In this document: positions 1 through 50,934 of the stretch, in pieces | Numbering within the stretch: the stretch's first letter is position 1 | How the letters are laid out: each line of letters starts with the position of its first letter | Source of the DNA: Minisyncoccia bacterium | Lineage (GTDB): Bacteria; Patescibacteriota; Minisyncoccia; Phycocordibacterales; Phycocordibacteraceae | NCBI GenBank assembly: GCA_050011835.1 | Contig: JBEKII010000005.1 | Coordinates: 1-50,934 of the forward strand | Length of the DNA: 50,934 bases | Direction of reading: 5' to 3' | The notes under the pieces: generated by a model | The model's database searches: none | What the model was told of the DNA's origin: nothing | Seen by the model: the letters and a program-made list of their open reading frames with translations, nothing else | Made by a program: the position numbers and the translations under genes

Positions 1-148
1 TTATCGCGACAATCGCCGCGCCAATAAAGTTTCCTCTTATCATATTTTATAATTGAGGTTAATTAAGTAAATTGACCTTTCAGCAATTGTATCATTTTTA
101 TTTTCCTGCGCTGCTGTTTATTGACTGTCTGGAACGATATTCGAACAG

Positions 149-580
149 CTATAGAACAGTTTTGAGCAAGTCAACGACCTCGACAAGTTCTTCGTCGGGA
201 CTCTGAGCGCGGCTTCCGGGACGATACAGAAAGACTCTTGGATCGTATTGATAGATACCGGTATCCCCTTCTCTTCGGGGAACGATATGGAGGTGGAAAT
301 GCGGAACCGCCTGACCCCCGGCTTCTCTGTGGTTCCATGCAAAATTAAATCCCTGGGCACCAAAGACTTTCTCCAATGCCGTTTGGAGTTTGCTTCTCAA
401 TTCTTCGACTGACACTTTTTCCTCAGGAGTTAGGTCTTCGTAATACTCGACATGACGTTTTGGGCAAACGAGCATGTGGCCTGGAGTAATTGGGATATTG
501 GTCGGGAAAGCAAAAGCTAAATTGTTTTCAATCGTTATTCGTTCTTGGATATCGGGGTTGTTGCAGAAAATACAGTTCAT
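149..580 (-). CDS. HIT-family (histidine triad) nucleotide hydrolase
   Basis: Tracked ORF 149..772 trimmed to the internal ATG at 580 (MNCIFCNN...). Histidine-triad motif PHFHLHIVPR lies near the C-terminus. The upstream 64 codons look like non-coding read-through. Confidence 0.85.
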   Translation of the reverse strand: MNCIFCNNPDIQERITIENNLAFAFPTNIPITPGHMLVCPKRHVEYYEDLTPEEKVSVEELRSKLQTALEKVFGAQGFNFAWNHREAGGQAVPHFHLHIVPRREGDTGIYQYDPRVFLYRPGSRAQSPDEELVEVVDLLKTVL

Positions 581-635
581 GATTAATTGATTATAGCTTA
601 ACGCATTGGCTGCCCATCGTGGGCGAAGTAGGCAG

Positions 636-809
636 CTATTTCGACTTCTTTGCGTAGTACCAGCGGTGCACACACGCGGCGACATATCCAATCCAGATAC
701 CGCAGATAACCGAGAGAATATCGTGGAACGTGGCGGCGGAGGCGAGGAAGTAACCGACAGCCAATATGACAAAGGTTACGACGACAGTCCCAATATAGTA
801 TTTTTTCAT
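636..809 (-). CDS. Small hypothetical membrane protein (two predicted TM helices)
   Basis: ORF 636..875 trimmed to MKKYYIGTVVV... at 809. It has two hydrophobic stretches, no clear SD and no recognisable family. Confidence 0.35.
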   Translation of the reverse strand: MKKYYIGTVVVTFVILAVGYFLASAATFHDILSVICGIWIGYVAACVHRWYYAKKSK

Positions 810-1313
810 ATTTCTGTAATTGTGTTTAGTAATATTAGTTTCATGTCCAAGACCTATTATCTTGAAAAGTAGCACAAATGCCGGGGGAAATCATTTGCTG
901 CCCATCGTGGACGAAGTTAGAAAAATTCTACTGGGGGGCAAGAGCCAATTTTTCTTCCGTTGCCCTGCATTTGCGATGAAAATGGACACACATTGACATA
1001 ATGGCGACACTATGCTAGTGTTCCAAATAGAAAACATTGGGTCATTGTATGGCTCAAAAACAGCACATTTCACAATCAAACCAAACGAAAGGAGGAGACC
1101 AAATGGGACATAGAGCATTGAAACGCGTGTCACTAGATTTTCAGGGACCTATCGGCAGGGTCTGAAGGGTATATCAACCCCTACCCAGGTCCGCTCGAAT
1201 GCAATCTCTGCGGGGGAAGTGGCTACAATACCGCAACCAAACAAATCGCCGATGACTTCTACAGCTTCGACGACGAGAGTCGTGCGTGGCACGATAAAAT
1301 CACACGAGACGAA

Positions 1314-1895
1314 GTGCAGGCACTCGTAGACCAAGGCCGTCTCATGGACTTCACTCGTGTTCCTCTCAACAACAAACAGAGAGAGGATGTACGGAAGAAG
1401 ATTGCGGAGGGTGGCAACAGTTGGTTACCCTATGACAACGGTCGCGTTCCGACCGCTGACGAAGTGAACGAGTGGGAGAGGAACCCTGGATTATTCGGAC
1501 ATGACGTCATCAACCGCCTTATCTTGATTAAAGCTCGCGCCAAGCGGCTCGGTGTTTTCGGCAAATGCTCGGTGTGCAATGGCGAGGGGACACTCCCTCA
1601 TCCTAACGAGGCGATTCGCAAACTCCACGAGGAGTGGAAAGAATATGAGCCTCCAACCGGCGAGGGCTACCAACTCTGGGAAACCTGTAGCGAAGGGAGT
1701 CCTATCAGTCCAGTGTTCTCCAGCGTAGAGGAACTTGCTGATTGGTGTGAAGAGAATGCAACCATATTTGCCGATGAAAAAACCTCAAGAGAAAATTGGC
1801 GCAAAATGTTCGTCGGCGAGGAAGACCTCGACACTGGGAGTTTGCTCGTCGGGCAACCCGGATACATCGAGGCACTGGCGAATGCTCCGAGGTAA
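1314..1895 (+). CDS. Hypothetical protein with DnaJ-type CxxCxGxG zinc-finger motifs (5' end unresolved)
   Basis: The tracked ORF starts at GTG 1314, but the same frame is open back to 1137 and encodes a first CNLCGGSG motif. The second motif, CSVCNGEG, is inside the ORF. The only strong SD+ATG (1091-1105) is in another frame; see findings. Confidence 0.6.
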   Translation: MQALVDQGRLMDFTRVPLNNKQREDVRKKIAEGGNSWLPYDNGRVPTADEVNEWERNPGLFGHDVINRLILIKARAKRLGVFGKCSVCNGEGTLPHPNEAIRKLHEEWKEYEPPTGEGYQLWETCSEGSPISPVFSSVEELADWCEENATIFADEKTSRENWRKMFVGEEDLDTGSLLVGQPGYIEALANAPR

Positions 1896-1927
1896 CACGG
1901 AATTTCCTCTCGTTCGGGAATTTAGAC

Positions 1928-1963
1928 AGGAGCACGACCTTCGGGTACGGCTCCTTTATTTTT
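1928..1963 (+). terminator. Rho-independent terminator
   Basis: AGGAGC...GCTCCT stem with an inner ACC-TTCG-GGT hairpin, followed by TTATTTTT, 33 nt after the stop at 1895. Confidence 0.6.
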
Positions 1964-2042
1964 ACATAAATGAAATTTGTTAGTTCTAACGTCCTAGACC
2001 CATGAAAAAATAAACGAGATAAAATAATGCTGGAATCGCGAG

Positions 2043-2113
2043 CTGCGGGTCAGGGACTCGAACCCCAATACCATCCTCCAGAGGGATGTGTCCTACCATT
2101 AGACGAACCCGCA
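2043..2113 (-). tRNA. tRNA-Gln (anticodon CUG)
   Basis: Hand-folded 71-nt cloverleaf with anticodon loop CUCUGGA. It has the U1-A72 pair and G73 discriminator typical of bacterial tRNA-Gln. No encoded CCA. Confidence 0.85.
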
Positions 2114-2160
2114 ATAGAGAGACGATACTGCAAATAGCAGGTTTATTCAACTAAGATGCA

Positions 2161-4698
2161 ATGCGTTATAATAAATCTATGTCTTCGTCATTGGGTATGA
2201 AGAAAAGCGACGTATGTCAATTAAGTCAGTCTGAACTTATCGCGCGCCTTCATACATCAATTGACGGGTTACACCAAGAAGAAGCGAGAAAGCGCCTCGC
2301 CGAATACGGTTCAAACGTGGTGGGCAAAAAGACCGCCAACGCCTCGACGGTCCTCGGCCGCCAATTGAAGAGTTCACTTGTATTCTTGCTTGTCATCGCA
2401 AGCGGTATCTCATACGGTATCCATGACTACATCGACGGTACCGTCATTCTCGCTATCCTACTCATCAATACATCACTCGGTTTCTACCAAGAATACAAAT
2501 CGGAAAAAACTATTGAGAAATTATCGCGATTCATCACAAGGCAGGTGAGACTGAAGCGCGACGGCAAAATAGTACTCCTTGATGAATCCCAGATCGTTCC
2601 GGGCGATATACTGGAGGTACGCGAAGGGGACATCGTCCCGGCTGACTTACGACTTTTTGAGGTTGAATATTTGCAAGTCAATGAATCACCATTGACTGGC
2701 GAATCGGTGCCGGTGATTAAACGCGCCTCAGCCGCGCCACACGCAACGCCAGAAACACTCCTTTTTACGGGCAGTACTATCGAAAAAGGTTCCGGCATCG
2801 GTATGGTATATGCGACGGGAAGAGACACCGAGTTTGGAATGATCGCGAAGTTATCTACAGAAACTAAAAAGAAGACGCAGTACGAAAAATCTCTTCAGGC
2901 ATTCAGTTCTCTACTCATGAAAGTGGTACTGGTCGCGGTAACGCTTGTTTTTATTGCCAAACTGCTTTTTGGTTCCGGCCTCTCAAACGTTACTGCCTCT
3001 CTCCTCTTCGTCATCGCACTGGCCGTTTCAACCGTACCGGAGGTATTGCCGGTTATTACCACTGTCACGCTTTCACGAGGCGCACTGAAACTCGCCAAAA
3101 AACATGTGGTGGTAAAGCGTCTCTCCTCCATGGAGGATTTTGGAAATGTGAGCTTGCTGTGCACCGACAAAACCGGAACTATTACCGAAAATAAAATGGC
3201 GATCCATTCTATTACCTCAAGCGACAACGACCTGTTCCAAAGGCTTGCCTATGCGACGATAACACCACTTAAAGGGAGAAAACGGCGGTCTCAAAATTCA
3301 TATGACGATGCTTTCTTTACGTATGTGCCGGAACACATTCAGCGAGAAGCGCGGGAACTCGCCTTTATCAAAGAGATCCCGTTCGACCCCGATGTCCGCA
3401 GGAATAGGGTCATCATCGAGGACACAAAAAATCATAGGCACTATCTCGTGTCCATGGGAGCTCCCGAGACGCTGATGGACATCTCTGTCACCACCAAAAG
3501 ATCCGAATATCTGCATTCCCTTGCTGAGGAGGGGAAAACCGGCCTGCACCACCTCGCTCTCGCGTATAAAGAAGTCGTCTACACTGATGATTTTGATATT
3601 TTGAAGCAGGAACATGGATTGCATTTCTTGGGATACGCCAGCTTTGAAGACCCGCTCCGACCAAGCGCGAAAATGGCCATCGAGCATGCAGAAAAACTCG
3701 GCATTAAGGTCAAAATACTTACCGGTGACAGCAGAGAAGTCGCTGAATATGTGGGCAAACAAATCGGGCTTGTCCGCGAGAATGAACGGGTATACCTCGG
3801 AGACGAATTGGACGCATTATCCCCCGAAAAATTTAACGACGCGGTGCTTAATTCAAATATTTTCGCACGCGTTTCCCCGACACAAAAATTCAACATCGTC
3901 GCTGCGCTCAAGAAAAAATATGTAGTCGCGTATCAGGGCGACGGCATCAACGATGCTCCAGCACTTAAGCTCGCAGATGTCGCTATCGCAGTCGATACGG
4001 CAACCGACATTGCAAAAGAGAACGCTGATATTGTATTGCTCAACCGAAGCCTTGAAGTAATCGTGAACGGCATGCGGTATGGCCGCTCAATCTTCGTGAA
4101 TATCAACAAGTATATTCGATACACGATGGTCAATAATTTCGGCATACTTATCGCTTTGTCCATTCTGTATCTTTTTTCCGCCGAATTGCCAATTCTCCCT
4201 GTACAAGTACTTTTAAATAATCTCTTCGGCGACTTACCACTCCTCACGGTTTCTTCGGATACTGTGGAGGATAAAGAAGTCGTGAGGCCCGAGCAACACA
4301 ACATCAAAGAACTCATGCTACTGGCGCTTATTCTCGGCGTGCCGACGGCGCTGTTTGAACTCTTGTATTTCTTCGTCATTCGTATGCAGCCAACGCCATT
4401 ACTGCAAACGAGTTTGTATGTATTCTTTACCCTCCAGGCCCTCATTATTTTCTATACCATTAGAACTAAAGACCATTTCTGGGAGACGAAAGCGCCGCCA
4501 TTCTTCATGAATATTTCGTTTGTGGCGGCCTCGGCATTTTCTCTTGCGATCGTCTACATTCCCCGATTCCAAATGTGGTTTTCCTTTGTACCGTTGCCCA
4601 CGATATCGGTTATCGTTATCTTGGCTTCTGTCGTTTTCTATCTCTTCGCGACTGATTTCGTAAAAGTACGATATTACCGAAGAAGCGCCGCGGCCTAA
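2161..4698 (+). CDS. Cation-transporting P-type ATPase (P2/P3-type, Mg2+/Ca2+/H+ class)
   Basis: 845-aa ORF with phosphorylation motif CTDKTGTIT, TGDS, hinge motif GDGINDAPAL and about 10 TM segments. The start could also be ATG 2179 or 2197. Confidence 0.9.
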   Translation: MRYNKSMSSSLGMKKSDVCQLSQSELIARLHTSIDGLHQEEARKRLAEYGSNVVGKKTANASTVLGRQLKSSLVFLLVIASGISYGIHDYIDGTVILAILLINTSLGFYQEYKSEKTIEKLSRFITRQVRLKRDGKIVLLDESQIVPGDILEVREGDIVPADLRLFEVEYLQVNESPLTGESVPVIKRASAAPHATPETLLFTGSTIEKGSGIGMVYATGRDTEFGMIAKLSTETKKKTQYEKSLQAFSSLLMKVVLVAVTLVFIAKLLFGSGLSNVTASLLFVIALAVSTVPEVLPVITTVTLSRGALKLAKKHVVVKRLSSMEDFGNVSLLCTDKTGTITENKMAIHSITSSDNDLFQRLAYATITPLKGRKRRSQNSYDDAFFTYVPEHIQREARELAFIKEIPFDPDVRRNRVIIEDTKNHRHYLVSMGAPETLMDISVTTKRSEYLHSLAEEGKTGLHHLALAYKEVVYTDDFDILKQEHGLHFLGYASFEDPLRPSAKMAIEHAEKLGIKVKILTGDSREVAEYVGKQIGLVRENERVYLGDELDALSPEKFNDAVLNSNIFARVSPTQKFNIVAALKKKYVVAYQGDGINDAPALKLADVAIAVDTATDIAKENADIVLLNRSLEVIVNGMRYGRSIFVNINKYIRYTMVNNFGILIALSILYLFSAELPILPVQVLLNNLFGDLPLLTVSSDTVEDKEVVRPEQHNIKELMLLALILGVPTALFELLYFFVIRMQPTPLLQTSLYVFFTLQALIIFYTIRTKDHFWETKAPPFFMNISFVAASAFSLAIVYIPRFQMWFSFVPLPTISVIVILASVVFYLFATDFVKVRYYRRSAAA

Positions 4699-5441
4699 AT
4701 TTCTATCCGAGAAAAGAAATACGAGCCGAGCACGAGGAATACCACCGTTACCACGGCGAGAACGCTGATATCAAGCATGAGCGGGAAAGTCGCGGTGCCG
4801 ATAAGGAAGTAGCGAAGCGCGTCAACGCCGTAAGAAAGCGGGTCAAAGCGCGCGACTAAAAGCAGGGCGGACGGCACGTTATTCAATGGGAACAGCGCGC
4901 CCGAAAGGAAGAAGAGCGGCATCACGAGAAAATTCATAATGAGCTGGAATCCCTGCATGTCCTTCAAGTTTGAGGCGACCGTGATGCCGAGCGCGCTGAA
5001 GAGAAGCGCAATAAGAAGCATAATGAGAATTGCCGACACGCTGCCGAGAAACGAAGCGGGACGGAAACCGGCAACGATAGCGAGAAGGAGGACAAGAACT
5101 CCTTGAGCGGTTGATACTGTCGCGCCGCCGAGCGTTCTGCCAAACATAATAGAAAGTCGGGAAACCGGTGCGACCATCGTTTCTTTCAGGAATCCAAATT
5201 GCCGGTCCCAAATGACCTGCATACCGTTAAAGATGGCGGTAAAAATAATGGACATGCCGATGATACCCGGTGCGATGAACTCCAGATAATTCCCCTGCCC
5301 CGCTTTCGCGAACACCGGCCCGAGCCCGTATCCGAGCGCAATGAGGAAGAGGAGCGGCTGGCCAAGCGCACCAACAATGCGTGATTTAGAGCGAATGAAC
5401 CGCTTTACTTCCCTAAGCCACATGATGTAAATGGGTTTCAT
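4695..5441 (-). CDS. ABC-2 type transporter permease
   Basis: ORF 4695..5519 trimmed to MKPIYIMWLREVKRF at 5441, 10 nt after the stop of the upstream ATPase gene. Six hydrophobic segments, typical ABC-2 layout. Confidence 0.8.
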   Translation of the reverse strand: MKPIYIMWLREVKRFIRSKSRIVGALGQPLLFLIALGYGLGPVFAKAGQGNYLEFIAPGIIGMSIIFTAIFNGMQVIWDRQFGFLKETMVAPVSRLSIMFGRTLGGATVSTAQGVLVLLLAIVAGFRPASFLGSVSAILIMLLIALLFSALGITVASNLKDMQGFQLIMNFLVMPLFFLSGALFPLNNVPSALLLVARFDPLSYGVDALRYFLIGTATFPLMLDISVLAVVTVVFLVLGSYFFSRIEI

Positions 5442-5451
5442 ATAAACATGA

Positions 5452-6255
5452 TTAGCGCCGATTCCCGCCCCATCTCTGGCTGCGCGTGCGCATGCGGTCG
5501 AGTGAACTCGCCGACTCATCGCGAATAACGTTCCCCGTGAGCTTCAAAAATGCTTCTTCAAGAGTCGCGGTGCCTGTCTGCTTCTGCAGTTCTTCGCTAC
5601 TCCCCTGCGCGATGATAACGCCGTGGTCAATAATAGCGATAGTTCTCGCGATATGGTCGGCCTCCTCCATGTAATGTGTCGTAAAGAAAACGGTAATGCC
5701 TTCGTCGGCATTTAACTTCTGCACATAATTCCAAATGTGATTGCGCGTTTGCGGGTCCAACCCAAGCGTTGGCTCATCAAGGAAAATAATTTTCGGATGA
5801 TGAAGAAGGCCGCGTGCGATTTCCAATCGTCGCTTCATGCCGCCCGAAAAGTCGCGGACAAAATCATTGCGGCGATCCGAAAGTTCAACGAGCGAGAGCA
5901 TTTCATCAATACGCGACTTCAGTGTGTCCTTTGGCACATGATATAAGACGCCATGCAATTTAAGATTCTCAAGCGCAGTAAGGTCTTCATCAAGCGAAGG
6001 GTCTTGAAAGACGATACCGAAGGAATGGCGTGCCGAGTCGGAGTGAGCGACGGGGTCAAAGCCATTGATGCGAAGCGTGCCGGATGTCGGATGCAAAAGA
6101 GTCGTAAGCATTTTAATCGTCGTGGATTTTCCCGCGCCGTTCGGGCCAAGAAATGCGAAAATGTTGCCTTCTTTCACCGAAAACGACACATCCTTCACCG
6201 CGACAAAATCGCCGAACTTCTTAGTGAGATTTTTGACTTCAATGATATTCGCCAT
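5452..6255 (-). CDS. ABC transporter ATP-binding protein (ABC-2/DrrA-like)
   Basis: Walker A GPNGAGKST, signature FSGGMKRRL and Walker B IIFLDEPT. It pairs with the downstream permease. Confidence 0.9.
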   Translation of the reverse strand: MANIIEVKNLTKKFGDFVAVKDVSFSVKEGNIFAFLGPNGAGKSTTIKMLTTLLHPTSGTLRINGFDPVAHSDSARHSFGIVFQDPSLDEDLTALENLKLHGVLYHVPKDTLKSRIDEMLSLVELSDRRNDFVRDFSGGMKRRLEIARGLLHHPKIIFLDEPTLGLDPQTRNHIWNYVQKLNADEGITVFFTTHYMEEADHIARTIAIIDHGVIIAQGSSEELQKQTGTATLEEAFLKLTGNVIRDESASSLDRMRTRSQRWGGNRR

Positions 6256-6295
6256 GCGTTGCTACAAATATATTACTGTAATACGTTACTAAAAT

Positions 6296-7954
6296 CTATT
6301 TCTTTTTCCTTCGCGCGATAGCGGCTTTGATGAATTCGGTAAAAAGCGGATGCGGAGCAAGCGGACGCGCTTGAAACTCTGGATGAAATTGTGTGCCGAG
6401 CATAAAGGGATGTACCGAACGTGGGAGCTCGGCAATTTCCATAAGGACGGAATCGGGGCTGGTGCCAGAAAAGACGAGACCGGCCTTCTCAAGCGGTTGT
6501 ATGTAGGCGGGATTAATTTCGTAGCGATGGCGGTGGCGCTCTTCTATGAGTTCTTTTTTATACGCGGCGCGCGCCATCGTGCCCTTCTTGAGGTAACAAG
6601 GATAAGCGCCGAGGCGCATCGTGCCGCCGTATTTATTGTCGGCGAGATGCTTTTTTTGTTCCAGCATCACGTCAACGACTGGGTCGGCGGCGCTTTTTTT
6701 AATCTCGGTCGTATGCGCGTCTTTGAGCCCGAGGACGTCGCGTGCATATTCAATCACCATAAGCTGCATGCCGTAACAAAGGCCCAGATATGGAATTTTT
6801 TTCTCGCGTGCGAATCGTATTGCCTTTATTTTTCCTTCAATGCCCGTCTCGCCAAAACCGCCGGGAACGATGATGCCGTCGTATTTCGCGAGCGCGGCGG
6901 CGGCTTTTGCGCCGCCGCGCTCTATTTCTTTTGCATTTATCCATGAGATTTTCGGACGACGGCCGAGTTTTGCCGCAGAAAACTTTATCGCCTCAATAAC
7001 CGAGAGATAGGCATCAGAAAGAACGAAATCGCCCGTATCAAAATACTTCCCGACAATCGCGATAGACACTTCCGGCGCTTTTGCATTCGTCGCCGCAAGC
7101 ACGAATTTCTTCCATGCCGCGAGCGATATTTTTTTCTTCTCGGGCAGATGAAGCGCGTCAAGGAGCAAATCGCCCAGCTTATCCTTCTCAAAATTGAGCG
7201 GGACTTCATAAATGCTCTGAATGTCGGGAGCGGAAATGATTCGGTCGGGCCGAACATTACACCAAATCGCTAATTTTTCTTTCCGCTTATCGTCAAGCGC
7301 GTGCGTAGAGCGCGCAACGATAAAATCCGGCTGCACGCCGTACGAATTTAAGGCGCGCACCGCCGTTTGAGTGGGCTTGGTTTTCATTTCGCCAATCGTC
7401 CCCGGCACGGGAAGATAGGACACCATCACAAAAAGCACGTCTTCCGGATACCTCATCTTCATCACGCGCGCCGCTTCAATAAAGAGCGCGTTCTGGAAAT
7501 CACCCACGGTGCCGCCGATTTCAATGACGGAGATGTTGCTGCCGTTGTAGTCGGTCGCGGCTTCCATGCGCTTGATGATTTCATCGCGCACGTGCGGTAT
7601 CGCTTCAACAAACTTACCGTTATAGCCGAGCGCCCGTTCGCGCGTGATGACTGCCTGGTACACCATACCGCTTGTCATGTAGTCCTCGTTGGTAAGGTCG
7701 CGGTCAAGGAAACGTTCGTAATTACCCATGTCTTGGTCGGTTTCAAGCCCGCTTCGCAGAACGAACACCTCGCCATGCTCGGTCGGATTCATTGTGCCGG
7801 CGTCAACGTTAAGATACGGGTCAATCTTCACGAGATTTACCGGATACCCTCTTTGCTGGAGCAAAAGGCCAACGGAACTCGTAACGATACCCTTGCCGAC
7901 ACCGCTCATAACTCCCCCGAGAACGAATATATATTTATGACCTTCTTTCGCCAT
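6296..7954 (-). CDS. pyrG: CTP synthase
   Basis: 552 aa. N-terminal synthetase domain (GGVMSGVGKG) plus C-terminal glutamine amidotransferase with GLCYGMQ and the HRHRYE motif. Confidence 0.95.
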   Translation of the reverse strand: MAKEGHKYIFVLGGVMSGVGKGIVTSSVGLLLQQRGYPVNLVKIDPYLNVDAGTMNPTEHGEVFVLRSGLETDQDMGNYERFLDRDLTNEDYMTSGMVYQAVITRERALGYNGKFVEAIPHVRDEIIKRMEAATDYNGSNISVIEIGGTVGDFQNALFIEAARVMKMRYPEDVLFVMVSYLPVPGTIGEMKTKPTQTAVRALNSYGVQPDFIVARSTHALDDKRKEKLAIWCNVRPDRIISAPDIQSIYEVPLNFEKDKLGDLLLDALHLPEKKKISLAAWKKFVLAATNAKAPEVSIAIVGKYFDTGDFVLSDAYLSVIEAIKFSAAKLGRRPKISWINAKEIERGGAKAAAALAKYDGIIVPGGFGETGIEGKIKAIRFAREKKIPYLGLCYGMQLMVIEYARDVLGLKDAHTTEIKKSAADPVVDVMLEQKKHLADNKYGGTMRLGAYPCYLKKGTMARAAYKKELIEERHRHRYEINPAYIQPLEKAGLVFSGTSPDSVLMEIAELPRSVHPFMLGTQFHPEFQARPLAPHPLFTEFIKAAIARRKKK

Positions 7955-7955
7955 A

Positions 7956-8882
7956 TTAAACCTTCAGATACTTGCGAATAGCGAGCAGTGACGCAATCGC
8001 TCCCAGCGCGATGCCCGAGCACATAATGATAGAGAAGACAAGGAAGAAATGGCTGCTGTAATAACTCGCCACGCTGAAACCGCCGAACCATGCCGCGGTC
8101 TTCATCCCTGCATACCAAGTCGCCGGCCAGAGGAGAAGCAATACGAGCACCGCCGCACTAATGCCGGTAATGACGCCTGCGACGATGAAAGGTCCTCGAA
8201 TATAGGAGTTGGAAGCGCCCACGAGCCGCATCACCGCGACTTCGTCCTTAGCGGTATAGATGGCGAGACGAATAGTCGCGAACGCGATGAGAATAGACGC
8301 GATGGCGAAGAAAATGACAACGGCGAAACCGATCTCCTGCGTTGCTTGTAGCGCGAGGGAAAGACGGTCAATGACCTCTTTATTCTGCGCATAATTAATG
8401 CGGTCCACTATGGAGGTGCCGCCCGCAGAGAGCGCCGGCGAGGCGTCAAGAAAGTCCGCGATGCTTTCGTATTCGGAAGGGTCTTTCGCACGTACTTCAA
8501 GCGACGCATCAAGTGGATTGCCGCCAAGCTCATCCAAGGCTTGGAGCGTCAATTGGTCACTCGCATGCCGCGCACGAAAGGCGGCGAGGGCATCGGCGGC
8601 GGAAGTATAGGTAACACTTTCAACCTGCGGCAATTTCTCAAGCTGGTCCTTTACCGCGAGAATATCACTCTCGCTCGCTGTGGTAATGAAATAAACCGAA
8701 ATATCAACTTTCTCCTTGATGGAATTCAGTGTGTAGGAAAGAAGCGCCGAGAGGAAAATCAAAGAACCGATAATCGCGAGCGTCACGGTCATAATAAGCA
8801 CCGTCGCGGCTGAGACCGCGCCGCCGCGTGTGAAATTCTTTCCGCCGCCCACGAGGACCCTTTTAATAATCATCCAACTCAT
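7956..8882 (-). CDS. ftsX: Cell division permease-like protein FtsX
   Basis: 308 aa with TM1, an extracytoplasmic domain and three C-terminal TMs. It lies immediately downstream of ftsE. Confidence 0.85.
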
Positions 8883-8891
8883 ACGGGAATT

Positions 8892-9569
8892 CTACACGAC
8901 ATACTTGCCTTCCGCATCATCGCGCACCAGCTTCCCGCGGTCTATGGTGATAACACGTTTAGCGATAGCGTCAACCACGCCTCGGTTATGCGTGGCGATG
9001 ATAACGGTCGTGCCGAGCTCGTTGATTTTTTTCAAAATCTCAACAACTTCATACGTATTAATCGGGTCAAGATTGCCGGTCGGCTCATCGGCAATGATAA
9101 GTTCCGGCTGGTTGATAATCGCGCGGCCGATGGCAACGCGCTGTTTCTCGCCGCCCGAGAGCTGGTCGGGGAAATGCGTCGCCTTATCGGAAAGGTTCAC
9201 CAGCGAAAGAATGTACGGCACGTCGCTCGCAATCTCGCCGTCGTCGCGGCCGGCGGCCTCCATTGCGAACGCGATGTTCTCATACGAGGTCTTGTTCGGA
9301 ATGAGACGAAAGTCCTGAAATACCATGCCGATTTTGCGGCGATAGTGATGCAATGCCGAACTCGGTAAATCATTGACATTCACCGATTCAAAGAAGACGG
9401 TGCCCTCGGTGGGACGTTCCTCCGCCAAGAGAAGCTTCAAGAGCGTCGTCTTCCCCGCGCCCGAGTGGCCGACGATGGAGACGAATTCTTTGGGGGCGAT
9501 GGAGATAGTGACCCCGTCAATCGCCGCCGTATCTCCGTACCGTTTCGTCACCTTATCAAAATAAATCAT
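8892..9569 (-). CDS. ftsE: Cell division ATP-binding protein FtsE
   Basis: Walker [10 protein letters not shown], signature LSGGEKQRV and Walker [10 protein letters not shown]. Conserved ftsE-ftsX order. Confidence 0.9.
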
Positions 9570-9664
9570 GCGTTTTTGCTATTGTACCTTATTCACTCCC
9601 TTTCCGTCCAGAAAATCAAATATCTCGTCTGCGCGAGTTGGGGATAAAGATGATAAGAACACAA

Positions 9665-9690
9665 GATGCCCTGCCTAGTAACAGGGCATC
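9665..9690 (-). terminator. Hairpin, possible weak terminator or attenuator after the small ORF
   Basis: GATGCCCTG / CAGGGCATC 9-bp stem with an 8-nt loop, followed on the minus strand by a moderately U-rich stretch. Confidence 0.35.
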
Positions 9691-9743
9691 TCTCTCTACC
9701 TTCCGTCCCGCGAAAGTTGCAGAGGTTAACCTCCGCACCCGGA

Positions 9744-9959
9744 TCAGTACCCGGGTTGTCTCTTCACGTTCGGATCATGGCATCTGGTCTTTCCGTCGAG
9801 GCACATGATGTCTTCCTCCGGCACGTATTCCTTGGGAATGGCTGGGACCGCTTTCCCCAACAGAATGTCTCGAACCCCCTTTCGGCCCCCGAGTCTTTTC
9901 TCGACAACGGCACGTTGTTTTTCGCTCATCCTCCCTAACAAGGATTGTTTTGAACTCAT
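9744..9959 (-). CDS. Small hypothetical protein (71 aa)
   Basis: Strong SD (GGGAGG, 7-nt spacer) before ATG 9959. It sits between prfB and ftsE on the same strand. No family recognised. Confidence 0.5.
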   Translation of the reverse strand: MSSKQSLLGRMSEKQRAVVEKRLGGRKGVRDILLGKAVPAIPKEYVPEEDIMCLDGKTRCHDPNVKRQPGY

Positions 9960-10041
9960 AATTTTCCTCCCTTCGATGTTTCGGTATTTTCGTTCTCACT
10001 CCAAACAGCTTATCTAGTTCGCAGTATTACCACCTCTTTAA

Positions 10042-10914
10042 TTATTTGTAAAGTGCCACAGTAGCATCTATAAACTCGTCCAAATCGCCCGCGAGGATGG
10101 AATCGGGGTCGTGGGATTCGTGGCCTGTGCGGTGGTCCTTAACCATTTTATAAGGATGGAGGATATACGAGCGGATCTGGCTGCCCCATTCATTCGCGGT
10201 TGTCGCGGCGATGGAGCGGCCTTTTTTTTCGGTTTCGCGCTCGGCTTCCCTTTTCGTAAATAATTTCGCCTTCAGAAGCTCCATCGCCTTCTCGCGATTG
10301 GCCTGCTGGCTGCGCTCACTTGAAACGTGCACCGAAATTCCAGAAAGAACAGAGCCAACTCGCACAGCAGTTTCTCGTTTGTTTACATTTTGACCTCCGG
10401 CACCCCCCGATTTCGCAAATTGAATTTCAATATCTTCCGGCAACTCAACTTTTTCTGTTGGCGCTAACACAGGCAGAACTTCAACGAGCACAAAGCTCGT
10501 TTGGCGCTTCGCATTCGCATTAAAGGGTGATTGGCGCACGAGGCGATGCACGCCCGCTTCATGTTTTAAGCGTCCATACGCGCCCACGCCCGTTACTTCC
10601 AGCAATACGTTCCGATATCCGCCCTGGCTATTTTCATTCGCATGAAGCTCGCGCACACGCCAACCTTTCCGCACCGCGTAGCTCTCATACATGCGGCGCA
10701 ACATCCGCGCGAAATCTTCTGCATCGTCACCGCCCGCGCCCGCGAGAATGGCTAGGGTCGCATTACCAATGTCATGAGAATCGCCCAAATTACCTTCTTT
10801 GAGCATCTGATATTCCTGCACCAGATGTTGCGCCTTTTCTTTGTCGGACCAAAATTCAGGCGATGTCATCATCGCTTCAAGTTCTTTCATCCTTTTTATA
10901 CTTTTATCTTCCAT
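10042..10914 (-). CDS. prfB: Peptide chain release factor 2, short form
   Basis: SPF tripeptide (VRQSPFNA) and GGQ motif (SGGAGGQNVN). It is only 290 aa, and the ORF starts 8 nt after a tRNA gene. Confidence 0.9.
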   Translation of the reverse strand: MEDKSIKRMKELEAMMTSPEFWSDKEKAQHLVQEYQMLKEGNLGDSHDIGNATLAILAGAGGDDAEDFARMLRRMYESYAVRKGWRVRELHANENSQGGYRNVLLEVTGVGAYGRLKHEAGVHRLVRQSPFNANAKRQTSFVLVEVLPVLAPTEKVELPEDIEIQFAKSGGAGGQNVNKRETAVRVGSVLSGISVHVSSERSQQANREKAMELLKAKLFTKREAERETEKKGRSIAATTANEWGSQIRSYILHPYKMVKDHRTGHESHDPDSILAGDLDEFIDATVALYK

Positions 10915-10921
10915 ATCCTTG

Positions 10922-10994
10922 AGCCGCCTCCCAGGATTGAACTGGGGACCTACGGTTTACGATACCGTCGCTCTACCAGCTGAGCTAAGGCGGC
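10922..10994 (-). tRNA. tRNA-Thr (anticodon CGU)
   Basis: Hand-folded 73-nt cloverleaf: GCCGCCT acceptor, anticodon loop AUCGUAA, T-loop TTCAATC. Confidence 0.85.
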
Positions 10995-11038
10995 ACTATA
11001 CTGGCATTTCTAACACAAAATTCCCTTCTAAAACAGTG

Positions 11039-11304
11039 AGCCGAGAGTCGGGATTGAACCGACGACCTCATCCTTCGCTTACACCTCTTCTTTATTTATG
11101 CAAGAGGGCTAGACTGTATCTTTTCGCCAGAGGCGAACCCTTGTCAGTCGTTCGGGCCCCGACGATATCGTTGGAGCCACGGTCTTATCCATTTATTTTA
11201 TGCGGACGTTAACCGTTATTCGGGATTCACTATTCTGTCGCCAGAAAAGTGGGCGGGGCTAACGGTCCACCATGGATGTGCTCTACCAACTGAGCTATCT
11301 CGGC
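11039..11304 (-). tRNA. tRNA-Thr (anticodon GGU) interrupted by a 193-nt intervening sequence
   Basis: The 5' exon (11304..11269) and 3' exon (11075..11039) join into a canonical 73-nt cloverleaf with anticodon loop AUGGUAA. Confidence 0.7.
11076..11268 (-). ncRNA. Putative group I (self-splicing) intron in the tRNA-Thr anticodon loop, no ORF
   Basis: The insert follows a U and ends in G. It contains a GNRA-capped hairpin, long-range pairings and a terminal hairpin compatible with a compact group I core. No covariance-model check was done. Confidence 0.5.
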
Positions 11305-11405
11305 TAAAACAATCATTTCATGACTGTTCGCCCGGACATTCAGTTGCTGAATGTCTTAGGGCTCATCACATACTAACCGAACATCTTGATTTTCCCAAAC
11401 CCTTT

Positions 11406-11735
11406 TCAATACAACAAAATTCCGATCACGATGATAAGGTCAAAGATAACAATGAGTATATTCGCGAAAAGAAGCTGTTTATCTTTATGCACTGCGCCAT
11501 AGAGCGCCCAAAGCGCGTTGATGCACGCGAGCAAGAGCCAGGTAAGGAGTGAGATGCCGGTACTGCTCTTCGTCGTATAAATTTGAATAATTTGCGGCAC
11601 CAGCGCGAGGGGCGCGACAATACCGACGCCATACATCAGATAATCAAGAAGGCGCTTCCATATATTTGTAGCGGGAAAAGGTTCAAGGCCTTTGGCGAGA
11701 CGAGCTCGCGCGCGTATATGACGGAAGCCGAGCAT
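11406..11735 (-). CDS. SemiSWEET / PQ-loop family sugar transporter
   Basis: 109 aa with three TM helices. PQ motif context LVPQIIQIYTTKSSTGISL is typical of the bacterial SemiSWEET/MtN3 half-unit. Confidence 0.75.
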   Translation of the reverse strand: MLGFRHIRARARLAKGLEPFPATNIWKRLLDYLMYGVGIVAPLALVPQIIQIYTTKSSTGISLLTWLLLACINALWALYGAVHKDKQLLFANILIVIFDLIIVIGILLY

Positions 11736-11736
11736 A

Positions 11737-12105
11737 TTGTATACTTATAGCATGAAAGGCCTTCTCAATTATGAAAAAGAAGAGCGCCCCTGGGGAAACT
11801 TTGAGCGCTTCACTCTTAATGAAAAAACGACTGTGAAGATACTGACTCTCAACGTTAATGAGGCACTTAGCTTACAGACCCACGAGCATCGCGACGAATT
11901 CGGGCGCGTGGTGAAGGGTTCCGGCACTGTCCGTATTGCAGAAGTAGATACCGAGGTGCATGAAGGCGATACGTTCTTCATCCCGCGAAATACCGCGCAT
12001 CGCGCCATTGGTGGCTCAGAAGGATTCGCCTATCTTGAAATATCCTTCGGCGATTTTGCCGAGAGTGACGAAAAGCGTCTTCAAGATAATTACGGTCGGG
12101 AATAG
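11737..12105 (+). CDS. Cupin-fold protein, mannose-6-phosphate isomerase type II C-terminal domain-like
   Basis: RPWG..F, SLQTHEHRDE and HR cupin motifs. The tracked start is TTG 11737; in-frame ATG 11752 is an alternative. Confidence 0.7.
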   Translation: MYTYSMKGLLNYEKEERPWGNFERFTLNEKTTVKILTLNVNEALSLQTHEHRDEFGRVVKGSGTVRIAEVDTEVHEGDTFFIPRNTAHRAIGGSEGFAYLEISFGDFAESDEKRLQDNYGRE

Positions 12106-12516
12106 CCGAGACATCTGCTTCGTTCTTTTGCCCGATTATTCCTTCACCTATCGGAACGATAGTAATGTCTTCGTTATTAGGGACGTTTGATGCATCAAGG
12201 CATTGGGTAGCGGTTTGAGGAGTTAATTTCCACCCATTGGCACCTTTCGAATAACAGACTAAGGCGTGGAACATTTTGTCCTCAGTGTTCTTGGTCAGGA
12301 CATCGCCGAGCTTTTCTCGCCCGTATTAGACAATTTTGTCCAATAAAGATCAGCAACTAACCCCGCGAAACCTTCTTTATTGATTCCCTCTTCGACATTC
12401 ACCGCGAATGCGATGTGCCTGTGGGTCGTCTGAAAGATATCACCCTTAACAAATTTACGATCATTAGGCCAGGGCTGTGTTTACATTTCAAAACTACATT
12501 AGGGTAAGATAATCGG

Positions 12517-13149
12517 ATGCAAGTTACTGAACTGCATCCGGAAATAGATAGCTTGCAGTTGCGCTACGGCGCGAAAGGACTCTCGGCAATCTATGGTGCA
12601 GGATGCATCAACAATCCAGAAGTGATGTTGATGTTTATGAATCCGACGGGAAAAAATATTTCGGCTAAGCCCAAGTGGACAGGATTACGCGCTCCTTGGA
12701 TTGGAACAAAGCATATTTGGCTCTTACTCCATAAAATAGAATTGCTTTCGGAAAAGATTTTTCAATTAACGCAAGGCGAATGGAACGAAGGGAACGCGCG
12801 TGCGGTATATGAGGAGCTTTCTGCGCAAAAAATCTATATCACTAATCTAGCAAAATGCACGCAGATTAACGCACGGCACTTGCCTGATTCTGTATTCCGG
12901 GCGTATCTACCTTCCACTCAAAAAGAAATTGCGTTGATTAACCCGAAACGAATAATAACTTTTGGGAATCAAGTGAGCTCCATTCTCCTTGAGAGGCCTG
13001 TGTTAGTTAGTGGATACATGGGAAACAAAAAAGAAACGTGTTTCATAGCAGATAAAAATTTCGACGTTTATCCGGTTTACTATCCCATCGGACAGGGACA
13101 ACGAAACCGGCCGCTCACCGTGAGGCGCATCCGAGCAATACTGAAATAA
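12517..13149 (+). CDS. Uracil-DNA glycosylase superfamily protein (divergent)
   Basis: The conserved YITNLAKC segment and overall size fit UDG families 4/5. Motif A is atypical (FMNPTGKN instead of GEAPG). Confidence 0.6.
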   Translation: MQVTELHPEIDSLQLRYGAKGLSAIYGAGCINNPEVMLMFMNPTGKNISAKPKWTGLRAPWIGTKHIWLLLHKIELLSEKIFQLTQGEWNEGNARAVYEELSAQKIYITNLAKCTQINARHLPDSVFRAYLPSTQKEIALINPKRIITFGNQVSSILLERPVLVSGYMGNKKETCFIADKNFDVYPVYYPIGQGQRNRPLTVRRIRAILK

Positions 13150-13154
13150 ATCTA

Positions 13155-13217
13155 GCGCGCCCTCGTGGACACTATTGGAACTAGAATTCGAGAGTACGAA
13201 GGGCATATTTTTATTCC
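13155..13217. repeat. 63-bp direct repeat, copy 1
   Basis: Aligns without gaps to 14605..14667 with 5 mismatches. It has an internal hairpin (GCCCTCGT / ACGAAGGGC) followed by ATATTTTTATT. Confidence 0.85.
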
Positions 13218-13256
13218 AGATTTGAAAGAAAAATGTGAATGATATGGTTATAAAAC

Positions 13257-13294
13257 TAAAAGCCAAGAGCGATGTTCTGCTCTTGGCTTTTTTG
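13257..13294. terminator. Bidirectional Rho-independent terminator
   Basis: AGCCAAGAGC / GCTCTTGGCT 10-bp stem flanked by an A-run and a T-run, between the convergent UDG-like and lipoprotein genes. Confidence 0.65.
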
Positions 13295-13304
13295 GCATTT
13301 GCCA

Positions 13305-13670
13305 CTATTTATTTATTATCTTAGACAGTATGTGCTTTTGTTCTCCGATGTAGACCTTGTATTCGGCATCCCGCGGGACCTTCAGAATGAGCTTGTTTCC
13401 TTCTATACTGATATTGCCTATCCAATCGTTGCCATAGTAACTTCCAAATTGTCCTATTCCCTCTAGAATAATTTTTCGCCCATCGTAATCGAAGGCTGCA
13501 GACTTGCAGGTCAATTTAATACCTGGATCTTGCCCTCGGAAATAACCTGTGCATCTTCGAACACCTACTATTAGCTCTCCCGTGGGATCAGGCAGGTTTG
13601 GAGCGCCACATCCGACAATCATCATCGCGACAACAAAAAACAAACAGGACTGCAAACATCTTTTCTTCAT
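13305..13670 (-). CDS. Hypothetical lipoprotein
   Basis: Signal peptide with lipobox (MMIVGC), SD GGAAGG upstream, 121 aa, no family recognised. Confidence 0.6.
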   Translation of the reverse strand: MKKRCLQSCLFFVVAMMIVGCGAPNLPDPTGELIVGVRRCTGYFRGQDPGIKLTCKSAAFDYDGRKIILEGIGQFGSYYGNDWIGNISIEGNKLILKVPRDAEYKVYIGEQKHILSKIINK

Positions 13671-13749
13671 TTTTCTACCTTCCTTTCTTGAATGTTTTTC
13701 AAATACTTTCTACGGCTAGAATACACGACTTCGTCTTTTTGTCAAGGCC

Positions 13750-14611
13750 TTGCGCGCGGGTATCCAGACCCAGTTGGCACAGCACCCGTATCATGGAAAC
13801 CATGTACACGCTCAAACAAATACCCTCGGAGGCGCAGATCCGCCGGTTTCTGCGGCGCACGCTCTTCGGCAAAAACGTCTTCTGTCCGCTCTGCCGCTGT
13901 CGAACGGTCCTGCGCTATGAACAACGGTATCGGTGTATGAGATGCCGTCGCCGGTTCTCGCTCCTTTCGCACACCTGGCTCTCGAATCTGAAGCTTCCTC
14001 TGCAAACATGGTGGGCGCTCCTGTGGTGTTGGACGATACGAGAACCGGTTGTGCAAGCCATGGAACTGACTCATCTGCCTGAGAGGACGGTGCGTCGCTG
14101 GTATGCCACTTTTCGAGAGCATTTGCCTCAGGAAGAGCACGTCTTGGAGCGTATTGTGCAGATGGACGAGGCGTACTTCAAGAATGCCGCACTCATGATG
14201 GCGAAGCAGAAAGGGACGAGAAAGCTGGCGGTATGCGGTCATGTACGATCGCTTCCCGGACAAGGCCGACGCCGTTCAGTTCCTGTTCGAGAAGGTGAAG
14301 CCGGGGAGCGAACTGTGGACGGACGGCAGTACACTATACCAAGGCATCGGCCAACGGTGGCCGGTCTCGCACAGCCGGGATATTCATTCAAAATTCGAGT
14401 TCGAGCACACCTCGGAGATCGAAGGAGTGTTTGCCGTATACCGCACGTTCGTGCGGAGGATGTATCATCACCACTGGAGCGAGAACCTCGAACACTATGT
14501 GAGGGAATTCTGCTTCAGATTTTCCTCGCCGGAATTGTTCGGAAATCCGCGCAGTTACTTATTAAAATCGTTAACGCTTGTGCCAACTCGTTAAGGATAC
14601 CTTTGCGCGCC
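13750..14611 (+). mobile_element. IS1595-family insertion sequence (boundaries tentative)
   Basis: Imperfect inverted repeat TTGCGCGCGGGTATCC (13750-13765) / GGATACCTTTGCGCGCC (14595-14611) brackets the transposase reading frames. No target duplication was identified. Confidence 0.4.
13793..14594 (+). pseudogene. IS1595/ISXO2-like DDE transposase, frameshifted
   Basis: N-terminal IS1595 zinc ribbon (CPLCRCRTVLRYEQRYRCMRCRRRF) and VQMDEAYF lie in the frame of 13793. The catalytic C-terminal half (WTDGSTLYQ...HTSEIEG) is in the +1 frame (ORF 14241..14594). The switch is near 14225-14245. Confidence 0.65.
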
Positions 14612-14667
14612 CTCGTGGACGCTGTTGGAACTAGAATACGAGAGCACGAGGGGCATATTTTTATTCC
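14605..14667. repeat. 63-bp direct repeat, copy 2
   Basis: 58/63 identical to 13155..13217, exactly 1450 bp downstream of copy 1. It starts inside the putative right IS end. Confidence 0.85.
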
Positions 14668-14684
14668 GAAATTGTATTAAAAAC

Positions 14685-14710
14685 CCCGCTACGGATCGCT
14701 CCGCAGCGGG
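14685..14710 (-). terminator. Rho-independent terminator of the PRAI-like gene
   Basis: CCCGCTACGGA-TCGC-TCCGCAGCGGG hairpin followed on the minus strand by GGTTTTTAA. Confidence 0.6.
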
Positions 14711-14722
14711 TTAAGAACTACC

Positions 14723-15445
14723 TCACTCCATCATCCATGGCTTGGCCGCCTCCAAAAAACGCCGGACTTTGTCCAAATCGAAGACTGCATCGTTCTGCGA
14801 TCGCAGTAGCGTCTCGGCATCGATCCAGATCGGACCGGAAGCGACTTCGGAGATCTTTTCCATCTCTTGCGATAAATTCTCCGGAGAAAGCCCGCCAGCG
14901 TAGCCGCAATATTCGAATTGCTGTTTCGGCCACTCCTTCGGTACTATTCCGTTGCCACCAGACTGATCGAACAGGCGAAACGCCATGATCCCCCACCTAT
15001 AAGCTATCGTGTGAAAGATTTTGTCGTTCACACCCTCCATCTGGAAGATGACGGGCTTGTCACGATGATACTGCCTGATCAAATCGGACATCTTCTTGAT
15101 ATCATGGGGGTGATGTTCGGTGTGGAAATTGAGCTGGAGACGATTGAACATATACCAGTGATACCCGAATTCGGTGAAAAAACTCGGGTCTCCCAAGCAC
15201 AGTTTCCGCACCCACTCCCCGCAAAGGTGGCCAGACAGCTTGTAGGATTTATTCTGGAACCACAGGATGTAGAGGTCTTTCAACCAGTCAGAAGACGGAA
15301 ATCTTCTGCGCCCCTGTTGCTTCTTGGACAGCAGGATGCCGAACTCAACGAAAGGATACTCCTCCGCAATCGGAACAAGCTCTTCCGGACGAATACTGTC
15401 GTCCGCACCGGTGACCGTAACGATCTGTATGATTTTTTTAGGCAC
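14723..15445 (-). CDS. TIM-barrel protein resembling phosphoribosylanthranilate isomerase (TrpF-like)
   Basis: GTG start with SD GGAGG (6-nt spacer). LFDQSGGNG, CGYAGGLSPEN and WIDAETLL resemble TrpF phosphate-binding motifs. No other trp genes are nearby. Confidence 0.45.
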   Translation of the reverse strand: MPKKIIQIVTVTGADDSIRPEELVPIAEEYPFVEFGILLSKKQQGRRRFPSSDWLKDLYILWFQNKSYKLSGHLCGEWVRKLCLGDPSFFTEFGYHWYMFNRLQLNFHTEHHPHDIKKMSDLIRQYHRDKPVIFQMEGVNDKIFHTIAYRWGIMAFRLFDQSGGNGIVPKEWPKQQFEYCGYAGGLSPENLSQEMEKISEVASGPIWIDAETLLRSQNDAVFDLDKVRRFLEAAKPWMME

Positions 15446-15593
15446 TTCGCACCTCCTTTTCTATTCGTTATTTTTTGTTCAGTCCGGTGTGACTTTACGC
15501 GTTGGAATGGTAAAAAGCAAATCTATTTTTCCAGTTCCAGTAGTCCCATCGCCCGCGTCAAACGGACTTGTATTTACCTACTGAAAACCTCTG

Positions 15594-15633
15594 CGCGGTC
15601 GATGGGATTTGAACCCACGATCTCTGCCGTGAC
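15594..15633 (-). pseudogene. Orphan tRNA-Asp 3' half (anticodon GUC to discriminator)
   Basis: GTCACGGCAGAGATCGTGGGTTCAAATCCCATCGACCGCG has 30/40 matches to the 3' half of tRNA-Asp at 16471..16542. The T-loop is canonical and no 5' half is present. Confidence 0.6.
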
Positions 15634-15691
15634 GAGATAGTTCTGTGGATAACGCAATAAAAGAGTTACGTCTTCGGTATACTTAAACAAT

Positions 15692-16396
15692 ATGGCGAAG
15701 GTTCAAGAAAAAGCATTTGCAAGAAAATATAGAAAGGCTGGACAGAGCATAAAATCTATCGCCCGTACTCTTTCTGTTTCACCAAGTTCTGTGAGTCTCT
15801 GGTGCGATGATATCCGCCTGACTTCAGAACAAATTAAAAAACTCGATGCAGACCGTCACGATCTTCGGATGAGAGGACTCCTTAAGGGTGCGCAAATGAA
15901 TAAAGCAAAGAAATTAGCGCGTATAGCATTGCACCAGAAAGATGCCCGAAATGTTTTCCGAATCTTGAATAAGCGTGAACTGCTTATTGCAGGTCTCGGC
16001 CTCTATTGGGGCGAAGGGGTTAAAACAGGAAATACGGCAATTGTGAATTCTAACCCGAAAGTAATCGCCTTCGCGGTTCGATGGTTCACTCTCGGCCTCG
16101 ATGTTAACCGTGGAGATTTACGACCTCGTATATTTATTAACCACATCCACGCTTCTCGAATAAGCAAGATACGGGCATTCTGGTCTAAATATCTTGAAAT
16201 TCCAAAGGAACAATTTGCCCGCACTATACTCATTAAAAGAGCTAATAAAAAAGTTTACGAAAACCATGATTCATATTATGGTGTATTGGCGCTTCGCGTG
16301 CGCAGAGCCACCGATCTCAAGTACAAGATTCTAGGGCTCATTGACGCGTTGGCGAATGCCGAGGTAGCTCAGGTGGTTAGAGCATCTCACTCATAA
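15692..16396 (+). CDS. HTH + single-motif LAGLIDADG-like homing endonuclease (putative)
   Basis: N-terminal HTH (GQSIKSIARTLSVSPSSVSLW). The segment NKRELLIAGLGLYWGEGVKTGNTAIV aligns to the I-CreI-type LAGLIDADG helix plus first strand. The ORF ends inside the next tRNA. Confidence 0.5.
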   Translation: MAKVQEKAFARKYRKAGQSIKSIARTLSVSPSSVSLWCDDIRLTSEQIKKLDADRHDLRMRGLLKGAQMNKAKKLARIALHQKDARNVFRILNKRELLIAGLGLYWGEGVKTGNTAIVNSNPKVIAFAVRWFTLGLDVNRGDLRPRIFINHIHASRISKIRAFWSKYLEIPKEQFARTILIKRANKKVYENHDSYYGVLALRVRRATDLKYKILGLIDALANAEVAQVVRASHS

Positions 16397-16431
16397 AGAG
16401 AAGGTCGTGAGTTCAACTCTCACCCTCGGCA
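16358..16431 (+). tRNA. tRNA with anticodon CAU (elongator Met or Ile2), not initiator
   Basis: 74-nt cloverleaf with anticodon loop CUCAUAA. The G1-C72 pair argues against an initiator. Pair 31-39 is an A-A mismatch. Confidence 0.8.
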
Positions 16432-16470
16432 CATGATATTTTTTATTGATTTTGATAGGATGAATGAATT

Positions 16471-16542
16471 GCGGCTGTAGCTCAACGGTAGAGCGCCACC
16501 CTGTCACGGTGGAGGTCGTGGGCCCAACACCCATCAGCCGCG
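16471..16542 (+). tRNA. tRNA-Asp (anticodon GUC) with atypical T-loop
   Basis: 72-nt cloverleaf with anticodon loop CUGUCAC. The T-loop reads CCCAACA instead of TTCRANY. Confidence 0.7.
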
Positions 16543-16546
16543 CAAG

Positions 16547-18331
16547 TTAATTCGTGCGAATAAATCCGCCCGCCTGAATCTCCCAAAGCTTCTTATAAAG
16601 ATTGCTCTCGTGCGCGAGGAGCTCCTCGTGTGTGCCAGAGAGAACGACGATACCGTGTTCCATCACGATAAGACGGTCCATATGCATCACTGTTGAAAGA
16701 CGGTGCGCGATGGCGATGACGGTTTTCCCTTCCATTAAGTGCCCGAGTGTTTCTTGAATGAACCGTTCGGACTCGGAGTCCAGGCTTGACGTTGCTTCGT
16801 CTAAAACGAGAATGGGCGCATTCTTTAAAATGGCGCGTGCGATCGCCACGCGCTGACGTTCACCACCTGAGAGCTTCACGCCGCGTTCGCCCACCATCGT
16901 TGCAAATCCTTCTTGATAGTGGCTGATGAATTCGTAACAGTGCGCCTGCTTCGCCGCTTCAATAACTTCCTCATCCGTCGCGTCTTGACGGCCGTAGCGA
17001 ATATTTTCCATGAGCGAACGGTGAAAAAGTATCGGCTCCTGCGGGACGAAAGCGATTGCTTTGCGTAAACTCTCTTGCGTTACGGAAGCGATATTCTGGC
17101 CATCAATCAATATGGCGCCGCCGCTCACGTCATACAGGCGAAGCAGAAGTTTAGCGATGGTCGTCTTCCCCGCGCCCGAAGAGCCGACGAGCGCCACCTT
17201 CTCGTGTGGCGCAACCTCAAGCGTGAAGTCCTGAAATACTTCACGGCTATCACGATATTCAAAGTGGACATGGTCAAAAGAAATTGCGCCTCCAGTCACG
17301 TGAAGCGGCACCGCGTTCGACACATCCTGGATCGCCTGCGGCATCTCAAGGATATCCAGCATCTCGGTCGCATCGGCGAAAGCATCGTAGAGCTGACGCA
17401 TATTTGCTCCGATGCTCCAAATGCGATCCATAAGCCCGAGAATATAGACCTGAATGAGTACGAAATCGCCCACGGTTACGAGACCGCGCTCCCAGAGCAC
17501 TACCGCGCCAGCGAGAAGTGCCAACTCTATGCCGACGGCAAGAAGTCCTTGCACGCCGTAAATCCACGCATCAGCGTCCCAGACGCGTTTCGTCGCCGCA
17601 TACCAGCGCGTGACCAATTCCGCAAACTTAGAATTCTCATACCATGCACCGGCGAAAGCCGTAATCGTGGAGTGATTGGTAATCGCATCGGAGAGATAGC
17701 CAGTCACATTGCTATCCGCTTCGGTGCGCGCCGCCCGTAAAGGTTGAAGCCGAAGTGCCATTTTAAATTGAACAAAAACGAACAAAACCGTCCACACGAA
17801 GAGCCCGGCGCCAAGCCATAGACTACGCACCGAGAGCACGCCGATGATGCCGATAGCAAAGACAAATGTCGGGAAAAAATTTGAAATGAGGTTGTCGCAC
17901 ACTTGCTCAAAGGAGCGCGCATATCGCGTTACGCGGCGCGTGAGCGTGCCGGTAAAATTAGAAATGAAAAACTCGTGCGCGTGACCGATGAGGCGCGCGA
18001 ACGCGCTATCGTAAAGGTCGTTCATGGTCTTCGCTTCAAGCCGCGTAAGCGCGAGCATGTGGAGACGTTGAGTGAGCCAGCCCGCGAGATTAATGACACC
18101 AAATAGAACAAGCGCGGTAAAAATCATTGGCGTTACCGCAGAAGAAGGCGTATTCCCCGAAAGGATATTGATGAACTGTCGCAGATAGAGCGGCGCGATG
18201 ATACCTGCTGCTTCAGTGGCGATAACCGCGACGATGGCGCTCCATAAAAGCCACGGATGCGAGAGGGTGGCCGTACCGTATGTGCGTAGCACGGGCCATA
18301 CCCGTGCTGATTTTTTCTGTATCGGGGGCAT
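16547..18331 (-). CDS. ABC exporter, fused permease/ATPase (MsbA/lipid A-multidrug type)
   Basis: 594 aa with six N-terminal TMs, Walker A GSSGAGKTT, signature LSGGERQRV and Walker B ILVLDEATS. Confidence 0.9.
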   Translation of the reverse strand: MPPIQKKSARVWPVLRTYGTATLSHPWLLWSAIVAVIATEAAGIIAPLYLRQFINILSGNTPSSAVTPMIFTALVLFGVINLAGWLTQRLHMLALTRLEAKTMNDLYDSAFARLIGHAHEFFISNFTGTLTRRVTRYARSFEQVCDNLISNFFPTFVFAIGIIGVLSVRSLWLGAGLFVWTVLFVFVQFKMALRLQPLRAARTEADSNVTGYLSDAITNHSTITAFAGAWYENSKFAELVTRWYAATKRVWDADAWIYGVQGLLAVGIELALLAGAVVLWERGLVTVGDFVLIQVYILGLMDRIWSIGANMRQLYDAFADATEMLDILEMPQAIQDVSNAVPLHVTGGAISFDHVHFEYRDSREVFQDFTLEVAPHEKVALVGSSGAGKTTIAKLLLRLYDVSGGAILIDGQNIASVTQESLRKAIAFVPQEPILFHRSLMENIRYGRQDATDEEVIEAAKQAHCYEFISHYQEGFATMVGERGVKLSGGERQRVAIARAILKNAPILVLDEATSSLDSESERFIQETLGHLMEGKTVIAIAHRLSTVMHMDRLIVMEHGIVVLSGTHEELLAHESNLYKKLWEIQAGGFIRTN

Positions 18332-18348
18332 GAAATTATTTTACCATT

Positions 18349-18654
18349 TCACGCCAACCGCGACAGACAAAGAATGGCGTCAAAATTATCCTCTTTTGAC
18401 GCCTTGTTCCACCTTTCAAAACCGCAGGAGATACAACGGTGGAGGATCGTGTACTCCCCGTTTTCAATATTCATACCGATCGGCTCCATGCGCCCGCGGC
18501 AGGTCGCTTCACGGTCGCCGGGATTCACATCCACATGTTTGCTCCAAAGACAGTGCGGGCAATGATTGGTGTAGCCGTTTCCGTGCACAAAGAATCCGCA
18601 CTCTTCGCAGGCAAAGTCCTCATCAGTCCGCTGAAATTTTTTTGAGGGAGTCAT
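18349..18654 (-). CDS. RNHCP-domain zinc-binding protein
   Basis: Motifs FACEECG, YTNHCPHCLWSKHVD, PGDREATCRG and CISCG match the RNHCP family pattern. The start was chosen at MTPSKKF (18654); upstream ATGs at 18684 and 18693 are possible. Confidence 0.6.
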   Translation of the reverse strand: MTPSKKFQRTDEDFACEECGFFVHGNGYTNHCPHCLWSKHVDVNPGDREATCRGRMEPIGMNIENGEYTILHRCISCGFERWNKASKEDNFDAILCLSRLA

Positions 18655-18669
18655 CTCTTTGTTATACTG

Positions 18670-19965
18670 ATGCGAATGGGACATATCATACAAAATTTTG
18701 AAGCGCTTGCCGAGAATGAACAGCGCCGAAGCGCGCTCTCCATAGCCGAGGCGGGTTATGCGGCCATTGATGTCGGCGACGCCTTGCGGCGCAAACTACG
18801 CATAGAGCGCGGCGAACTTCAGATTGACGGCAAAACCTATCGCCTTGCCGAGCGCCGCGTATTTTTCGTCGGTATTGGTAAGTGCGCACTCGCTGCCGTC
18901 GGAGCGATTAAAGAACTTTTCGGCGGGCAACTCGCAGGCGGCATCGCCTTTGACGCATCTCCCAATAAAAAAAATATCGCAAAAATAGAAACGTATATCG
19001 GCACGCATCCCCTGCCGAGCGAAGAAAACGAGCACACGACAGAACGCGTTATGACATTCCTTTCCGACCTTCGCGGCGATGACCTTGTCGTCATGCTCAT
19101 CTCGGGCGGCGGTTCAACTCTTCTTTGCTCCTACGAAGCACCAATGACCTATGCCGATGAAAGCGAGCTTTTTAAAGAACTCACTGCGCACGGCGCAACC
19201 ATACAAGAAATGAATGCCGTACGGAAGCATACTTCCCGCGCGCGCGGCGGCGGCCTTGCGCGCGCGGCATACCCCGCCGAGGTTATCGCGCTCATTGCTT
19301 CCGATGTGCCGGGGAACGATAGCGAGTTTATTTCTTCCGGCCCAACGACGAAAGATACGTCAACAATCGCCGACGCGAAAGAAATTCTCGTGCGCTACGA
19401 TGTTACACCCCCGGAAAATGTTCAATTCATAGAAACCCCGAAAGACGAAAAATATTTTGAACGTGTCACTAACATCCTTTTTCTCACGAACCGAAACGCT
19501 CTCTCGGCAATGCGCGATGAGGCGGCACGGCAGGGATATGCGGCCGGGATAGTTGACGAACAGTTTGCCGGAGAAGCGCGTGATGTCGGGCGCGTGATTG
19601 TAGAGAAGCTTCACACTTCGGCGTCAAAAACTGCTCTGCTCTACGGAGGCGAGAGCACTGTCGCTCTTGATGCGCATCATGGAACGGGTGGCCGTAATCA
19701 AGAAATGGCGCTCGCTGCGTTAGAGGTTGTTCATCCCGACGAACTTATTTTGCCTTTTGCTTCCGACGGGCATGACAACACCGCTCATGCGGGAGCGATT
19801 GGCGATGCCGTATCATTCGCGCACGCGCGCGCGCACGGCCTTTCACTCCAAGAGTATCTCAATGTGCATCGTTCGTATGACTTCTTTTCCACAACCGGCG
19901 ATGCCCTGCGTACGGGCTATACTGGTTCAAACGTGTCCGACCTTATCATCGCTCTTAAAAATTAA
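18670..19965 (+). CDS. Glycerate 2-kinase (DUF4147 + MOFRL family)
   Basis: 431 aa with the typical class-II glycerate kinase layout (GIGKCA..., LISGGGS, SDGHDN). Confidence 0.8.
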   Translation: MRMGHIIQNFEALAENEQRRSALSIAEAGYAAIDVGDALRRKLRIERGELQIDGKTYRLAERRVFFVGIGKCALAAVGAIKELFGGQLAGGIAFDASPNKKNIAKIETYIGTHPLPSEENEHTTERVMTFLSDLRGDDLVVMLISGGGSTLLCSYEAPMTYADESELFKELTAHGATIQEMNAVRKHTSRARGGGLARAAYPAEVIALIASDVPGNDSEFISSGPTTKDTSTIADAKEILVRYDVTPPENVQFIETPKDEKYFERVTNILFLTNRNALSAMRDEAARQGYAAGIVDEQFAGEARDVGRVIVEKLHTSASKTALLYGGESTVALDAHHGTGGRNQEMALAALEVVHPDELILPFASDGHDNTAHAGAIGDAVSFAHARAHGLSLQEYLNVHRSYDFFSTTGDALRTGYTGSNVSDLIIALKN

Positions 19966-19973
19966 TTATTCCT

Positions 19974-22412
19974 ATGGCCACCAATTATATTCTCTGGATG
20001 CACGATATCGGCATGGAGGACGTTCCCCAGGTTGGCGGCAAAAACGCATCGCTGGGGGAACTCATTCGCTCCGTGACGCCCAAAGGAGTTCGCGTGCCGA
20101 AAGGTTTTTGCGTTACCGCCGATGCATATTATTACTTCCTGAAACAGACCGGCCTTGATATTTTTATTTCCCAAACGCTTGACGGGCTTGATTCAAAAAA
20201 TTTTAAAGAACTTTCGCGATGCGGAAAACTTGTGCGCGATGCAATACGTATGACGTCGCTCCCTGCCGACCTCGCACGTGCCATTACTGAATCCTATGCG
20301 CAGATGGAGCGCGAATACGGAAAGAACGTCGACGTGGCGGTACGGTCAAGCGCGACTGCGGAGGACTTGCCGGGAGCTTCCTTCGCCGGCGAACACGAGA
20401 CGTATCTGGGTATTCGCGGCGCGCGCGACGTCGCGAAAGCGACGGTGTGGGCGATGTCTTCTCTCTTCACCGACCGCGCCATTTCCTATCGCGCTGACAA
20501 AGGATTCGCGCACACAAAAGTAGCGCTTTCCGTCGGCGTGCAGAAAATGGTTCGTTCCGACACGGGTGCTTCGGGCATTATGTTCACGGTGGATACCGAG
20601 TCCGGATTTCGTGACCTCGTTCTCATCAACGCGACGTGGGGCCTCGGCGAGATGATCGTACAGGGCCATGTAACACCGGACGAATATCTCGTCATGAAAT
20701 CAAAAATCGATAAGGCGAAAAGCCCTGTCATCGGCAAGAAGCTTGGGGTGAAAAATAAAAAAATGTTGTACGCGCTCCGGAAAGACGGTATCAAGCAGAC
20801 CAGGGTGGTGAAAACAACCACTGTTGAAAAAACACATTTCGTACTTTCCGAATCCGAAGTCATTGAACTCGCGCGTTGGGGAACGCTTATTGAAGCGCAT
20901 TATAGCAAGCGCGCGGGCGCCTGGACGCCGATGGATATGGAGTGGGCAAAGGACGGAAAAACAAATGAATTGTATATCGTCCAGGCGCGGCCCGAGACCG
21001 TGCAAGCGCGCCGCGATTTCTCAAAATTTATTGAATACACAGTGAGCGGCCAGGGGAAGGAGCTCGTGCGCGGCATATCGGTCGGCTCCAAAGTCGCAAC
21101 GGGCACGACTCGTATCATTATGAGTCCTGGTGAAATCAAAAAATTTAAGAAGGGAGAAATACTGGTGACGACCATGACCGACCCCGATTGGGAACCAATT
21201 ATGAAGATGGCGTCCGCCATTGTCACCGATCGCGGCGGGCGCACGAGTCACGCCGCCATCGTCTCTCGCGAGCTTGGCCTTCCGGCTGTCGTGGGCGCAG
21301 GTAACGCAACGCGCGTATTAAAAACGGGAACGCTCGTTACTATTGACACGACCGGCAGTGTTGGCGTCATAACCGCCGGGAAAGCGAAGGTAACAACGCG
21401 CGAACACGTCATCGGTACCCTGCCAGAAACCCGTACGAAAATCATGGTAAATATTGCATCGCCGGATATCGCCTTTGAGAATTCATTCTTACCGGTTAAG
21501 GGCGTCGGACTTGCGCGCGAGGAATTTATCATCGCCTCCGACATTGGCATACATCCGCTCGCCATCCTCAATTATCGCAAGCTCTCGTCGCGATTACGTC
21601 TTGCTATTCAGAAAAAAACGGCCGGATGGAATAATCCTGTTGATTTTTACATTGACAATCTCGCGTATGGCATCGCAAAGATCGGCGCCGCTTTCTTCCC
21701 CAAACCGGTTATCGTTCGCTTTTCCGATTTCAAGACGAACGAATATTCTACCCTCCTGGGCGGCGAAGCGTACGAGCCAGAAGAAGAAAATCCAATGATT
21801 GGCTGGCGCGGGGCCTCCCGCTACTATGACTCAAAATTTAAGAACGCATTTATCCTTGAATGCCGCGCTCTTGTGAAAGTCCGGGAACACATCGGTCTGG
21901 ATAACATCATTCCGATGATTCCCTTCTGCCGCACGACTTCGGAAGCGGAACAGGTGCTCGGCATTATGGCGAAGAACGGCCTTGTCGCGAAGTCGCTCGC
22001 TAAGGGAGGAGAAAAAACGATACCGGTCTACATCATGTGCGAGATACCCTCCAACGTGATTCTGGCCGAGGAATTTCTGGACCTTTTTGACGGCATGTCC
22101 ATCGGGTCAAATGACCTCACCCAGCTCACGCTCGGGCTTGACCGTGATTCGAACATCGTCGCGCACGTCGGCAACGAAAACGACGAGTCCGTCCGCGCAC
22201 TTATCAGCCAAATCATTCGCAAATGCTCCGCGCGCGGAAAATATCTCGGCATCTGCGGGCAGGGGCCTTCCGATCTTCCTGATTTTGCAGCATTTCTCGT
22301 ACAAGAAGGCATCGAGAGTATGTCGTTGAATCCTGACTCGGTGATAAAGACCCTTGAACAGGTTGCGGAGATTGAGGAGAAGGCTTTCCTGCCTATACAG
22401 ACAGGCCATTAG
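19974..22412 (+). CDS. ppsA: Phosphoenolpyruvate synthase (pyruvate, water dikinase)
   Basis: 812 aa with an ATP-grasp N-domain, phosphohistidine motif GGRTSHAAIVSRELGLPAVVG and a C-terminal PEP-utilising TIM barrel. Confidence 0.9.
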   Translation: MATNYILWMHDIGMEDVPQVGGKNASLGELIRSVTPKGVRVPKGFCVTADAYYYFLKQTGLDIFISQTLDGLDSKNFKELSRCGKLVRDAIRMTSLPADLARAITESYAQMEREYGKNVDVAVRSSATAEDLPGASFAGEHETYLGIRGARDVAKATVWAMSSLFTDRAISYRADKGFAHTKVALSVGVQKMVRSDTGASGIMFTVDTESGFRDLVLINATWGLGEMIVQGHVTPDEYLVMKSKIDKAKSPVIGKKLGVKNKKMLYALRKDGIKQTRVVKTTTVEKTHFVLSESEVIELARWGTLIEAHYSKRAGAWTPMDMEWAKDGKTNELYIVQARPETVQARRDFSKFIEYTVSGQGKELVRGISVGSKVATGTTRIIMSPGEIKKFKKGEILVTTMTDPDWEPIMKMASAIVTDRGGRTSHAAIVSRELGLPAVVGAGNATRVLKTGTLVTIDTTGSVGVITAGKAKVTTREHVIGTLPETRTKIMVNIASPDIAFENSFLPVKGVGLAREEFIIASDIGIHPLAILNYRKLSSRLRLAIQKKTAGWNNPVDFYIDNLAYGIAKIGAAFFPKPVIVRFSDFKTNEYSTLLGGEAYEPEEENPMIGWRGASRYYDSKFKNAFILECRALVKVREHIGLDNIIPMIPFCRTTSEAEQVLGIMAKNGLVAKSLAKGGEKTIPVYIMCEIPSNVILAEEFLDLFDGMSIGSNDLTQLTLGLDRDSNIVAHVGNENDESVRALISQIIRKCSARGKYLGICGQGPSDLPDFAAFLVQEGIESMSLNPDSVIKTLEQVAEIEEKAFLPIQTGH

Positions 22413-22415
22413 GAT

Positions 22416-23654
22416 ATGCACATTGACCGCGTCATCGCCACGTCAGTTTTAGACACGCGCGGGCGTCCGACAGTCGCGACAACTCTTTCTGCTGACGCCG
22501 TGCAAGCAACGGCGTCAATACCATCCGGCAAGAGCACTGGCTCGCATGAAGCGTTTGAATTGCGGGATACCGATGGCGGCGTCGCGCGCGCGATTAAGAA
22601 TGTAAATGAGGAAATTGCGACAGCACTCGTCGCGCGCAACTTTGACTCTCTTGATGCGCTTGACACATTCCTTGTCGGTCTTGACGGCACGACGGACAAA
22701 TCGCGCCTCGGCGCCAACGCCATCCTTTCAGTCTCCATCGCCGCGATGCGGCTTTCCGCTCTTGAAGAAGATATGCCACTCTGGAGCGCTATCGCGAAAC
22801 GCGCGGGGACGACACCGAGCGCGCCGCACCTGTATGTCAACGTCATAAACGGCGGCGCGCATGCGGATTTTCGGCTTCCGTTTCAAGAATATCTTCTGGT
22901 TGTTGACGGAAAAACGACTAAACCCGCCAGGGGCGATTCGTCCGGTGGCTCTGAGCCGCTTAGGAGCGCATTTTCTATCGCGCGAGAAATTTTTACAAAA
23001 ATAGGCGAGCGTCTTAGTGCGGGAGTGCCTATGGGCGATGAAGGCGGTTATGCTCCAATGTTTGACACGCTTGAAGAGCCGCTCGTCATTCTCGCGTCGC
23101 TCACCGCGAAATATCCAGGCACCGCGGTTGCGATTGATGCGGCGGCGGATGAACTATTCCGCGATGGCGCATATCAGCTTTTCGGAAAAACGTACACGGC
23201 GGAGGAACTTTTTCGGCTGTATGAAAATCTCGCCACGCGATTCCCTTTCCACAGCATTGAAGACCCTTTCTTTGAAGGAGCGGCGGACGATTTCACTCGC
23301 CTCACCGCAGCGCTGGGCGAAAAGATTCTCATCATCGGTGACGACCTTACCGTCACCAACCCCGTGCGCATTACGGATGCCGCTCGCAATAAAGAAATAA
23401 ATGCGGTTTTGATAAAACCGAATCAAATCGGCACCGTACGAGAAGCGATTCTCGCCGTGCAAGAAACGTACGCCGCCGGCTTTAAAGCCATCGCTTCAAA
23501 TCGTTCGGGCGAGACCGACGACACCTTTATCGCGGATTTCGCCTATGGTATCGGCGCATACGGCATCAAGGCGGGCGGATTCGCCCAGCGCGAGCGCCTG
23601 GTGAAATACGAGCGCCTGCTCGCGATAGAACGCGAGGCGGAATCAGTGGCGTAA
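22416..23654 (+). CDS. eno: Enolase
   Basis: VLDTRGRPTV N-terminus, SGETDDTFIADFA and KYERLLAIE signatures. At 412 aa it is somewhat divergent. Confidence 0.9.
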   Translation: MHIDRVIATSVLDTRGRPTVATTLSADAVQATASIPSGKSTGSHEAFELRDTDGGVARAIKNVNEEIATALVARNFDSLDALDTFLVGLDGTTDKSRLGANAILSVSIAAMRLSALEEDMPLWSAIAKRAGTTPSAPHLYVNVINGGAHADFRLPFQEYLLVVDGKTTKPARGDSSGGSEPLRSAFSIAREIFTKIGERLSAGVPMGDEGGYAPMFDTLEEPLVILASLTAKYPGTAVAIDAAADELFRDGAYQLFGKTYTAEELFRLYENLATRFPFHSIEDPFFEGAADDFTRLTAALGEKILIIGDDLTVTNPVRITDAARNKEINAVLIKPNQIGTVREAILAVQETYAAGFKAIASNRSGETDDTFIADFAYGIGAYGIKAGGFAQRERLVKYERLLAIEREAESVA

Positions 23655-23742
23655 CAGGCGCTTGACAAAATAGCCGAGTTATATACACTTTAAATAGATG
23701 CTCTCTTAAAAGATATGAGATCAAGAAAATAAGGAGGTTACT

Positions 23743-23946
23743 ATGTTCAGTTTAGTATCAAATACTTGTATAGGCACTATCCTTGCGGGAATCGTGTTGG
23801 TGATAATCGCGTTGATTATAGTCCTTCGGAGGAAGGATACCTTTTGGGAACGCAGGATAGAAAAAATATCCCCTTTCTTGTGGATCACAAGTGTCTTATC
23901 CTTTATTTCAGGCTTCGTTGTGCTGATAATGGGGCTTGCAGGGTAA
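23743..23946 (+). CDS. Small hypothetical membrane protein (67 aa, 2 TM)
   Basis: Strong SD AAGGAGG 6 nt upstream of the ATG. Two hydrophobic helices separated by a basic loop. Confidence 0.55.
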   Translation: MFSLVSNTCIGTILAGIVLVIIALIIVLRRKDTFWERRIEKISPFLWITSVLSFISGFVVLIMGLAG

Positions 23947-24064
23947 TGATGACGCGAGAAATGGCGACGCGAGTTTCTTTGGGAAACTTGCGTCGTTTTG
24001 TTTTATGGCCATTACAGCGACAACAATTGCAATCCGGCAAATTTTGTGATGAAATAGAAATACT

Positions 24065-25534
24065 ATGGCGCGGGAAGCACGGCCGCCTATCATCGCGGTG
24101 ATGGGCCATATAGACCACGGCAAGTCGTCGCTTTTGGATTATATTCGAAAGGCGAACATCGTCGCGGGCGAGGCGGGCGGCATCACTCAACATGTCGCCG
24201 CATATCGCGCCGCGCATAACGGACGGTCAATCACCTTCCTCGACACGCCCGGGCATGAGGCCTTCAAAGCGCTCCGCACGCGCGGCGCGGCGGCTGCGGA
24301 TATTGCTATTCTCGTCGTCGCAGCGGATGAAGGTGTGATGCCGCAAACTCTTGACGCGCTCGCTGCAATTAAAGATGCGGGAATTCCTTTTATCGTCGCG
24401 ATTACGAAAATTGACAAGAACAATGCGGACATAGAGCGCACGAAAACCTCATTGCTTGAGCACGAAATATTCCTTGAAGGCATGGGCGGGGATATTCCCT
24501 ATACACCCGTCTCTTCAAAAACCGGCGAGGGAATTCCCGAACTCCTTGACCTCGTGGTTCTCGCTACGGACATTGCCGAAACTACCGCCGACCCGTCAAT
24601 GAGCGCAACCGGCTTCGTGTTGGAATCAATGCAAGACTCGAAGCGCGGTTCTTCGGCGACGCTTATTATAAAAGACGGCTCGTTTCAACTCGGTGGTTTC
24701 GTTGTCGCGGGCGACGCCTACGCTCCCATACGTTTCATTGAGGACTTCCGTGGCGGGCGCGTTCCACATGCGGGACCTTCAGAACCAGTACGAATTTCTG
24801 GATTCAATAAACTTCCCGCGGCCGGTTCGCTCTTCAGTATCGTACAAAATAAAAAAGAAGCGGAGGCGCTCGTAAAGGCAAATACAAAAAATCTTGCGAT
24901 GGCGCCCGAGCGTAACGCAGCGATTGAGGGCATCGCCGAGCTTCCTCTCGTGGTAAAAGCGGATGTCGCCGGTTCTGTGGATGCGATTCTCCATGAGCTC
25001 GCTAAAATTACTCAAGAACACGGCGCTATCCGCGTTATCGCTTCGGGAGTCGGTAGCGTATCGGAAAATGACGTCAAGATTGCACATGCCTCGCTCGGCA
25101 TTATTATCGCGTTCAATGTCGGAACGGACACCATCGCCCGCGAGCTTGCCGACCGTGATGCGGTTGCTATTTTCTCTTTCTCGCTCATTTATGAGCTCTC
25201 GGCAAAGATGAAAGAACTTCTCAGGAAGCGCGTACCTACGGTCGCGACCGAACGCGAAATCGGGCGAGCAAGCGTATTGAAAACCTTTTCCTCAAACGCG
25301 AAAAAACAAGTCCTGGGCGCACGGCATGTGTCCGGCACGCTCTCGCTTGGGAATCGGGTAAAGATTCTACGCCACGAGAATGAAGTCGTTCGCGGCACTA
25401 TAGCGAATCTCCAACAAGCGCGCGCCGACGTGAAAGAAATAAAAACGGACGGCGAATTCGGTATTGAGATTGAGGCGCGCGAGAATGCGATTCCCGGAGA
25501 TGAGATTGTCGCTTTCATCATCGCCGAATCATGA
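24065..25534 (+). CDS. infB: Translation initiation factor IF-2 (short form, G domain to C2)
   Basis: G motifs GHIDHGKSS, DTPGHEAF and TKID. It is 489 aa and lacks the long N-terminal region of the E. coli protein. Confidence 0.9.
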   Translation: MAREARPPIIAVMGHIDHGKSSLLDYIRKANIVAGEAGGITQHVAAYRAAHNGRSITFLDTPGHEAFKALRTRGAAAADIAILVVAADEGVMPQTLDALAAIKDAGIPFIVAITKIDKNNADIERTKTSLLEHEIFLEGMGGDIPYTPVSSKTGEGIPELLDLVVLATDIAETTADPSMSATGFVLESMQDSKRGSSATLIIKDGSFQLGGFVVAGDAYAPIRFIEDFRGGRVPHAGPSEPVRISGFNKLPAAGSLFSIVQNKKEAEALVKANTKNLAMAPERNAAIEGIAELPLVVKADVAGSVDAILHELAKITQEHGAIRVIASGVGSVSENDVKIAHASLGIIIAFNVGTDTIARELADRDAVAIFSFSLIYELSAKMKELLRKRVPTVATEREIGRASVLKTFSSNAKKQVLGARHVSGTLSLGNRVKILRHENEVVRGTIANLQQARADVKEIKTDGEFGIEIEARENAIPGDEIVAFIIAES

Positions 25535-25845
25535 ACTCGGCCGGGAAAACAATCGCGAACCGGCACAACGACCACGTAGTCGCAATCATCGCACGCGAGG
25601 CCGCGCAATTTATCGTGCGCGAGGCCGGCAATGAATCACTCATTACTGTTATTCGCGCACGGTCCGTGGCGCATGGTGAACGCGTTATGGTTTTTGTAAG
25701 CGTTTTCCCTACCGAGAAGGCGCGCGCAGCACTCGCGTTTCTTGAACGTCAACGCTCGGCATTCTCAAGTCATTTAAAAGAACACACACGCCTCTCTCCT
25801 CTCCCGCGCATTGATTTCCTTCTTGATAACGGCGAACAATCGTGA
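25531..25845 (+). CDS. rbfA: Ribosome-binding factor A
   Basis: 4-nt ATGA overlap with infB (conserved infB-rbfA synteny). 104 aa with a KH-like pattern ITVIRARSV...VFVSV and C-terminal PRIDFLLD. Confidence 0.7.
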   Translation: MNSAGKTIANRHNDHVVAIIAREAAQFIVREAGNESLITVIRARSVAHGERVMVFVSVFPTEKARAALAFLERQRSAFSSHLKEHTRLSPLPRIDFLLDNGEQS

Positions 25846-25869
25846 CCCAGTAGGTCATTCTACTAAATG

Positions 25870-25941
25870 AGGCCCGAGCGGGAATTGAACCCGCGCATAA
25901 CGGTTTTGCAGACCGTCGTGTTACCACTTCACCACCGGGCC
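25870..25941 (-). tRNA. tRNA-Cys (anticodon GCA)
   Basis: 72-nt cloverleaf with anticodon loop CUGCAAA and the U73 discriminator typical of tRNA-Cys. Confidence 0.85.
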
Positions 25942-25982
25942 ACACTCCAAGAATAACAGAAATGATAGTATCATCAAAAGAT

Positions 25983-26075
25983 GCCGAGGTGGCGAAATTG
26001 GTAGACGCGCGACGCTTAAAACGTTGTAAGCCCTTAAATCGGCTTATGCGGGTTCGATCCCCGCCCTCGGCACCA
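25983..26075 (+). tRNA. tRNA-Leu (anticodon UAA), CCA encoded, uninterrupted
   Basis: Class II tRNA with a long variable arm, anticodon loop CUUAAAA and a 3' CCA present in the DNA. Confidence 0.85.
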
Positions 26076-26207
26076 TAAAAATTTCAGTGCCCCAGCTCAG
26101 TCCAGAACCTTGCCCAATGAGGCGTTGTAAGGATTCTTTGGCATCTTCTGAGTATAGCAAACCGAGGCCGCTCGGTCAGGGGGTCAGATTCCCAATTTAA
26201 GGAAATA

Positions 26208-28361
26208 TTATTGCTTAAGCCCACCCCACTCAACAAGTGTGAACCCAGTCCGATCAATGTGATTCAGAATTTGGGGTTGCGGCTGAATGACTGGCATAGT
26301 CGAAAGTGGCGACCAATCGAGAAATACGCGGATGACTGTATCTGGCTTCGGTGATATTTGCATCGGGATGAACTGATTCATTTGTTCGGTCTGGAAGAAC
26401 GAGATGCGGTAGAAAGGAGCATTTTTGGTAAGGAGTTCTGGAACCCAGTAGGCCATCATGTCGCTTTTCTCTTTATCGGTGAGACCGATCTGCGTAAGCT
26501 TTTGGTTCAAGAAATCAGAGATATTTTCTTGTGGCACTACCCATCCGCCGGTCGGTATCGGATATTGTCCGCTTGCTTGTCCCGCCCAATATAAGTACGG
26601 GTAGTCATTTTGTTTACACGCGGCTTGAGCATATTCAGAACCAAAAATTGTTGAACCAATCGCGTCGCAATTCGTGAGATTCAGTTGGAGGTCAGTTAAT
26701 TCGCCGTCAGGATGCGCCATTACATCCCATCCGTTTGCATAGGTCGGGATATCGGTTGTGAGTCGCATTGGGGTTGTGAACCTGACTGTCACCTCGGTTG
26801 GCTTTGGCGGATAGAGATAGATGACGGGCTTGCCTATTCCTCCGGGTCCACTTTCGACATCTCTCCGAATGAATGCGACGAAGTCACCGGCTGGATGACG
26901 CCAAAAGAACATTGGGTGAGATTGAATAAAATCCGGGGTCGAGCTTCCTTGGTATGTAATATCATACAGACAATCATAGACAGAAGGATATTTATTAGGG
27001 TCCAGTTCGTAGATAGGATCGCCTTTGACGGTAGTGCCGGTAACAATGAGCCCCGCCTGAAACTGAGCCGCGGAAATGTTGTTATAACAATAGTACCAGT
27101 CATAGCCATCTCCTCCCCAATCGTAGTTCGTTGCAGTATAGTTTCCATAGGTTATTGAAAGCGGTGTCGACGTCCCAGTGCTCCATGTAAGTTGTGGGAC
27201 ATTGTTTGGATCGAGAAAGTCCGGTTGCGGAAATATATTAACAGCTTTGCCGAACGAAAAAACAAGATAATAGGCATTTGACCCCGCAACGACTTGAACA
27301 ATTTGAGCAACAATGCCCTGCATATTATTATTTTTTACGATTTGCCACCCTTCCTGATCTATCGCAACAGGTGTTGTGGAAGTAGGCAGGGTATCGGACA
27401 AATCGTAAGCCGCATCGCCATCAGTTGTACCGCCCCCGTCACCGAAAACAAACACCCCCTTATTATCAGTTGCTGTTACCGTATCAATCAGTGCCAGATC
27501 CATCGGGAAAACATAGGTGTTTGGAATGGGATATGTACCATCCACCCTGCTCGTCGTGATCTCCATATCCGTTGTGGTCGCGATTTTCCCGTCGACACCC
27601 CTTGAGATGACTTGGTAATGGTAGGTGGTGCTCGCAGTAAGGCCGGTAAGTGTGATTAAATGGTCTGTGACGTAAGCAGGGTCTGAAGTCGACGAACCAT
27701 ATGCGGTTGAGAGACCAAAATTCACCAATGAGGTGGCGGCTTCATTAGTAGTCCAGATGATCGTGGCTTTACTGGCCGATATGGTTCTATAGGCAAGGTT
27801 ACGTTTGATGGAAGCGTTAAAACCAAGCGCAGTTTGGAATCCTTGAACGATCGCGCTGGTGCCCTCCGTGTGGAAATAGAAGCTATCCCACGCGAGCGGG
27901 GTTCCAAGAGTATCGGAAACGAAGTAAGCGTATATAAAATTGTCTTCATGCGCTCCAGTTAAATTGAGCGTACCAAGGGCAACTGTTTTACCATCAAATT
28001 CTCCGCCGTGAATTGTTCCTATATTGAAGATGTTGATGATCCCTTGGTAACTAGGAAACGGAATTGTTCTTATAAGAGTAGGATTTGCGTTCCAGGTAAT
28101 TGACGCCGGTCCTTGCTGGTTTTTGGATTGTCCCTGTGTCGTCGACGTTGATTGAGGAGTCGAGCTCACAACCGTGGATTGATTTTCTTGATTATTCGAG
28201 GTTTGAGACGAAGAAGACGTTTGTTGAGTTATTGAATTTGTGAGCTCAGGTTGATTTGGTAGTTTTGTACGTTCATATACATATGCTCCACCACCAATTA
28301 ACAAGACGGCTAAAAGGATTAGGAGCAGGGACGTAATAAATCCTCTTTGCGAGTTTTTCAT
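26208..28361 (-). CDS. Large membrane-anchored surface protein with FN3-like domain
   Basis: 717 aa with an N-terminal TM anchor and an S/T/Q-rich linker. An FN3-like segment (ATIIWTTNEAATSLVNFGLSTAYG...TYHYQV) is followed by a conserved-looking C-terminal domain starting KPVIYLYPP. Confidence 0.7.
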   Translation of the reverse strand: MKNSQRGFITSLLLILLAVLLIGGGAYVYERTKLPNQPELTNSITQQTSSSSQTSNNQENQSTVVSSTPQSTSTTQGQSKNQQGPASITWNANPTLIRTIPFPSYQGIINIFNIGTIHGGEFDGKTVALGTLNLTGAHEDNFIYAYFVSDTLGTPLAWDSFYFHTEGTSAIVQGFQTALGFNASIKRNLAYRTISASKATIIWTTNEAATSLVNFGLSTAYGSSTSDPAYVTDHLITLTGLTASTTYHYQVISRGVDGKIATTTDMEITTSRVDGTYPIPNTYVFPMDLALIDTVTATDNKGVFVFGDGGGTTDGDAAYDLSDTLPTSTTPVAIDQEGWQIVKNNNMQGIVAQIVQVVAGSNAYYLVFSFGKAVNIFPQPDFLDPNNVPQLTWSTGTSTPLSITYGNYTATNYDWGGDGYDWYYCYNNISAAQFQAGLIVTGTTVKGDPIYELDPNKYPSVYDCLYDITYQGSSTPDFIQSHPMFFWRHPAGDFVAFIRRDVESGPGGIGKPVIYLYPPKPTEVTVRFTTPMRLTTDIPTYANGWDVMAHPDGELTDLQLNLTNCDAIGSTIFGSEYAQAACKQNDYPYLYWAGQASGQYPIPTGGWVVPQENISDFLNQKLTQIGLTDKEKSDMMAYWVPELLTKNAPFYRISFFQTEQMNQFIPMQISPKPDTVIRVFLDWSPLSTMPVIQPQPQILNHIDRTGFTLVEWGGLKQ

Positions 28362-28469
28362 ATGCTTTCAATGATACTAGACAAATGTAGGGGCAGTTCT
28401 CTTTGTGCACTTATAGCTATGAAACACCTTCGCTGAGGCGACTCGGTCACTTGAATTGTCACTAGTGTG

Positions 28470-28542
28470 TGCGCCCACCAGGACTCGAACCTGGGACCTT
28501 CTCCTTAAGAGGGAGCAGCTCTACCAACTGAGCTATGGGCGC
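28470..28542 (-). tRNA. tRNA-Lys (anticodon CUU)
   Basis: 73-nt cloverleaf with anticodon loop CUCUUAA and T-loop TTCGAGT. Confidence 0.85.
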
Positions 28543-28594
28543 GAAGTGAGCACGTAAGGAAAAATATAGCAGAACATAGTATGCTTTGGAAGTC

Positions 28595-28677
28595 GCTGGG
28601 GTGGCGAAATTGGTAGACGCGCATGGCTTAGGACCATGTGGAGCAATCCATTGGAGGTTCGACCCCTCTCCCCAGCA
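28595..28677 (+). tRNA. tRNA-Leu (anticodon UAG)
   Basis: Class II tRNA with a long variable arm and anticodon loop CUUAGGA. Confidence 0.85.
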
Positions 28678-28730
28678 CAAAATAAAGTCATGGTATACTA
28701 GGAAGGTAAAATTTAACAATATCTAAATAT

Positions 28731-29546
28731 ATGGCATCTCCTGAATCTCCCAAGAAACCACGAGTGGAAATCAAAGAATCAGGCAATGTGGCTTCGGAAC
28801 CGAGGGAGCCAAAGGTGGATCTCTCCGAGGAAGCTTATGCGGGAACTACAGAGGAAACGATGGCTTGTTTAAGCTCTGTGAACCAGGGATTTTTCGGCAA
28901 AATGTCCGAAGCCGGAAAAAAGATAGCGAACCAGGCGTATGAGGGCTTGTATAAAATACCAGTAGTGAACAGAGTCGTTGGCAAAATGGAAATTGCTTAC
29001 AACCAATTCTGGGTGGACCGGCACGAAAAGAAAGCCGTTAAATTTAAAGGCAAAATGGACGTACTTGATATACAAATGGGAGTGCTGGACCAGTCAAAAA
29101 AAGAAATTGGGTCCGTCATCACTAATTTAAAATTAGAACATACCCCAGGAGCTGACTCGTTGCAGCTGAGATTGAAAGAAATGGACCAAAAGAAAATAAA
29201 ATTGCTGAATAAAAAAGACAAAATCCAATCGAAGTTTGAATCCAGAGAAAATAAAGCAAAACTTTATACTAATGAGCGCGATAAGATTGCAGACAGGTTC
29301 ATCGGTCGTTATAACGAGAAACTTGCACCGATGGAAAAAGAATTGGACCGCCTGCAAACCTGTAAGGACGAGGTGGACTTGTCGGTCGCCGTTATGGAAG
29401 CGCGACACCACCAATTCTTGGCAAAATTAGAAGGCACAGAAAGACAGAAAACAGAAATCGAAGAGGCCCTTCGGAGAGCGGGAATGTCGGAAGGGAAAAT
29501 CAGAAAATCCGTAGATATAAAGACACTGGAGGAAGTCTTGGCCTAG
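28731..29546 (+). CDS. Coiled-coil protein, upstream part (ends at in-frame TAG)
   Basis: 271-aa K/E-rich heptad-like sequence with no TM and no family recognised. Confidence 0.6.
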   Translation: MASPESPKKPRVEIKESGNVASEPREPKVDLSEEAYAGTTEETMACLSSVNQGFFGKMSEAGKKIANQAYEGLYKIPVVNRVVGKMEIAYNQFWVDRHEKKAVKFKGKMDVLDIQMGVLDQSKKEIGSVITNLKLEHTPGADSLQLRLKEMDQKKIKLLNKKDKIQSKFESRENKAKLYTNERDKIADRFIGRYNEKLAPMEKELDRLQTCKDEVDLSVAVMEARHHQFLAKLEGTERQKTEIEEALRRAGMSEGKIRKSVDIKTLEEVLA

Positions 29547-30101
29547 GGGCGGGAAAAGATACAGAAAGAAAAGGAATTTATCGCGCAACAAAAGGCCAGA
29601 ATAAACAAGAAAATTGCAAAGGCCGATAAAAAAGCTAATCCCTATAGAGACAAACGGGAAAAATTCGTGCGGGTGAAAGAGCGGCGACCGATTGAGATGG
29701 ACGTGGAAACAAGGACACGGAGCGAAGAATTCAGAGGTGAAGAAGAGGCGGAAGCGCACCCAAGAGGAGAACGGCCAGAAGCTGTGGAAATAAACGAGGA
29801 AACTCCAGAGGAAACGGGAGCGGAAGCAGTTGCGGAGAAAGGCGAAAAACAACCTGAGATCGGGGCTCTTGTCGTTGGATGGAATGCCTATCTCAAGAAA
29901 GAGAAAATCTTAGACAGATCTATAGACCAGAAGGATTTCTTGAGAGCAACAAGATTATCCGAGCATTTCGTACTAGACAGCAGGGATTTTAAAAATATCC
30001 TTGAAAAATATTACAAATTCAAAAAATCTCCCGTAAAGGACGTGGGCGCGCTGGAGAAAGACATCAACAAATTCTTCAAAGAAATAAAGAGTAACTCGTA
30101 A
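29547..30101 (+). CDS. Coiled-coil protein, downstream part (same frame, no convincing own start)
   Basis: The frame stays open from the TAG at 29544-29546 to 30101. The first possible start is a weak GTG at 29667 with no SD. Composition continues that of the upstream part. Confidence 0.4.
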   Translation, partial: GREKIQKEKEFIAQQKARINKKIAKADKKANPYRDKREKFVRVKERRPIEMDVETRTRSEEFRGEEEAEAHPRGERPEAVEINEETPEETGAEAVAEKGEKQPEIGALVVGWNAYLKKEKILDRSIDQKDFLRATRLSEHFVLDSRDFKNILEKYYKFKKSPVKDVGALEKDINKFFKEIKSNS

Positions 30102-30105
30102 AACT

Positions 30106-30396
30106 ATGGACACAGACAAAAACATGACAAACGACCAGAATATTCAGGGTATAAGTAACGACCTCAATACTCTATTAAATGAGACGAGAGAAATTATCCG
30201 GGAGGAAGAAAAAGAAAATAAAGAAACGAGAGAACATATGAATGCCATTGAGAAGGAAGTCGATGAAACGATAGCTGCTATTGATATAGCATGCACCGAA
30301 CTAGACCAAATAGAAAAAGAGGCCGGAGATGAGTTAGATGCGCTTATGCTGGCGGAGGCGGAAGATTTGGTCGTAGAAGATTCGGCGGATGAATGA
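30106..30396 (+). CDS. Small acidic coiled-coil protein
   Basis: 96 aa, strongly acidic (E/D-rich). It starts 4 nt after the previous stop. Confidence 0.55.
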   Translation: MDTDKNMTNDQNIQGISNDLNTLLNETREIIREEEKENKETREHMNAIEKEVDETIAAIDIACTELDQIEKEAGDELDALMLAEAEDLVVEDSADE

Positions 30397-30432
30397 ATAG
30401 GTAAACCAGCACATACTTCACCCTTCCCTTCC

Positions 30433-30717
30433 CTACTTTGAAGCAGGCACGTAGTTCCCTTGGACATAGCTTCCGAGGCTAAACGTACCGAGTGCAATAT
30501 TAATGATGCCGTACGCGCCGAAAATGACAACGAGACCGATGACACCCCAGAAAATTGCCTTACGGCCTTCCTCGCGCTTCTGCGAGTCCCCCGCGTGCAG
30601 AATAAACTCAAACATTCCCCAAACGAAGATAACGAATGCACCCGCGGAGAGAAGCAAAATTATCGGATTGATAATCTGCGTAATGACTTTCGCGGTGAAT
30701 GAATAGAGAACGGACAT
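30433..30717 (-). CDS. VirB2/TrbC-like two-helix pilin-family protein (paralog 6)
   Basis: 94 aa: helix, charged loop (GDSQKREEGRKA), then helix. It abuts the stop of the upstream paralog with no intergenic gap. Confidence 0.65.
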   Translation of the reverse strand: MSVLYSFTAKVITQIINPIILLLSAGAFVIFVWGMFEFILHAGDSQKREEGRKAIFWGVIGLVVIFGAYGIINIALGTFSLGSYVQGNYVPASK

Positions 30718-31095
30718 TTAGCCGCCGACTTGGACGCCCGCCGAAGGTACGCCGCCAGAAGGGCCGCTACTGTTGCCGAAGCCAATCGTGCCGGTAAGAA
30801 TGTTCACGAGACCCCAGACCGATACCATGATGAAAAATCCGACGAGGCCCCAGAGCATAAGGGTCTTGCCCTTTCCCTTCTCTTCTTCGGAGTTAGCGCC
30901 CAAGATGAAGACCTTGAACACGCCGTAGAGGAAGACGATGAACGCTATCGCGAAGAGGACTGGAACGATGATATTGTTGATGGTGTTGATAATGAGCGAA
31001 CCGACATCCGAAATATTGTTGACTGCAGCGAGCGACACGAGCGGCAGAGCGAGTACGGCGGAAGCGATGGACGTAAAGACAAGGGCTTTTTTCAT
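30718..31095 (-). CDS. VirB2/TrbC-like two-helix pilin-family protein (paralog 5)
   Basis: 125 aa with a signal peptide, core IVPVLFAIAFIVFLYG...GANSEEEKGKGK...VSVWGLVNIL and a G/S-rich tail. Confidence 0.65.
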   Translation of the reverse strand: MKKALVFTSIASAVLALPLVSLAAVNNISDVGSLIINTINNIIVPVLFAIAFIVFLYGVFKVFILGANSEEEKGKGKTLMLWGLVGFFIMVSVWGLVNILTGTIGFGNSSGPSGGVPSAGVQVGG

Positions 31096-31176
31096 AGGAT
31101 AAGTAATCTAATAACGAGATAATTATAGCTTTTCTATTACAGTGGTCAATGCGTTTTTGGAAGGTTTGTGGATAGT

Positions 31177-32577
31177 TTAATTTCCCTGCGTGGGAGCGCC
31201 GGAAGAGCACGACTTATCGGTAGAAAGATAAGAGGATCCATCCTCAAAGTTTGTACAAGTATAAAGACACTGGTCGCCTTGGTTTGGATCGTAAACGCTT
31301 GCATTCGGATTGTAATTTTGTGCGGCTGAATCCGTGCATCCGTGCACTGCGCCAGTGCTGGGGGTAGAAGCGTTAGTACTAAGACAAGTGCCGCTTGGGC
31401 ATGTGAAGCCTGCGAGACAATCGGCGGCAGTAATGCAAGCGCTTCCCGCGCCTCCATTACCACCGAGTTGGTTGACGCCCTGAATGCATCCGGTCGTGGA
31501 ATTATCATCGGGGAAACATCCCGTGGGACAAACTCCGCTACTATCAGGGGTACAGGTACCGCCAGTGTTGGTGCCACCGCTATTTGGAATGCACTTAAGA
31601 TAAGTTTGCGAATTACTATCCATATCGCAAGTAAGATTTTGCATGCATTGACTAGAGTCGTTACAAGCATCACCATTTCCTGCGGAATTAGTCTTGGGCG
31701 GTTCGCACTTGCCCACGGTCGGACTGCCAGCGGTTACGTCGCAGGTGAGTCCTTGCATACAAACACTCGGACTTCCGCCACAAACGCCGTCTTGTGCCAC
31801 CGACCCAGCGGGAATGCTTTTACAGAAACCGAGAGAACATGTGGAACCAGGGGCGCAAACACTAGTAATGATTGTACCGCATGTAGTACCACCGCTACTC
31901 GTGTATGTAGCGAGGTATTGTTTACACACAGGACTTGAACTACCGAAATTGGGACTATTTATGCACGATTGATATGAGTTATAGGCGCTGTTCGCCTGTT
32001 GAGATGTTGACGCTGGAATGCTGCTACTCCCAGCGCCACTGCCGGTACCGTAATAAGCCTGATAATAAGCTTGATTGGCTTGCAGGCATTGAGGACTTGA
32101 TTGACTTGCTGCACACGCACTTTGTTGCGCATTATATAAGGTCCATAGTTGTGACTGCGCTGAAGAGCCACCGCTATTGGAAGGCGCGGGAATAACAACG
32201 TAGTTGCTGCCAATATTTGGATTGTATGTGCTACCGCCCGAGAGATATGTTGGGGAAGTATTAGTGTTACCGCCGCTGCCGCCGATCGTTGGAAACGGAG
32301 GAGAGTTCGCGGCGCCAAGATTGAGCGTGCCCATAAAAATCTGAATAATGGCCCAGAGCGAAAAGAGGACAACAAAGCCGGCGATGCCATAGATGATTAA
32401 TTCTCTTCCTTTTGTGTGTGCTTCGGGATCAGCAGCACCCTGAATGAAATATTTATAAATACCCCAAAGGAAGACAATGAAAGCGATGGAAATTAATACC
32501 GGGACGAGGATGCCATTGATGATGCCGGTGATGCTGCTCGCGTACCCCTGAATATAAATTGCGTTGATACCGTTCAT
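31177..32577 (-). CDS. Pilin-family core fused to a 380-aa S/G/T- and Cys-rich extension (paralog 4)
   Basis: Residues 1-85 carry the family core (LVPVLISIAFIVFLWG...GAADPEAHTKGRE...FSLWAIIQI). The rest is low-complexity with 28 Cys in repeated 4-Cys modules. Confidence 0.7.
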   Translation of the reverse strand: MNGINAIYIQGYASSITGIINGILVPVLISIAFIVFLWGIYKYFIQGAADPEAHTKGRELIIYGIAGFVVLFSLWAIIQIFMGTLNLGAANSPPFPTIGGSGGNTNTSPTYLSGGSTYNPNIGSNYVVIPAPSNSGGSSAQSQLWTLYNAQQSACAASQSSPQCLQANQAYYQAYYGTGSGAGSSSIPASTSQQANSAYNSYQSCINSPNFGSSSPVCKQYLATYTSSGGTTCGTIITSVCAPGSTCSLGFCKSIPAGSVAQDGVCGGSPSVCMQGLTCDVTAGSPTVGKCEPPKTNSAGNGDACNDSSQCMQNLTCDMDSNSQTYLKCIPNSGGTNTGGTCTPDSSGVCPTGCFPDDNSTTGCIQGVNQLGGNGGAGSACITAADCLAGFTCPSGTCLSTNASTPSTGAVHGCTDSAAQNYNPNASVYDPNQGDQCLYTCTNFEDGSSYLSTDKSCSSGAPTQGN

Positions 32578-32604
32578 ATCTTTAAGTGTGACTAGATATT
32601 TTAA

Positions 32605-33003
32605 TTAATACACCGGCGACGTCGGTAGGGGTGGCGCGAAGTAGCCCGTGAGACCGAAAGTATTCGCAATAACATTTACAATCCCCCAAAGGGAGACCAT
32701 AACCACGAACGCGATAATGCCCCAGAGAATGAGTTTATGGCCTTTTTTGACTTCCTCTGGGTCACCGCTGGAGAAAATGTAGGCACTTGCAATACCGTAG
32801 AGGAATACAATAAAAGAAATGGCGAAGAGTACCGGTACCAAGACCGAATTGATAATCAAGAGGACCATCTGGCCGAGCCAGCAGAAATAGCCGCAACTGA
32901 CTCCGCCGATAGAAACAGCAAAAAAGGCACCCGCGAATGCGAGCGCGGGCGCGAGAAGCGCCGCGAGTGGCAGAACGATGAGGACAATTGGTTTCAATTT
33001 CAT
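32605..33003 (-). CDS. VirB2/TrbC-like two-helix pilin-family protein (paralog 3)
   Basis: ORF 32605..33114 trimmed to MKLKPIVLIV at 33003 so that it does not overlap the upstream gene. It has a signal peptide plus core LVPVLFAISFIVFLYG...SGDPEEVKKGHK...VSLWGIVNVI. Confidence 0.65.
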   Translation of the reverse strand: MKLKPIVLIVLPLAALLAPALAFAGAFFAVSIGGVSCGYFCWLGQMVLLIINSVLVPVLFAISFIVFLYGIASAYIFSSGDPEEVKKGHKLILWGIIAFVVMVSLWGIVNVIANTFGLTGYFAPPLPTSPVY

Positions 33004-33023
33004 ATGTTTAGAAGTATGACATG

Positions 33024-33293
33024 TTATGAGGGAAACGTAATGCCGAGCGTGGATAACAATAGATTCACCAATCCCCAGATTGAAAAAAATATAACCAGCC
33101 CAACAATGCCCCAAAGTACAAACCCCCGTCCTTCTTTGCGTTTTTCGTCATTTCCGCTGTTGAGGAAAAAATAATTCACGACGCTCCAGACGAAAAAAAG
33201 GAATGCGAGAGCGCCGATAAAGGGAATGACGATAATATTGAGGACGCCGATGATGCCTGTTGAGCCATTGCCGATGAATTGCGCGAAGGTCAT
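33024..33293 (-). CDS. VirB2/TrbC-like two-helix pilin-family protein (paralog 2)
   Basis: ORF 33024..33482 trimmed to MTFAQFIGNG at 33293, 1 nt after the upstream stop. Core: IVIPFIGALAFLFFVW...NSGNDEKRKEGRG...FSIWGLVNLL. Confidence 0.65.
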   Translation of the reverse strand: MTFAQFIGNGSTGIIGVLNIIVIPFIGALAFLFFVWSVVNYFFLNSGNDEKRKEGRGFVLWGIVGLVIFFSIWGLVNLLLSTLGITFPS

Positions 33294-33294
33294 A

Positions 33295-34620
33295 TTATTC
33301 GCCGGTGTCGCTGCCGTTGTTTGGTATGACACAAGCACCGGTCGCATCACATACAAAGGGAGAGACACAGGTGCATGTGCTATTGTTACTAGTGCTATTA
33401 TTCTCTGTTGTGCCGCCACTAGCGCTGTTATTACTAGAGATACAGCAAACGAGGTCACTAAGATCGCAGGGTGACGGTTCATCAGCTACCACACCTCCGT
33501 AGCATGCTTGTTGGCACGTTCCTGAAGTACCGCTATTGCCTACGCAACCAGTACCGATAAGGGAAGTACAGCAAGTGAGACTGGAGCCACATCCTGAACT
33601 GCCTTCATCTGTTTCAGTATCGCTGCATGTTGCTTTGCATGTCCCTGATTCGCCACTGTCATAACCAGTGCAAGTAGTACCTGTCATTGAAGTGCAGCAG
33701 TCCATGCCGCTGCTACACGTTGACTGGCCATCTTCTATTTCGGTATCGCCACATCCTGCCTTGCACGTCCCTGAATCACCGCTGTCCCCTGTGCAGGTAG
33801 TGTTACCAAAGGTCGCCTTAAAGGTTGCCAGGTTTTGATTGTAGAGATTGGTGGCCGATATGCATTGGGAGCTTTGAGCATTTTGACTGCACGCGCTATT
33901 CATGGCCGCGAGTTGTTGATTTAATAATGTGGCAGCGGCGGATTGGGTCAAAGGTACCGCTGATTGCCCGACTCCCGGAAAGAGAGTCGCCCCGCCGGTA
34001 GTTCCAGTGCTTGGAGTAACGGATGAGCTAGAGCTCGTGGCGCCACCAGAGAGCGCCTGTACCGTCGCTTGAATGCCCAGAGATATCGCTTGCGCTCCGA
34101 GAAGAATAAGGGCGCCGACGATGGTCCAGAGAAGCGCATTATGTGCCTTGGTTAAACTTTCCGGCTTGCCCTGCGCCATAACATACATGAAGCCGACGTA
34201 TACGAGCATCACAATAACAACGATGGAGCCAATGTATACGACAAACTGCAGAACTTGGGCAAGAAGCGTACTAAGATTGGTCCCCGCGCCGAGCGGATTG
34301 ATGAGTGTGACGTTTTGGTTTGAGGAGGAATTTGCGGCTGGCGATAGATTTTGATTTACTGCAGGTGATGGATTTGCTGGAAAACATTGACCGGTACCCC
34401 CTCCGGCATCGCTCCAAAATTGTTCAGCCGCCACACATTGAGGTTGGGTCAACTGTTCAATATTTGAAACAGCACATTGGCCAGTGTTGCCTTCACCCCA
34501 AAGGCCGGCCTTTATGCATTGAGATTCAGTTATTGCTGTCGCAGATGCTTTGCCCGCCGGCAGGCAAACAACAGACGCAAACGCAAAGAATATGAAAAGG
34601 GCAGGAATGAATCGGCGCAT
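33295..34620 (-). CDS. Secreted Cys-rich protein with central TrbC/VirB2-like helical hairpin (paralog 1)
   Basis: 441 aa with a signal peptide and an N-terminal duplicated QC...TGQC segment. The hairpin is at residues 115-190 (loop AQGKPESLTKAHN), followed by three 6-Cys modules. Confidence 0.7.
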   Translation of the reverse strand: MRRFIPALFIFFAFASVVCLPAGKASATAITESQCIKAGLWGEGNTGQCAVSNIEQLTQPQCVAAEQFWSDAGGGTGQCFPANPSPAVNQNLSPAANSSSNQNVTLINPLGAGTNLSTLLAQVLQFVVYIGSIVVIVMLVYVGFMYVMAQGKPESLTKAHNALLWTIVGALILLGAQAISLGIQATVQALSGGATSSSSSVTPSTGTTGGATLFPGVGQSAVPLTQSAAATLLNQQLAAMNSACSQNAQSSQCISATNLYNQNLATFKATFGNTTCTGDSGDSGTCKAGCGDTEIEDGQSTCSSGMDCCTSMTGTTCTGYDSGESGTCKATCSDTETDEGSSGCGSSLTCCTSLIGTGCVGNSGTSGTCQQACYGGVVADEPSPCDLSDLVCCISSNNSASGGTTENNSTSNNSTCTCVSPFVCDATGACVIPNNGSDTGE

Positions 34621-34621
34621 A

Positions 34622-35929
34622 TTATTGCTGGAGAAGAGCGCTTAAGGATTGCCCAGCGGAAACGAGCGCGGTTTCTAATGTGGAGCGGCCACTTATCACA
34701 TTTCCAATCATACCCGAAAACACGGAGTCAGTATCGGCAGGCGCTGGGGACAACCATCCTTTGGCGTAAAGTGCTCCGGCGTAAGCAGCCGCAGCGGTCG
34801 GATCAGTGGGCACAGTCGCGAGTTCGTTTAAGACCGCAGGCGCGAGGCTGGTCGCGGAGACGGCGGCTTCTTGTTCGGCCGCATTAGTGAGAAGCGCCGC
34901 GGCCTGATAGGCGCCGGCGGTATTCTTCGCTCCGACAGGTATCATAAGCGCATAAACGAGACCGTAGGTGCTCTTCACGGTGGCGGTCGCTGGTTGTGGC
35001 AGAGGCGCGACGCCAAAATCAAGATTTGGATTTGCTGTCGCGAGATACCGCGCTTCAGAGGCGTAGCCGAGATAGAGTGCGAGGTCGCCCGCGAGAAACG
35101 CTTGCTCCGAGTCCGGCAGCAAGGCGTTCCAGGTGTATGAGATTTTTGAAGGGTCGGCGAATTGAGTGTAGAAGCCGATAACTTCCTGGCCGGGCGATGT
35201 GCCGTTGCTGAAGTTCTCGCCGAGGTCAGCAGAAAGAAGCCCCGTGGAGGAAGAATAGGAAGAAATGGGAACGCCGGTCTGGATAAAAAGCGCAGAAAGA
35301 ATTCCGCGCGCATCGTGCACGTTGTCATAGGTGCCGAATGCGATGAGTCCGCGAGTAATCTGTCGCGCAGATGTCAGAATCGCCACATTCGGTACAAGTC
35401 CGGCCAATGCTTCCCATGTAGCTGGCGGCTTCGCGATGCCGTCGGAGGAAAGGATCGTGCGGTTTGAAAATAATACGAGCGGATCAACAAGGAACGGTAT
35501 GCCGTAGTAACCGTTGGCGGCCGCGAAAAGTCCCCCTTCTCCGACGAACGTGCTTGAAAAAGTGGATGCGGGGAGTGTCGCGGATGGTATCGGCGTGATA
35601 AATTTCGCGAGCGAAAGAAGCTCTTCCTGCGAAGCAAGAACGAGATTTGGTGCGGCGCCGGTCGCTATCGCGGCGGAGAGATCATTCGGAAGCGTCGCGG
35701 GATCTTTTTGTACATACGAAACATCTTTGAGGGACGTGTCGGCCTTTGCGATGGCAGTGAGTGCGGTATCCATATCTGCCTTAGGGAGCGTACCCCAAAT
35801 CACAACCGTACCGACCGCATTCTTGCCGCTGTTATTGCTATTGGTGTGCGTCGCGAAAACAAATAAGCCGACAAGCGCGGCAACGCCGAACACGCCGAAC
35901 AAGATGCCTTGAAAGAGAGAAATTTTCAT
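34622..35929 (-). CDS. Membrane-anchored extracellular solute-binding-like protein (SBP family 1-like)
   Basis: N-terminal TM anchor. YYGIPFLVDPLVLFSNRTIL...PPATWEAL resembles the sugar-type SBP signature region. No ABC permease or ATPase is adjacent. Confidence 0.55.
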   Translation of the reverse strand: MKISLFQGILFGVFGVAALVGLFVFATHTNSNNSGKNAVGTVVIWGTLPKADMDTALTAIAKADTSLKDVSYVQKDPATLPNDLSAAIATGAAPNLVLASQEELLSLAKFITPIPSATLPASTFSSTFVGEGGLFAAANGYYGIPFLVDPLVLFSNRTILSSDGIAKPPATWEALAGLVPNVAILTSARQITRGLIAFGTYDNVHDARGILSALFIQTGVPISSYSSSTGLLSADLGENFSNGTSPGQEVIGFYTQFADPSKISYTWNALLPDSEQAFLAGDLALYLGYASEARYLATANPNLDFGVAPLPQPATATVKSTYGLVYALMIPVGAKNTAGAYQAAALLTNAAEQEAAVSATSLAPAVLNELATVPTDPTAAAAYAGALYAKGWLSPAPADTDSVFSGMIGNVISGRSTLETALVSAGQSLSALLQQ

Positions 35930-35932
35930 ATG

Positions 35933-36469
35933 TCAGGGTGCAGTAAAAATAATCCCGTAATGGTGCGGCCCCGCACGAAACGATTTCACTTTATGAAAAC
36001 CGCCATTGATAAAAAAAGCTTCGGCGTCGTGTTCGGTTACCACCTTCCCTGGAAGAGGACCCATGCCGCCATAACTGCCCGCCCAATCAACGAGCATAAG
36101 CTTGCCACCCGATTTCAGAACGCGCCTTATCTCTCCTAGAAGACCGTAACGATTCTCAATTTGGAAGAGCGTATTGGCGAGGATAATAGCATCAAGCGAT
36201 GCATCGCGCAGATGCGAGCCGCCTAACTTCTCAATGTCGCCCCAAATCGTATCAATAATGCTGTGATGCGTCAGGTGCATGTTGAGCTTCAAGTGCTTGA
36301 GAATGTTTTCTTGCACATCAATCGCGTACACTTTCCCGCTCTGCCCCACGATAGCCGACGCCGCGCGCGCATAATGGCCCGTGCCGGCACCGAAGTCGCC
36401 GACTTTCATGCCTTCGCGCAATCCGAGTTGCAGTACATTCTCTCGCGGCTCGCTGAACGTTGACGCCAT
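35933..36469 (-). CDS. Class I SAM-dependent methyltransferase
   Basis: Motif I VGDFGAGTGHYA, post-I YAIDV and motif II-like AIILANTL. The start was trimmed to MASTFSEP at 36469. Confidence 0.8.
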   Translation of the reverse strand: MASTFSEPRENVLQLGLREGMKVGDFGAGTGHYARAASAIVGQSGKVYAIDVQENILKHLKLNMHLTHHSIIDTIWGDIEKLGGSHLRDASLDAIILANTLFQIENRYGLLGEIRRVLKSGGKLMLVDWAGSYGGMGPLPGKVVTEHDAEAFFINGGFHKVKSFRAGPHHYGIIFTAP

Positions 36470-36532
36470 ACCTATAAAATAGCACGCGCCCCCCTCCGGA
36501 GGACGCGCAATCAACAGTGGTACACTGAAAAA

Positions 36533-36976
36533 ATGCTTGTCATTCTTGAGCGAGCTACCGCCAAAGACGTTGATACATTTATAAACATCGAACGGAGTGT
36601 CGATGGTTCGTCTATCTATTCAGCGATGACAAATCGAGATGAAACGCTCGCGGAAATCGAGAAAAATTTCGTATATCTCATACGCGAAAGCGGCCACATT
36701 GTTGGGAGTGTTATGTATGAAATGAAGACGCCAGATCACGCCCACATCAGCGGCCTCGCTATTTATCCTGATTTCCAAAATTGCGGCATCGGAAAAGCCG
36801 CGATGGTAAAAATACTTGAGGAACTGAAAAACGTACCGATTATTGACCTCGTCACACACCCCAATAATCAATACGCGATAAAATTATACAAATCGCTCGG
36901 CTTCACTCTCGGTAAACGCGTTGAAAATTATTTCGGCGACGGCGAACCGCGTGTCGTAATAATACTCAATCGCTAA
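36533..36976 (+). CDS. GNAT-family N-acetyltransferase
   Basis: 147 aa with acetyl-CoA motif QNCGIGKAAM and C-terminal YKSLGF. Confidence 0.8.
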   Translation: MLVILERATAKDVDTFINIERSVDGSSIYSAMTNRDETLAEIEKNFVYLIRESGHIVGSVMYEMKTPDHAHISGLAIYPDFQNCGIGKAAMVKILEELKNVPIIDLVTHPNNQYAIKLYKSLGFTLGKRVENYFGDGEPRVVIILNR

Positions 36977-37048
36977 AACTGCTTATTAAGGTCAAGCTTT
37001 TTAATTTGAGGCGCGAAACCGCGCAATCAACAGAATAAAAAGAGAAGA

Positions 37049-37083
37049 CCGCGAGGGGCAGAAGAGCAAATGTCCCCCCGCGG
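37049..37083 (-). terminator. Rho-independent terminator downstream of gyrA
   Basis: CCGCGAGGGG / CCCCCCGCGG stem (9 bp plus one mismatch) followed on the minus strand by UCUUCUCUUUUUAUUCUG. Confidence 0.6.
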
Positions 37084-37202
37084 CTAGCCGCCGTGTCCAC
37101 CACAGAGTTTCCCGCTCATTCCCCCCCCCATAGCAAGGAGAAAAGAACTTTCGTTGCTCTATGTGTTAAACCAAAGGACACGGCTAAGCTATCAAAAGAA
37201 TA

Positions 37203-39725
37203 TCACAACGCCACCATGCTGGCAATACTGTCGCCAGGATAAAGGCGCATGACGCGAACGCCTTGGGTTGCGCGGGAAAGCGAAGGAATTTCAGTAACGT
37301 TGGTGCGGATTACCTGTCCTTTTTTAGAGATCACGACAAGTTCTTCTTCAAAGTCGCCCTTAAACGCCTCTGCGGCGTTGGGCGAACCGCCTTTGGCGGT
37401 TTTAGCCATGACAACTTTCGCACCGATAATCTCGCCTGTCTTCGGCGTTACCTGCGCGGTCTTGACGCCCGAGCCGCCGCGGCCCTGAATTTTATATTCA
37501 GAAAGCTTCGTGCGCTTGCCGTAGCCCTTGCTCATGATGACAAGGAGTGACGCGTCCCTCGATTCGCTCGGGATGACTTCGGCGGAAACCACCTTGTCGC
37601 CTTTTCTCACTCTCATGCCGCGCACGCCGCCGGCTGTGCGGCCCATCTCGCGCACGTCCTCGGCTTCAAAACGAATTGACTGCCCTTTCGCCGTTACGAT
37701 AGATACGGTATCGCCTTCGGAGGCATGATGTGCCGAAACAAGTTTGTCGCCCTTTTTCAGATTAATCGCGATGATGCCCGAGCGCCGCACATCAGAAAAT
37801 AATTTTGCCGCGGCCCGCTTCACCGAACCCGCCTCGGTCACAAGAACGACCGACGAGGCGTCAAGGGCCGCGCCCTTGCGCACCGGCAGAATGGAAGTCA
37901 CCTTCTCATCGGCCGCGAGCGAAAGAAAATTCATAATGCTCTTGCCTTTTGTCGCACGCTTGCCTTCGGGAATCTCATACATCTTGAGCTGATACACCTT
38001 TCCGAAATCGGTGAAGAAAAGCAGGTCGCTATGCGCGCTCGCGACGAGGAAATGCGTTACGACGTCTTCTTCCTTCGTCGCGATGTCCACGACACCGACG
38101 CCACCGCGTTTCTGGCTCTTATATTCATTCGGATTCGTCCGCTTCACGTAGCCGCCTTGAGTGAGAAGCAGCATTGATTCTTCGTCCGGCACGAGGTCCT
38201 CCGCAGAGATATTTTGCACGCCGCCTTTTATTATTTTCGTGCGGCGGTCATCGCCATACTTTTCCGCAAGTTCTTTCAGCTCCGTTTTTACTACCGCGAG
38301 GATATTTTTGAGCGAAGAAAGAATGTCTTTCAGTCTTTTGATGAGCGCTTGCACCTCGGCGAGTTCGTCTTCAATCTTTTTGCGTTCAAGGCCAGCGAGC
38401 TTGGAAAGCCGCATTTCCAGAATCGCCGTTGCTTGCCGCTCGGAGAAGCCGAATTTATTTTGAAGCGCGACACTTGCGGAGGGAACGTCCGCCGCTTTCT
38501 TGATGAGCGCGATAACCTCGTCAATATGGTCAAGCGCTTTACAGAGGCCAAGGAGAATATGCTCGCGTTCTTCCGCCTTTCGCACATCGTACTCGGTACG
38601 GCGCTTTACCACCTCCTGACGATGGTGGACAAAGTGTCCGAGCATGCCGACGAGAGACAGCATTTCCGGCACGCCATCCACCAGCGCAAGCATGTTGTAA
38701 TGAAAGATGCTTTCCAGTTCGGTGTGTTTATACAAAGCATTAAGAACCGCTTGCGGATGCGCGGTGTTCTTAAGCTCAACAACGATACGAATGTCTGACG
38801 TTGATTCGTCACGTAAATCGCGAATGCCTTCAAGTTTTTTCTCCTGCACCAAGTCCGCGATATGCGCGATGAGTTCGCTTTTATTCACCCGATACGGAAT
38901 TGACGTGATGATAATGGAAGAATCTTTCTTACCATCATCCACAATCTCCGCCTCGCCGCGCACGACTACCGGCCCCTTGCCCGAGCTGTAGGCATGTTTA
39001 ATGTCCGTATGATTAAACGCGACGCCCCCGAGTGGAAAGTCGGGACCTTTCACGAATTGGAGAAGGTCGTCCGTCGTCGCGTCAGGATTTTCAATAAGAT
39101 GAATGGCCGCGGAAACGACTTCGCGGAGATTGTGCGGCGGGATATTAGTCGCCATTCCGACGGCGATGCCGAGCGTGCCGTTAAGAAGTAAGTTCGGCAG
39201 TGCGGAAGGAAGGACGCTCGGCTCCTCGCGTGTCGCATCGTAATTCGGATTCCATAGCACGGTTTCTTTTTCAAGGTCGGCGAGAAGCGTCTCCGCGATA
39301 CGCGAGAGCTTCGCTTCGGTATAACGCATCGCGGCCGGAGAGTCGCCATCAATAGAGCCGAAATTCCCCTGCCCGAGCACGAGCGGATAGCGATAAGAAA
39401 ATTCCTGTGCCATTTTTGCCATCGCATCATAAACGGCGATGTCGCCGTGCGGATGATACTTGCCGAGCACGTCACCGACAACCAGGGCGCTTTTGCGAAA
39501 TTTCGCGCCGGACGCAAGTCCCAATTCCTTCATCGCGTAGAGAATGCGGCGGTGCACGGGCTTCAGCCCGTCACGCACATCCGGCAGGGCGCGGCTCGTA
39601 ATTACCGACATCGCATAATCGAGATACGATGTACGCATTTCTGCGACGATCGGCTGATTAATGACGTTCGCCACATTCGCTACTTGGTTCTCCTTGTCCT
39701 CTTTCCCGCGCGCCATGATAATCAA
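37203..39725 (-). CDS. gyrA: DNA gyrase subunit A
   Basis: [14 protein letters not shown], the active-site Tyr context [10 protein letters not shown] and C-terminal beta-pinwheel repeats. The start may be ATG 39716. Confidence 0.95.
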
Positions 39726-39733
39726 TTATGTAA

Positions 39734-40075
39734 TTAGAAAGGTATCGTCGTTTGCTCGGCTTTATTGCTCTCGGATGTTGACGCGGCCGTGGTGATGATT
39801 TCAATATGCGCCGGCGTGTTCGCCGAGGGGAGCGCGGCGGCGGCACCTGCGATATTCTGGTTCTGGTTTTCTGTTGTGGTTATGACCGGCGACGATTCCG
39901 TACTCTCGGCAAATGTGCTTCCTCGGATAGCGAATGCGCCGGAGGAAAAACTGCCGACGAGCCACACGAGCGCAATGAGCGCGGTTATGCCGGTGGTGGC
40001 GGCGAATGCAATCCGCTTTCGGATGTGGTGCGGTTTCTCTTTCGCGTTTTTAATATGTTCAAAAATGGTTTTCAT
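39734..40075 (-). CDS. Hypothetical membrane-anchored protein
   Basis: 113 aa with a single TM after a basic N-terminus and a T/S/A-rich tail. It ends 9 nt before the gyrA start. Confidence 0.5.
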   Translation of the reverse strand: MKTIFEHIKNAKEKPHHIRKRIAFAATTGITALIALVWLVGSFSSGAFAIRGSTFAESTESSPVITTTENQNQNIAGAAAALPSANTPAHIEIITTAASTSESNKAEQTTIPF

Positions 40076-40080
40076 GAGAG

Positions 40081-40722
40081 TTACGGAGTTAATACCAGTA
40101 TACTCCCGTCGCGGTCAATCAAGTCCTTCTTCTTCAAGGTGAGTTTATCTACTTTTTCGCTGCCGTTCCCCGCTTCTTTTAAAAATGCGTCAAGCGCTTT
40201 AGATTGCCCGATGCCACTCCAGTGCATCGGGATGAGTATCTTCGGTTCAAGCGATACCGCGAGCTCGTGCGCGGCAACGGGTGTGAGGACACCGTTTCCT
40301 CCGATTGGCACGAAGAGTACGTCTATCTCACCAATATTTTCGCGCGCTTCCTTTGAAAGTTCCGTATCAGAGAGTGCGCCTAAATGTACGAGCGTCATGT
40401 CTTCAAGCTCAACACTATAAATCGTATTAATGGCTTCGGTTTCGTCTTTTGCAAGACCATATTTGCTCTTCGAAAGAAATCCCTGGACAACTATGCCCTG
40501 CCGCTCGTACTCGCCCGGACCGGTGATGGCGAAGGGTTTCTTGTCGCCGTACGTTATTTCTTCAACGCCATTCATATCCGGATGGTCGCGCGAAACGAGC
40601 GCGATGTCCGCACCGAAGCGCACCGCGGGCAAAGTTGACCTCTTACTGATAGGGTCAAAAACGAGCGTGAGGTCGCCAAAAGTGACCTTAAAACACTGCC
40701 CGCCATGGTGCGTGATGACCAT
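40081..40722 (-). CDS. Metallo-beta-lactamase-fold hydrolase (UPF0173-like)
   Basis: 213 aa. The N-terminal ITHHGGQCF pattern, internal histidines and size fit the UPF0173 family. Confidence 0.75.
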   Translation of the reverse strand: MVITHHGGQCFKVTFGDLTLVFDPISKRSTLPAVRFGADIALVSRDHPDMNGVEEITYGDKKPFAITGPGEYERQGIVVQGFLSKSKYGLAKDETEAINTIYSVELEDMTLVHLGALSDTELSKEARENIGEIDVLFVPIGGNGVLTPVAAHELAVSLEPKILIPMHWSGIGQSKALDAFLKEAGNGSEKVDKLTLKKKDLIDRDGSILVLTP

Positions 40723-40781
40723 AGAATGCCTTTATTTTAGCACAAAACTCGCTTATCCACAAAGGCTCGTATTATAAACTA

Positions 40782-40810
40782 TTGCGAATGAGGCCGGTTT
40801 TTGATATATT
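40782..40810 (+). promoter_or_regulatory. Sigma-70-like promoter (TTGCGA-N17-TATATT)
   Basis: Near-consensus hexamers with 17-nt spacing, read directly from the sequence. Confidence 0.45.
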
Positions 40811-40972
40811 TTCAAGTGGACGTGTTTCTGAACAACGGTTGTTCAGCGTCTTCTTTACTTTTACTAACCCATACTTACACCCAAAGCACCCAAAGGAGGG
40901 TAGGTATCGTTATGAAGAAGACTTTCAGCTCCACCTGACAACATCCAGTGAAAAAAGAATTGTTCGAAGAAG

Positions 40973-41009
40973 GGGGCCCTGTTGTTTTTGGCAGGGCCCT
41001 TTTTATTTT
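40973..41009 (+). terminator. Rho-independent terminator
   Basis: GGGGCCCTG / CAGGGCCCT 9-bp GC-rich stem with a 10-nt loop, then TTTTATTTT. Confidence 0.7.
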
Positions 41010-41120
41010 ATCTATTCTTTGCTATACTTTGCCCATTGCGTGCAAGAGAAGTAGGAATCGGCTAACCCTCGCCGCCGGAAGGCGCGAGTACCGGCTTTGA
41101 AAATCTGCACCGTTTTGTAA

Positions 41121-42245
41121 ATGTCCGAGAAAAAATCAAACGAGAAAACCGCCCCGAAACCGACTATTCATCTTGAAAAGGGTCATCCAATGGCGGATGT
41201 GATTGATACTATCCCGATGCCGCCGTCTACCGGCGATCTCGTTGAAGGCACGATTATCGCCATTAACCGCGGTCGCGTGTATGTTGATCTGCCGCCGTTT
41301 GGCACCGGCATCATTTATGGCCGCGAATACCTGAATGCCGCCGACGTATTGCGCAAGGCGAACCAGGGCGACACCATCAGCGCAAAAGTTATTGACCCCG
41401 CCGGTCGCGATGGATATATTGAACTTTCTCTCAAAGAGGCGCGTCAAGCGGCCATTTGGGGCGAAGCAGAACAAGCTATCGTCGCTCAAACGCCGTACAC
41501 GCTCACGGTTGAAGAAGCGAATAAAGGCGGGCTCATTCTCTCCTGGCAGGGCATCTCCGGATTTCTCCCTGCCTCGCAGCTTTCTAAAGAACATTATCCG
41601 CGCGTGCCGGAGGGCGACAAAGAAAAGATTCTTGGCGAACTAATGCAACTAGTTGGTCACCCGCTCTCGGTGCGCATTATTACCGCCGACGCGAAGGAAG
41701 GAAAACTTATTTTTTCAGAGCGCAGCGAAAACGAAGCAGAAGAAAAGGCATCGCTTATAGACAAGTACCAAATCGGCGATGTCGCCGACGGCGAAGTGAC
41801 GGGTGTCGTTGACTTCGGCGTTTTCGTGAAGCTGGAGCAAGGGCTTGAGGGTCTTGTGCATATTAGCGAGCTTGATTGGGGACTCGTTGAGAATCCGCAT
41901 ACGCTCTTTAAAGTTGGTGACGCGGTGAAAGTGAAAATTATTGAAATAAAGGACGGCAAGATATCGCTCTCCGTAAAGGCGTTGAAAGAAAATCCGTGGC
42001 ATACCGCCGCACAGCGCTATGCGAAGGATATGGAAGTTCCGGGCGTCATCATCAAATACAACAAGCACGGCGCGCTCGCTTCCATTGAGGAAGGAGTCGC
42101 CGGACTCGTACACGTAAGCGAATTTGAATCACCTGCGGCACTCCGCGAAACATTAGAGCTCGGTAAGACATATCCCTTCACCATCTCTCTCTTTGAACCG
42201 AAGGAACAGCGCATGACGCTGACGTATACGGGGAAAAAGAAATAG
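41121..42245 (+). CDS. rpsA: 30S ribosomal protein S1 (four S1 domains)
   Basis: 374 aa with repeated S1/OB motifs (G..V.G.V......G..V.L..G..G..H.SE). Confidence 0.85.
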   Translation: MSEKKSNEKTAPKPTIHLEKGHPMADVIDTIPMPPSTGDLVEGTIIAINRGRVYVDLPPFGTGIIYGREYLNAADVLRKANQGDTISAKVIDPAGRDGYIELSLKEARQAAIWGEAEQAIVAQTPYTLTVEEANKGGLILSWQGISGFLPASQLSKEHYPRVPEGDKEKILGELMQLVGHPLSVRIITADAKEGKLIFSERSENEAEEKASLIDKYQIGDVADGEVTGVVDFGVFVKLEQGLEGLVHISELDWGLVENPHTLFKVGDAVKVKIIEIKDGKISLSVKALKENPWHTAAQRYAKDMEVPGVIIKYNKHGALASIEEGVAGLVHVSEFESPAALRETLELGKTYPFTISLFEPKEQRMTLTYTGKKK

Positions 42246-42353
42246 AGATTCCGCACGAGTAAAAGAATTGACGTAATTAATAATATGTTATAAACTTTTA
42301 ACAGGAAGTACATTTGTGCTATATCCAAATTCAACACCGAAGGGAGAATTCTT

Positions 42354-42962
42354 ATGAAAACAATCGCTGTGATTCATGGTGGAGATGAGTTCCCGACATA
42401 CGAAGCGTATCTTCTGTTCCTTAGGAACTTTAAAGTTGAAAGTGTTGACTATTTCAAGGAAAGAAAGGATTGGAAGACGAACCTGCAAGCGGCTCTTGGC
42501 AATGAATATGAAGAATGCAATGTGCTTCTCCCTCAGATGCCAAATAAGAAGTACGCCAAATATCAGGAGTGGAAGATTTGGTTTGAGAAGTTATTTCCCT
42601 TCCTCAACGACAAGGTAATTCTCATTGGACATTCCCTAGGCGCGAGCTTTCTTGCCAAGTATCTCTCCGAAGAGCGATTCCCGAAAAAGATTTTGGCAAC
42701 GTTCCTTGTCGCTGGCCCTTATGATACAGATGATACTGGGCGATTAGTGGAATTCGCTCTCCCCGGTTCGCTCGCGCTGTTTGAACAGCAGGGCGGGAAG
42801 ATTTTTCTCTATCACAGCAAAGATGATCCTTTTGTTCGCTTCTCCGAATTCGCCAAATATCAAAAAGCACTGCCACGAGCGAAGGTTAGTATCTTTAAGG
42901 ATCGTAAGCATTTCAATCAAGAGAGCTTTCCGGAACTTGTCACCGATATACAAAGCCTTTGA
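42354..42962 (+). CDS. Alpha/beta serine hydrolase (YdeN/RBBP9-like)
   Basis: Nucleophile elbow GHSLGA, a later HSKDDPFV motif and a C-terminal H. SD GAAGGGAG is upstream. Confidence 0.7.
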   Translation: MKTIAVIHGGDEFPTYEAYLLFLRNFKVESVDYFKERKDWKTNLQAALGNEYEECNVLLPQMPNKKYAKYQEWKIWFEKLFPFLNDKVILIGHSLGASFLAKYLSEERFPKKILATFLVAGPYDTDDTGRLVEFALPGSLALFEQQGGKIFLYHSKDDPFVRFSEFAKYQKALPRAKVSIFKDRKHFNQESFPELVTDIQSL

Positions 42963-42974
42963 CCAGAGATGCGA

Positions 42975-43013
42975 GGGGCGCTCTTTTTAACAAGAACGCC
43001 CCCTTATTTTTTT
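42975..43013 (+). terminator. Rho-independent terminator
   Basis: GGGGCG / CGCCCC stem with a 16-nt loop, then TTATTTTTTT. Confidence 0.5.
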
Positions 43014-43047
43014 GAATCATTCGGTGGTGTCTAATAGCCAAATCGAG

Positions 43048-43536
43048 TCAGAAAATTTCTTCTACAGTGCAACGATTTTTGGACCCGGCGATGTTCAGTT
43101 CACATAAATCACCGATTTTTAAACCGAGGAGTTGTTTGCCGAGAGGAGAATCGGGAGTGAGTGTGAAAACAGAGACGTTTCCATCTTTAGCTACAATGCC
43201 GCCGCCTACGGGAGATAGGACGTAGAATTTTTCTTCTCCCGTCTTAGATACGAGTTTAACGATACTGCCAATTTTGATTGTTGTGCTCGGGTTTAAATTA
43301 GAAGTATTCGCAAACAGTGTGTTTATTTGGTTAATTCCGCTTCGATATTTTGAAATCCTCAATTCTTGGGCTTCAACTTCATATTGGGCTTCCTCTTTAA
43401 AAGTATCGTAACGCGATTCCATTCTTCCGACGTGCGAATTCGCTTCTTTCTGCGCCGCATCGCGCTCGTGCTCCGCTTTTTTCTGTGCATCCTGTAAACT
43501 CGCAACAATTTGATTGAAGAGAGATTGTTTATCCAT
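43048..43536 (-). CDS. greA: Transcription elongation factor GreA-family protein
   Basis: N-terminal coiled coil plus a C-terminal FKBP-like domain (IGSIVKL...SPLGKQLLGLKIGD). Confidence 0.7.
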   Translation of the reverse strand: MDKQSLFNQIVASLQDAQKKAEHERDAAQKEANSHVGRMESRYDTFKEEAQYEVEAQELRISKYRSGINQINTLFANTSNLNPSTTIKIGSIVKLVSKTGEEKFYVLSPVGGGIVAKDGNVSVFTLTPDSPLGKQLLGLKIGDLCELNIAGSKNRCTVEEIF

Positions 43537-44135
43537 TATGAACGCGTGTTCGCAAATTGCATCGCGGGCGCAATGCCCTCACTCACAAAAAGGCGCACGG
43601 TTTCGGCAACTTTTTTCAAAACCTTTTTAAAGACCGCTTCTTCGCTCGGCTTCCATTTGCCGATGACATATTTGATAACTTTTTCTTCACCCTCAACTTT
43701 TTTCGCTTGATTCTTTTTCCCTATTGCCGACGTGCCGATGCGGATGCGCGTGAAATTCTGCGTCTTCACCGCGCGCATCACGCTTTCCACGCCCTTATGT
43801 CCGCCGCTCCCGCGCCCGAACACCATTTTTATAGTCCCGAGGGGAAGGTCGATGTCATCGTGAACAACCAAAAGATTTTTCGCCGCCTTTGGCGACTTCA
43901 TGAATGCGACAACGGCCTTCCCAGAGTTATTCATCATCGTTTCCGGCAGAACAAGAACCGCACTCTCTCCTCCGATAGCGCCCTTGACGACAAGCGCATT
44001 CGCCTTTTTATTAAAAACAAATTCATCAAGGCCCTCTTGCTTTGCGATAAGCGCGACAGCGTTCCTCCCCGCGTTGTGTCGCGTTTTTTCATACTCCTTC
44101 CCCGGATTCCCAAGCCCAATAATGACAAAAGCCAT
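43536..44135 (-). CDS. pth: Peptidyl-tRNA hydrolase
   Basis: ORF trimmed to MAFVIIGLGNPGKEYEKTRHNAG at 44135. It has the canonical Pth N-terminal motif and overlaps the greA start by 1 nt. Confidence 0.9.
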   Translation of the reverse strand: MAFVIIGLGNPGKEYEKTRHNAGRNAVALIAKQEGLDEFVFNKKANALVVKGAIGGESAVLVLPETMMNNSGKAVVAFMKSPKAAKNLLVVHDDIDLPLGTIKMVFGRGSGGHKGVESVMRAVKTQNFTRIRIGTSAIGKKNQAKKVEGEEKVIKYVIGKWKPSEEAVFKKVLKKVAETVRLFVSEGIAPAMQFANTRS

Positions 44136-44169
44136 GCACGTATGGTAGCAGAAAACTTGCGCGACGCGA

Positions 44170-44781
44170 ATGGGCGCGTACAATGCGCGTATGGAAAATA
44201 TCTGGAAGGGTCTCCTGAAAGATCTTTTCACGCTTGCGTTGCTTATTGTCGTCGTGGTCATACCCATCCGCGTTTTTGTTATTTCTCCGTTCGTCGTTGA
44301 TGGCGAATCAATGCACCCGACGTTTGAAAATTTGGATTATCTTGTCGTTGACGAGCTTATCTACGATTTCAGTACGCCGGCACGCGGCGATGTCATCGTC
44401 TTCCGCTATCCGGACAATCCTTCCATCTTCTACATCAAACGTATTATCGGTCTCCCCGGAGAAACCGTCTCCATTAATCATGGCATTGTTACCATCACGA
44501 CGGTCGCTGGACAAAATATCACGCTTAATGAGCCGTATATCGTGAATGAAGACGCCACGTATACCAAGAATGTTTCTCTCAATCCGGGGGAATATTTCGT
44601 TATGGGCGATAACCGCCCGAACAGTTCCGATTCGCGCGTGTGGGGTCCTTTGCCCAAACAAGATATCATCGGACGTGTTGACCTGCGGCTTCTACCAATC
44701 TCGCGCATCGGCTTCCTGCCCGGAAAAACGACTTATTCGCCAGTCACAACATCAAGCTCAACAGCACCTGCAGTACTATGA
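44170..44781 (+). CDS. lepB: Signal peptidase I
   Basis: Catalytic Ser box GESMHPTF, the Lys box region and GDNRPNSSDSR. The start may be ATG 44191. Confidence 0.85.
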   Translation: MGAYNARMENIWKGLLKDLFTLALLIVVVVIPIRVFVISPFVVDGESMHPTFENLDYLVVDELIYDFSTPARGDVIVFRYPDNPSIFYIKRIIGLPGETVSINHGIVTITTVAGQNITLNEPYIVNEDATYTKNVSLNPGEYFVMGDNRPNSSDSRVWGPLPKQDIIGRVDLRLLPISRIGFLPGKTTYSPVTTSSSTAPAVL

Positions 44782-45938
44782 TGCGTGAAATCATTCCGGC
44801 TGAGGAACTTTTTTCTAAGTCGCACGCCATCGGTCAGTATTACGGCTTCACTCCGCTCGTCGTGCTTGCCGCTAAAACACGTGGCGCGCCACGCGCGTCC
44901 ACCGGAGACGGAAAAGTAGGCGACCCGATTATCCTCGCTAATCTCGCACTTGATCCCATCGCCGAAACAGTTATGAATTTCTTGAAACAGTGCCGAAACA
45001 ATGGGTGTGCGCCAACGCCGCGACAACCACTCTTTATTTGGCACACGAATATATCGCCGGGCCGTCCGGCGCAGAAAAAAACCATTTTACAATTTCATGC
45101 GCTCGGCACTGACCGCGCAATCGCGGATGCCGTCGTTATTCGCGCGCTTCTCGCGCTTTCCCGCGATCTCTTCCGTGAGGAATCCGCCGTTCGTATCAAT
45201 TCCATGGGCGATAAAGAAACCCGCGCGCGCTACGCTCGCGAGCTGGGCGTATTTTTCAAAAAACACGCGAGCATGCTTCCCGAAGAATGCGTTATCTGCG
45301 CCAAACGCGATGTGTTTGAAGCGGCAGAGCTCGCGCTCGCGCGCGGATTAGGAGATGACCTTCCCTCGCCCACCGACCATCTCTCGGACGCGAGCCGCAA
45401 ACGATTTGAAGACCTGCTTGAATATCTTGAACTGACCGAGACACCCTACGAACTCGCACGGCATCTCATCAGCCGCGGCATGGTCTGGAGCGATATTTGC
45501 TTTGAGTTCGTGGTGGGCGGACGGCGTGTCGCCTGGGGCTCGCGCTATAGCGACCTCACGCGCCATTTTTTCCCGGACGCGCCCTTTAGCGCGACCGGCG
45601 CGGTGTTCCAGATAGCAAGCGAGGGGAAAACGGTAAAGAATTCCAGACCTATGCGATTGCTTTTCTCCTTCGTTCACATCGGCGACGAAGCGAAGCGGCT
45701 CTCTATCCGCCTCGCCGAGGATTTTCGGAAGGCGCGCATTCCTTTGGCGCAAAATATCGGCATAGAATCGCTTACCGAGCAACTCTATCTCGCCGAGCGA
45801 CGCAACAGCCCTTATCTCCTCATCATGGGGCGCAAGGAAGCGCTTGAAAACACTGCCATCCTGCGCAACCGCCAGACGCAAGAAGAAACCATCCTTCCGC
45901 TTGACGGCATTGTTGAACGATTGAAATCATTTGCTTGA
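44778..45938 (+). CDS. Histidyl-tRNA synthetase-like protein with degenerate catalytic motifs
   Basis: It is collinear with HisRS, including the C-terminal anticodon-binding-like domain. Motif 2, GGRYD and motif 3 are altered; see findings. Confidence 0.7.
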   Translation: MMREIIPAEELFSKSHAIGQYYGFTPLVVLAAKTRGAPRASTGDGKVGDPIILANLALDPIAETVMNFLKQCRNNGCAPTPRQPLFIWHTNISPGRPAQKKTILQFHALGTDRAIADAVVIRALLALSRDLFREESAVRINSMGDKETRARYARELGVFFKKHASMLPEECVICAKRDVFEAAELALARGLGDDLPSPTDHLSDASRKRFEDLLEYLELTETPYELARHLISRGMVWSDICFEFVVGGRRVAWGSRYSDLTRHFFPDAPFSATGAVFQIASEGKTVKNSRPMRLLFSFVHIGDEAKRLSIRLAEDFRKARIPLAQNIGIESLTEQLYLAERRNSPYLLIMGRKEALENTAILRNRQTQEETILPLDGIVERLKSFA

Positions 45939-46023
45939 AGGGCTTGACGAGGCAAGGTTTTCTGCTATTCTGCCTGCAGATATTTTTGTACACAATTCAA
46001 ATTCAGCCAGATTGGAGGTGTCT

Positions 46024-46584
46024 ATGCCGCGAGTCAAAAGGTCAATATGGCAAGAGATTGGAATGCTAAAGTCCGCTTTGATGCAAAAAGGTTGGGAAGT
46101 TGAATACCCAGATCCGACCAGTATTCTCGACTTCCAAATTAAAGAGACGGTTCTGACTCTAGAGCTTCAATGCAAAGTTATTGAAGCAAAAATCAGAAGA
46201 GTCTGTCTGGAGGGACAGCTCGGTATACCGTGCCTCGAACCAAGGAGATTCATGGTTTCTTTCTACTCCCATCTCCCAAGAAAATTGGTTTTTGTACGGA
46301 GCAAGGATGCTCCGCCGGGGTGGCCTATGAAGGAAAGTCCGCATCCTTACGGATTTTCTGAACACGCCCGTCGGTATGGGAACGGCGAGAATCTCCTAAG
46401 GGCTCAGGGTGTCGCCCAGCCTCGGGTTCTTCAGGCCGGGGACATGCTCGCAACAGGAGAATATATACTCTCTCCTCCGCGACAGGGGTGCAGCGGCTCA
46501 GTTCTCATCCACTTAACCGGAGGAGTCAAGGGTCTCTGGATTGAAGTGGCATCCCGACTCCCGATTGCTTTGTTCACTCCCTAA
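46024..46584 (+). CDS. Hypothetical protein
   Basis: ORF 45931..46584 trimmed to MPRVKRSIW at 46024, preceded by SD GGAGG. No family recognised. Confidence 0.5.
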   Translation: MPRVKRSIWQEIGMLKSALMQKGWEVEYPDPTSILDFQIKETVLTLELQCKVIEAKIRRVCLEGQLGIPCLEPRRFMVSFYSHLPRKLVFVRSKDAPPGWPMKESPHPYGFSEHARRYGNGENLLRAQGVAQPRVLQAGDMLATGEYILSPPRQGCSGSVLIHLTGGVKGLWIEVASRLPIALFTP

Positions 46585-46612
46585 AAGAATGGAAAAGGAA
46601 TCCCCTTTCCAC

Positions 46613-46642
46613 GAAAGCCCGCTTCTCGGGCTTTTCGTTTTT
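46613..46642 (+). terminator. Rho-independent terminator
   Basis: GAAAGCCCG / CGGGCTTTC 9-bp stem with a 5-nt loop, then GTTTTTATT. Confidence 0.65.
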
Positions 46643-46669
46643 ATTATGATGTGGTACAGTCGTCACATC

Positions 46670-46942
46670 ATGTCAGCCGGAGCACGGGTTGAGGTTCAAG
46701 TCGGGAAGAACGAAAGTTCTGCCGCGCTTATTCGTCGTTTCACCCGCCGCGCGCAAGGACTCGGTCTCGTACGCGAGATGCGCGACCGCCGCTATTGGCA
46801 CCGCGCGACATCCAAAAACGTTGGTCATAAACGCGCGCTCATTAATAAGGTACGCCGCGAGAATTACAACGAACTCGTAAAACTCGGCAAAATAGATCCG
46901 GCCGCCCGCAAAAATACGCGAGGTAAGGGCGGCAAGCGCTAG
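46670..46942 (+). CDS. rpsU: 30S ribosomal protein S21
   Basis: ORF trimmed to MSAGARVEVQV at 46670. It has the S21 pattern ESSAALIRRFTRR...REMRDRRYWHR and a basic tail. Confidence 0.8.
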   Translation: MSAGARVEVQVGKNESSAALIRRFTRRAQGLGLVREMRDRRYWHRATSKNVGHKRALINKVRRENYNELVKLGKIDPAARKNTRGKGGKR

Positions 46943-46946
46943 GCAG

Positions 46947-47402
46947 ATGGCAGGCGTTTCAGTCAAGAATTTCACCCGCCAACATCTGAAAGTTTTGGCG
47001 GGCTTGCCGTTTGCAAAGGTAGCCGAGGAAATATTGCCGGGCTGGGATATTTCTCTCGTGTTCGTCGGGCCAAAAAAAGCGCGCGAACTCAACGAAAGGT
47101 TGCGCGGCAAAATATACACGCCAAACGTCCTTTCTTATGCGCTTAGCGAGAAAAGCGGTGAAATTTTTATTTGCCCTCGGGAAGCCGAAAAGCAAGCTTC
47201 ATTACACCAGATAGGAAAACAAACGTTTATTCTTTCTTTGTTTATCCACGGTTTATTACATCTGAAAGGGAGGGTACATGGTGTTACGATGGAGAAATGC
47301 GAGCGGAAACTCCTCACACACTATGGCACGGCGCATAGCAACTGGCATCGACATCGGCACGTACCAAATAAAGATGGTCGTCGTCGAAGAGACCACAGAT
47401 AA
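46947..47402 (+). CDS. ybeY: Endoribonuclease YbeY (rRNA maturation)
   Basis: Metal-binding motif IHGLLHLKGRVH. The 3' end overlaps ftsA by about 80 nt, so the true C-terminus is uncertain. Confidence 0.75.
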   Translation: MAGVSVKNFTRQHLKVLAGLPFAKVAEEILPGWDISLVFVGPKKARELNERLRGKIYTPNVLSYALSEKSGEIFICPREAEKQASLHQIGKQTFILSLFIHGLLHLKGRVHGVTMEKCERKLLTHYGTAHSNWHRHRHVPNKDGRRRRDHR

Positions 47403-48483
47403 ACGCAGGGGCGCGCGGCAATTACGCATTCTCGGGACGGGCTTGGCCGAATCAAAGGGCTTGCGGCACGGTTACATTGTCAACAAAGAGGAGGTGTCTC
47501 TTTGCATCCTTAAAGCGAAACAGCAAGCGGAGGCGTTCGCGCGCGTGCCAATACGCGCCGGATTCCTCGCTATCGGCGGCATCTCGCTTGACGAGGCGCG
47601 CGCGACCGGCTCTGCCATCATCTCGCGCGCCGACCAAGAAATAACCGTGCTTGACCTTGAGAAAGCGGGAAAGGCGGCGCGTGAGGCGGCGGCGCCCGGT
47701 TTCCTCAATCGGCACGTCCTGCACAGCATTCCGCTTGAGTATCGCGTTGACGGTGCGAAAGTACTCGGCGATCCGCTCGGCATGAAAGGCGTTCGGATTG
47801 AAGTTGATTACCTTTTCGTCACGTGCCTCGCCCAACACGAAGACGCGCTCGCGAAAGCGGTTGAAGATGCAGACATTGAAATTATCGACCAGATGGCTTC
47901 CCCGCTCGCGGGCTCGTATGTGCTCCTCGAGGGCGACCAAAAGATGAAGGGATGCGTACTCGCGAATATCGGCGCAGAGACCGTCTCCATTGTCGTTTAC
48001 GATGAAGGTATTCCCGTGTCCGTGAAAGTGTTTCCTATGGGCTCAAGCCATATCACGGACGACATCGCGCTCGGATTTCGCATCTCGCTTGATGAAGCAG
48101 AACGCGTGAAGCTTGGGCGTTTGTCGGGAGTAATGTACCCGCGCAAAAAAGTTGACGACCTCATCGCAAGCCGTTTGACGACGATGTTCACGCTCATTGA
48201 TAAACATTTGAAATCGCTCGATCGCCGCGGCCCCTTACCGGCGGGCATTATCATTTCGGGCGGTGGTGCCGGCATCGGCTCTATCAACGATATCGCAAGG
48301 GGCTCATTGAAGTTGCCCGCGCGTCTCGCGGAGTTCCGTCTCTCCGCCGATACGAAGATTCGCGATGCGACATGGGCGGTTGCCTATGGTCTCGCGCTCT
48401 GGGGACTTACAGGCGACATGAATGTGCCCAAAAAAAGCATCGGCACTTCTTTTAGAAAATTTTTCCGCCAATTCTTACCCTAA
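47323..48483 (+). CDS. ftsA: Cell division protein FtsA
   Basis: Actin-fold phosphate-1 motif GIDIGTYQIK. It lies immediately upstream of ftsZ. The start was chosen at ATG 47323 within tracked ORF 47278..48483. Confidence 0.85.
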   Translation: MARRIATGIDIGTYQIKMVVVEETTDKRRGARQLRILGTGLAESKGLRHGYIVNKEEVSLCILKAKQQAEAFARVPIRAGFLAIGGISLDEARATGSAIISRADQEITVLDLEKAGKAAREAAAPGFLNRHVLHSIPLEYRVDGAKVLGDPLGMKGVRIEVDYLFVTCLAQHEDALAKAVEDADIEIIDQMASPLAGSYVLLEGDQKMKGCVLANIGAETVSIVVYDEGIPVSVKVFPMGSSHITDDIALGFRISLDEAERVKLGRLSGVMYPRKKVDDLIASRLTTMFTLIDKHLKSLDRRGPLPAGIIISGGGAGIGSINDIARGSLKLPARLAEFRLSADTKIRDATWAVAYGLALWGLTGDMNVPKKSIGTSFRKFFRQFLP

Positions 48484-48556
48484 ACAATAAGTTGTATTTG
48501 ATTATTGTCAATATTTGCATATTGCCCGCGTCTGCTATTATGGGCGGCAACCTGAT

Positions 48557-49807
48557 ATGTCCAAACGTGTTGAGCCTGAGATTGAAACGTTCGCACGAAT
48601 CCGTGTTGTTGGCGTTGGCGGTTCGGGCAAGAACGCAATCAATCACATGATTGAGTCAAAGGTTCGCGGCGTTGAATTCATCGCGGTCAACGCTGATGCG
48701 CAAGACCTTCATCGTGCGCTCTCTAAGCGCAAAATTCACATCGGAAAAAATCTCACGCGCGGACTCGGTACGGGGATGAACCCGGACCTTGGTAAACGCG
48801 CCGCCGAAGAGACGCGGCAAGAAATTCAAGAAGCGCTTTCTGGGAGCGATATGGTGTTTATCACCTGCGGCTTGGGCGGCGGCACGGGCACGGGCGCATC
48901 CGCTATCATTGCAAAAATAGCAAAAGAAGTTGGTGCGCTCGTCATCGCCGTCGTAACGAAGCCGTTTTCTTTTGAGGGGGCACAACGCAGAGATATCGCC
49001 GAGCGCGGTCTTGTTGAACTAAAGAAAGAAGTTGACGCATACATTGTTATCCCAAACGACAAGTTGCTCGCTATTGTAGATAAGGACACATCAGCGAAAA
49101 GCGCTTTTGCGATGTGCGACGAGATTCTGCGCCAAGCGGTTGAGGGCGTCTCTGATATCATCACCACGCCGGGCGATATCAATACCGATTTTAACGATAT
49201 TAAAGCGATTATGGAGGGCGCCGGCCCTGCGCTCATGGGCATTGGCATCGCCGAGGGCGATGACCGCGCCCGGGCGGCCGCTCATCAAGCAGTCAATTCC
49301 CCGCTCCTTGACGTCTCCATCAGTGGAGCCAAGGGTATTCTCTTCGTGGTCGCCGGCTCTAACGACCTCGGTATTATGGAAGTGCAGGAAGCCGCGAAGG
49401 TCATCAGCGAATCCATTGATAAAAATGCTAAGGTTATCTTCGGCATCATGCACGACGAAAAACTCAAGAAAGACCAGATTCGCATTATCGTCATCGCGAC
49501 CGGCTTCCCTGAAAGCGCTCTGCATGCGTCGCACTCCGCCCTTGAACGCTCGCTTTTTTCATTGCCCGCGGAACGACACGAGGAAGAACGCAATCGCATC
49601 TATCATGAGATTTTGAAGCGAGATGAGAAGAAAGAGGAAGAGAAACCGAGTGATGCATCGAAAAAAGGTGATGTGCCTGGTGCGCCTATTTTAGACGAGC
49701 CCATCGTGACTGCCCTGCCCCACCAACGCGAAGATGTTCCTCCGGCTCCAGAAGATGACGAAACCTGGGGTGCGATCCCAGCATTCTTGCGCAGACACAA
49801 GAAATAA
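48557..49807 (+). CDS. ftsZ: Cell division protein FtsZ
   Basis: Tubulin signature GGGTGTGA and N-terminal VVGVGGSGKNAINHM. The start was chosen at MSKRVEPE (48557). Confidence 0.95.
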   Translation: MSKRVEPEIETFARIRVVGVGGSGKNAINHMIESKVRGVEFIAVNADAQDLHRALSKRKIHIGKNLTRGLGTGMNPDLGKRAAEETRQEIQEALSGSDMVFITCGLGGGTGTGASAIIAKIAKEVGALVIAVVTKPFSFEGAQRRDIAERGLVELKKEVDAYIVIPNDKLLAIVDKDTSAKSAFAMCDEILRQAVEGVSDIITTPGDINTDFNDIKAIMEGAGPALMGIGIAEGDDRARAAAHQAVNSPLLDVSISGAKGILFVVAGSNDLGIMEVQEAAKVISESIDKNAKVIFGIMHDEKLKKDQIRIIVIATGFPESALHASHSALERSLFSLPAERHEEERNRIYHEILKRDEKKEEEKPSDASKKGDVPGAPILDEPIVTALPHQREDVPPAPEDDETWGAIPAFLRRHKK

Positions 49808-49826
49808 TTTGAGATAGAATAGGGCG

Positions 49827-50753
49827 ATGTACGACCTTATTATCATCGGCGGTGGGCCGGCCGGTGTCGCCGCGGGAGTTTATGCAGCGCGCAAACGCTT
49901 GAAAACCATTTTTATCGCTGAAGAAATCGGTGGGCAATCGGTTGTTTCAGAAAGCATAGAAAATTGGATTGGCACGCCGAAGGTGAACGGCTCTGACCTC
50001 GCGAAATTATTTCGTGCGCACCTTGACGCTATTAAGGACGACACCCTAACGCTCGCGCTTGGCGAGCAAGTCATGTCACTTAAGCAACCGGGAGAAAAAA
50101 AGTTTTCAGTAAAAACGAAAGCTGGTAAAGAATTTACTGCGAAGGCGATTCTCATCGCTTCAGGTGCACGCCGACGGCGACTCAACATTCCCGGCGCCGA
50201 TACATTTGAAAATAAAGGTGTGACTTACTGCGCCTCCTGCGATGGTCTCCTATTCGCTGGGATGGATGTCGCGGTTGTCGGCGGAGGCAATGCCGGCTTT
50301 GAAACGGCGTTACAACTTCTCGCATACGCGAAGTCAGTCACACTCATTCATCGGCATCAGGAGTTTAAGGCCGACCCGACGACGGTTGAAAAGGTTCTTG
50401 CGTATCCGAATATGCGTGCCATCCAAAACGCCGAACCGACTGAAATTCTGGGCGAAAAATTTGTGACTGGTTTGAAATATAAAGACAAGAATTCTGAAGA
50501 GATAAAAAAACTTTCCGTCTCCGGCATTTTTGTTGAAGCGGGTGTCATACCTAACACCGATTTTGCTGAAGAATTGGTTGAGTGTGACGTGGTAAAACGC
50601 ATAAAAATAAATTCGCGCAACCAGCGCACGAGCGTTGAAGGCATCTGGGCTGCCGGCGACTGCACCGATGAGCTTTATCACCAGAACAACATCGCTGCCG
50701 GCGACGGCGCCAAGGCGCTGGAAGATATTTATCTGTGGGTCAAAATGCAATAG
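49827..50753 (+). CDS. trxB: Thioredoxin-disulfide reductase
   Basis: FAD motif GGGPAG, redox-active CASCDG, NADPH motif GGGNAG and C-terminal AAGDC. Confidence 0.9.
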   Translation: MYDLIIIGGGPAGVAAGVYAARKRLKTIFIAEEIGGQSVVSESIENWIGTPKVNGSDLAKLFRAHLDAIKDDTLTLALGEQVMSLKQPGEKKFSVKTKAGKEFTAKAILIASGARRRRLNIPGADTFENKGVTYCASCDGLLFAGMDVAVVGGGNAGFETALQLLAYAKSVTLIHRHQEFKADPTTVEKVLAYPNMRAIQNAEPTEILGEKFVTGLKYKDKNSEEIKKLSVSGIFVEAGVIPNTDFAEELVECDVVKRIKINSRNQRTSVEGIWAAGDCTDELYHQNNIAAGDGAKALEDIYLWVKMQ

Positions 50754-50769
50754 AAGTGTTCATTAAACA

Positions 50770-50798
50770 TTGACTTTTTGTAAGCATAGGTGTATAGT
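50770..50798 (+). promoter_or_regulatory. Sigma-70-like promoter (TTGACT-N17-TATAGT)
   Basis: Near-consensus hexamers with 17-nt spacing, 17 nt after the trxB stop. Confidence 0.5.
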
Positions 50799-50850
50799 AC
50801 TTTTGGATTCGTTGTGGCACCCCAACCCCTCAATTTGAACGACCATTTCT

Positions 50851-50877
50851 CGCGCCCCTCTGGGCGCGTTTTAGTTT
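50851..50877 (+). terminator. Rho-independent terminator
   Basis: CGCGCCC / GGGCGCG 7-bp GC stem with loop CTCT, then TTTTAGTTT. Confidence 0.65.
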
Positions 50878-50934
50878 CTCCCGTTCGTATGCTTCGTTCG
50901 GCGCAAATGACCCAAGACAATCCATGAAGCGGCG

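Follow-up and report, generated by a model that had tools for sequence, protein, structure and literature searches.

A compact, probable group I intron in the anticodon loop of a Minisyncoccia tRNA-Thr(GGU) gene, with relatives in Parcubacteria and in phage genes

The window analysed here, a stretch of 50,934 nucleotides from a Minisyncoccia bacterium (GenBank assembly GCA_050011835.1, contig JBEKII010000005.1), carries on its minus strand a tRNA-Thr(GGU) gene that is interrupted after U36, between U36 and A37 of the anticodon loop, by a 193-nucleotide (nt) insert (Table 1). The sequence is as a first-pass annotation had described it, and ARAGORN calls the 73-nt product of the joined halves tRNA-Thr(GGU). 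This product is identical at 68 of 73 positions to the uninterrupted tRNA-Thr(GGU) of a relative (L008), and CCA is not encoded at its 3′ end. The junction 11269|11268 ... 11076|11075, already proposed in that annotation, is the sole one that combines a 7-nt loop with a U on the exon side of the 5′ splice site and a terminal G in the intron, and comparison with the homologues confirms it. The insert is also ORF-less, as had been claimed: a single open reading frame is listed there, an antisense TTG ORF that is spurious and partly overlaps the neighbouring tRNA. We found no terminal inverted or direct repeats on the 193-nt insert, and no second intact tRNA-Thr(GGU) elsewhere in the window, which represents about 50 kb of the genome.

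Table 1 Predicted exons and intron elements of the split tRNA-Thr(GGU) gene. Intron position n corresponds to window position 11269 − n.
Feature	Window positions	Strand	Partner or content	Basis
5′ exon of tRNA-Thr(GGU)	11269..11304	-	acceptor 5′ strand, D arm, anticodon stem 5′ strand, loop A32-U33, anticodon G34-G35-U36 (11271-11269)	reading of the spliced sequence; ARAGORN
Intron, 193 nt, ORF-less, group I-type	11076..11268	-		
3′ exon of tRNA-Thr(GGU)	11039..11075	-	A37-A38, anticodon stem 3′ strand, variable loop, T arm, acceptor 3′ strand, discriminator U	reading of the spliced sequence; ARAGORN
Internal guide C13-C14-G15-C16-C17	11252..11256	-	P1 with intron G1-G2 (11268-11267) and exon U36-G35-G34 (11269-11271); U36·G15 is the splice-site wobble	RNAalifold columns 5-9/24-28
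P2 hairpin, 18-41	11228..11251	-	GNRA loop L2 = GCGA (11238-11241)	covariation
P3 5′ strand, C45-C47	11222..11224	-	G129-G131 (11138-11140); pseudoknotted with P7	
P3 3′ strand, G129-G131	11138..11140	-	J7/3 ACAA just before	
P4 5′ strand, 53-58 ACGGUU	11211..11216	-	85-90 GACCGU (11179-11184); flanked by J3/4 GAAUA and A-rich J4/5	
P5 hairpin	11187..11207	-	GUCC 62-65 / GGAU 79-82; 13-nt A-rich loop	covariation
P6 hairpin	11155..11178	-	91-96/109-114; inner 98-100/105-107	covariation
P7 5′ strand, A118, bulged C119 (11150), G120-G124	11145..11151	-	153-158 CAGUCU (11111-11116)	
P8 hairpin UUCGCC-UCU-GGCGAA, 132-146	11123..11137	-		covariation
J8/7 AAGAUA (147-152) and P7 3′ strand CAGUCU (153-158)	11111..11122	-	group I 'S' element	
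P9.0 5′ strand, G160-C161	11108..11109	-	G191-C192 (11077-11078), directly ahead of the terminal G	
P9 hairpin, 162-167/180-185	11084..11107	-	12-nt loop	covariation
Terminal guanosine, omega-G193	11076..11076	-	3′ splice site	

Standard tRNA finding mishandles the gene. Without its intron mode ARAGORN misses the split gene, and with it the gene is found in the unspliced DNA but labelled tRNA-Arg(GCG); across the homologous copies described below, this mode often returns tRNA-Arg(GCG), Pro(GGG) or His. We rejected the tRNA-Arg(GCG) call in the window. Its junction, which creates the anticodon GCG, lies 2 nt earlier and puts a G at position −1, D loop position 20 is by eye a U and not an A, and the acceptor stem and discriminator agree with those of neighbouring and orthologous tRNA-Thr genes.

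Homologues of the insert occupy the same tRNA-Thr(GGU) site on genome and metagenome contigs of other Parcubacteria, where we identified 106 spliceable copies, at least 102 of them distinct, with lengths of 169–274 nt. The same rule splices all 106 copies to tRNA-Thr(GGU). In more than 100 distinct copies the exons are intact, changes in the anticodon stem are compensated, and the intron core is intact with compensated helices. The intron-less alleles that the first-pass annotation had suggested seeking at orthologous loci do exist: among 80 relatives anchored on prfB, the gene mostly lacks the intron, which is present in 6, and exact intron-plus and intron-minus allele pairs were found. No intact tRNA-Thr(GGU) was detected in the 718 kb that surround the 102 genes with the intron, a region that holds 50 other, intact tRNA-Thr genes. 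The element is optional, moves horizontally and has no homing endonuclease gene.

The insert folds better than shuffled sequences (z = −3.26; none of 200 shuffles folded equally well). To derive a comparative structure, 46 diverse tRNA-site copies were aligned with plain MAFFT and a consensus was computed with RNAalifold. Unaided by any proposed model, RNAalifold returned P1, P2 and P4–P9 in group I order, with 29 of 46 pairs compensated. The full model consists of these pairs with P3, an extension of P7 and P9.0 added; across the 46 copies, 31 of its 52 pairs show compensatory changes, and 96.6% of cells pair, compared with 79.2% in shuffles. Its covariation score is 0.487 versus 0.145 in shuffles (0 of 500 reach 0.487), and slid registers score at most 0.097. 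Every helix of the model is intact in the window copy.

P1 and P7, which had been left unassigned, can now be placed, as G34-G35-U36/GCC and A-[C]-GACUG/CAGUC-U, respectively. The P1 wobble is U·G in 45 of 46 copies, the adjoining GG/CC pairs are invariant, both intron pairs of the P1 extension (1-2/13-14) covary, and the guide GCC is kept at the same position in every intron of the distinct-homologue set. P7 is invariant in the tRNA copies, but in two phage copies A118-U158 with its bulged C is replaced by G-C with a bulged A, so that pair and bulge change together. The sequence of J8/7 and the P7 3′ strand is unique within the window. P9.0 is paired in 46 of 46 copies, with 21 and 20 double changes at its two pairs (GC, AU, GU and AC variants). 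An omega-G is present in all 106 spliceable copies, although the rule that delimited them demanded a G; P9.0 covariation fixes the position of the terminal G independently of that rule.

Four pairings that had been drawn by inspection are confirmed by covariation. The hairpin 18-41 with its GCGA loop is P2, which has double changes at all 9 pairs and a GNRA L2 in 87 of 97 introns; ACGGU/ACCGU belongs to P4, invariant in the tRNA copies, whereas three of its pairs have compensatory changes among the phage copies; UUCGCC-UCU-GGCGAA is P8, with 7–32 double changes at each of the 4 consensus pairs; and CCUCUU/AAGAGG is P9, with double changes at 5 of 6 pairs. P5 varies by double changes at all 4 pairs, and its closing stem has at least 3 base pairs (bp) in 99% of 97 introns; P6 is formed in 100% of these, with double changes at 3 of 5 consensus pairs. 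The earlier pairing UCCCG(44-48)/CGGGG(108-112), however, was rejected because it is not conserved in the homologues; P3 (45-47/129-131) and P6 (91-96/109-114) take its place. At 3 bp, P3 is the weakest helix of the model. CCC/GGG can pair in 100% of copies, a count to be read with the main search pattern itself having fixed the P3 3′ strand, and the only variants are C-to-U changes that give G·U, with no compensatory change; a rescan for P3 variants yielded one ambiguous case (L382). No nucleotide separates P3′ from P8 (G131|U132), either in the window or in any aligned copy.

In the Azoarcus intron, the GNRA loop L2 docks on P8. In the present family a GAAA L2 is accompanied by a receptor-like P8 in 44 of 53 introns, and any other GNRA L2 in 0 of 34 (p = 3e-16, with kinship ignored), and the window intron has a plain G-C helix as P8, the type that goes with non-GAAA loops. 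This comparative evidence supports a similar docking of the P2 loop on P8.

The search of the window region with the Rfam group I model RF00028 that had been suggested gave no hit, either at the gathering threshold of 50 bits or at E <= 10 (521 nt searched). Relatives match at the right place and strand, at 23.9 bits for L063 (E = 3e-4 in 291 nt), 19.5 bits for L012, which comes from the complete genome CP174359.1, and 18 bits for a phage copy (L208). RF00028 is the sole Rfam family that matches the relatives. Its alignment in L063 agrees on P4, P5, P6, P7 and J8/7, and places the family J8/7-P7′ sequence AAGAUACAGUC against the model consensus AAGAUAUAGUC. The shortfall against the gathering threshold is a detection criterion and not a biological one. 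With Rfam silent and standard tools mishandling the gene, CPR genomes that carry the intron will look as though tRNA-Thr(GGU) were missing, with consequences for completeness checks and codon-usage inferences.

Copies of the family also lie in phage genes, including a capsid gene, with a catalytic core nearly identical to that of the CPR tRNA copies. Their insertion sites are almost always GGU|, read by the same GCC guide. A brute-force search for frame-restoring junctions gave too many candidates, and intron-less alleles of 99% identity were used instead to fix the boundaries. For three copies in one capsid gene, the boundaries fall exactly where U-1·G and P9.0/omega-G place them, and the three 3′ splice sites predicted by the P9.0 rule agree with the intron-less alleles. 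In L215 intron 1, the intron-less allele puts the 5′ junction at GCU|, 6 nt from a GGUU alternative. The spliced capsid protein gave no match in a tblastn search against GenBank phages and a weak PHROG match (E = 6e-4). A viral scan with the 14-mer GAATATCGGTTAAA added none of 118 new loci to the family, these being chance matches, and a more specific gapped-pattern scan found one new locus only. The phage contig L208 also holds, besides its family copy, a canonical group I intron of the IA2 type at L208:5099-5361.

Collectively, the sequence and comparative evidence indicates that the insert between U36 and A37 of tRNA-Thr(GGU) is very probably a compact, ORF-less group I intron. The group I-like class first suggested from the window sequence is supported by the same-site homologues, the helix order returned by RNAalifold, the covariation, the weak RF00028 matches and the allele pairs. 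The predicted structure combines a P1 in which the guide forms a U·G wobble at the splice site, a bulged P7 beside a conserved G-C pair, a conserved J8/7, a terminal guanosine with P9.0, and the group I helix order with covariation.

In the fold supported by the comparative evidence, the anticodon G34-G35-U36 and the guide G15-C16-C17 make up P1, with U36·G15 as its wobble and 1-2/13-14 as its extension, and the core has the usual two domains, P4-P5-P6 and P3-P7-P8-P9. By analogy with characterised group I introns, we infer that the window intron splices itself by two transesterifications. A free guanosine, expected to bind at the G120-C157 pair of P7 beside the bulged C119, would attack the bond after U36. 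The terminal G193, held by the 2-bp P9.0 (G160-C192 and C161-G191), would then take its place, and the 3′-OH of U36 would attack the bond after G193, joining U36 to A37. By eye, P10 would comprise 1–2 bp at most. The spliced RNA would then need normal end processing and CCA addition. This mechanism would be the standard one, and the established knowledge of group I introns is not overturned.

The reduced core could instead need a host protein, as chaperone or cofactor, to fold or splice in the cell. Among the group I introns of mitochondria, several depend on CYT-18, Mrs1 or maturases, and such a requirement would suit a P3 of just 3 bp without extension, a short P5 with no extra peripheral domains, family members as small as 169 nt and the very weak similarity to the Rfam model. 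However, the Azoarcus intron, with 205 nt and the same set of elements, self-splices efficiently (PMC13168695), and the conserved L2–P8 dock and P9.0 suggest a self-sufficient fold. Moreover, the intron has no linked gene for a candidate cofactor, and the same intron occurs in CPR tRNA and in phage capsid mRNA, two very different contexts, which argues against the need for a context-specific protein. We regard a protein requirement as improbable, and considerably less probable still is an inactive intron in a tRNA-Thr(GGU) pseudogene, with ACC and ACU decoded by another gene elsewhere. Only about 50 kb of this genome can be seen, which leaves room for such a gene, but the flanks of 102 loci lack an intact tRNA-Thr(GGU) and contain 50 other tRNA-Thr genes in intact form, the distinct copies retain intact exons with compensated anticodon stems and intron helices, and the window copy keeps every helix.

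The absence of any Rfam match above threshold for the window copy might also point away from group I altogether, to an archaeal-type bulge-helix-bulge intron removed by a protein endonuclease, a MITE-like small mobile insertion or another ribozyme class. The host, however, is bacterial (Patescibacteria); the insertion lies at 36/37 and not at the canonical 37/38; and the junctions fall in P1 and beside P9.0, where no bulge-helix-bulge forms. The insert lacks terminal repeats, its U-1/omega-G ends are invariant, and it shows group I hallmarks in its helix order, its J8/7-P7 sequence, the bulge of P7 and P9.0, RF00028 being the one Rfam family that its relatives match. A class other than group I is therefore scarcely tenable, and a group I intron remains our preferred reading.

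We also put forward, tentatively and with slightly less than even confidence, that the family is an undescribed and unusually small group I lineage, with natural members of 169–230 nt against the 205 nt of the Azoarcus model, and marked by a 3-bp P3, an IA-like P7 without P7.1/P7.2, a fixed GCC guide for GGU|, a largely blind Rfam model and a core common to CPR tRNA and phage capsid genes. The near-identity of that core would imply that phages and CPR bacteria have exchanged the intron recently, with reverse splicing as one conceivable route. If this is true, the lineage might serve as a marker of phage–CPR host pairs and as a new minimal ribozyme scaffold. The novelty is limited in that this kind of intron and its tRNA site are already known; the addition is a compact lineage, down to 169 nt, that evades Rfam, has a well-supported comparative structure and connects an intron of CPR tRNA genes with others in phage capsid genes.

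Comparison with known introns places the family apart from subgroups IA2 and IC3. The phage IA2 introns, of which those of Twort and T4 td are examples, share the P7 signature AACGACU ... GAUAUAGUCU, with its A-U closing pair and bulged C, and likewise interrupt protein-coding genes of phages, some of which contain several introns. Unlike the present family, they have the extra P7.1/P7.2 between P3′ and P8 (a 40-nt insertion in the L208 alignment), where P8 here adjoins P3′, and often carry endonuclease ORFs, whereas the family has none; RF00028 gives 78.5 bits for the canonical L208 intron, compared with at most 24 bits for the family. The features of IC3, the subgroup of the classical bacterial tRNA introns, are a 6-bp P3 with GGUGUAGAGACUAGACGG and AAGGGAUAGUCC, and also differ from those of the window intron, in which P3 is only 3 bp long and P7 has another closing pair and another bulge; the family profile has no significant match to the IC3 seeds Aol6.Ile2.5Ug and Rba53.Thr.5Ug.

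The Azoarcus intron (seed Aol6.Ile2.5Ug) is similarly compact and ORF-less, interrupts the anticodon loop of a bacterial tRNA behind the third base of the anticodon, and has an anticodon-guide P1 of 3 bp with a P1 extension, P2–P9 and P9.0 (PMC13168695). It differs in its 6-bp P3 (GGUGUC/GGCACC), its P7 (G-[A]-GACUA/UAGUC-C), its J6/7 and J7/3, and its host, a tRNA-Ile of a beta-proteobacterium; self-splicing is demonstrated for it and predicted for the window intron. The family profile detects no sequence similarity to it.

The first-pass annotation knew of neither a tRNA-Thr host nor a CPR example, but both are on record. Williams 2020 (bioRxiv 10.1101/2020.01.27.920355) lists the tRNA-Thr types Thr.5Ug, Thr.3Ug and Thr.2Ug, one Thr intron bearing the code 'Pgr', which we read as Parcubacteria group, and group I introns in CPR tRNAs are mentioned by Lui et al. 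2021 (PMC8172020); for a tRNA-Thr/CPR lineage of this kind, our literature search returned only that preprint and one passing remark. The CPR introns Mba143.Tyr.4Ug and Pgr210.Thr.2Ug of the Williams 2020 seed resemble the window intron in their length of about 200 nt, GNRA L2, identical J8/7 AAGAUA and P3-P4-P6 junctions (GAUAACGGUGAAA / AAUACCGUGG, compared with GAAUAACGGUUAA / AAGACCGUGG). By contrast, they have a 6-bp P3 and a P7 of G-[A]-GACUA/UAGUCC, and lie after loop positions 4 and 2; their similarity to the family profile is confined to J8/7-P7′ (4.2 bits). The window intron itself fits type Thr.5Ug, which is a host and site category and not an intron lineage, with insertion after loop position 5, U-1 and omega-G. 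The seed Rba53.Thr.5Ug shares the host tRNA, the site after loop position 5 (U36), the U-1/omega-G ends and a P1 of GGU with a GCC guide, but has a classical IC3 core (AAAUUCGGGGAAA ... CAAUCCCGAGCCAAG ... GGUGUAGAGACCAGACGG ... AAGGGAUGGUCC) in about 260 nt, and the family profile shows no significant similarity to it (1.6 bits). Two unrelated group I lineages have thus colonised U36|A37 of tRNA-Thr(GGU), both by way of the same 3-bp pairing of anticodon and guide.

We re-read the minus strand across 11039–11304 and obtained exon and insert sequences identical to those of the first-pass annotation, which had described a tRNA-Thr(GGU) gene split by an ORF-less insert. As it had claimed, the halves 11304–11269 and 11075–11039 form a 73-nt tRNA-Thr(GGU), the label that ARAGORN gives to the joined sequence, and the 193-nt insert holds no credible open reading frame (ORF). 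The folding stability of the insert is above that of shuffled sequences (z = −3.26). In default mode, ARAGORN reports no tRNA at the split locus (11039–11304); its eight calls in the window are ordinary tRNAs, one of them tRNA-Thr(CGU) at 10921–10994. In intron mode on the unspliced DNA, it finds the split gene with a 193-nt intron, placing the junction 2 nt upstream and labelling the gene tRNA-Arg(GCG). We rejected this placement, as only the alternative junction 2 nt downstream combines a U at −1, a terminal G and a 7-nt loop, the uniqueness on which the original junction had been proposed.

The adjacent prfB-like release-factor gene (10042–10914) matches 80 relatives, all Patescibacteria/Parcubacteria (Paceibacteria), with a best identity of 80%. 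Intron-less orthologous alleles, suggested earlier as a check, are common: most of the 80 relatives have an uninterrupted tRNA-Thr(GGU) beside tRNA-Thr(CGU) upstream of prfB. Six relatives (loci L009, L012, L025, L043, L063 and L077) carry an insert of 183–230 nt at the same position. Because relatives carry the uninterrupted gene, one of which (L008) is identical to the spliced window tRNA at 68 of 73 positions, the insertion is, as judged from sequence comparison, precise and the element optional among close relatives. The release-factor-like ORF (minus strand) encodes only 290 amino acids; its start lies 7 nt downstream of tRNA-Thr(CGU), with no space for an upstream frame. Relatives align to residues 1–288, and a protein this short seems to be the norm in the clade. 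Elsewhere in the window, two plus-strand ORFs (13598–14680 and 14241–14594) overlap in different frames; the longer has Cys-rich CxxC...CxxC motifs, by eye reminiscent of a frameshift-split IS-type transposase.

The inserts of the window and the six relatives share near-invariant blocks (GAAUCCCGAAUAACGGUUAA, AAGACCGUGGC, GCCCGAACGACUGACAAGGG, AAGAUACAGUCUA and GUAAGCG↓AA), separated by hairpins of unrelated sequence. The 17-mer CGAACGACTGACAAGGG is present in at least 120 metagenome contigs and 24 IMG/VR contigs; the window holds a single family copy. With the U−1/omega-G rule and a 5-bp anticodon stem as criteria, 106 copies (102 distinct; 169–274 nt) yield a spliced product recognised by ARAGORN as tRNA-Thr(GGU). 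An intact second tRNA-Thr(GGU), which the first-pass annotation had named, together with decay of this copy, as refuting evidence, is absent from 718 kb around the 102 intron-bearing genes, where 158 other tRNAs are present, 50 of them other tRNA-Thr genes. Because the junction is locally ambiguous, ARAGORN intron-mode labels of the unspliced genes (loci L081–L200 and the window) scatter among Thr, Arg(GCG) (39 cases), Pro(GGG), His and Leu, and automated annotation of such genomes would either leave out tRNA-Thr(GGU) or list a false tRNA-Arg(GCG).

Comparative evidence shows the predicted fold and the exact boundaries of the intron. We aligned 46 diverse copies, each flanked by 7 exon bases at both ends, with plain MAFFT (A2); from this alignment RNAalifold yielded, without manual input, the anticodon stem, P1, P2, P4, P5, P6, P7, P8 and P9, with 29 of 46 pairs compensated. 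In the consensus P1, exon GGU and two intron bases face NN-GCC, with a U·G pair in 45 of 46 copies. To this consensus we added a putative P3 (CCC/GGG), which would form a pseudoknot, a P7 pair spanning the bulge, and P9.0, of 2 bp. This extended model pairs in 96.6% of alignment cells (79.2% in shuffles), has double changes at 31 of 52 pairs and reaches a covariation score of 0.487, compared with 0.145 for shuffles (0 of 500 score as high); sliding the registers by 1–3 columns gives no more than 0.097. In P9.0, the two bases after P7′ pair with the two before the terminal G in all 46 copies, with about 20 double changes per pair; its covariation therefore locates the 3′ splice site without recourse to the tRNA. 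The P9.0 dinucleotide (A2 columns 199–200/242–243; window 11108–11109/11077–11078) falls into a few discrete types that track intron sub-lineages. GC/GC and AU/AU predominate, next to GU/AC and AC/GU variants, and these types could offer an easy way to divide the family into subtypes.

An alignment-free check on 97 distinct introns, with about 95 different sequences for each of the P5, P6, P8 and P9 segments, found that these segments have closing stems of 3 bp or more in 99–100% of copies, whereas shuffled controls average about 2 bp. P3, P4 and P7 are invariant, and thus uninformative, among tRNA-type copies. More distant phage-type copies have compensatory changes at three P4 pairs (A-U/U-A; U-A/G-C/A-U; U·G/G·U/G-C), and in two copies the P7 closing pair A118–U158 with its bulged C becomes G-C with a bulged A. 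The putative 3-bp P3 has wobble-compatible changes only, with its 3′ strand fixed by the search pattern; of two rescans, one brought up chance matches and the other, better targeted, one ambiguous case.

L2 is a GNRA tetraloop in 87 of 97 copies. Of the 53 copies with GAAA, 44 have in P8 an asymmetric motif, GCUAAG...UAUGC-like, of the 11-nt receptor class; of the 34 with another GNRA (GCAA, GUAA or GCGA, the last in the window copy), 0 have it, and their P8 is a plain G-C helix (Fisher p = 3e-16, with copies counted without regard to phylogeny). This association agrees with an L2–P8 dock, of the same kind as that in the Azoarcus ribozyme.

The group I-like character proposed earlier is supported by covariation and by architecture: a U·G wobble in P1 at the 5′ splice site, the guide directly 5′ of P2, a P7 in which a bulged base adjoins a conserved G-C pair, omega-G with P9.0, and the canonical helix order. 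Rfam aligned the J8/7-P7′ element AAGAUACAGUC to its consensus AAGAUAUAGUC. The suggested RF00028 search gave a divided answer: no match for the window copy (E ≤ 10 in 521 nt), where no Rfam intron family matched, and sub-threshold matches at the right place and strand in L063, with 23.9 bits (E-values of 0.065 over 63 kb and 3e-4 over 291 nt), in L012, with 19.5 bits, and in the phage locus L208, with 18 bits, all far below the 50-bit gathering score. Architecture and covariation, not the Rfam score, lead us to class the element as a group I intron, with predicted catalysis. It is very probably spliced out to give a functional tRNA-Thr(GGU). By analogy with known group I chemistry, splicing would proceed by two-step guanosine-initiated transesterification, with G120–C157 as the putative G-binding site and without a helper. 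A group I intron needing a protein helper is an unlikely variant, sharing the same architecture. Two further readings are together highly improbable: a pseudogene, against which every helix is intact in the window copy, and a non-group-I element, to which the missing Rfam match at the window locus might point.

All 24 viral matches and a few metagenome matches place the same intron in non-tRNA contexts. A major-head-protein-like gene (6187–7977; weak PHROG 9953 match) on IMG/VR contig IMGVR_UViG_3300020570_000137 (L215 = L086, L248; also L222/L249) carries three family introns, with junctions predicted by the U−1·G and P9.0/omega-G rules.

Family introns in the head-protein-like gene of L215 (↓, splice junction)
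Intron	Position	Length (nt)	5′ splice site	Guide
1	6280–6469	190	GCU↓	GGC
2	6746–6935	190	GGU↓	GCC
3	7569–7752	184	GGU↓	GCC

Intron-less capsid alleles (99–74% protein identity; L225 and L226 at 99%) are contiguous exactly across the predicted junctions (DLVYA↓KNPAF, MDGG↓IKNL and NALG↓AKVQ), the allele itself having set the 5′ junction of intron 1, and L241 is an allele with one intron. Almost all phage-type copies with a junction readable by eye pair a GCC guide with a GGU↓ target, exactly what the tRNA-Thr anticodon presents. Introns appear to have targeted this capsid gene family repeatedly. Several other phage-type copies occupy different positions in viral homologues of this gene (L207, L213, L218, L219 and L221), for example after ...YAIQDYQ and after ...GLEGLRVG. 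L215 probably has a fourth intron beginning at 7978, this one IA2-like rather than of the family type (GUGAACGACUAAG ... GCGAUAGUCUGAAC). L208 and L210 are intron-rich phage regions: in L208, a canonical Rfam Intron_gpI match (5099–5361; 78.5 bits) follows the family member (4402–4581) after ~500 nt. By eye, the ORF upstream of the family member looks GIY-YIG-like in L208, and the upstream ORF in L210 looks LAGLIDADG-like.

The intron brings no new principle; it matters for annotation, as a comparative structure of a very small group I core, and for a CPR–phage link. Some CPR tRNAs have been noted to contain group I introns (Lui et al. 2021, PMC8172020), and Williams (2020, bioRxiv 10.1101/2020.01.27.920355) enlarged the list of host/site types from the classical four to 21. 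The host tRNA and insertion site are not new, because the Williams seed Rba53.Thr.5Ug shares the tRNA, the site and the GGU/GCC P1. However, the Rba53.Thr.5Ug core is classical IC3, and the family profile gave no significant match to this seed, Azoarcus or five further seeds, the best score being 4.2 bits over J8/7-P7′; the lineage is a different one. Some family members would pass Williams's 18–20-bit Rfam pre-filter, and the lineage may already figure in his Thr.5Ug counts. The P3-P4-P6 junctions resemble those of the CPR seeds Tyr.4Ug and Thr.2Ug, and the P7 signature AACGACU/AGUCU resembles that of phage IA2-type introns such as the canonical L208 intron, although the family lacks their P7.1/P7.2. 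The 205-nt Azoarcus intron (PMC13168695) has the same set of elements as the family: P1ext, P2–P9 and P9.0. The feature is real and was read correctly in the first-pass annotation; within the known kind of group I introns, it belongs to a separate, compact lineage.

Follow-up and report, generated by a model that had tools for sequence, protein, structure and literature searches.

The window, a whole contig of 51 kb (50,934 nucleotides), carries eight closely spaced ORFs on the minus strand at positions 30433-36469: a methyltransferase gene, a gene for a membrane-anchored binding protein and six pilin genes, designated here pilins 1 to 6 (Table 1). The tight eight-gene operon described in the initial annotation was reproduced in its coordinates and, on recomputation, in its seven intergenic gaps (3, 1, 1, 20, 27, 81 and 0 nt from the methyltransferase to pilin 6). 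A profile of the six pilin cores matched exactly six ORFs of the window. Thirty other ORFs across the window were scanned with Pfam and fell into housekeeping and transporter families, apart from one IS1595-type transposase zinc ribbon (13598-14680) and four without a match. None of these 30 ORFs matched a T4SS ATPase, a VirB6 or a coupling protein, in agreement with the earlier statement that the 51-kb window holds no VirB4, VirB6 or VirD4 gene. The neighbours of the block are core genes, including gyrA, IF-2, enolase, ftsA and ftsZ, a neighbourhood common to many species.

Table 1. Coordinates of the genes, protein parts and putative regulatory elements of the pilin block
Feature	Position	Strand	Remarks
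Conserved element directly upstream of methyltransferase start	36470-36520	-	motif and hairpin conservation; TGTTGATT, G+C-rich hairpin (36509-36483), TGCTATTTTATA 8 nt ahead of methyltransferase ATG
Methyltransferase, class I SAM-dependent, 178 aa	35933-36469	-	first gene of conserved block
Membrane-anchored solute-binding-type protein, 435 aa	34622-35929	-	SBP_bac_8/SBP_bac_1 matches; N-terminal anchor
Pilin 1, 441 aa	33295-34620	-	PF18895 34.6 bits, residues 114-179
Pilin 1, 4-Cys N-terminal part (after signal peptide)	about 34306-34539	-	
Pilin 1, divergent T4SS_pilin core	about 34036-34305	-	
Pilin 1, Cys-rich C-terminal tail	33298-34035	-	three repeats of ~42 aa
Pilin 2, 89 aa	33024-33293	-	PF18895 41.7 bits
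Pilin 3, 132 aa	32605-33003	-	PF18895 31.5 bits
Pilin 4, 466 aa	31177-32577	-	PF18895 30.9 bits
Pilin 4, hairpin core	about 32281-32577	-	followed by Gly/Ser-rich linker
Pilin 4, tail, 367 aa	31180-32280	-	helical Cys-pair hairpins and small disulfide-rich modules
Putative internal promoter, pilin 4/pilin 5 gap	31122-31175	-	motif match and conservation
Motif of internal promoter, CTATCCACA	31175-31167	-	single occurrence in window
Internal promoter -35, TTGACC	31149-31144	-	followed by 16-nt spacer
Internal promoter -10, TATAAT	31127-31122	-	
Pilin 5, 125 aa	30718-31095	-	PF18895 38.1 bits
Pilin 6, 94 aa	30433-30717	-	PF18895 44.6 bits, highest of six

All six small proteins passed the gathering score of 26.6 bits for PF18895 (T4SS_pilin), with 30.9-44.6 bits, which bears out the family membership proposed for them, and their orthologs bear the NCBI name "pilin". 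As had been described, a core is shared by five of the paralogs (pilins 2-6, 30-42% pairwise identity) and is divergent in the 441-aa pilin 1 (~20% identity to the others). By hydropathy, every core consists of two hydrophobic helices with a short K/R/E-rich loop between them. The AlphaFold models of pilins 4 and 5 likewise support the helical-hairpin topology claimed at the outset: helices span residues 6-45 and 51-84 in pilin 4, and 28-65 and 70-104 in the 125-aa pilin 5, which is modelled as a leader helix plus hairpin. Topology was predicted from hydropathy and the positive-inside rule. Signal-peptide-like leaders are present in pilins 1, 3 and 5, and the class III signal peptide of type IV pilins, with its G/FTLIE-type N-terminus, is absent from all six sequences.

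All six pilins also matched NCBIfam model NF045849, a pilin-like conjugal transfer protein of mollicute ICEs, at scores of 15.7-37.6 bits, under the curated cut-off of 40; five of them covered nearly the whole 80-residue model with E-values of 1e-7 to 1e-9. This match is consistent with the monoderm (MPF-FATA) ancestry that has been published for the T4SS of Patescibacteria (PMC12102498). However, the mollicute proteins Mbov_0395 and MMCAP2_0565 each come from one gene of a mobile element, whereas the window has a chromosomal six-gene set.

The initial annotation had also called these proteins VirB2/TrbC-like, and this part of the proposal holds for topology only. Like the pilins of the VirB2/TrbC family (PF04956; Agrobacterium VirB2), the window pilins are small two-helix hairpins with a short charged loop and with both ends predicted outside, and three of the six share the leader peptide. 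Sequence and profile tests gave no link: none of these proteins matched PF04956 at E-values up to 1, no pilin was among the matches of a PDB profile search with the core, and hhalign of the core against a VirB2/TrbC alignment reached 1.3% probability, the two following the same helix-loop-helix order at that probability. A Foldseek search was uninformative, returning generic helical hairpins only. The gene context differs as well. In the plasmid examples examined, virB2 lies directly before virB3 in all, and is preceded by virB1 or another transfer gene in all but one, but the window block has no adjacent virB1, virB3 or virB4. VirB2/TrbC is, moreover, one pilin, whereas here there are six apparently specialised paralogs, two of them with large domains predicted to lie outside.

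The six pilins differ in what accompanies the hairpin. Pilin 2 (two hydrophobic helices, no leader) and pilin 6, which directly abuts pilin 5, are bare hairpins; pilin 5 is a signal peptide plus hairpin. In pilin 3, which has three hydrophobic segments, the leader is followed by a Cys pair (residues 37 and 41) that recurs in the orthologs sampled, and then by the hairpin. Long tails, modular and Cys-rich, are confined to positions 1 and 4. Pilin 1 (three hydrophobic segments, 29 Cys) has 4 Cys in its N-terminal part and 24 in a tail of ~245 aa; the 367-aa tail of pilin 4 has 28 Cys, which is also the count for the whole protein. The Cys number is thus even in both tails. The claim that two copies carry Cys-rich, outward-facing extensions is upheld, the outward orientation being predicted; an outside N-terminus is also favoured by some pilin 4 orthologs, which have a leader that stops just before the residue at which the window protein starts. 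In the AlphaFold model of pilin 4 the core hairpin is followed by a disordered stretch (residues 100-137), helical hairpins (139-227) and then small beta modules, whose pLDDT is as high as 93. A fold search gave weak matches to prokineticin, Dickkopf and knottin-toxin folds, and the tails of pilin 4 orthologs match Pfam EB, DUF7107, Dickkopf_N and Toxin_12. Among 63 genomes, a long C-terminal tail at position 1 was found in only two and a tail of 60 aa or more at position 4 in 15 (14 tails there with at least four Cys). Extensions at position 3 reach at most 46 aa, and positions 2, 5 and 6 are of constant length and never tailed. These disulfide-rich tails of pilins 1 and 4, which vary among species, are a new observation.

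The methyltransferase / binding-protein / six-pilin order was present in five contigs representing three distinct genomes, and a genome scan added 80 further loci, almost all from separate species-level genomes, giving 83 distinct related loci altogether. Conservation of the gene order, raised as a question in the initial annotation, therefore extends to about 80 related species. Exactly six pilins were found in 63 of the 71 loci with complete downstream DNA. Across these 63 loci, core identity was 55-77% within a position (76.7% on average for pilin 5, the highest of the six; 70.6% for pilin 6; 64.5% for pilin 2) versus 15-43% between positions, and the nearest neighbour shared the position in 377 of 378 cases. 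Judged by core identity, each position is an orthologous group of its own. Six old groups in a fixed order do not result from recent amplification, so the six-fold amplification suggested earlier is not upheld. Genes on the flanks vary, both downstream of pilin 6 and upstream of the methyltransferase, except for gyrA, which lies upstream at a varying distance of about 0.05 to 4 kb. The fixed block itself is new here.

The methyltransferase matches Pfam Methyltransf_11 (E 4e-15) and has no hydrophobic segment; its closest solved structure is an uncharacterised SAM methyltransferase, 3dh0 (E 1.6e-17), and NCBIfam ArsM/UbiE-type matches were sub-threshold only. Mean identity to its orthologs is 76.5%, compared with 82.8% for GyrA. 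The binding protein (SBP_bac_8, E 9e-19; SBP_bac_1, E 5.5e-14) has a single N-terminal hydrophobic helix as its anchor and no Cys, and its profile weakly matches the sugar-binding protein 4r9f (3.5e-9) and MalE-type proteins. More than 800 homologs of it were found, the best 120 of which are 69-83% identical and are named Kaiserbacteria or Paceibacterota. No permease or ATPase gene adjoins it in the block. A methyltransferase homolog lies upstream of the binding protein on the same strand at 80 of the 83 distinct loci, with a junction of -4 to +12 nt in 48 of the 52 loci measured (a 4-nt overlap in 29), and wherever a locus has enough downstream DNA, pilin genes follow the binding protein. The binding protein and the 76.5%-conserved methyltransferase are puzzling partners for a pilus system.

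A putative promoter was identified in the 81-nt pilin 4/pilin 5 gap, where the window sequence agrees with the consensus at 11 of 12 positions. Of the 63 related loci, 56 have a TTGACC-16-TACAAT element with at least 10 of 12 matches in this gap; control windows within the binding-protein gene reached 9 of 12 at most, so none attained this level. In the anchored consensus, TatCCaCA is kept upstream and TTAtcCa downstream. In a promoter scan over the whole region, the number of sites was not above chance. By its motif match, the element is predicted to be a conserved internal promoter ahead of pilins 5 and 6, and is new here.

Tandem arrays of PF18895 pilins in Patescibacteria are already published: Quinonero-Coronel et al. 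(2025, PMC12102498) described 441 arrays of 2-11 genes with ~25% mean identity, from a dataset that included Kaiserbacteria genomes. The window block resembles these arrays in its Pfam family, its phylum and its tandem divergent paralogs, often apart from virB4. That paper stresses Microgenomatia and Saccharimonadia and variation for host adaptation, whereas here we find a fixed operon of six orthogroups that has a putative internal promoter and includes two conserved partners other than pilins; the terms "solute-binding" and "Kaiserbacteria" are absent from the main text of that paper, and its single mention of "methyltransferase" concerns KsgA near virB4. In Southlakia epibionticum ML1, a cultured Saccharibacterium, a pilin series within a T4SS cluster is essential (Wang et al. 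2023, PMC10633639), and this is the only experimental evidence for such pilins. These two papers make the earlier remark that the family has no experimentally defined function partly outdated. The S. epibionticum genes are likewise a predicted pilin series, of a Gram-positive-like T4SS without relaxase and coupling protein. They lie within the T4SS cluster of a member of the Saccharimonadia, whereas in the block described here, from a member of the Paceibacteria, the pilins are linked with a binding protein and a methyltransferase, and no VirB4-like or large Walker A ORF was found within 10 kb in 80 genomes. In about 40% of assemblies the pilins and virB4 are apart, and Paceibacteria virB4 has been placed near dnaA/dnaN (PMC12102498). 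For relatives carrying this operon, the presence of VirB4 is taken from Table S1 of the same paper, where it is listed for six of seven genomes (L013, L037, L044, L038, L084 and L010, but not L026). Because VirB4 is listed elsewhere in these relatives, the self-contained module originally suggested is unlikely, and the operon is probably not self-contained.

We favour, with confidence slightly better than even, the explanation that this block serves an ultrasmall bacterium of Kaiserbacteria type (class Paceibacteria) as its pilin operon and that it encodes six non-interchangeable PF18895 pilins, the major-plus-minor subunit set of a Patescibacteria T4SS pilus with adhesin-like tails. To our knowledge, no pilus has yet been seen in any Paceibacteria. 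Each pilin would insert as a two-helix hairpin, with the charged loop in the cytoplasm and both ends outside. Pilin 5, the candidate major subunit and the first gene 3' to the predicted promoter, would be abundant, perhaps together with pilin 6, since a strong, conserved promoter of their own is predicted for these two genes; pilins 1-4 would be minor subunits of lower abundance. The knottin-like, species-variable disulfide-rich modules on the outside ends of pilins 1 and 4 may act as host-binding adhesins. Judging from the literature, assembly would need a VirB4-type machine from elsewhere on the chromosome. The binding protein and the small methyltransferase would be fixed, translationally coupled partners; the former may act as a dock or sense host-surface glycan, and the latter may modify the pilins or a lipid. 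An abundant subunit is also combined with conserved, non-interchangeable low-abundance ones, some with adhesive domains, in type IV pili and type II secretion systems, but this is an analogy in logic only, their fold and assembly machine being unrelated to those of the window pilins.

A role in variation has been proposed for the VirB2 paralogs of Bartonella and Anaplasma. It has been suggested for Patescibacteria arrays too (PMC12102498), in which case the six genes would encode exchangeable forms of a single major pilin, serving surface variation or host-strain matching. The low identity between paralogs and the differences in tail content among species agree with this, but the fixed order and number, the conserved positional groups in 63 species, and positions 2, 5 and 6 without length variation or tails do not; the groups therefore appear to be specialised subunits rather than diversifying copies, and we regard variation as improbable. 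Six distinct, conserved and non-redundant subunits might suggest a defined hetero-oligomer, with twelve membrane helices and the binding protein forming a new complex, T4SS-independent in this clade, for host-sugar uptake or sensing instead of a filament. The constant association of the binding protein with the six genes in about 80 species, in a block without ABC permease or ATPase, would fit such a complex, as would the lack of VirB4-like ORFs within 10 kb at any locus and the PDB-profile, hhalign and Foldseek searches, which gave no link to classical pilins. We nevertheless give this little credence: a separate conserved promoter for pilins 5 and 6 speaks against equal stoichiometry, long variable Cys-rich tails fit adhesins better than transporter subunits, and we know of no transporter made of six hairpin subunits. 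The pilins are, in addition, related to the mollicute ICE transfer protein, and the family adjoins virB4 in many other Patescibacteria (PMC12102498) and sits inside the essential T4SS cluster of S. epibionticum (PMC10633639).

It is also possible, though still unlikely, that only the six pilins are functionally linked, and that the methyltransferase and the binding protein are unrelated to them, for instance as a housekeeping enzyme and an orphan nutrient receptor, and merely co-transcribed with them in a compact genome. The methyltransferase is generic in sequence and conserved nearly as well as GyrA, the binding protein resembles sugar-transport receptors, and we know of no pilus system that requires either. 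Mere co-transcription, however, is hard to reconcile with junctions that overlap or span a few nucleotides in almost all of the roughly 60 species, whereas flanking genes vary, or with a binding-protein ortholog that is never without pilins after it in loci with enough downstream DNA. That the block belongs to an ordinary conjugative element with transfer genes just beyond the window seems extremely improbable. The window ends with the contig, leaving the flanks unreadable, and contains the transposase zinc ribbon; the block nevertheless lies among core genes shared by many species, large Walker A ORFs are lacking within 10 kb in 80 genomes, and relaxases are rare in Patescibacteria (PMC12102498).

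The conserved element ahead of the methyltransferase gene includes TGTTGATT, found at 54 of 60 loci, and an adjacent hairpin that was flagged as terminator-like, with 12 pairs, 8 of them G-C. This element may act in termination, as an extended -10 promoter, or in both ways. Between species the hairpin differs in sequence but its pairing is kept, and TGnTATTTTAT follows it.

The eight minus-strand genes of the block were recovered from a recomputed ORF listing with gaps of 3, 1, 1, 20, 27, 81 and 0 nt, exactly where the initial annotation had placed them: a methyltransferase, a membrane-anchored solute-binding-type protein (here called the binding protein) and six pilin genes, numbered pilin 1 to pilin 6 in that order. 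The common core described there was also found; pilins 2-6 are mutually 30-42% identical, and the 441-aa protein (pilin 1) is about 20% identical to them. A core profile search of the window returned exactly these six ORFs. All six match PF18895 (T4SS_pilin; gathering score 26.6), the family proposed for them, with scores of 30.9-44.6 bits, E values from 3e-7 to 2e-11 and coverage of positions 3-16 through 67-71 of the 71-position model. In the hydropathy scan, every core has the topology of that family, two hydrophobic membrane helices with a short charged loop, rich in K, R and E, between them; AlphaFold models of pilins 4 and 5 also give hairpins, with a core pLDDT of 76-89. Nearly all cysteines (29 in the 441-aa protein, 28 in the 466-aa protein, pilin 4) lie outside the core. 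The finding is real, and the proteins had been assigned to the correct family.

Arrays of this kind are already known. An array was defined by Quinonero-Coronel et al. 2025 (PMC12102498) as at least two pilin genes in tandem or one non-pilin gene apart in a Patescibacteria genome, which the six contiguous pilin genes of the window are, and 441 arrays of 2-11 pilin genes were reported there in 383 assemblies. The new elements are descriptive ones: a unit of eight genes found across the clade, six of them for specialised pilins, a predicted internal promoter, candidate swappable disulfide-rich tails at two positions, and two unexplained conserved partners.

The affinity of the six proteins to other pilin families was weighed in several ways. 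The initial annotation had likened the hairpin to TrbC/VirB2 conjugative pilins, and membership of that classical family is not supported by the sequence comparisons: for all six proteins there was no match to PF04956 at E values up to 1, and hhalign of the core against eight annotated plasmid VirB2/TrbC proteins gave a probability of 1.3%. A PDB profile search with the core found no pilin, the best match (E 0.12) being an unrelated protein, and Foldseek with the pilin 5 model (mean pLDDT 66) returned nothing with E below 1 and generic helical hairpins only, a two-helix fold carrying too little signal. No virB1/virB3/virB4 mating-pair-formation cluster surrounds the pilin genes in the window. 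The likeness to VirB2 is limited to size, leader, hairpin and predicted topology. Unlike type IV pilus pilins, which have a class III signal peptide with a G/FTLIE-type cleavage motif, none of the six window proteins has such an N-terminus; three have ordinary AxA-type leaders and the other three begin right at the first helix. All six also match NCBIfam NF045849, the Mbov_0395 family of pilin-like conjugal transfer proteins from mollicute ICEs, at 15.7-37.6 bits, with E values from 1e-7 to 1e-9 over almost the full model for five of the six. None reaches the curated cut-off of 40 bits, so that by this profile the six appear related to the family rather than members of it, in line with the published monoderm ancestry of the Patescibacteria system.

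In pilins 2-6 the second helix is followed by a short proline motif. It is PxFPTIG in pilin 4, where it is invariant and marks the point of tail attachment at the end of the core, and LPTSP, VPSAG, VPASK or FPS in the others; its role may lie in processing or recognition.

The window is one entire 50.9-kb JGI metagenome contig, from source sample 3300037993. Other contigs that carry one of its edge genes extend it by less than 2 kb, and no record was found for the gene at the other edge. Pfam scans of the 30 other window ORFs identified housekeeping or transporter genes, apart from one transposase zinc ribbon and four unmatched ORFs; among them are genes for a P-type ATPase, CTP synthase, FtsEX, RF2, PPDK, enolase, IF-2, GyrA, S1, Pth, FtsA, FtsZ and thioredoxin reductase. 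As the initial annotation had stated, none of the 30 encodes VirB4, VirB6, VirD4 or a relaxase. A conjugative element would have a relaxase, a coupling protein and VirB4 close to its pilins; the context in the window is housekeeping, and the neighborhood is conserved across species.

This conservation was examined in relatives. Of the more than 800 homologs of the binding protein, the best 120 share 69-83% identity with it and bear the names Kaiserbacteria, Paceibacterota or Minisyncoccota. The contigs of three homologs gave five loci from three distinct genomes, each with gyrA, the methyltransferase, the binding protein and a set of six small genes, the majority of them with a precomputed PF18895 match. 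A scan with the binding-protein alignment returned 80 loci from species-representative genomes. In one relative, the complete Kaiserbacteria chromosome OY969413.1 (L027), the operon falls within 404,731-426,032. A methyltransferase homolog lies upstream of the binding protein on the same strand in 80 of 83 distinct related loci, and exactly six pilin ORFs follow in 63 of the 71 loci with complete downstream DNA. Seven were counted in two loci, five in five and three in one; in at least three of the five-pilin loci, two adjoining ORFs had been fused by the overlap filter. The order of methyltransferase, binding protein and pilins is therefore kept in relatives, which was the check that the initial annotation had called for. 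Among 52 loci, 29 have a 4-nt overlap between the methyltransferase and binding-protein genes, and 48 have a junction of -4 to +6 nt between binding protein and pilin 1, while the distance from gyrA to the block varies from about 0.05 to 4 kb. Given these tight junctions and varying flanks, conservation as a unit covers exactly those eight genes that were first recognized.

Two neighbors were considered as further members and rejected. The divergent GNAT acetyltransferase gene between gyrA and the methyltransferase occurs in just 6 related loci, and the three acidic ORFs downstream of the block have homologs in only 2. Two of the acidic ORFs, adjacent, coiled-coil-like and without a Pfam match (271 and 144 aa), together match a single 501-aa ORF in one related locus (L064), a sequence comparison by which the gene may be split or frameshifted in the window. 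In two other related loci, L013 (13277-13804) and L070 (4390-4776), a seventh pilin ORF separates positions 4 and 5, a recent duplication or insertion of a rare kind in an otherwise fixed array.

Coordinates of the block and of other features of the window
Feature	Position	Strand	Remarks
Eight-gene block	30433-36469	-	Methyltransferase, binding protein, pilins 1-6
Methyltransferase	35933-36469	-	178 aa
Binding protein	34622-35929	-	435 aa
TGTTGATT, G+C-rich hairpin, TGnTATTTTAT	36470-36520	-	Ends 8 nt before methyltransferase ATG; cross-species conservation
PxFPTIG	~32281-32310		End of pilin 4 core
GCTDxxAxNY(N/D)PxAxxD(D/G)SCxY	31180-31330		Closes the pilin 4 tail
Promoter-like element, TTGACC-16 nt-TA(C/T)AAT	31122-31175	-	Same position in related loci L004-L088
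GNAT acetyltransferase	36533-36976	+	Rejected as block member
Three acidic ORFs	28731-30396		Rejected as system members
Two adjacent acidic ORFs	28731-30101	+	Possibly one split gene
717-aa ORF	26208-28361	-	
360-aa ORF	13598-14680	+	Transposase zinc ribbon

The initial annotation had described the pilin module as amplified six-fold. A recent amplification is not what the comparison of 378 pilins from 63 genomes, aligned to the core profile, indicates. Mean core identity is 55-77% within a position of the array and 15-43% between positions, and for 377 of the 378 pilins the nearest neighbor comes from the same position, so each position is an old orthologous group of its own. These values indicate that the set of six is old in its number, order and identity and has been kept by purifying selection, and as sequence evidence they argue against the variation reading that has been offered in the literature for such arrays. 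Mean identities of the window proteins to their orthologs are 83% for GyrA, 76.5% for the methyltransferase, 69% for the binding protein and 49-74% for the pilin cores, pilin 5 being the most conserved of the six.

Long C-terminal tails are confined to positions 1 and 4 in the 63 genomes. A tail of at least 60 aa is present at position 1 in 2 genomes and at position 4 in 15, and 14 of the position 4 tails have at least four cysteines; the tail at position 3 never exceeds 46 aa, and positions 2, 5 and 6 are tail-less throughout. The window has the longest tails of the sample at both positions. A large protein database yielded just 32 homologs of the 466-aa protein, and their alignment is modular: behind the proline motif come a Gly/Ser-rich linker, a helical Cys-pair hairpin, and then a variable number of small modules with 4-6 cysteines each. 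A C-terminal motif, GCTDxxAxNY(N/D)PxAxxD(D/G)SCxY, closes the tails in several species (the window, P0126, P0133, P0135, P0136 and L047) and is tandemly repeated in L047. Pfam found nothing significant in the Cys-rich tails of the window; in the tail modules of orthologs, EB, DUF7107 and Toxin_12 were significant and Dickkopf_N was weaker. In the AlphaFold model of the 466-aa protein, a disordered linker joins the core hairpin to two helical hairpins, behind which lie small beta modules (pLDDT up to 93), and Foldseek of its tail gave weak matches (best E 0.038) to prokineticin (MIT1), Dickkopf and knottin-toxin folds. Some pilin 4 orthologs have a cleavable leader that stops exactly where the window protein starts, which supports an outside location of the N-terminus. 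The tails at these two positions are candidates for swappable disulfide-rich modules of host recognition.

The 81-nt gap between pilins 4 and 5 is the only sizeable one in the operon, and it contains an 11/12 match to a sigma-70-type promoter. Both the gap and TTGACC-16-TACAAT are conserved, with at least 10/12 matches in 56 of 63 loci against a maximum of 9/12 in control windows. A region-wide scan for promoters and terminators gave no enrichment over shuffles, and only this species-conserved site was retained. A conserved CTATCCACA, found once in the 51-kb window, lies directly behind the pilin 4 stop, and a related TTAtcCa (TTATCCA) lies downstream of the -10 region; the TATCCACA motif upstream of the element and the TTATCCA downstream of it are possibly an operator pair. 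Pilins 5 and 6 are predicted from the promoter motif to form a separate, probably stronger, transcription unit. Together, the conserved promoter and the top conservation of pilin 5 mark this protein, perhaps jointly with pilin 6, as the candidate major subunit. Upstream of the methyltransferase, the hairpin behind TGTTGATT differs in sequence among species and its pairing is kept; this element could serve to terminate upstream transcription, act as an extended -10 promoter for an mRNA with almost no leader, or do both.

The binding protein matches SBP_bac_8 (68.8 bits, gathering score 27, E 9e-19) and SBP_bac_1 (53.3 bits, gathering score 26), is held by a single N-terminal helix, and in a profile search shows a distant relationship to the oligosaccharide-binding proteins 4r9f and MalE. 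It is indeed an orphan at its locus, as first described: cognate permease and ATPase genes are absent from the block, here and in the relatives, and the ABC genes of the window are of ABC-2, FtsEX and exporter types, more than 16 kb from the block. The methyltransferase is a soluble, generic class I SAM enzyme (Pfam Methyltransf_11, 4e-15) with the uncharacterised 3dh0 as its best match, and NCBIfam returned only ArsM and UbiE types, far below threshold. That these junctions are fixed and overlapping speaks for a functional link of both proteins with the pilins. No report of such a coupling was found in literature searches. In the main text of PMC12102498, "solute-binding" and "Kaiserbacteria" are absent and "methyltransferase" is used solely for KsgA near virB4; a full-text search for Kaiserbacteria with pilin matched only an unrelated sponge-microbiome study, and nothing relevant was found on a Kaiserbacteria pilin operon or the Mbov_0395 family.

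Whether the block works by itself, as a self-contained surface module of the kind the initial annotation proposed, depends on the secretion machine. Within 10 kb of the operon in the 80 related loci, a Walker A motif was found in none of the 30 large ORFs without a window homolog, so VirB4 is not encoded within that distance in any of them. VirB4 is nevertheless listed for six of the seven genomes shown here to carry the operon, and not for the seventh, in Table S1 of Quinonero-Coronel et al. 2025; the same study places virB4 of Paceibacteria usually near dnaA/dnaN and reports pilin genes near virB4 in 1135 of 1948 assemblies. In S. epibionticum, a pilin series within the type IV secretion cluster is essential (Wang et al. 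2023, PMC10633639). The listed VirB4, the published unlinked pilins and this essentiality speak against a stand-alone module, and the locus is probably an unlinked pilin operon of the known system, with VirB4 as given in the published table. A more far-reaching proposal unites the six PF18895 proteins of Kaiserbacteria with the binding protein in one defined surface machine for the capture or import of host-derived carbohydrate, in which the methyltransferase would modify a subunit or bound lipid; the machine would be a hetero-oligomeric filament with the binding protein at its base or tip, or a 12-helix membrane complex. We consider this a long shot. If it were true, a secretion-system pilin family would have been turned into a nutrient-acquisition device in bacteria unable to make their own building blocks.

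The locus overturns nothing. It contributes a clean example, found across the clade, of which three points can be tested: six specialised subunits in place of variable copies, two pilins behind a conserved promoter of their own, and two other pilins with swappable disulfide-rich modules as host-recognition candidates. [quoted passage not shown]

Elsewhere in the window, the zinc ribbon of the 360-aa ORF is of the IS1595 transposase type and is the only mobile-element signature seen. The 717-aa ORF has a weak, sub-threshold match to the purple acid phosphatase N-terminal domain, is otherwise unannotated, and may encode a surface protein.
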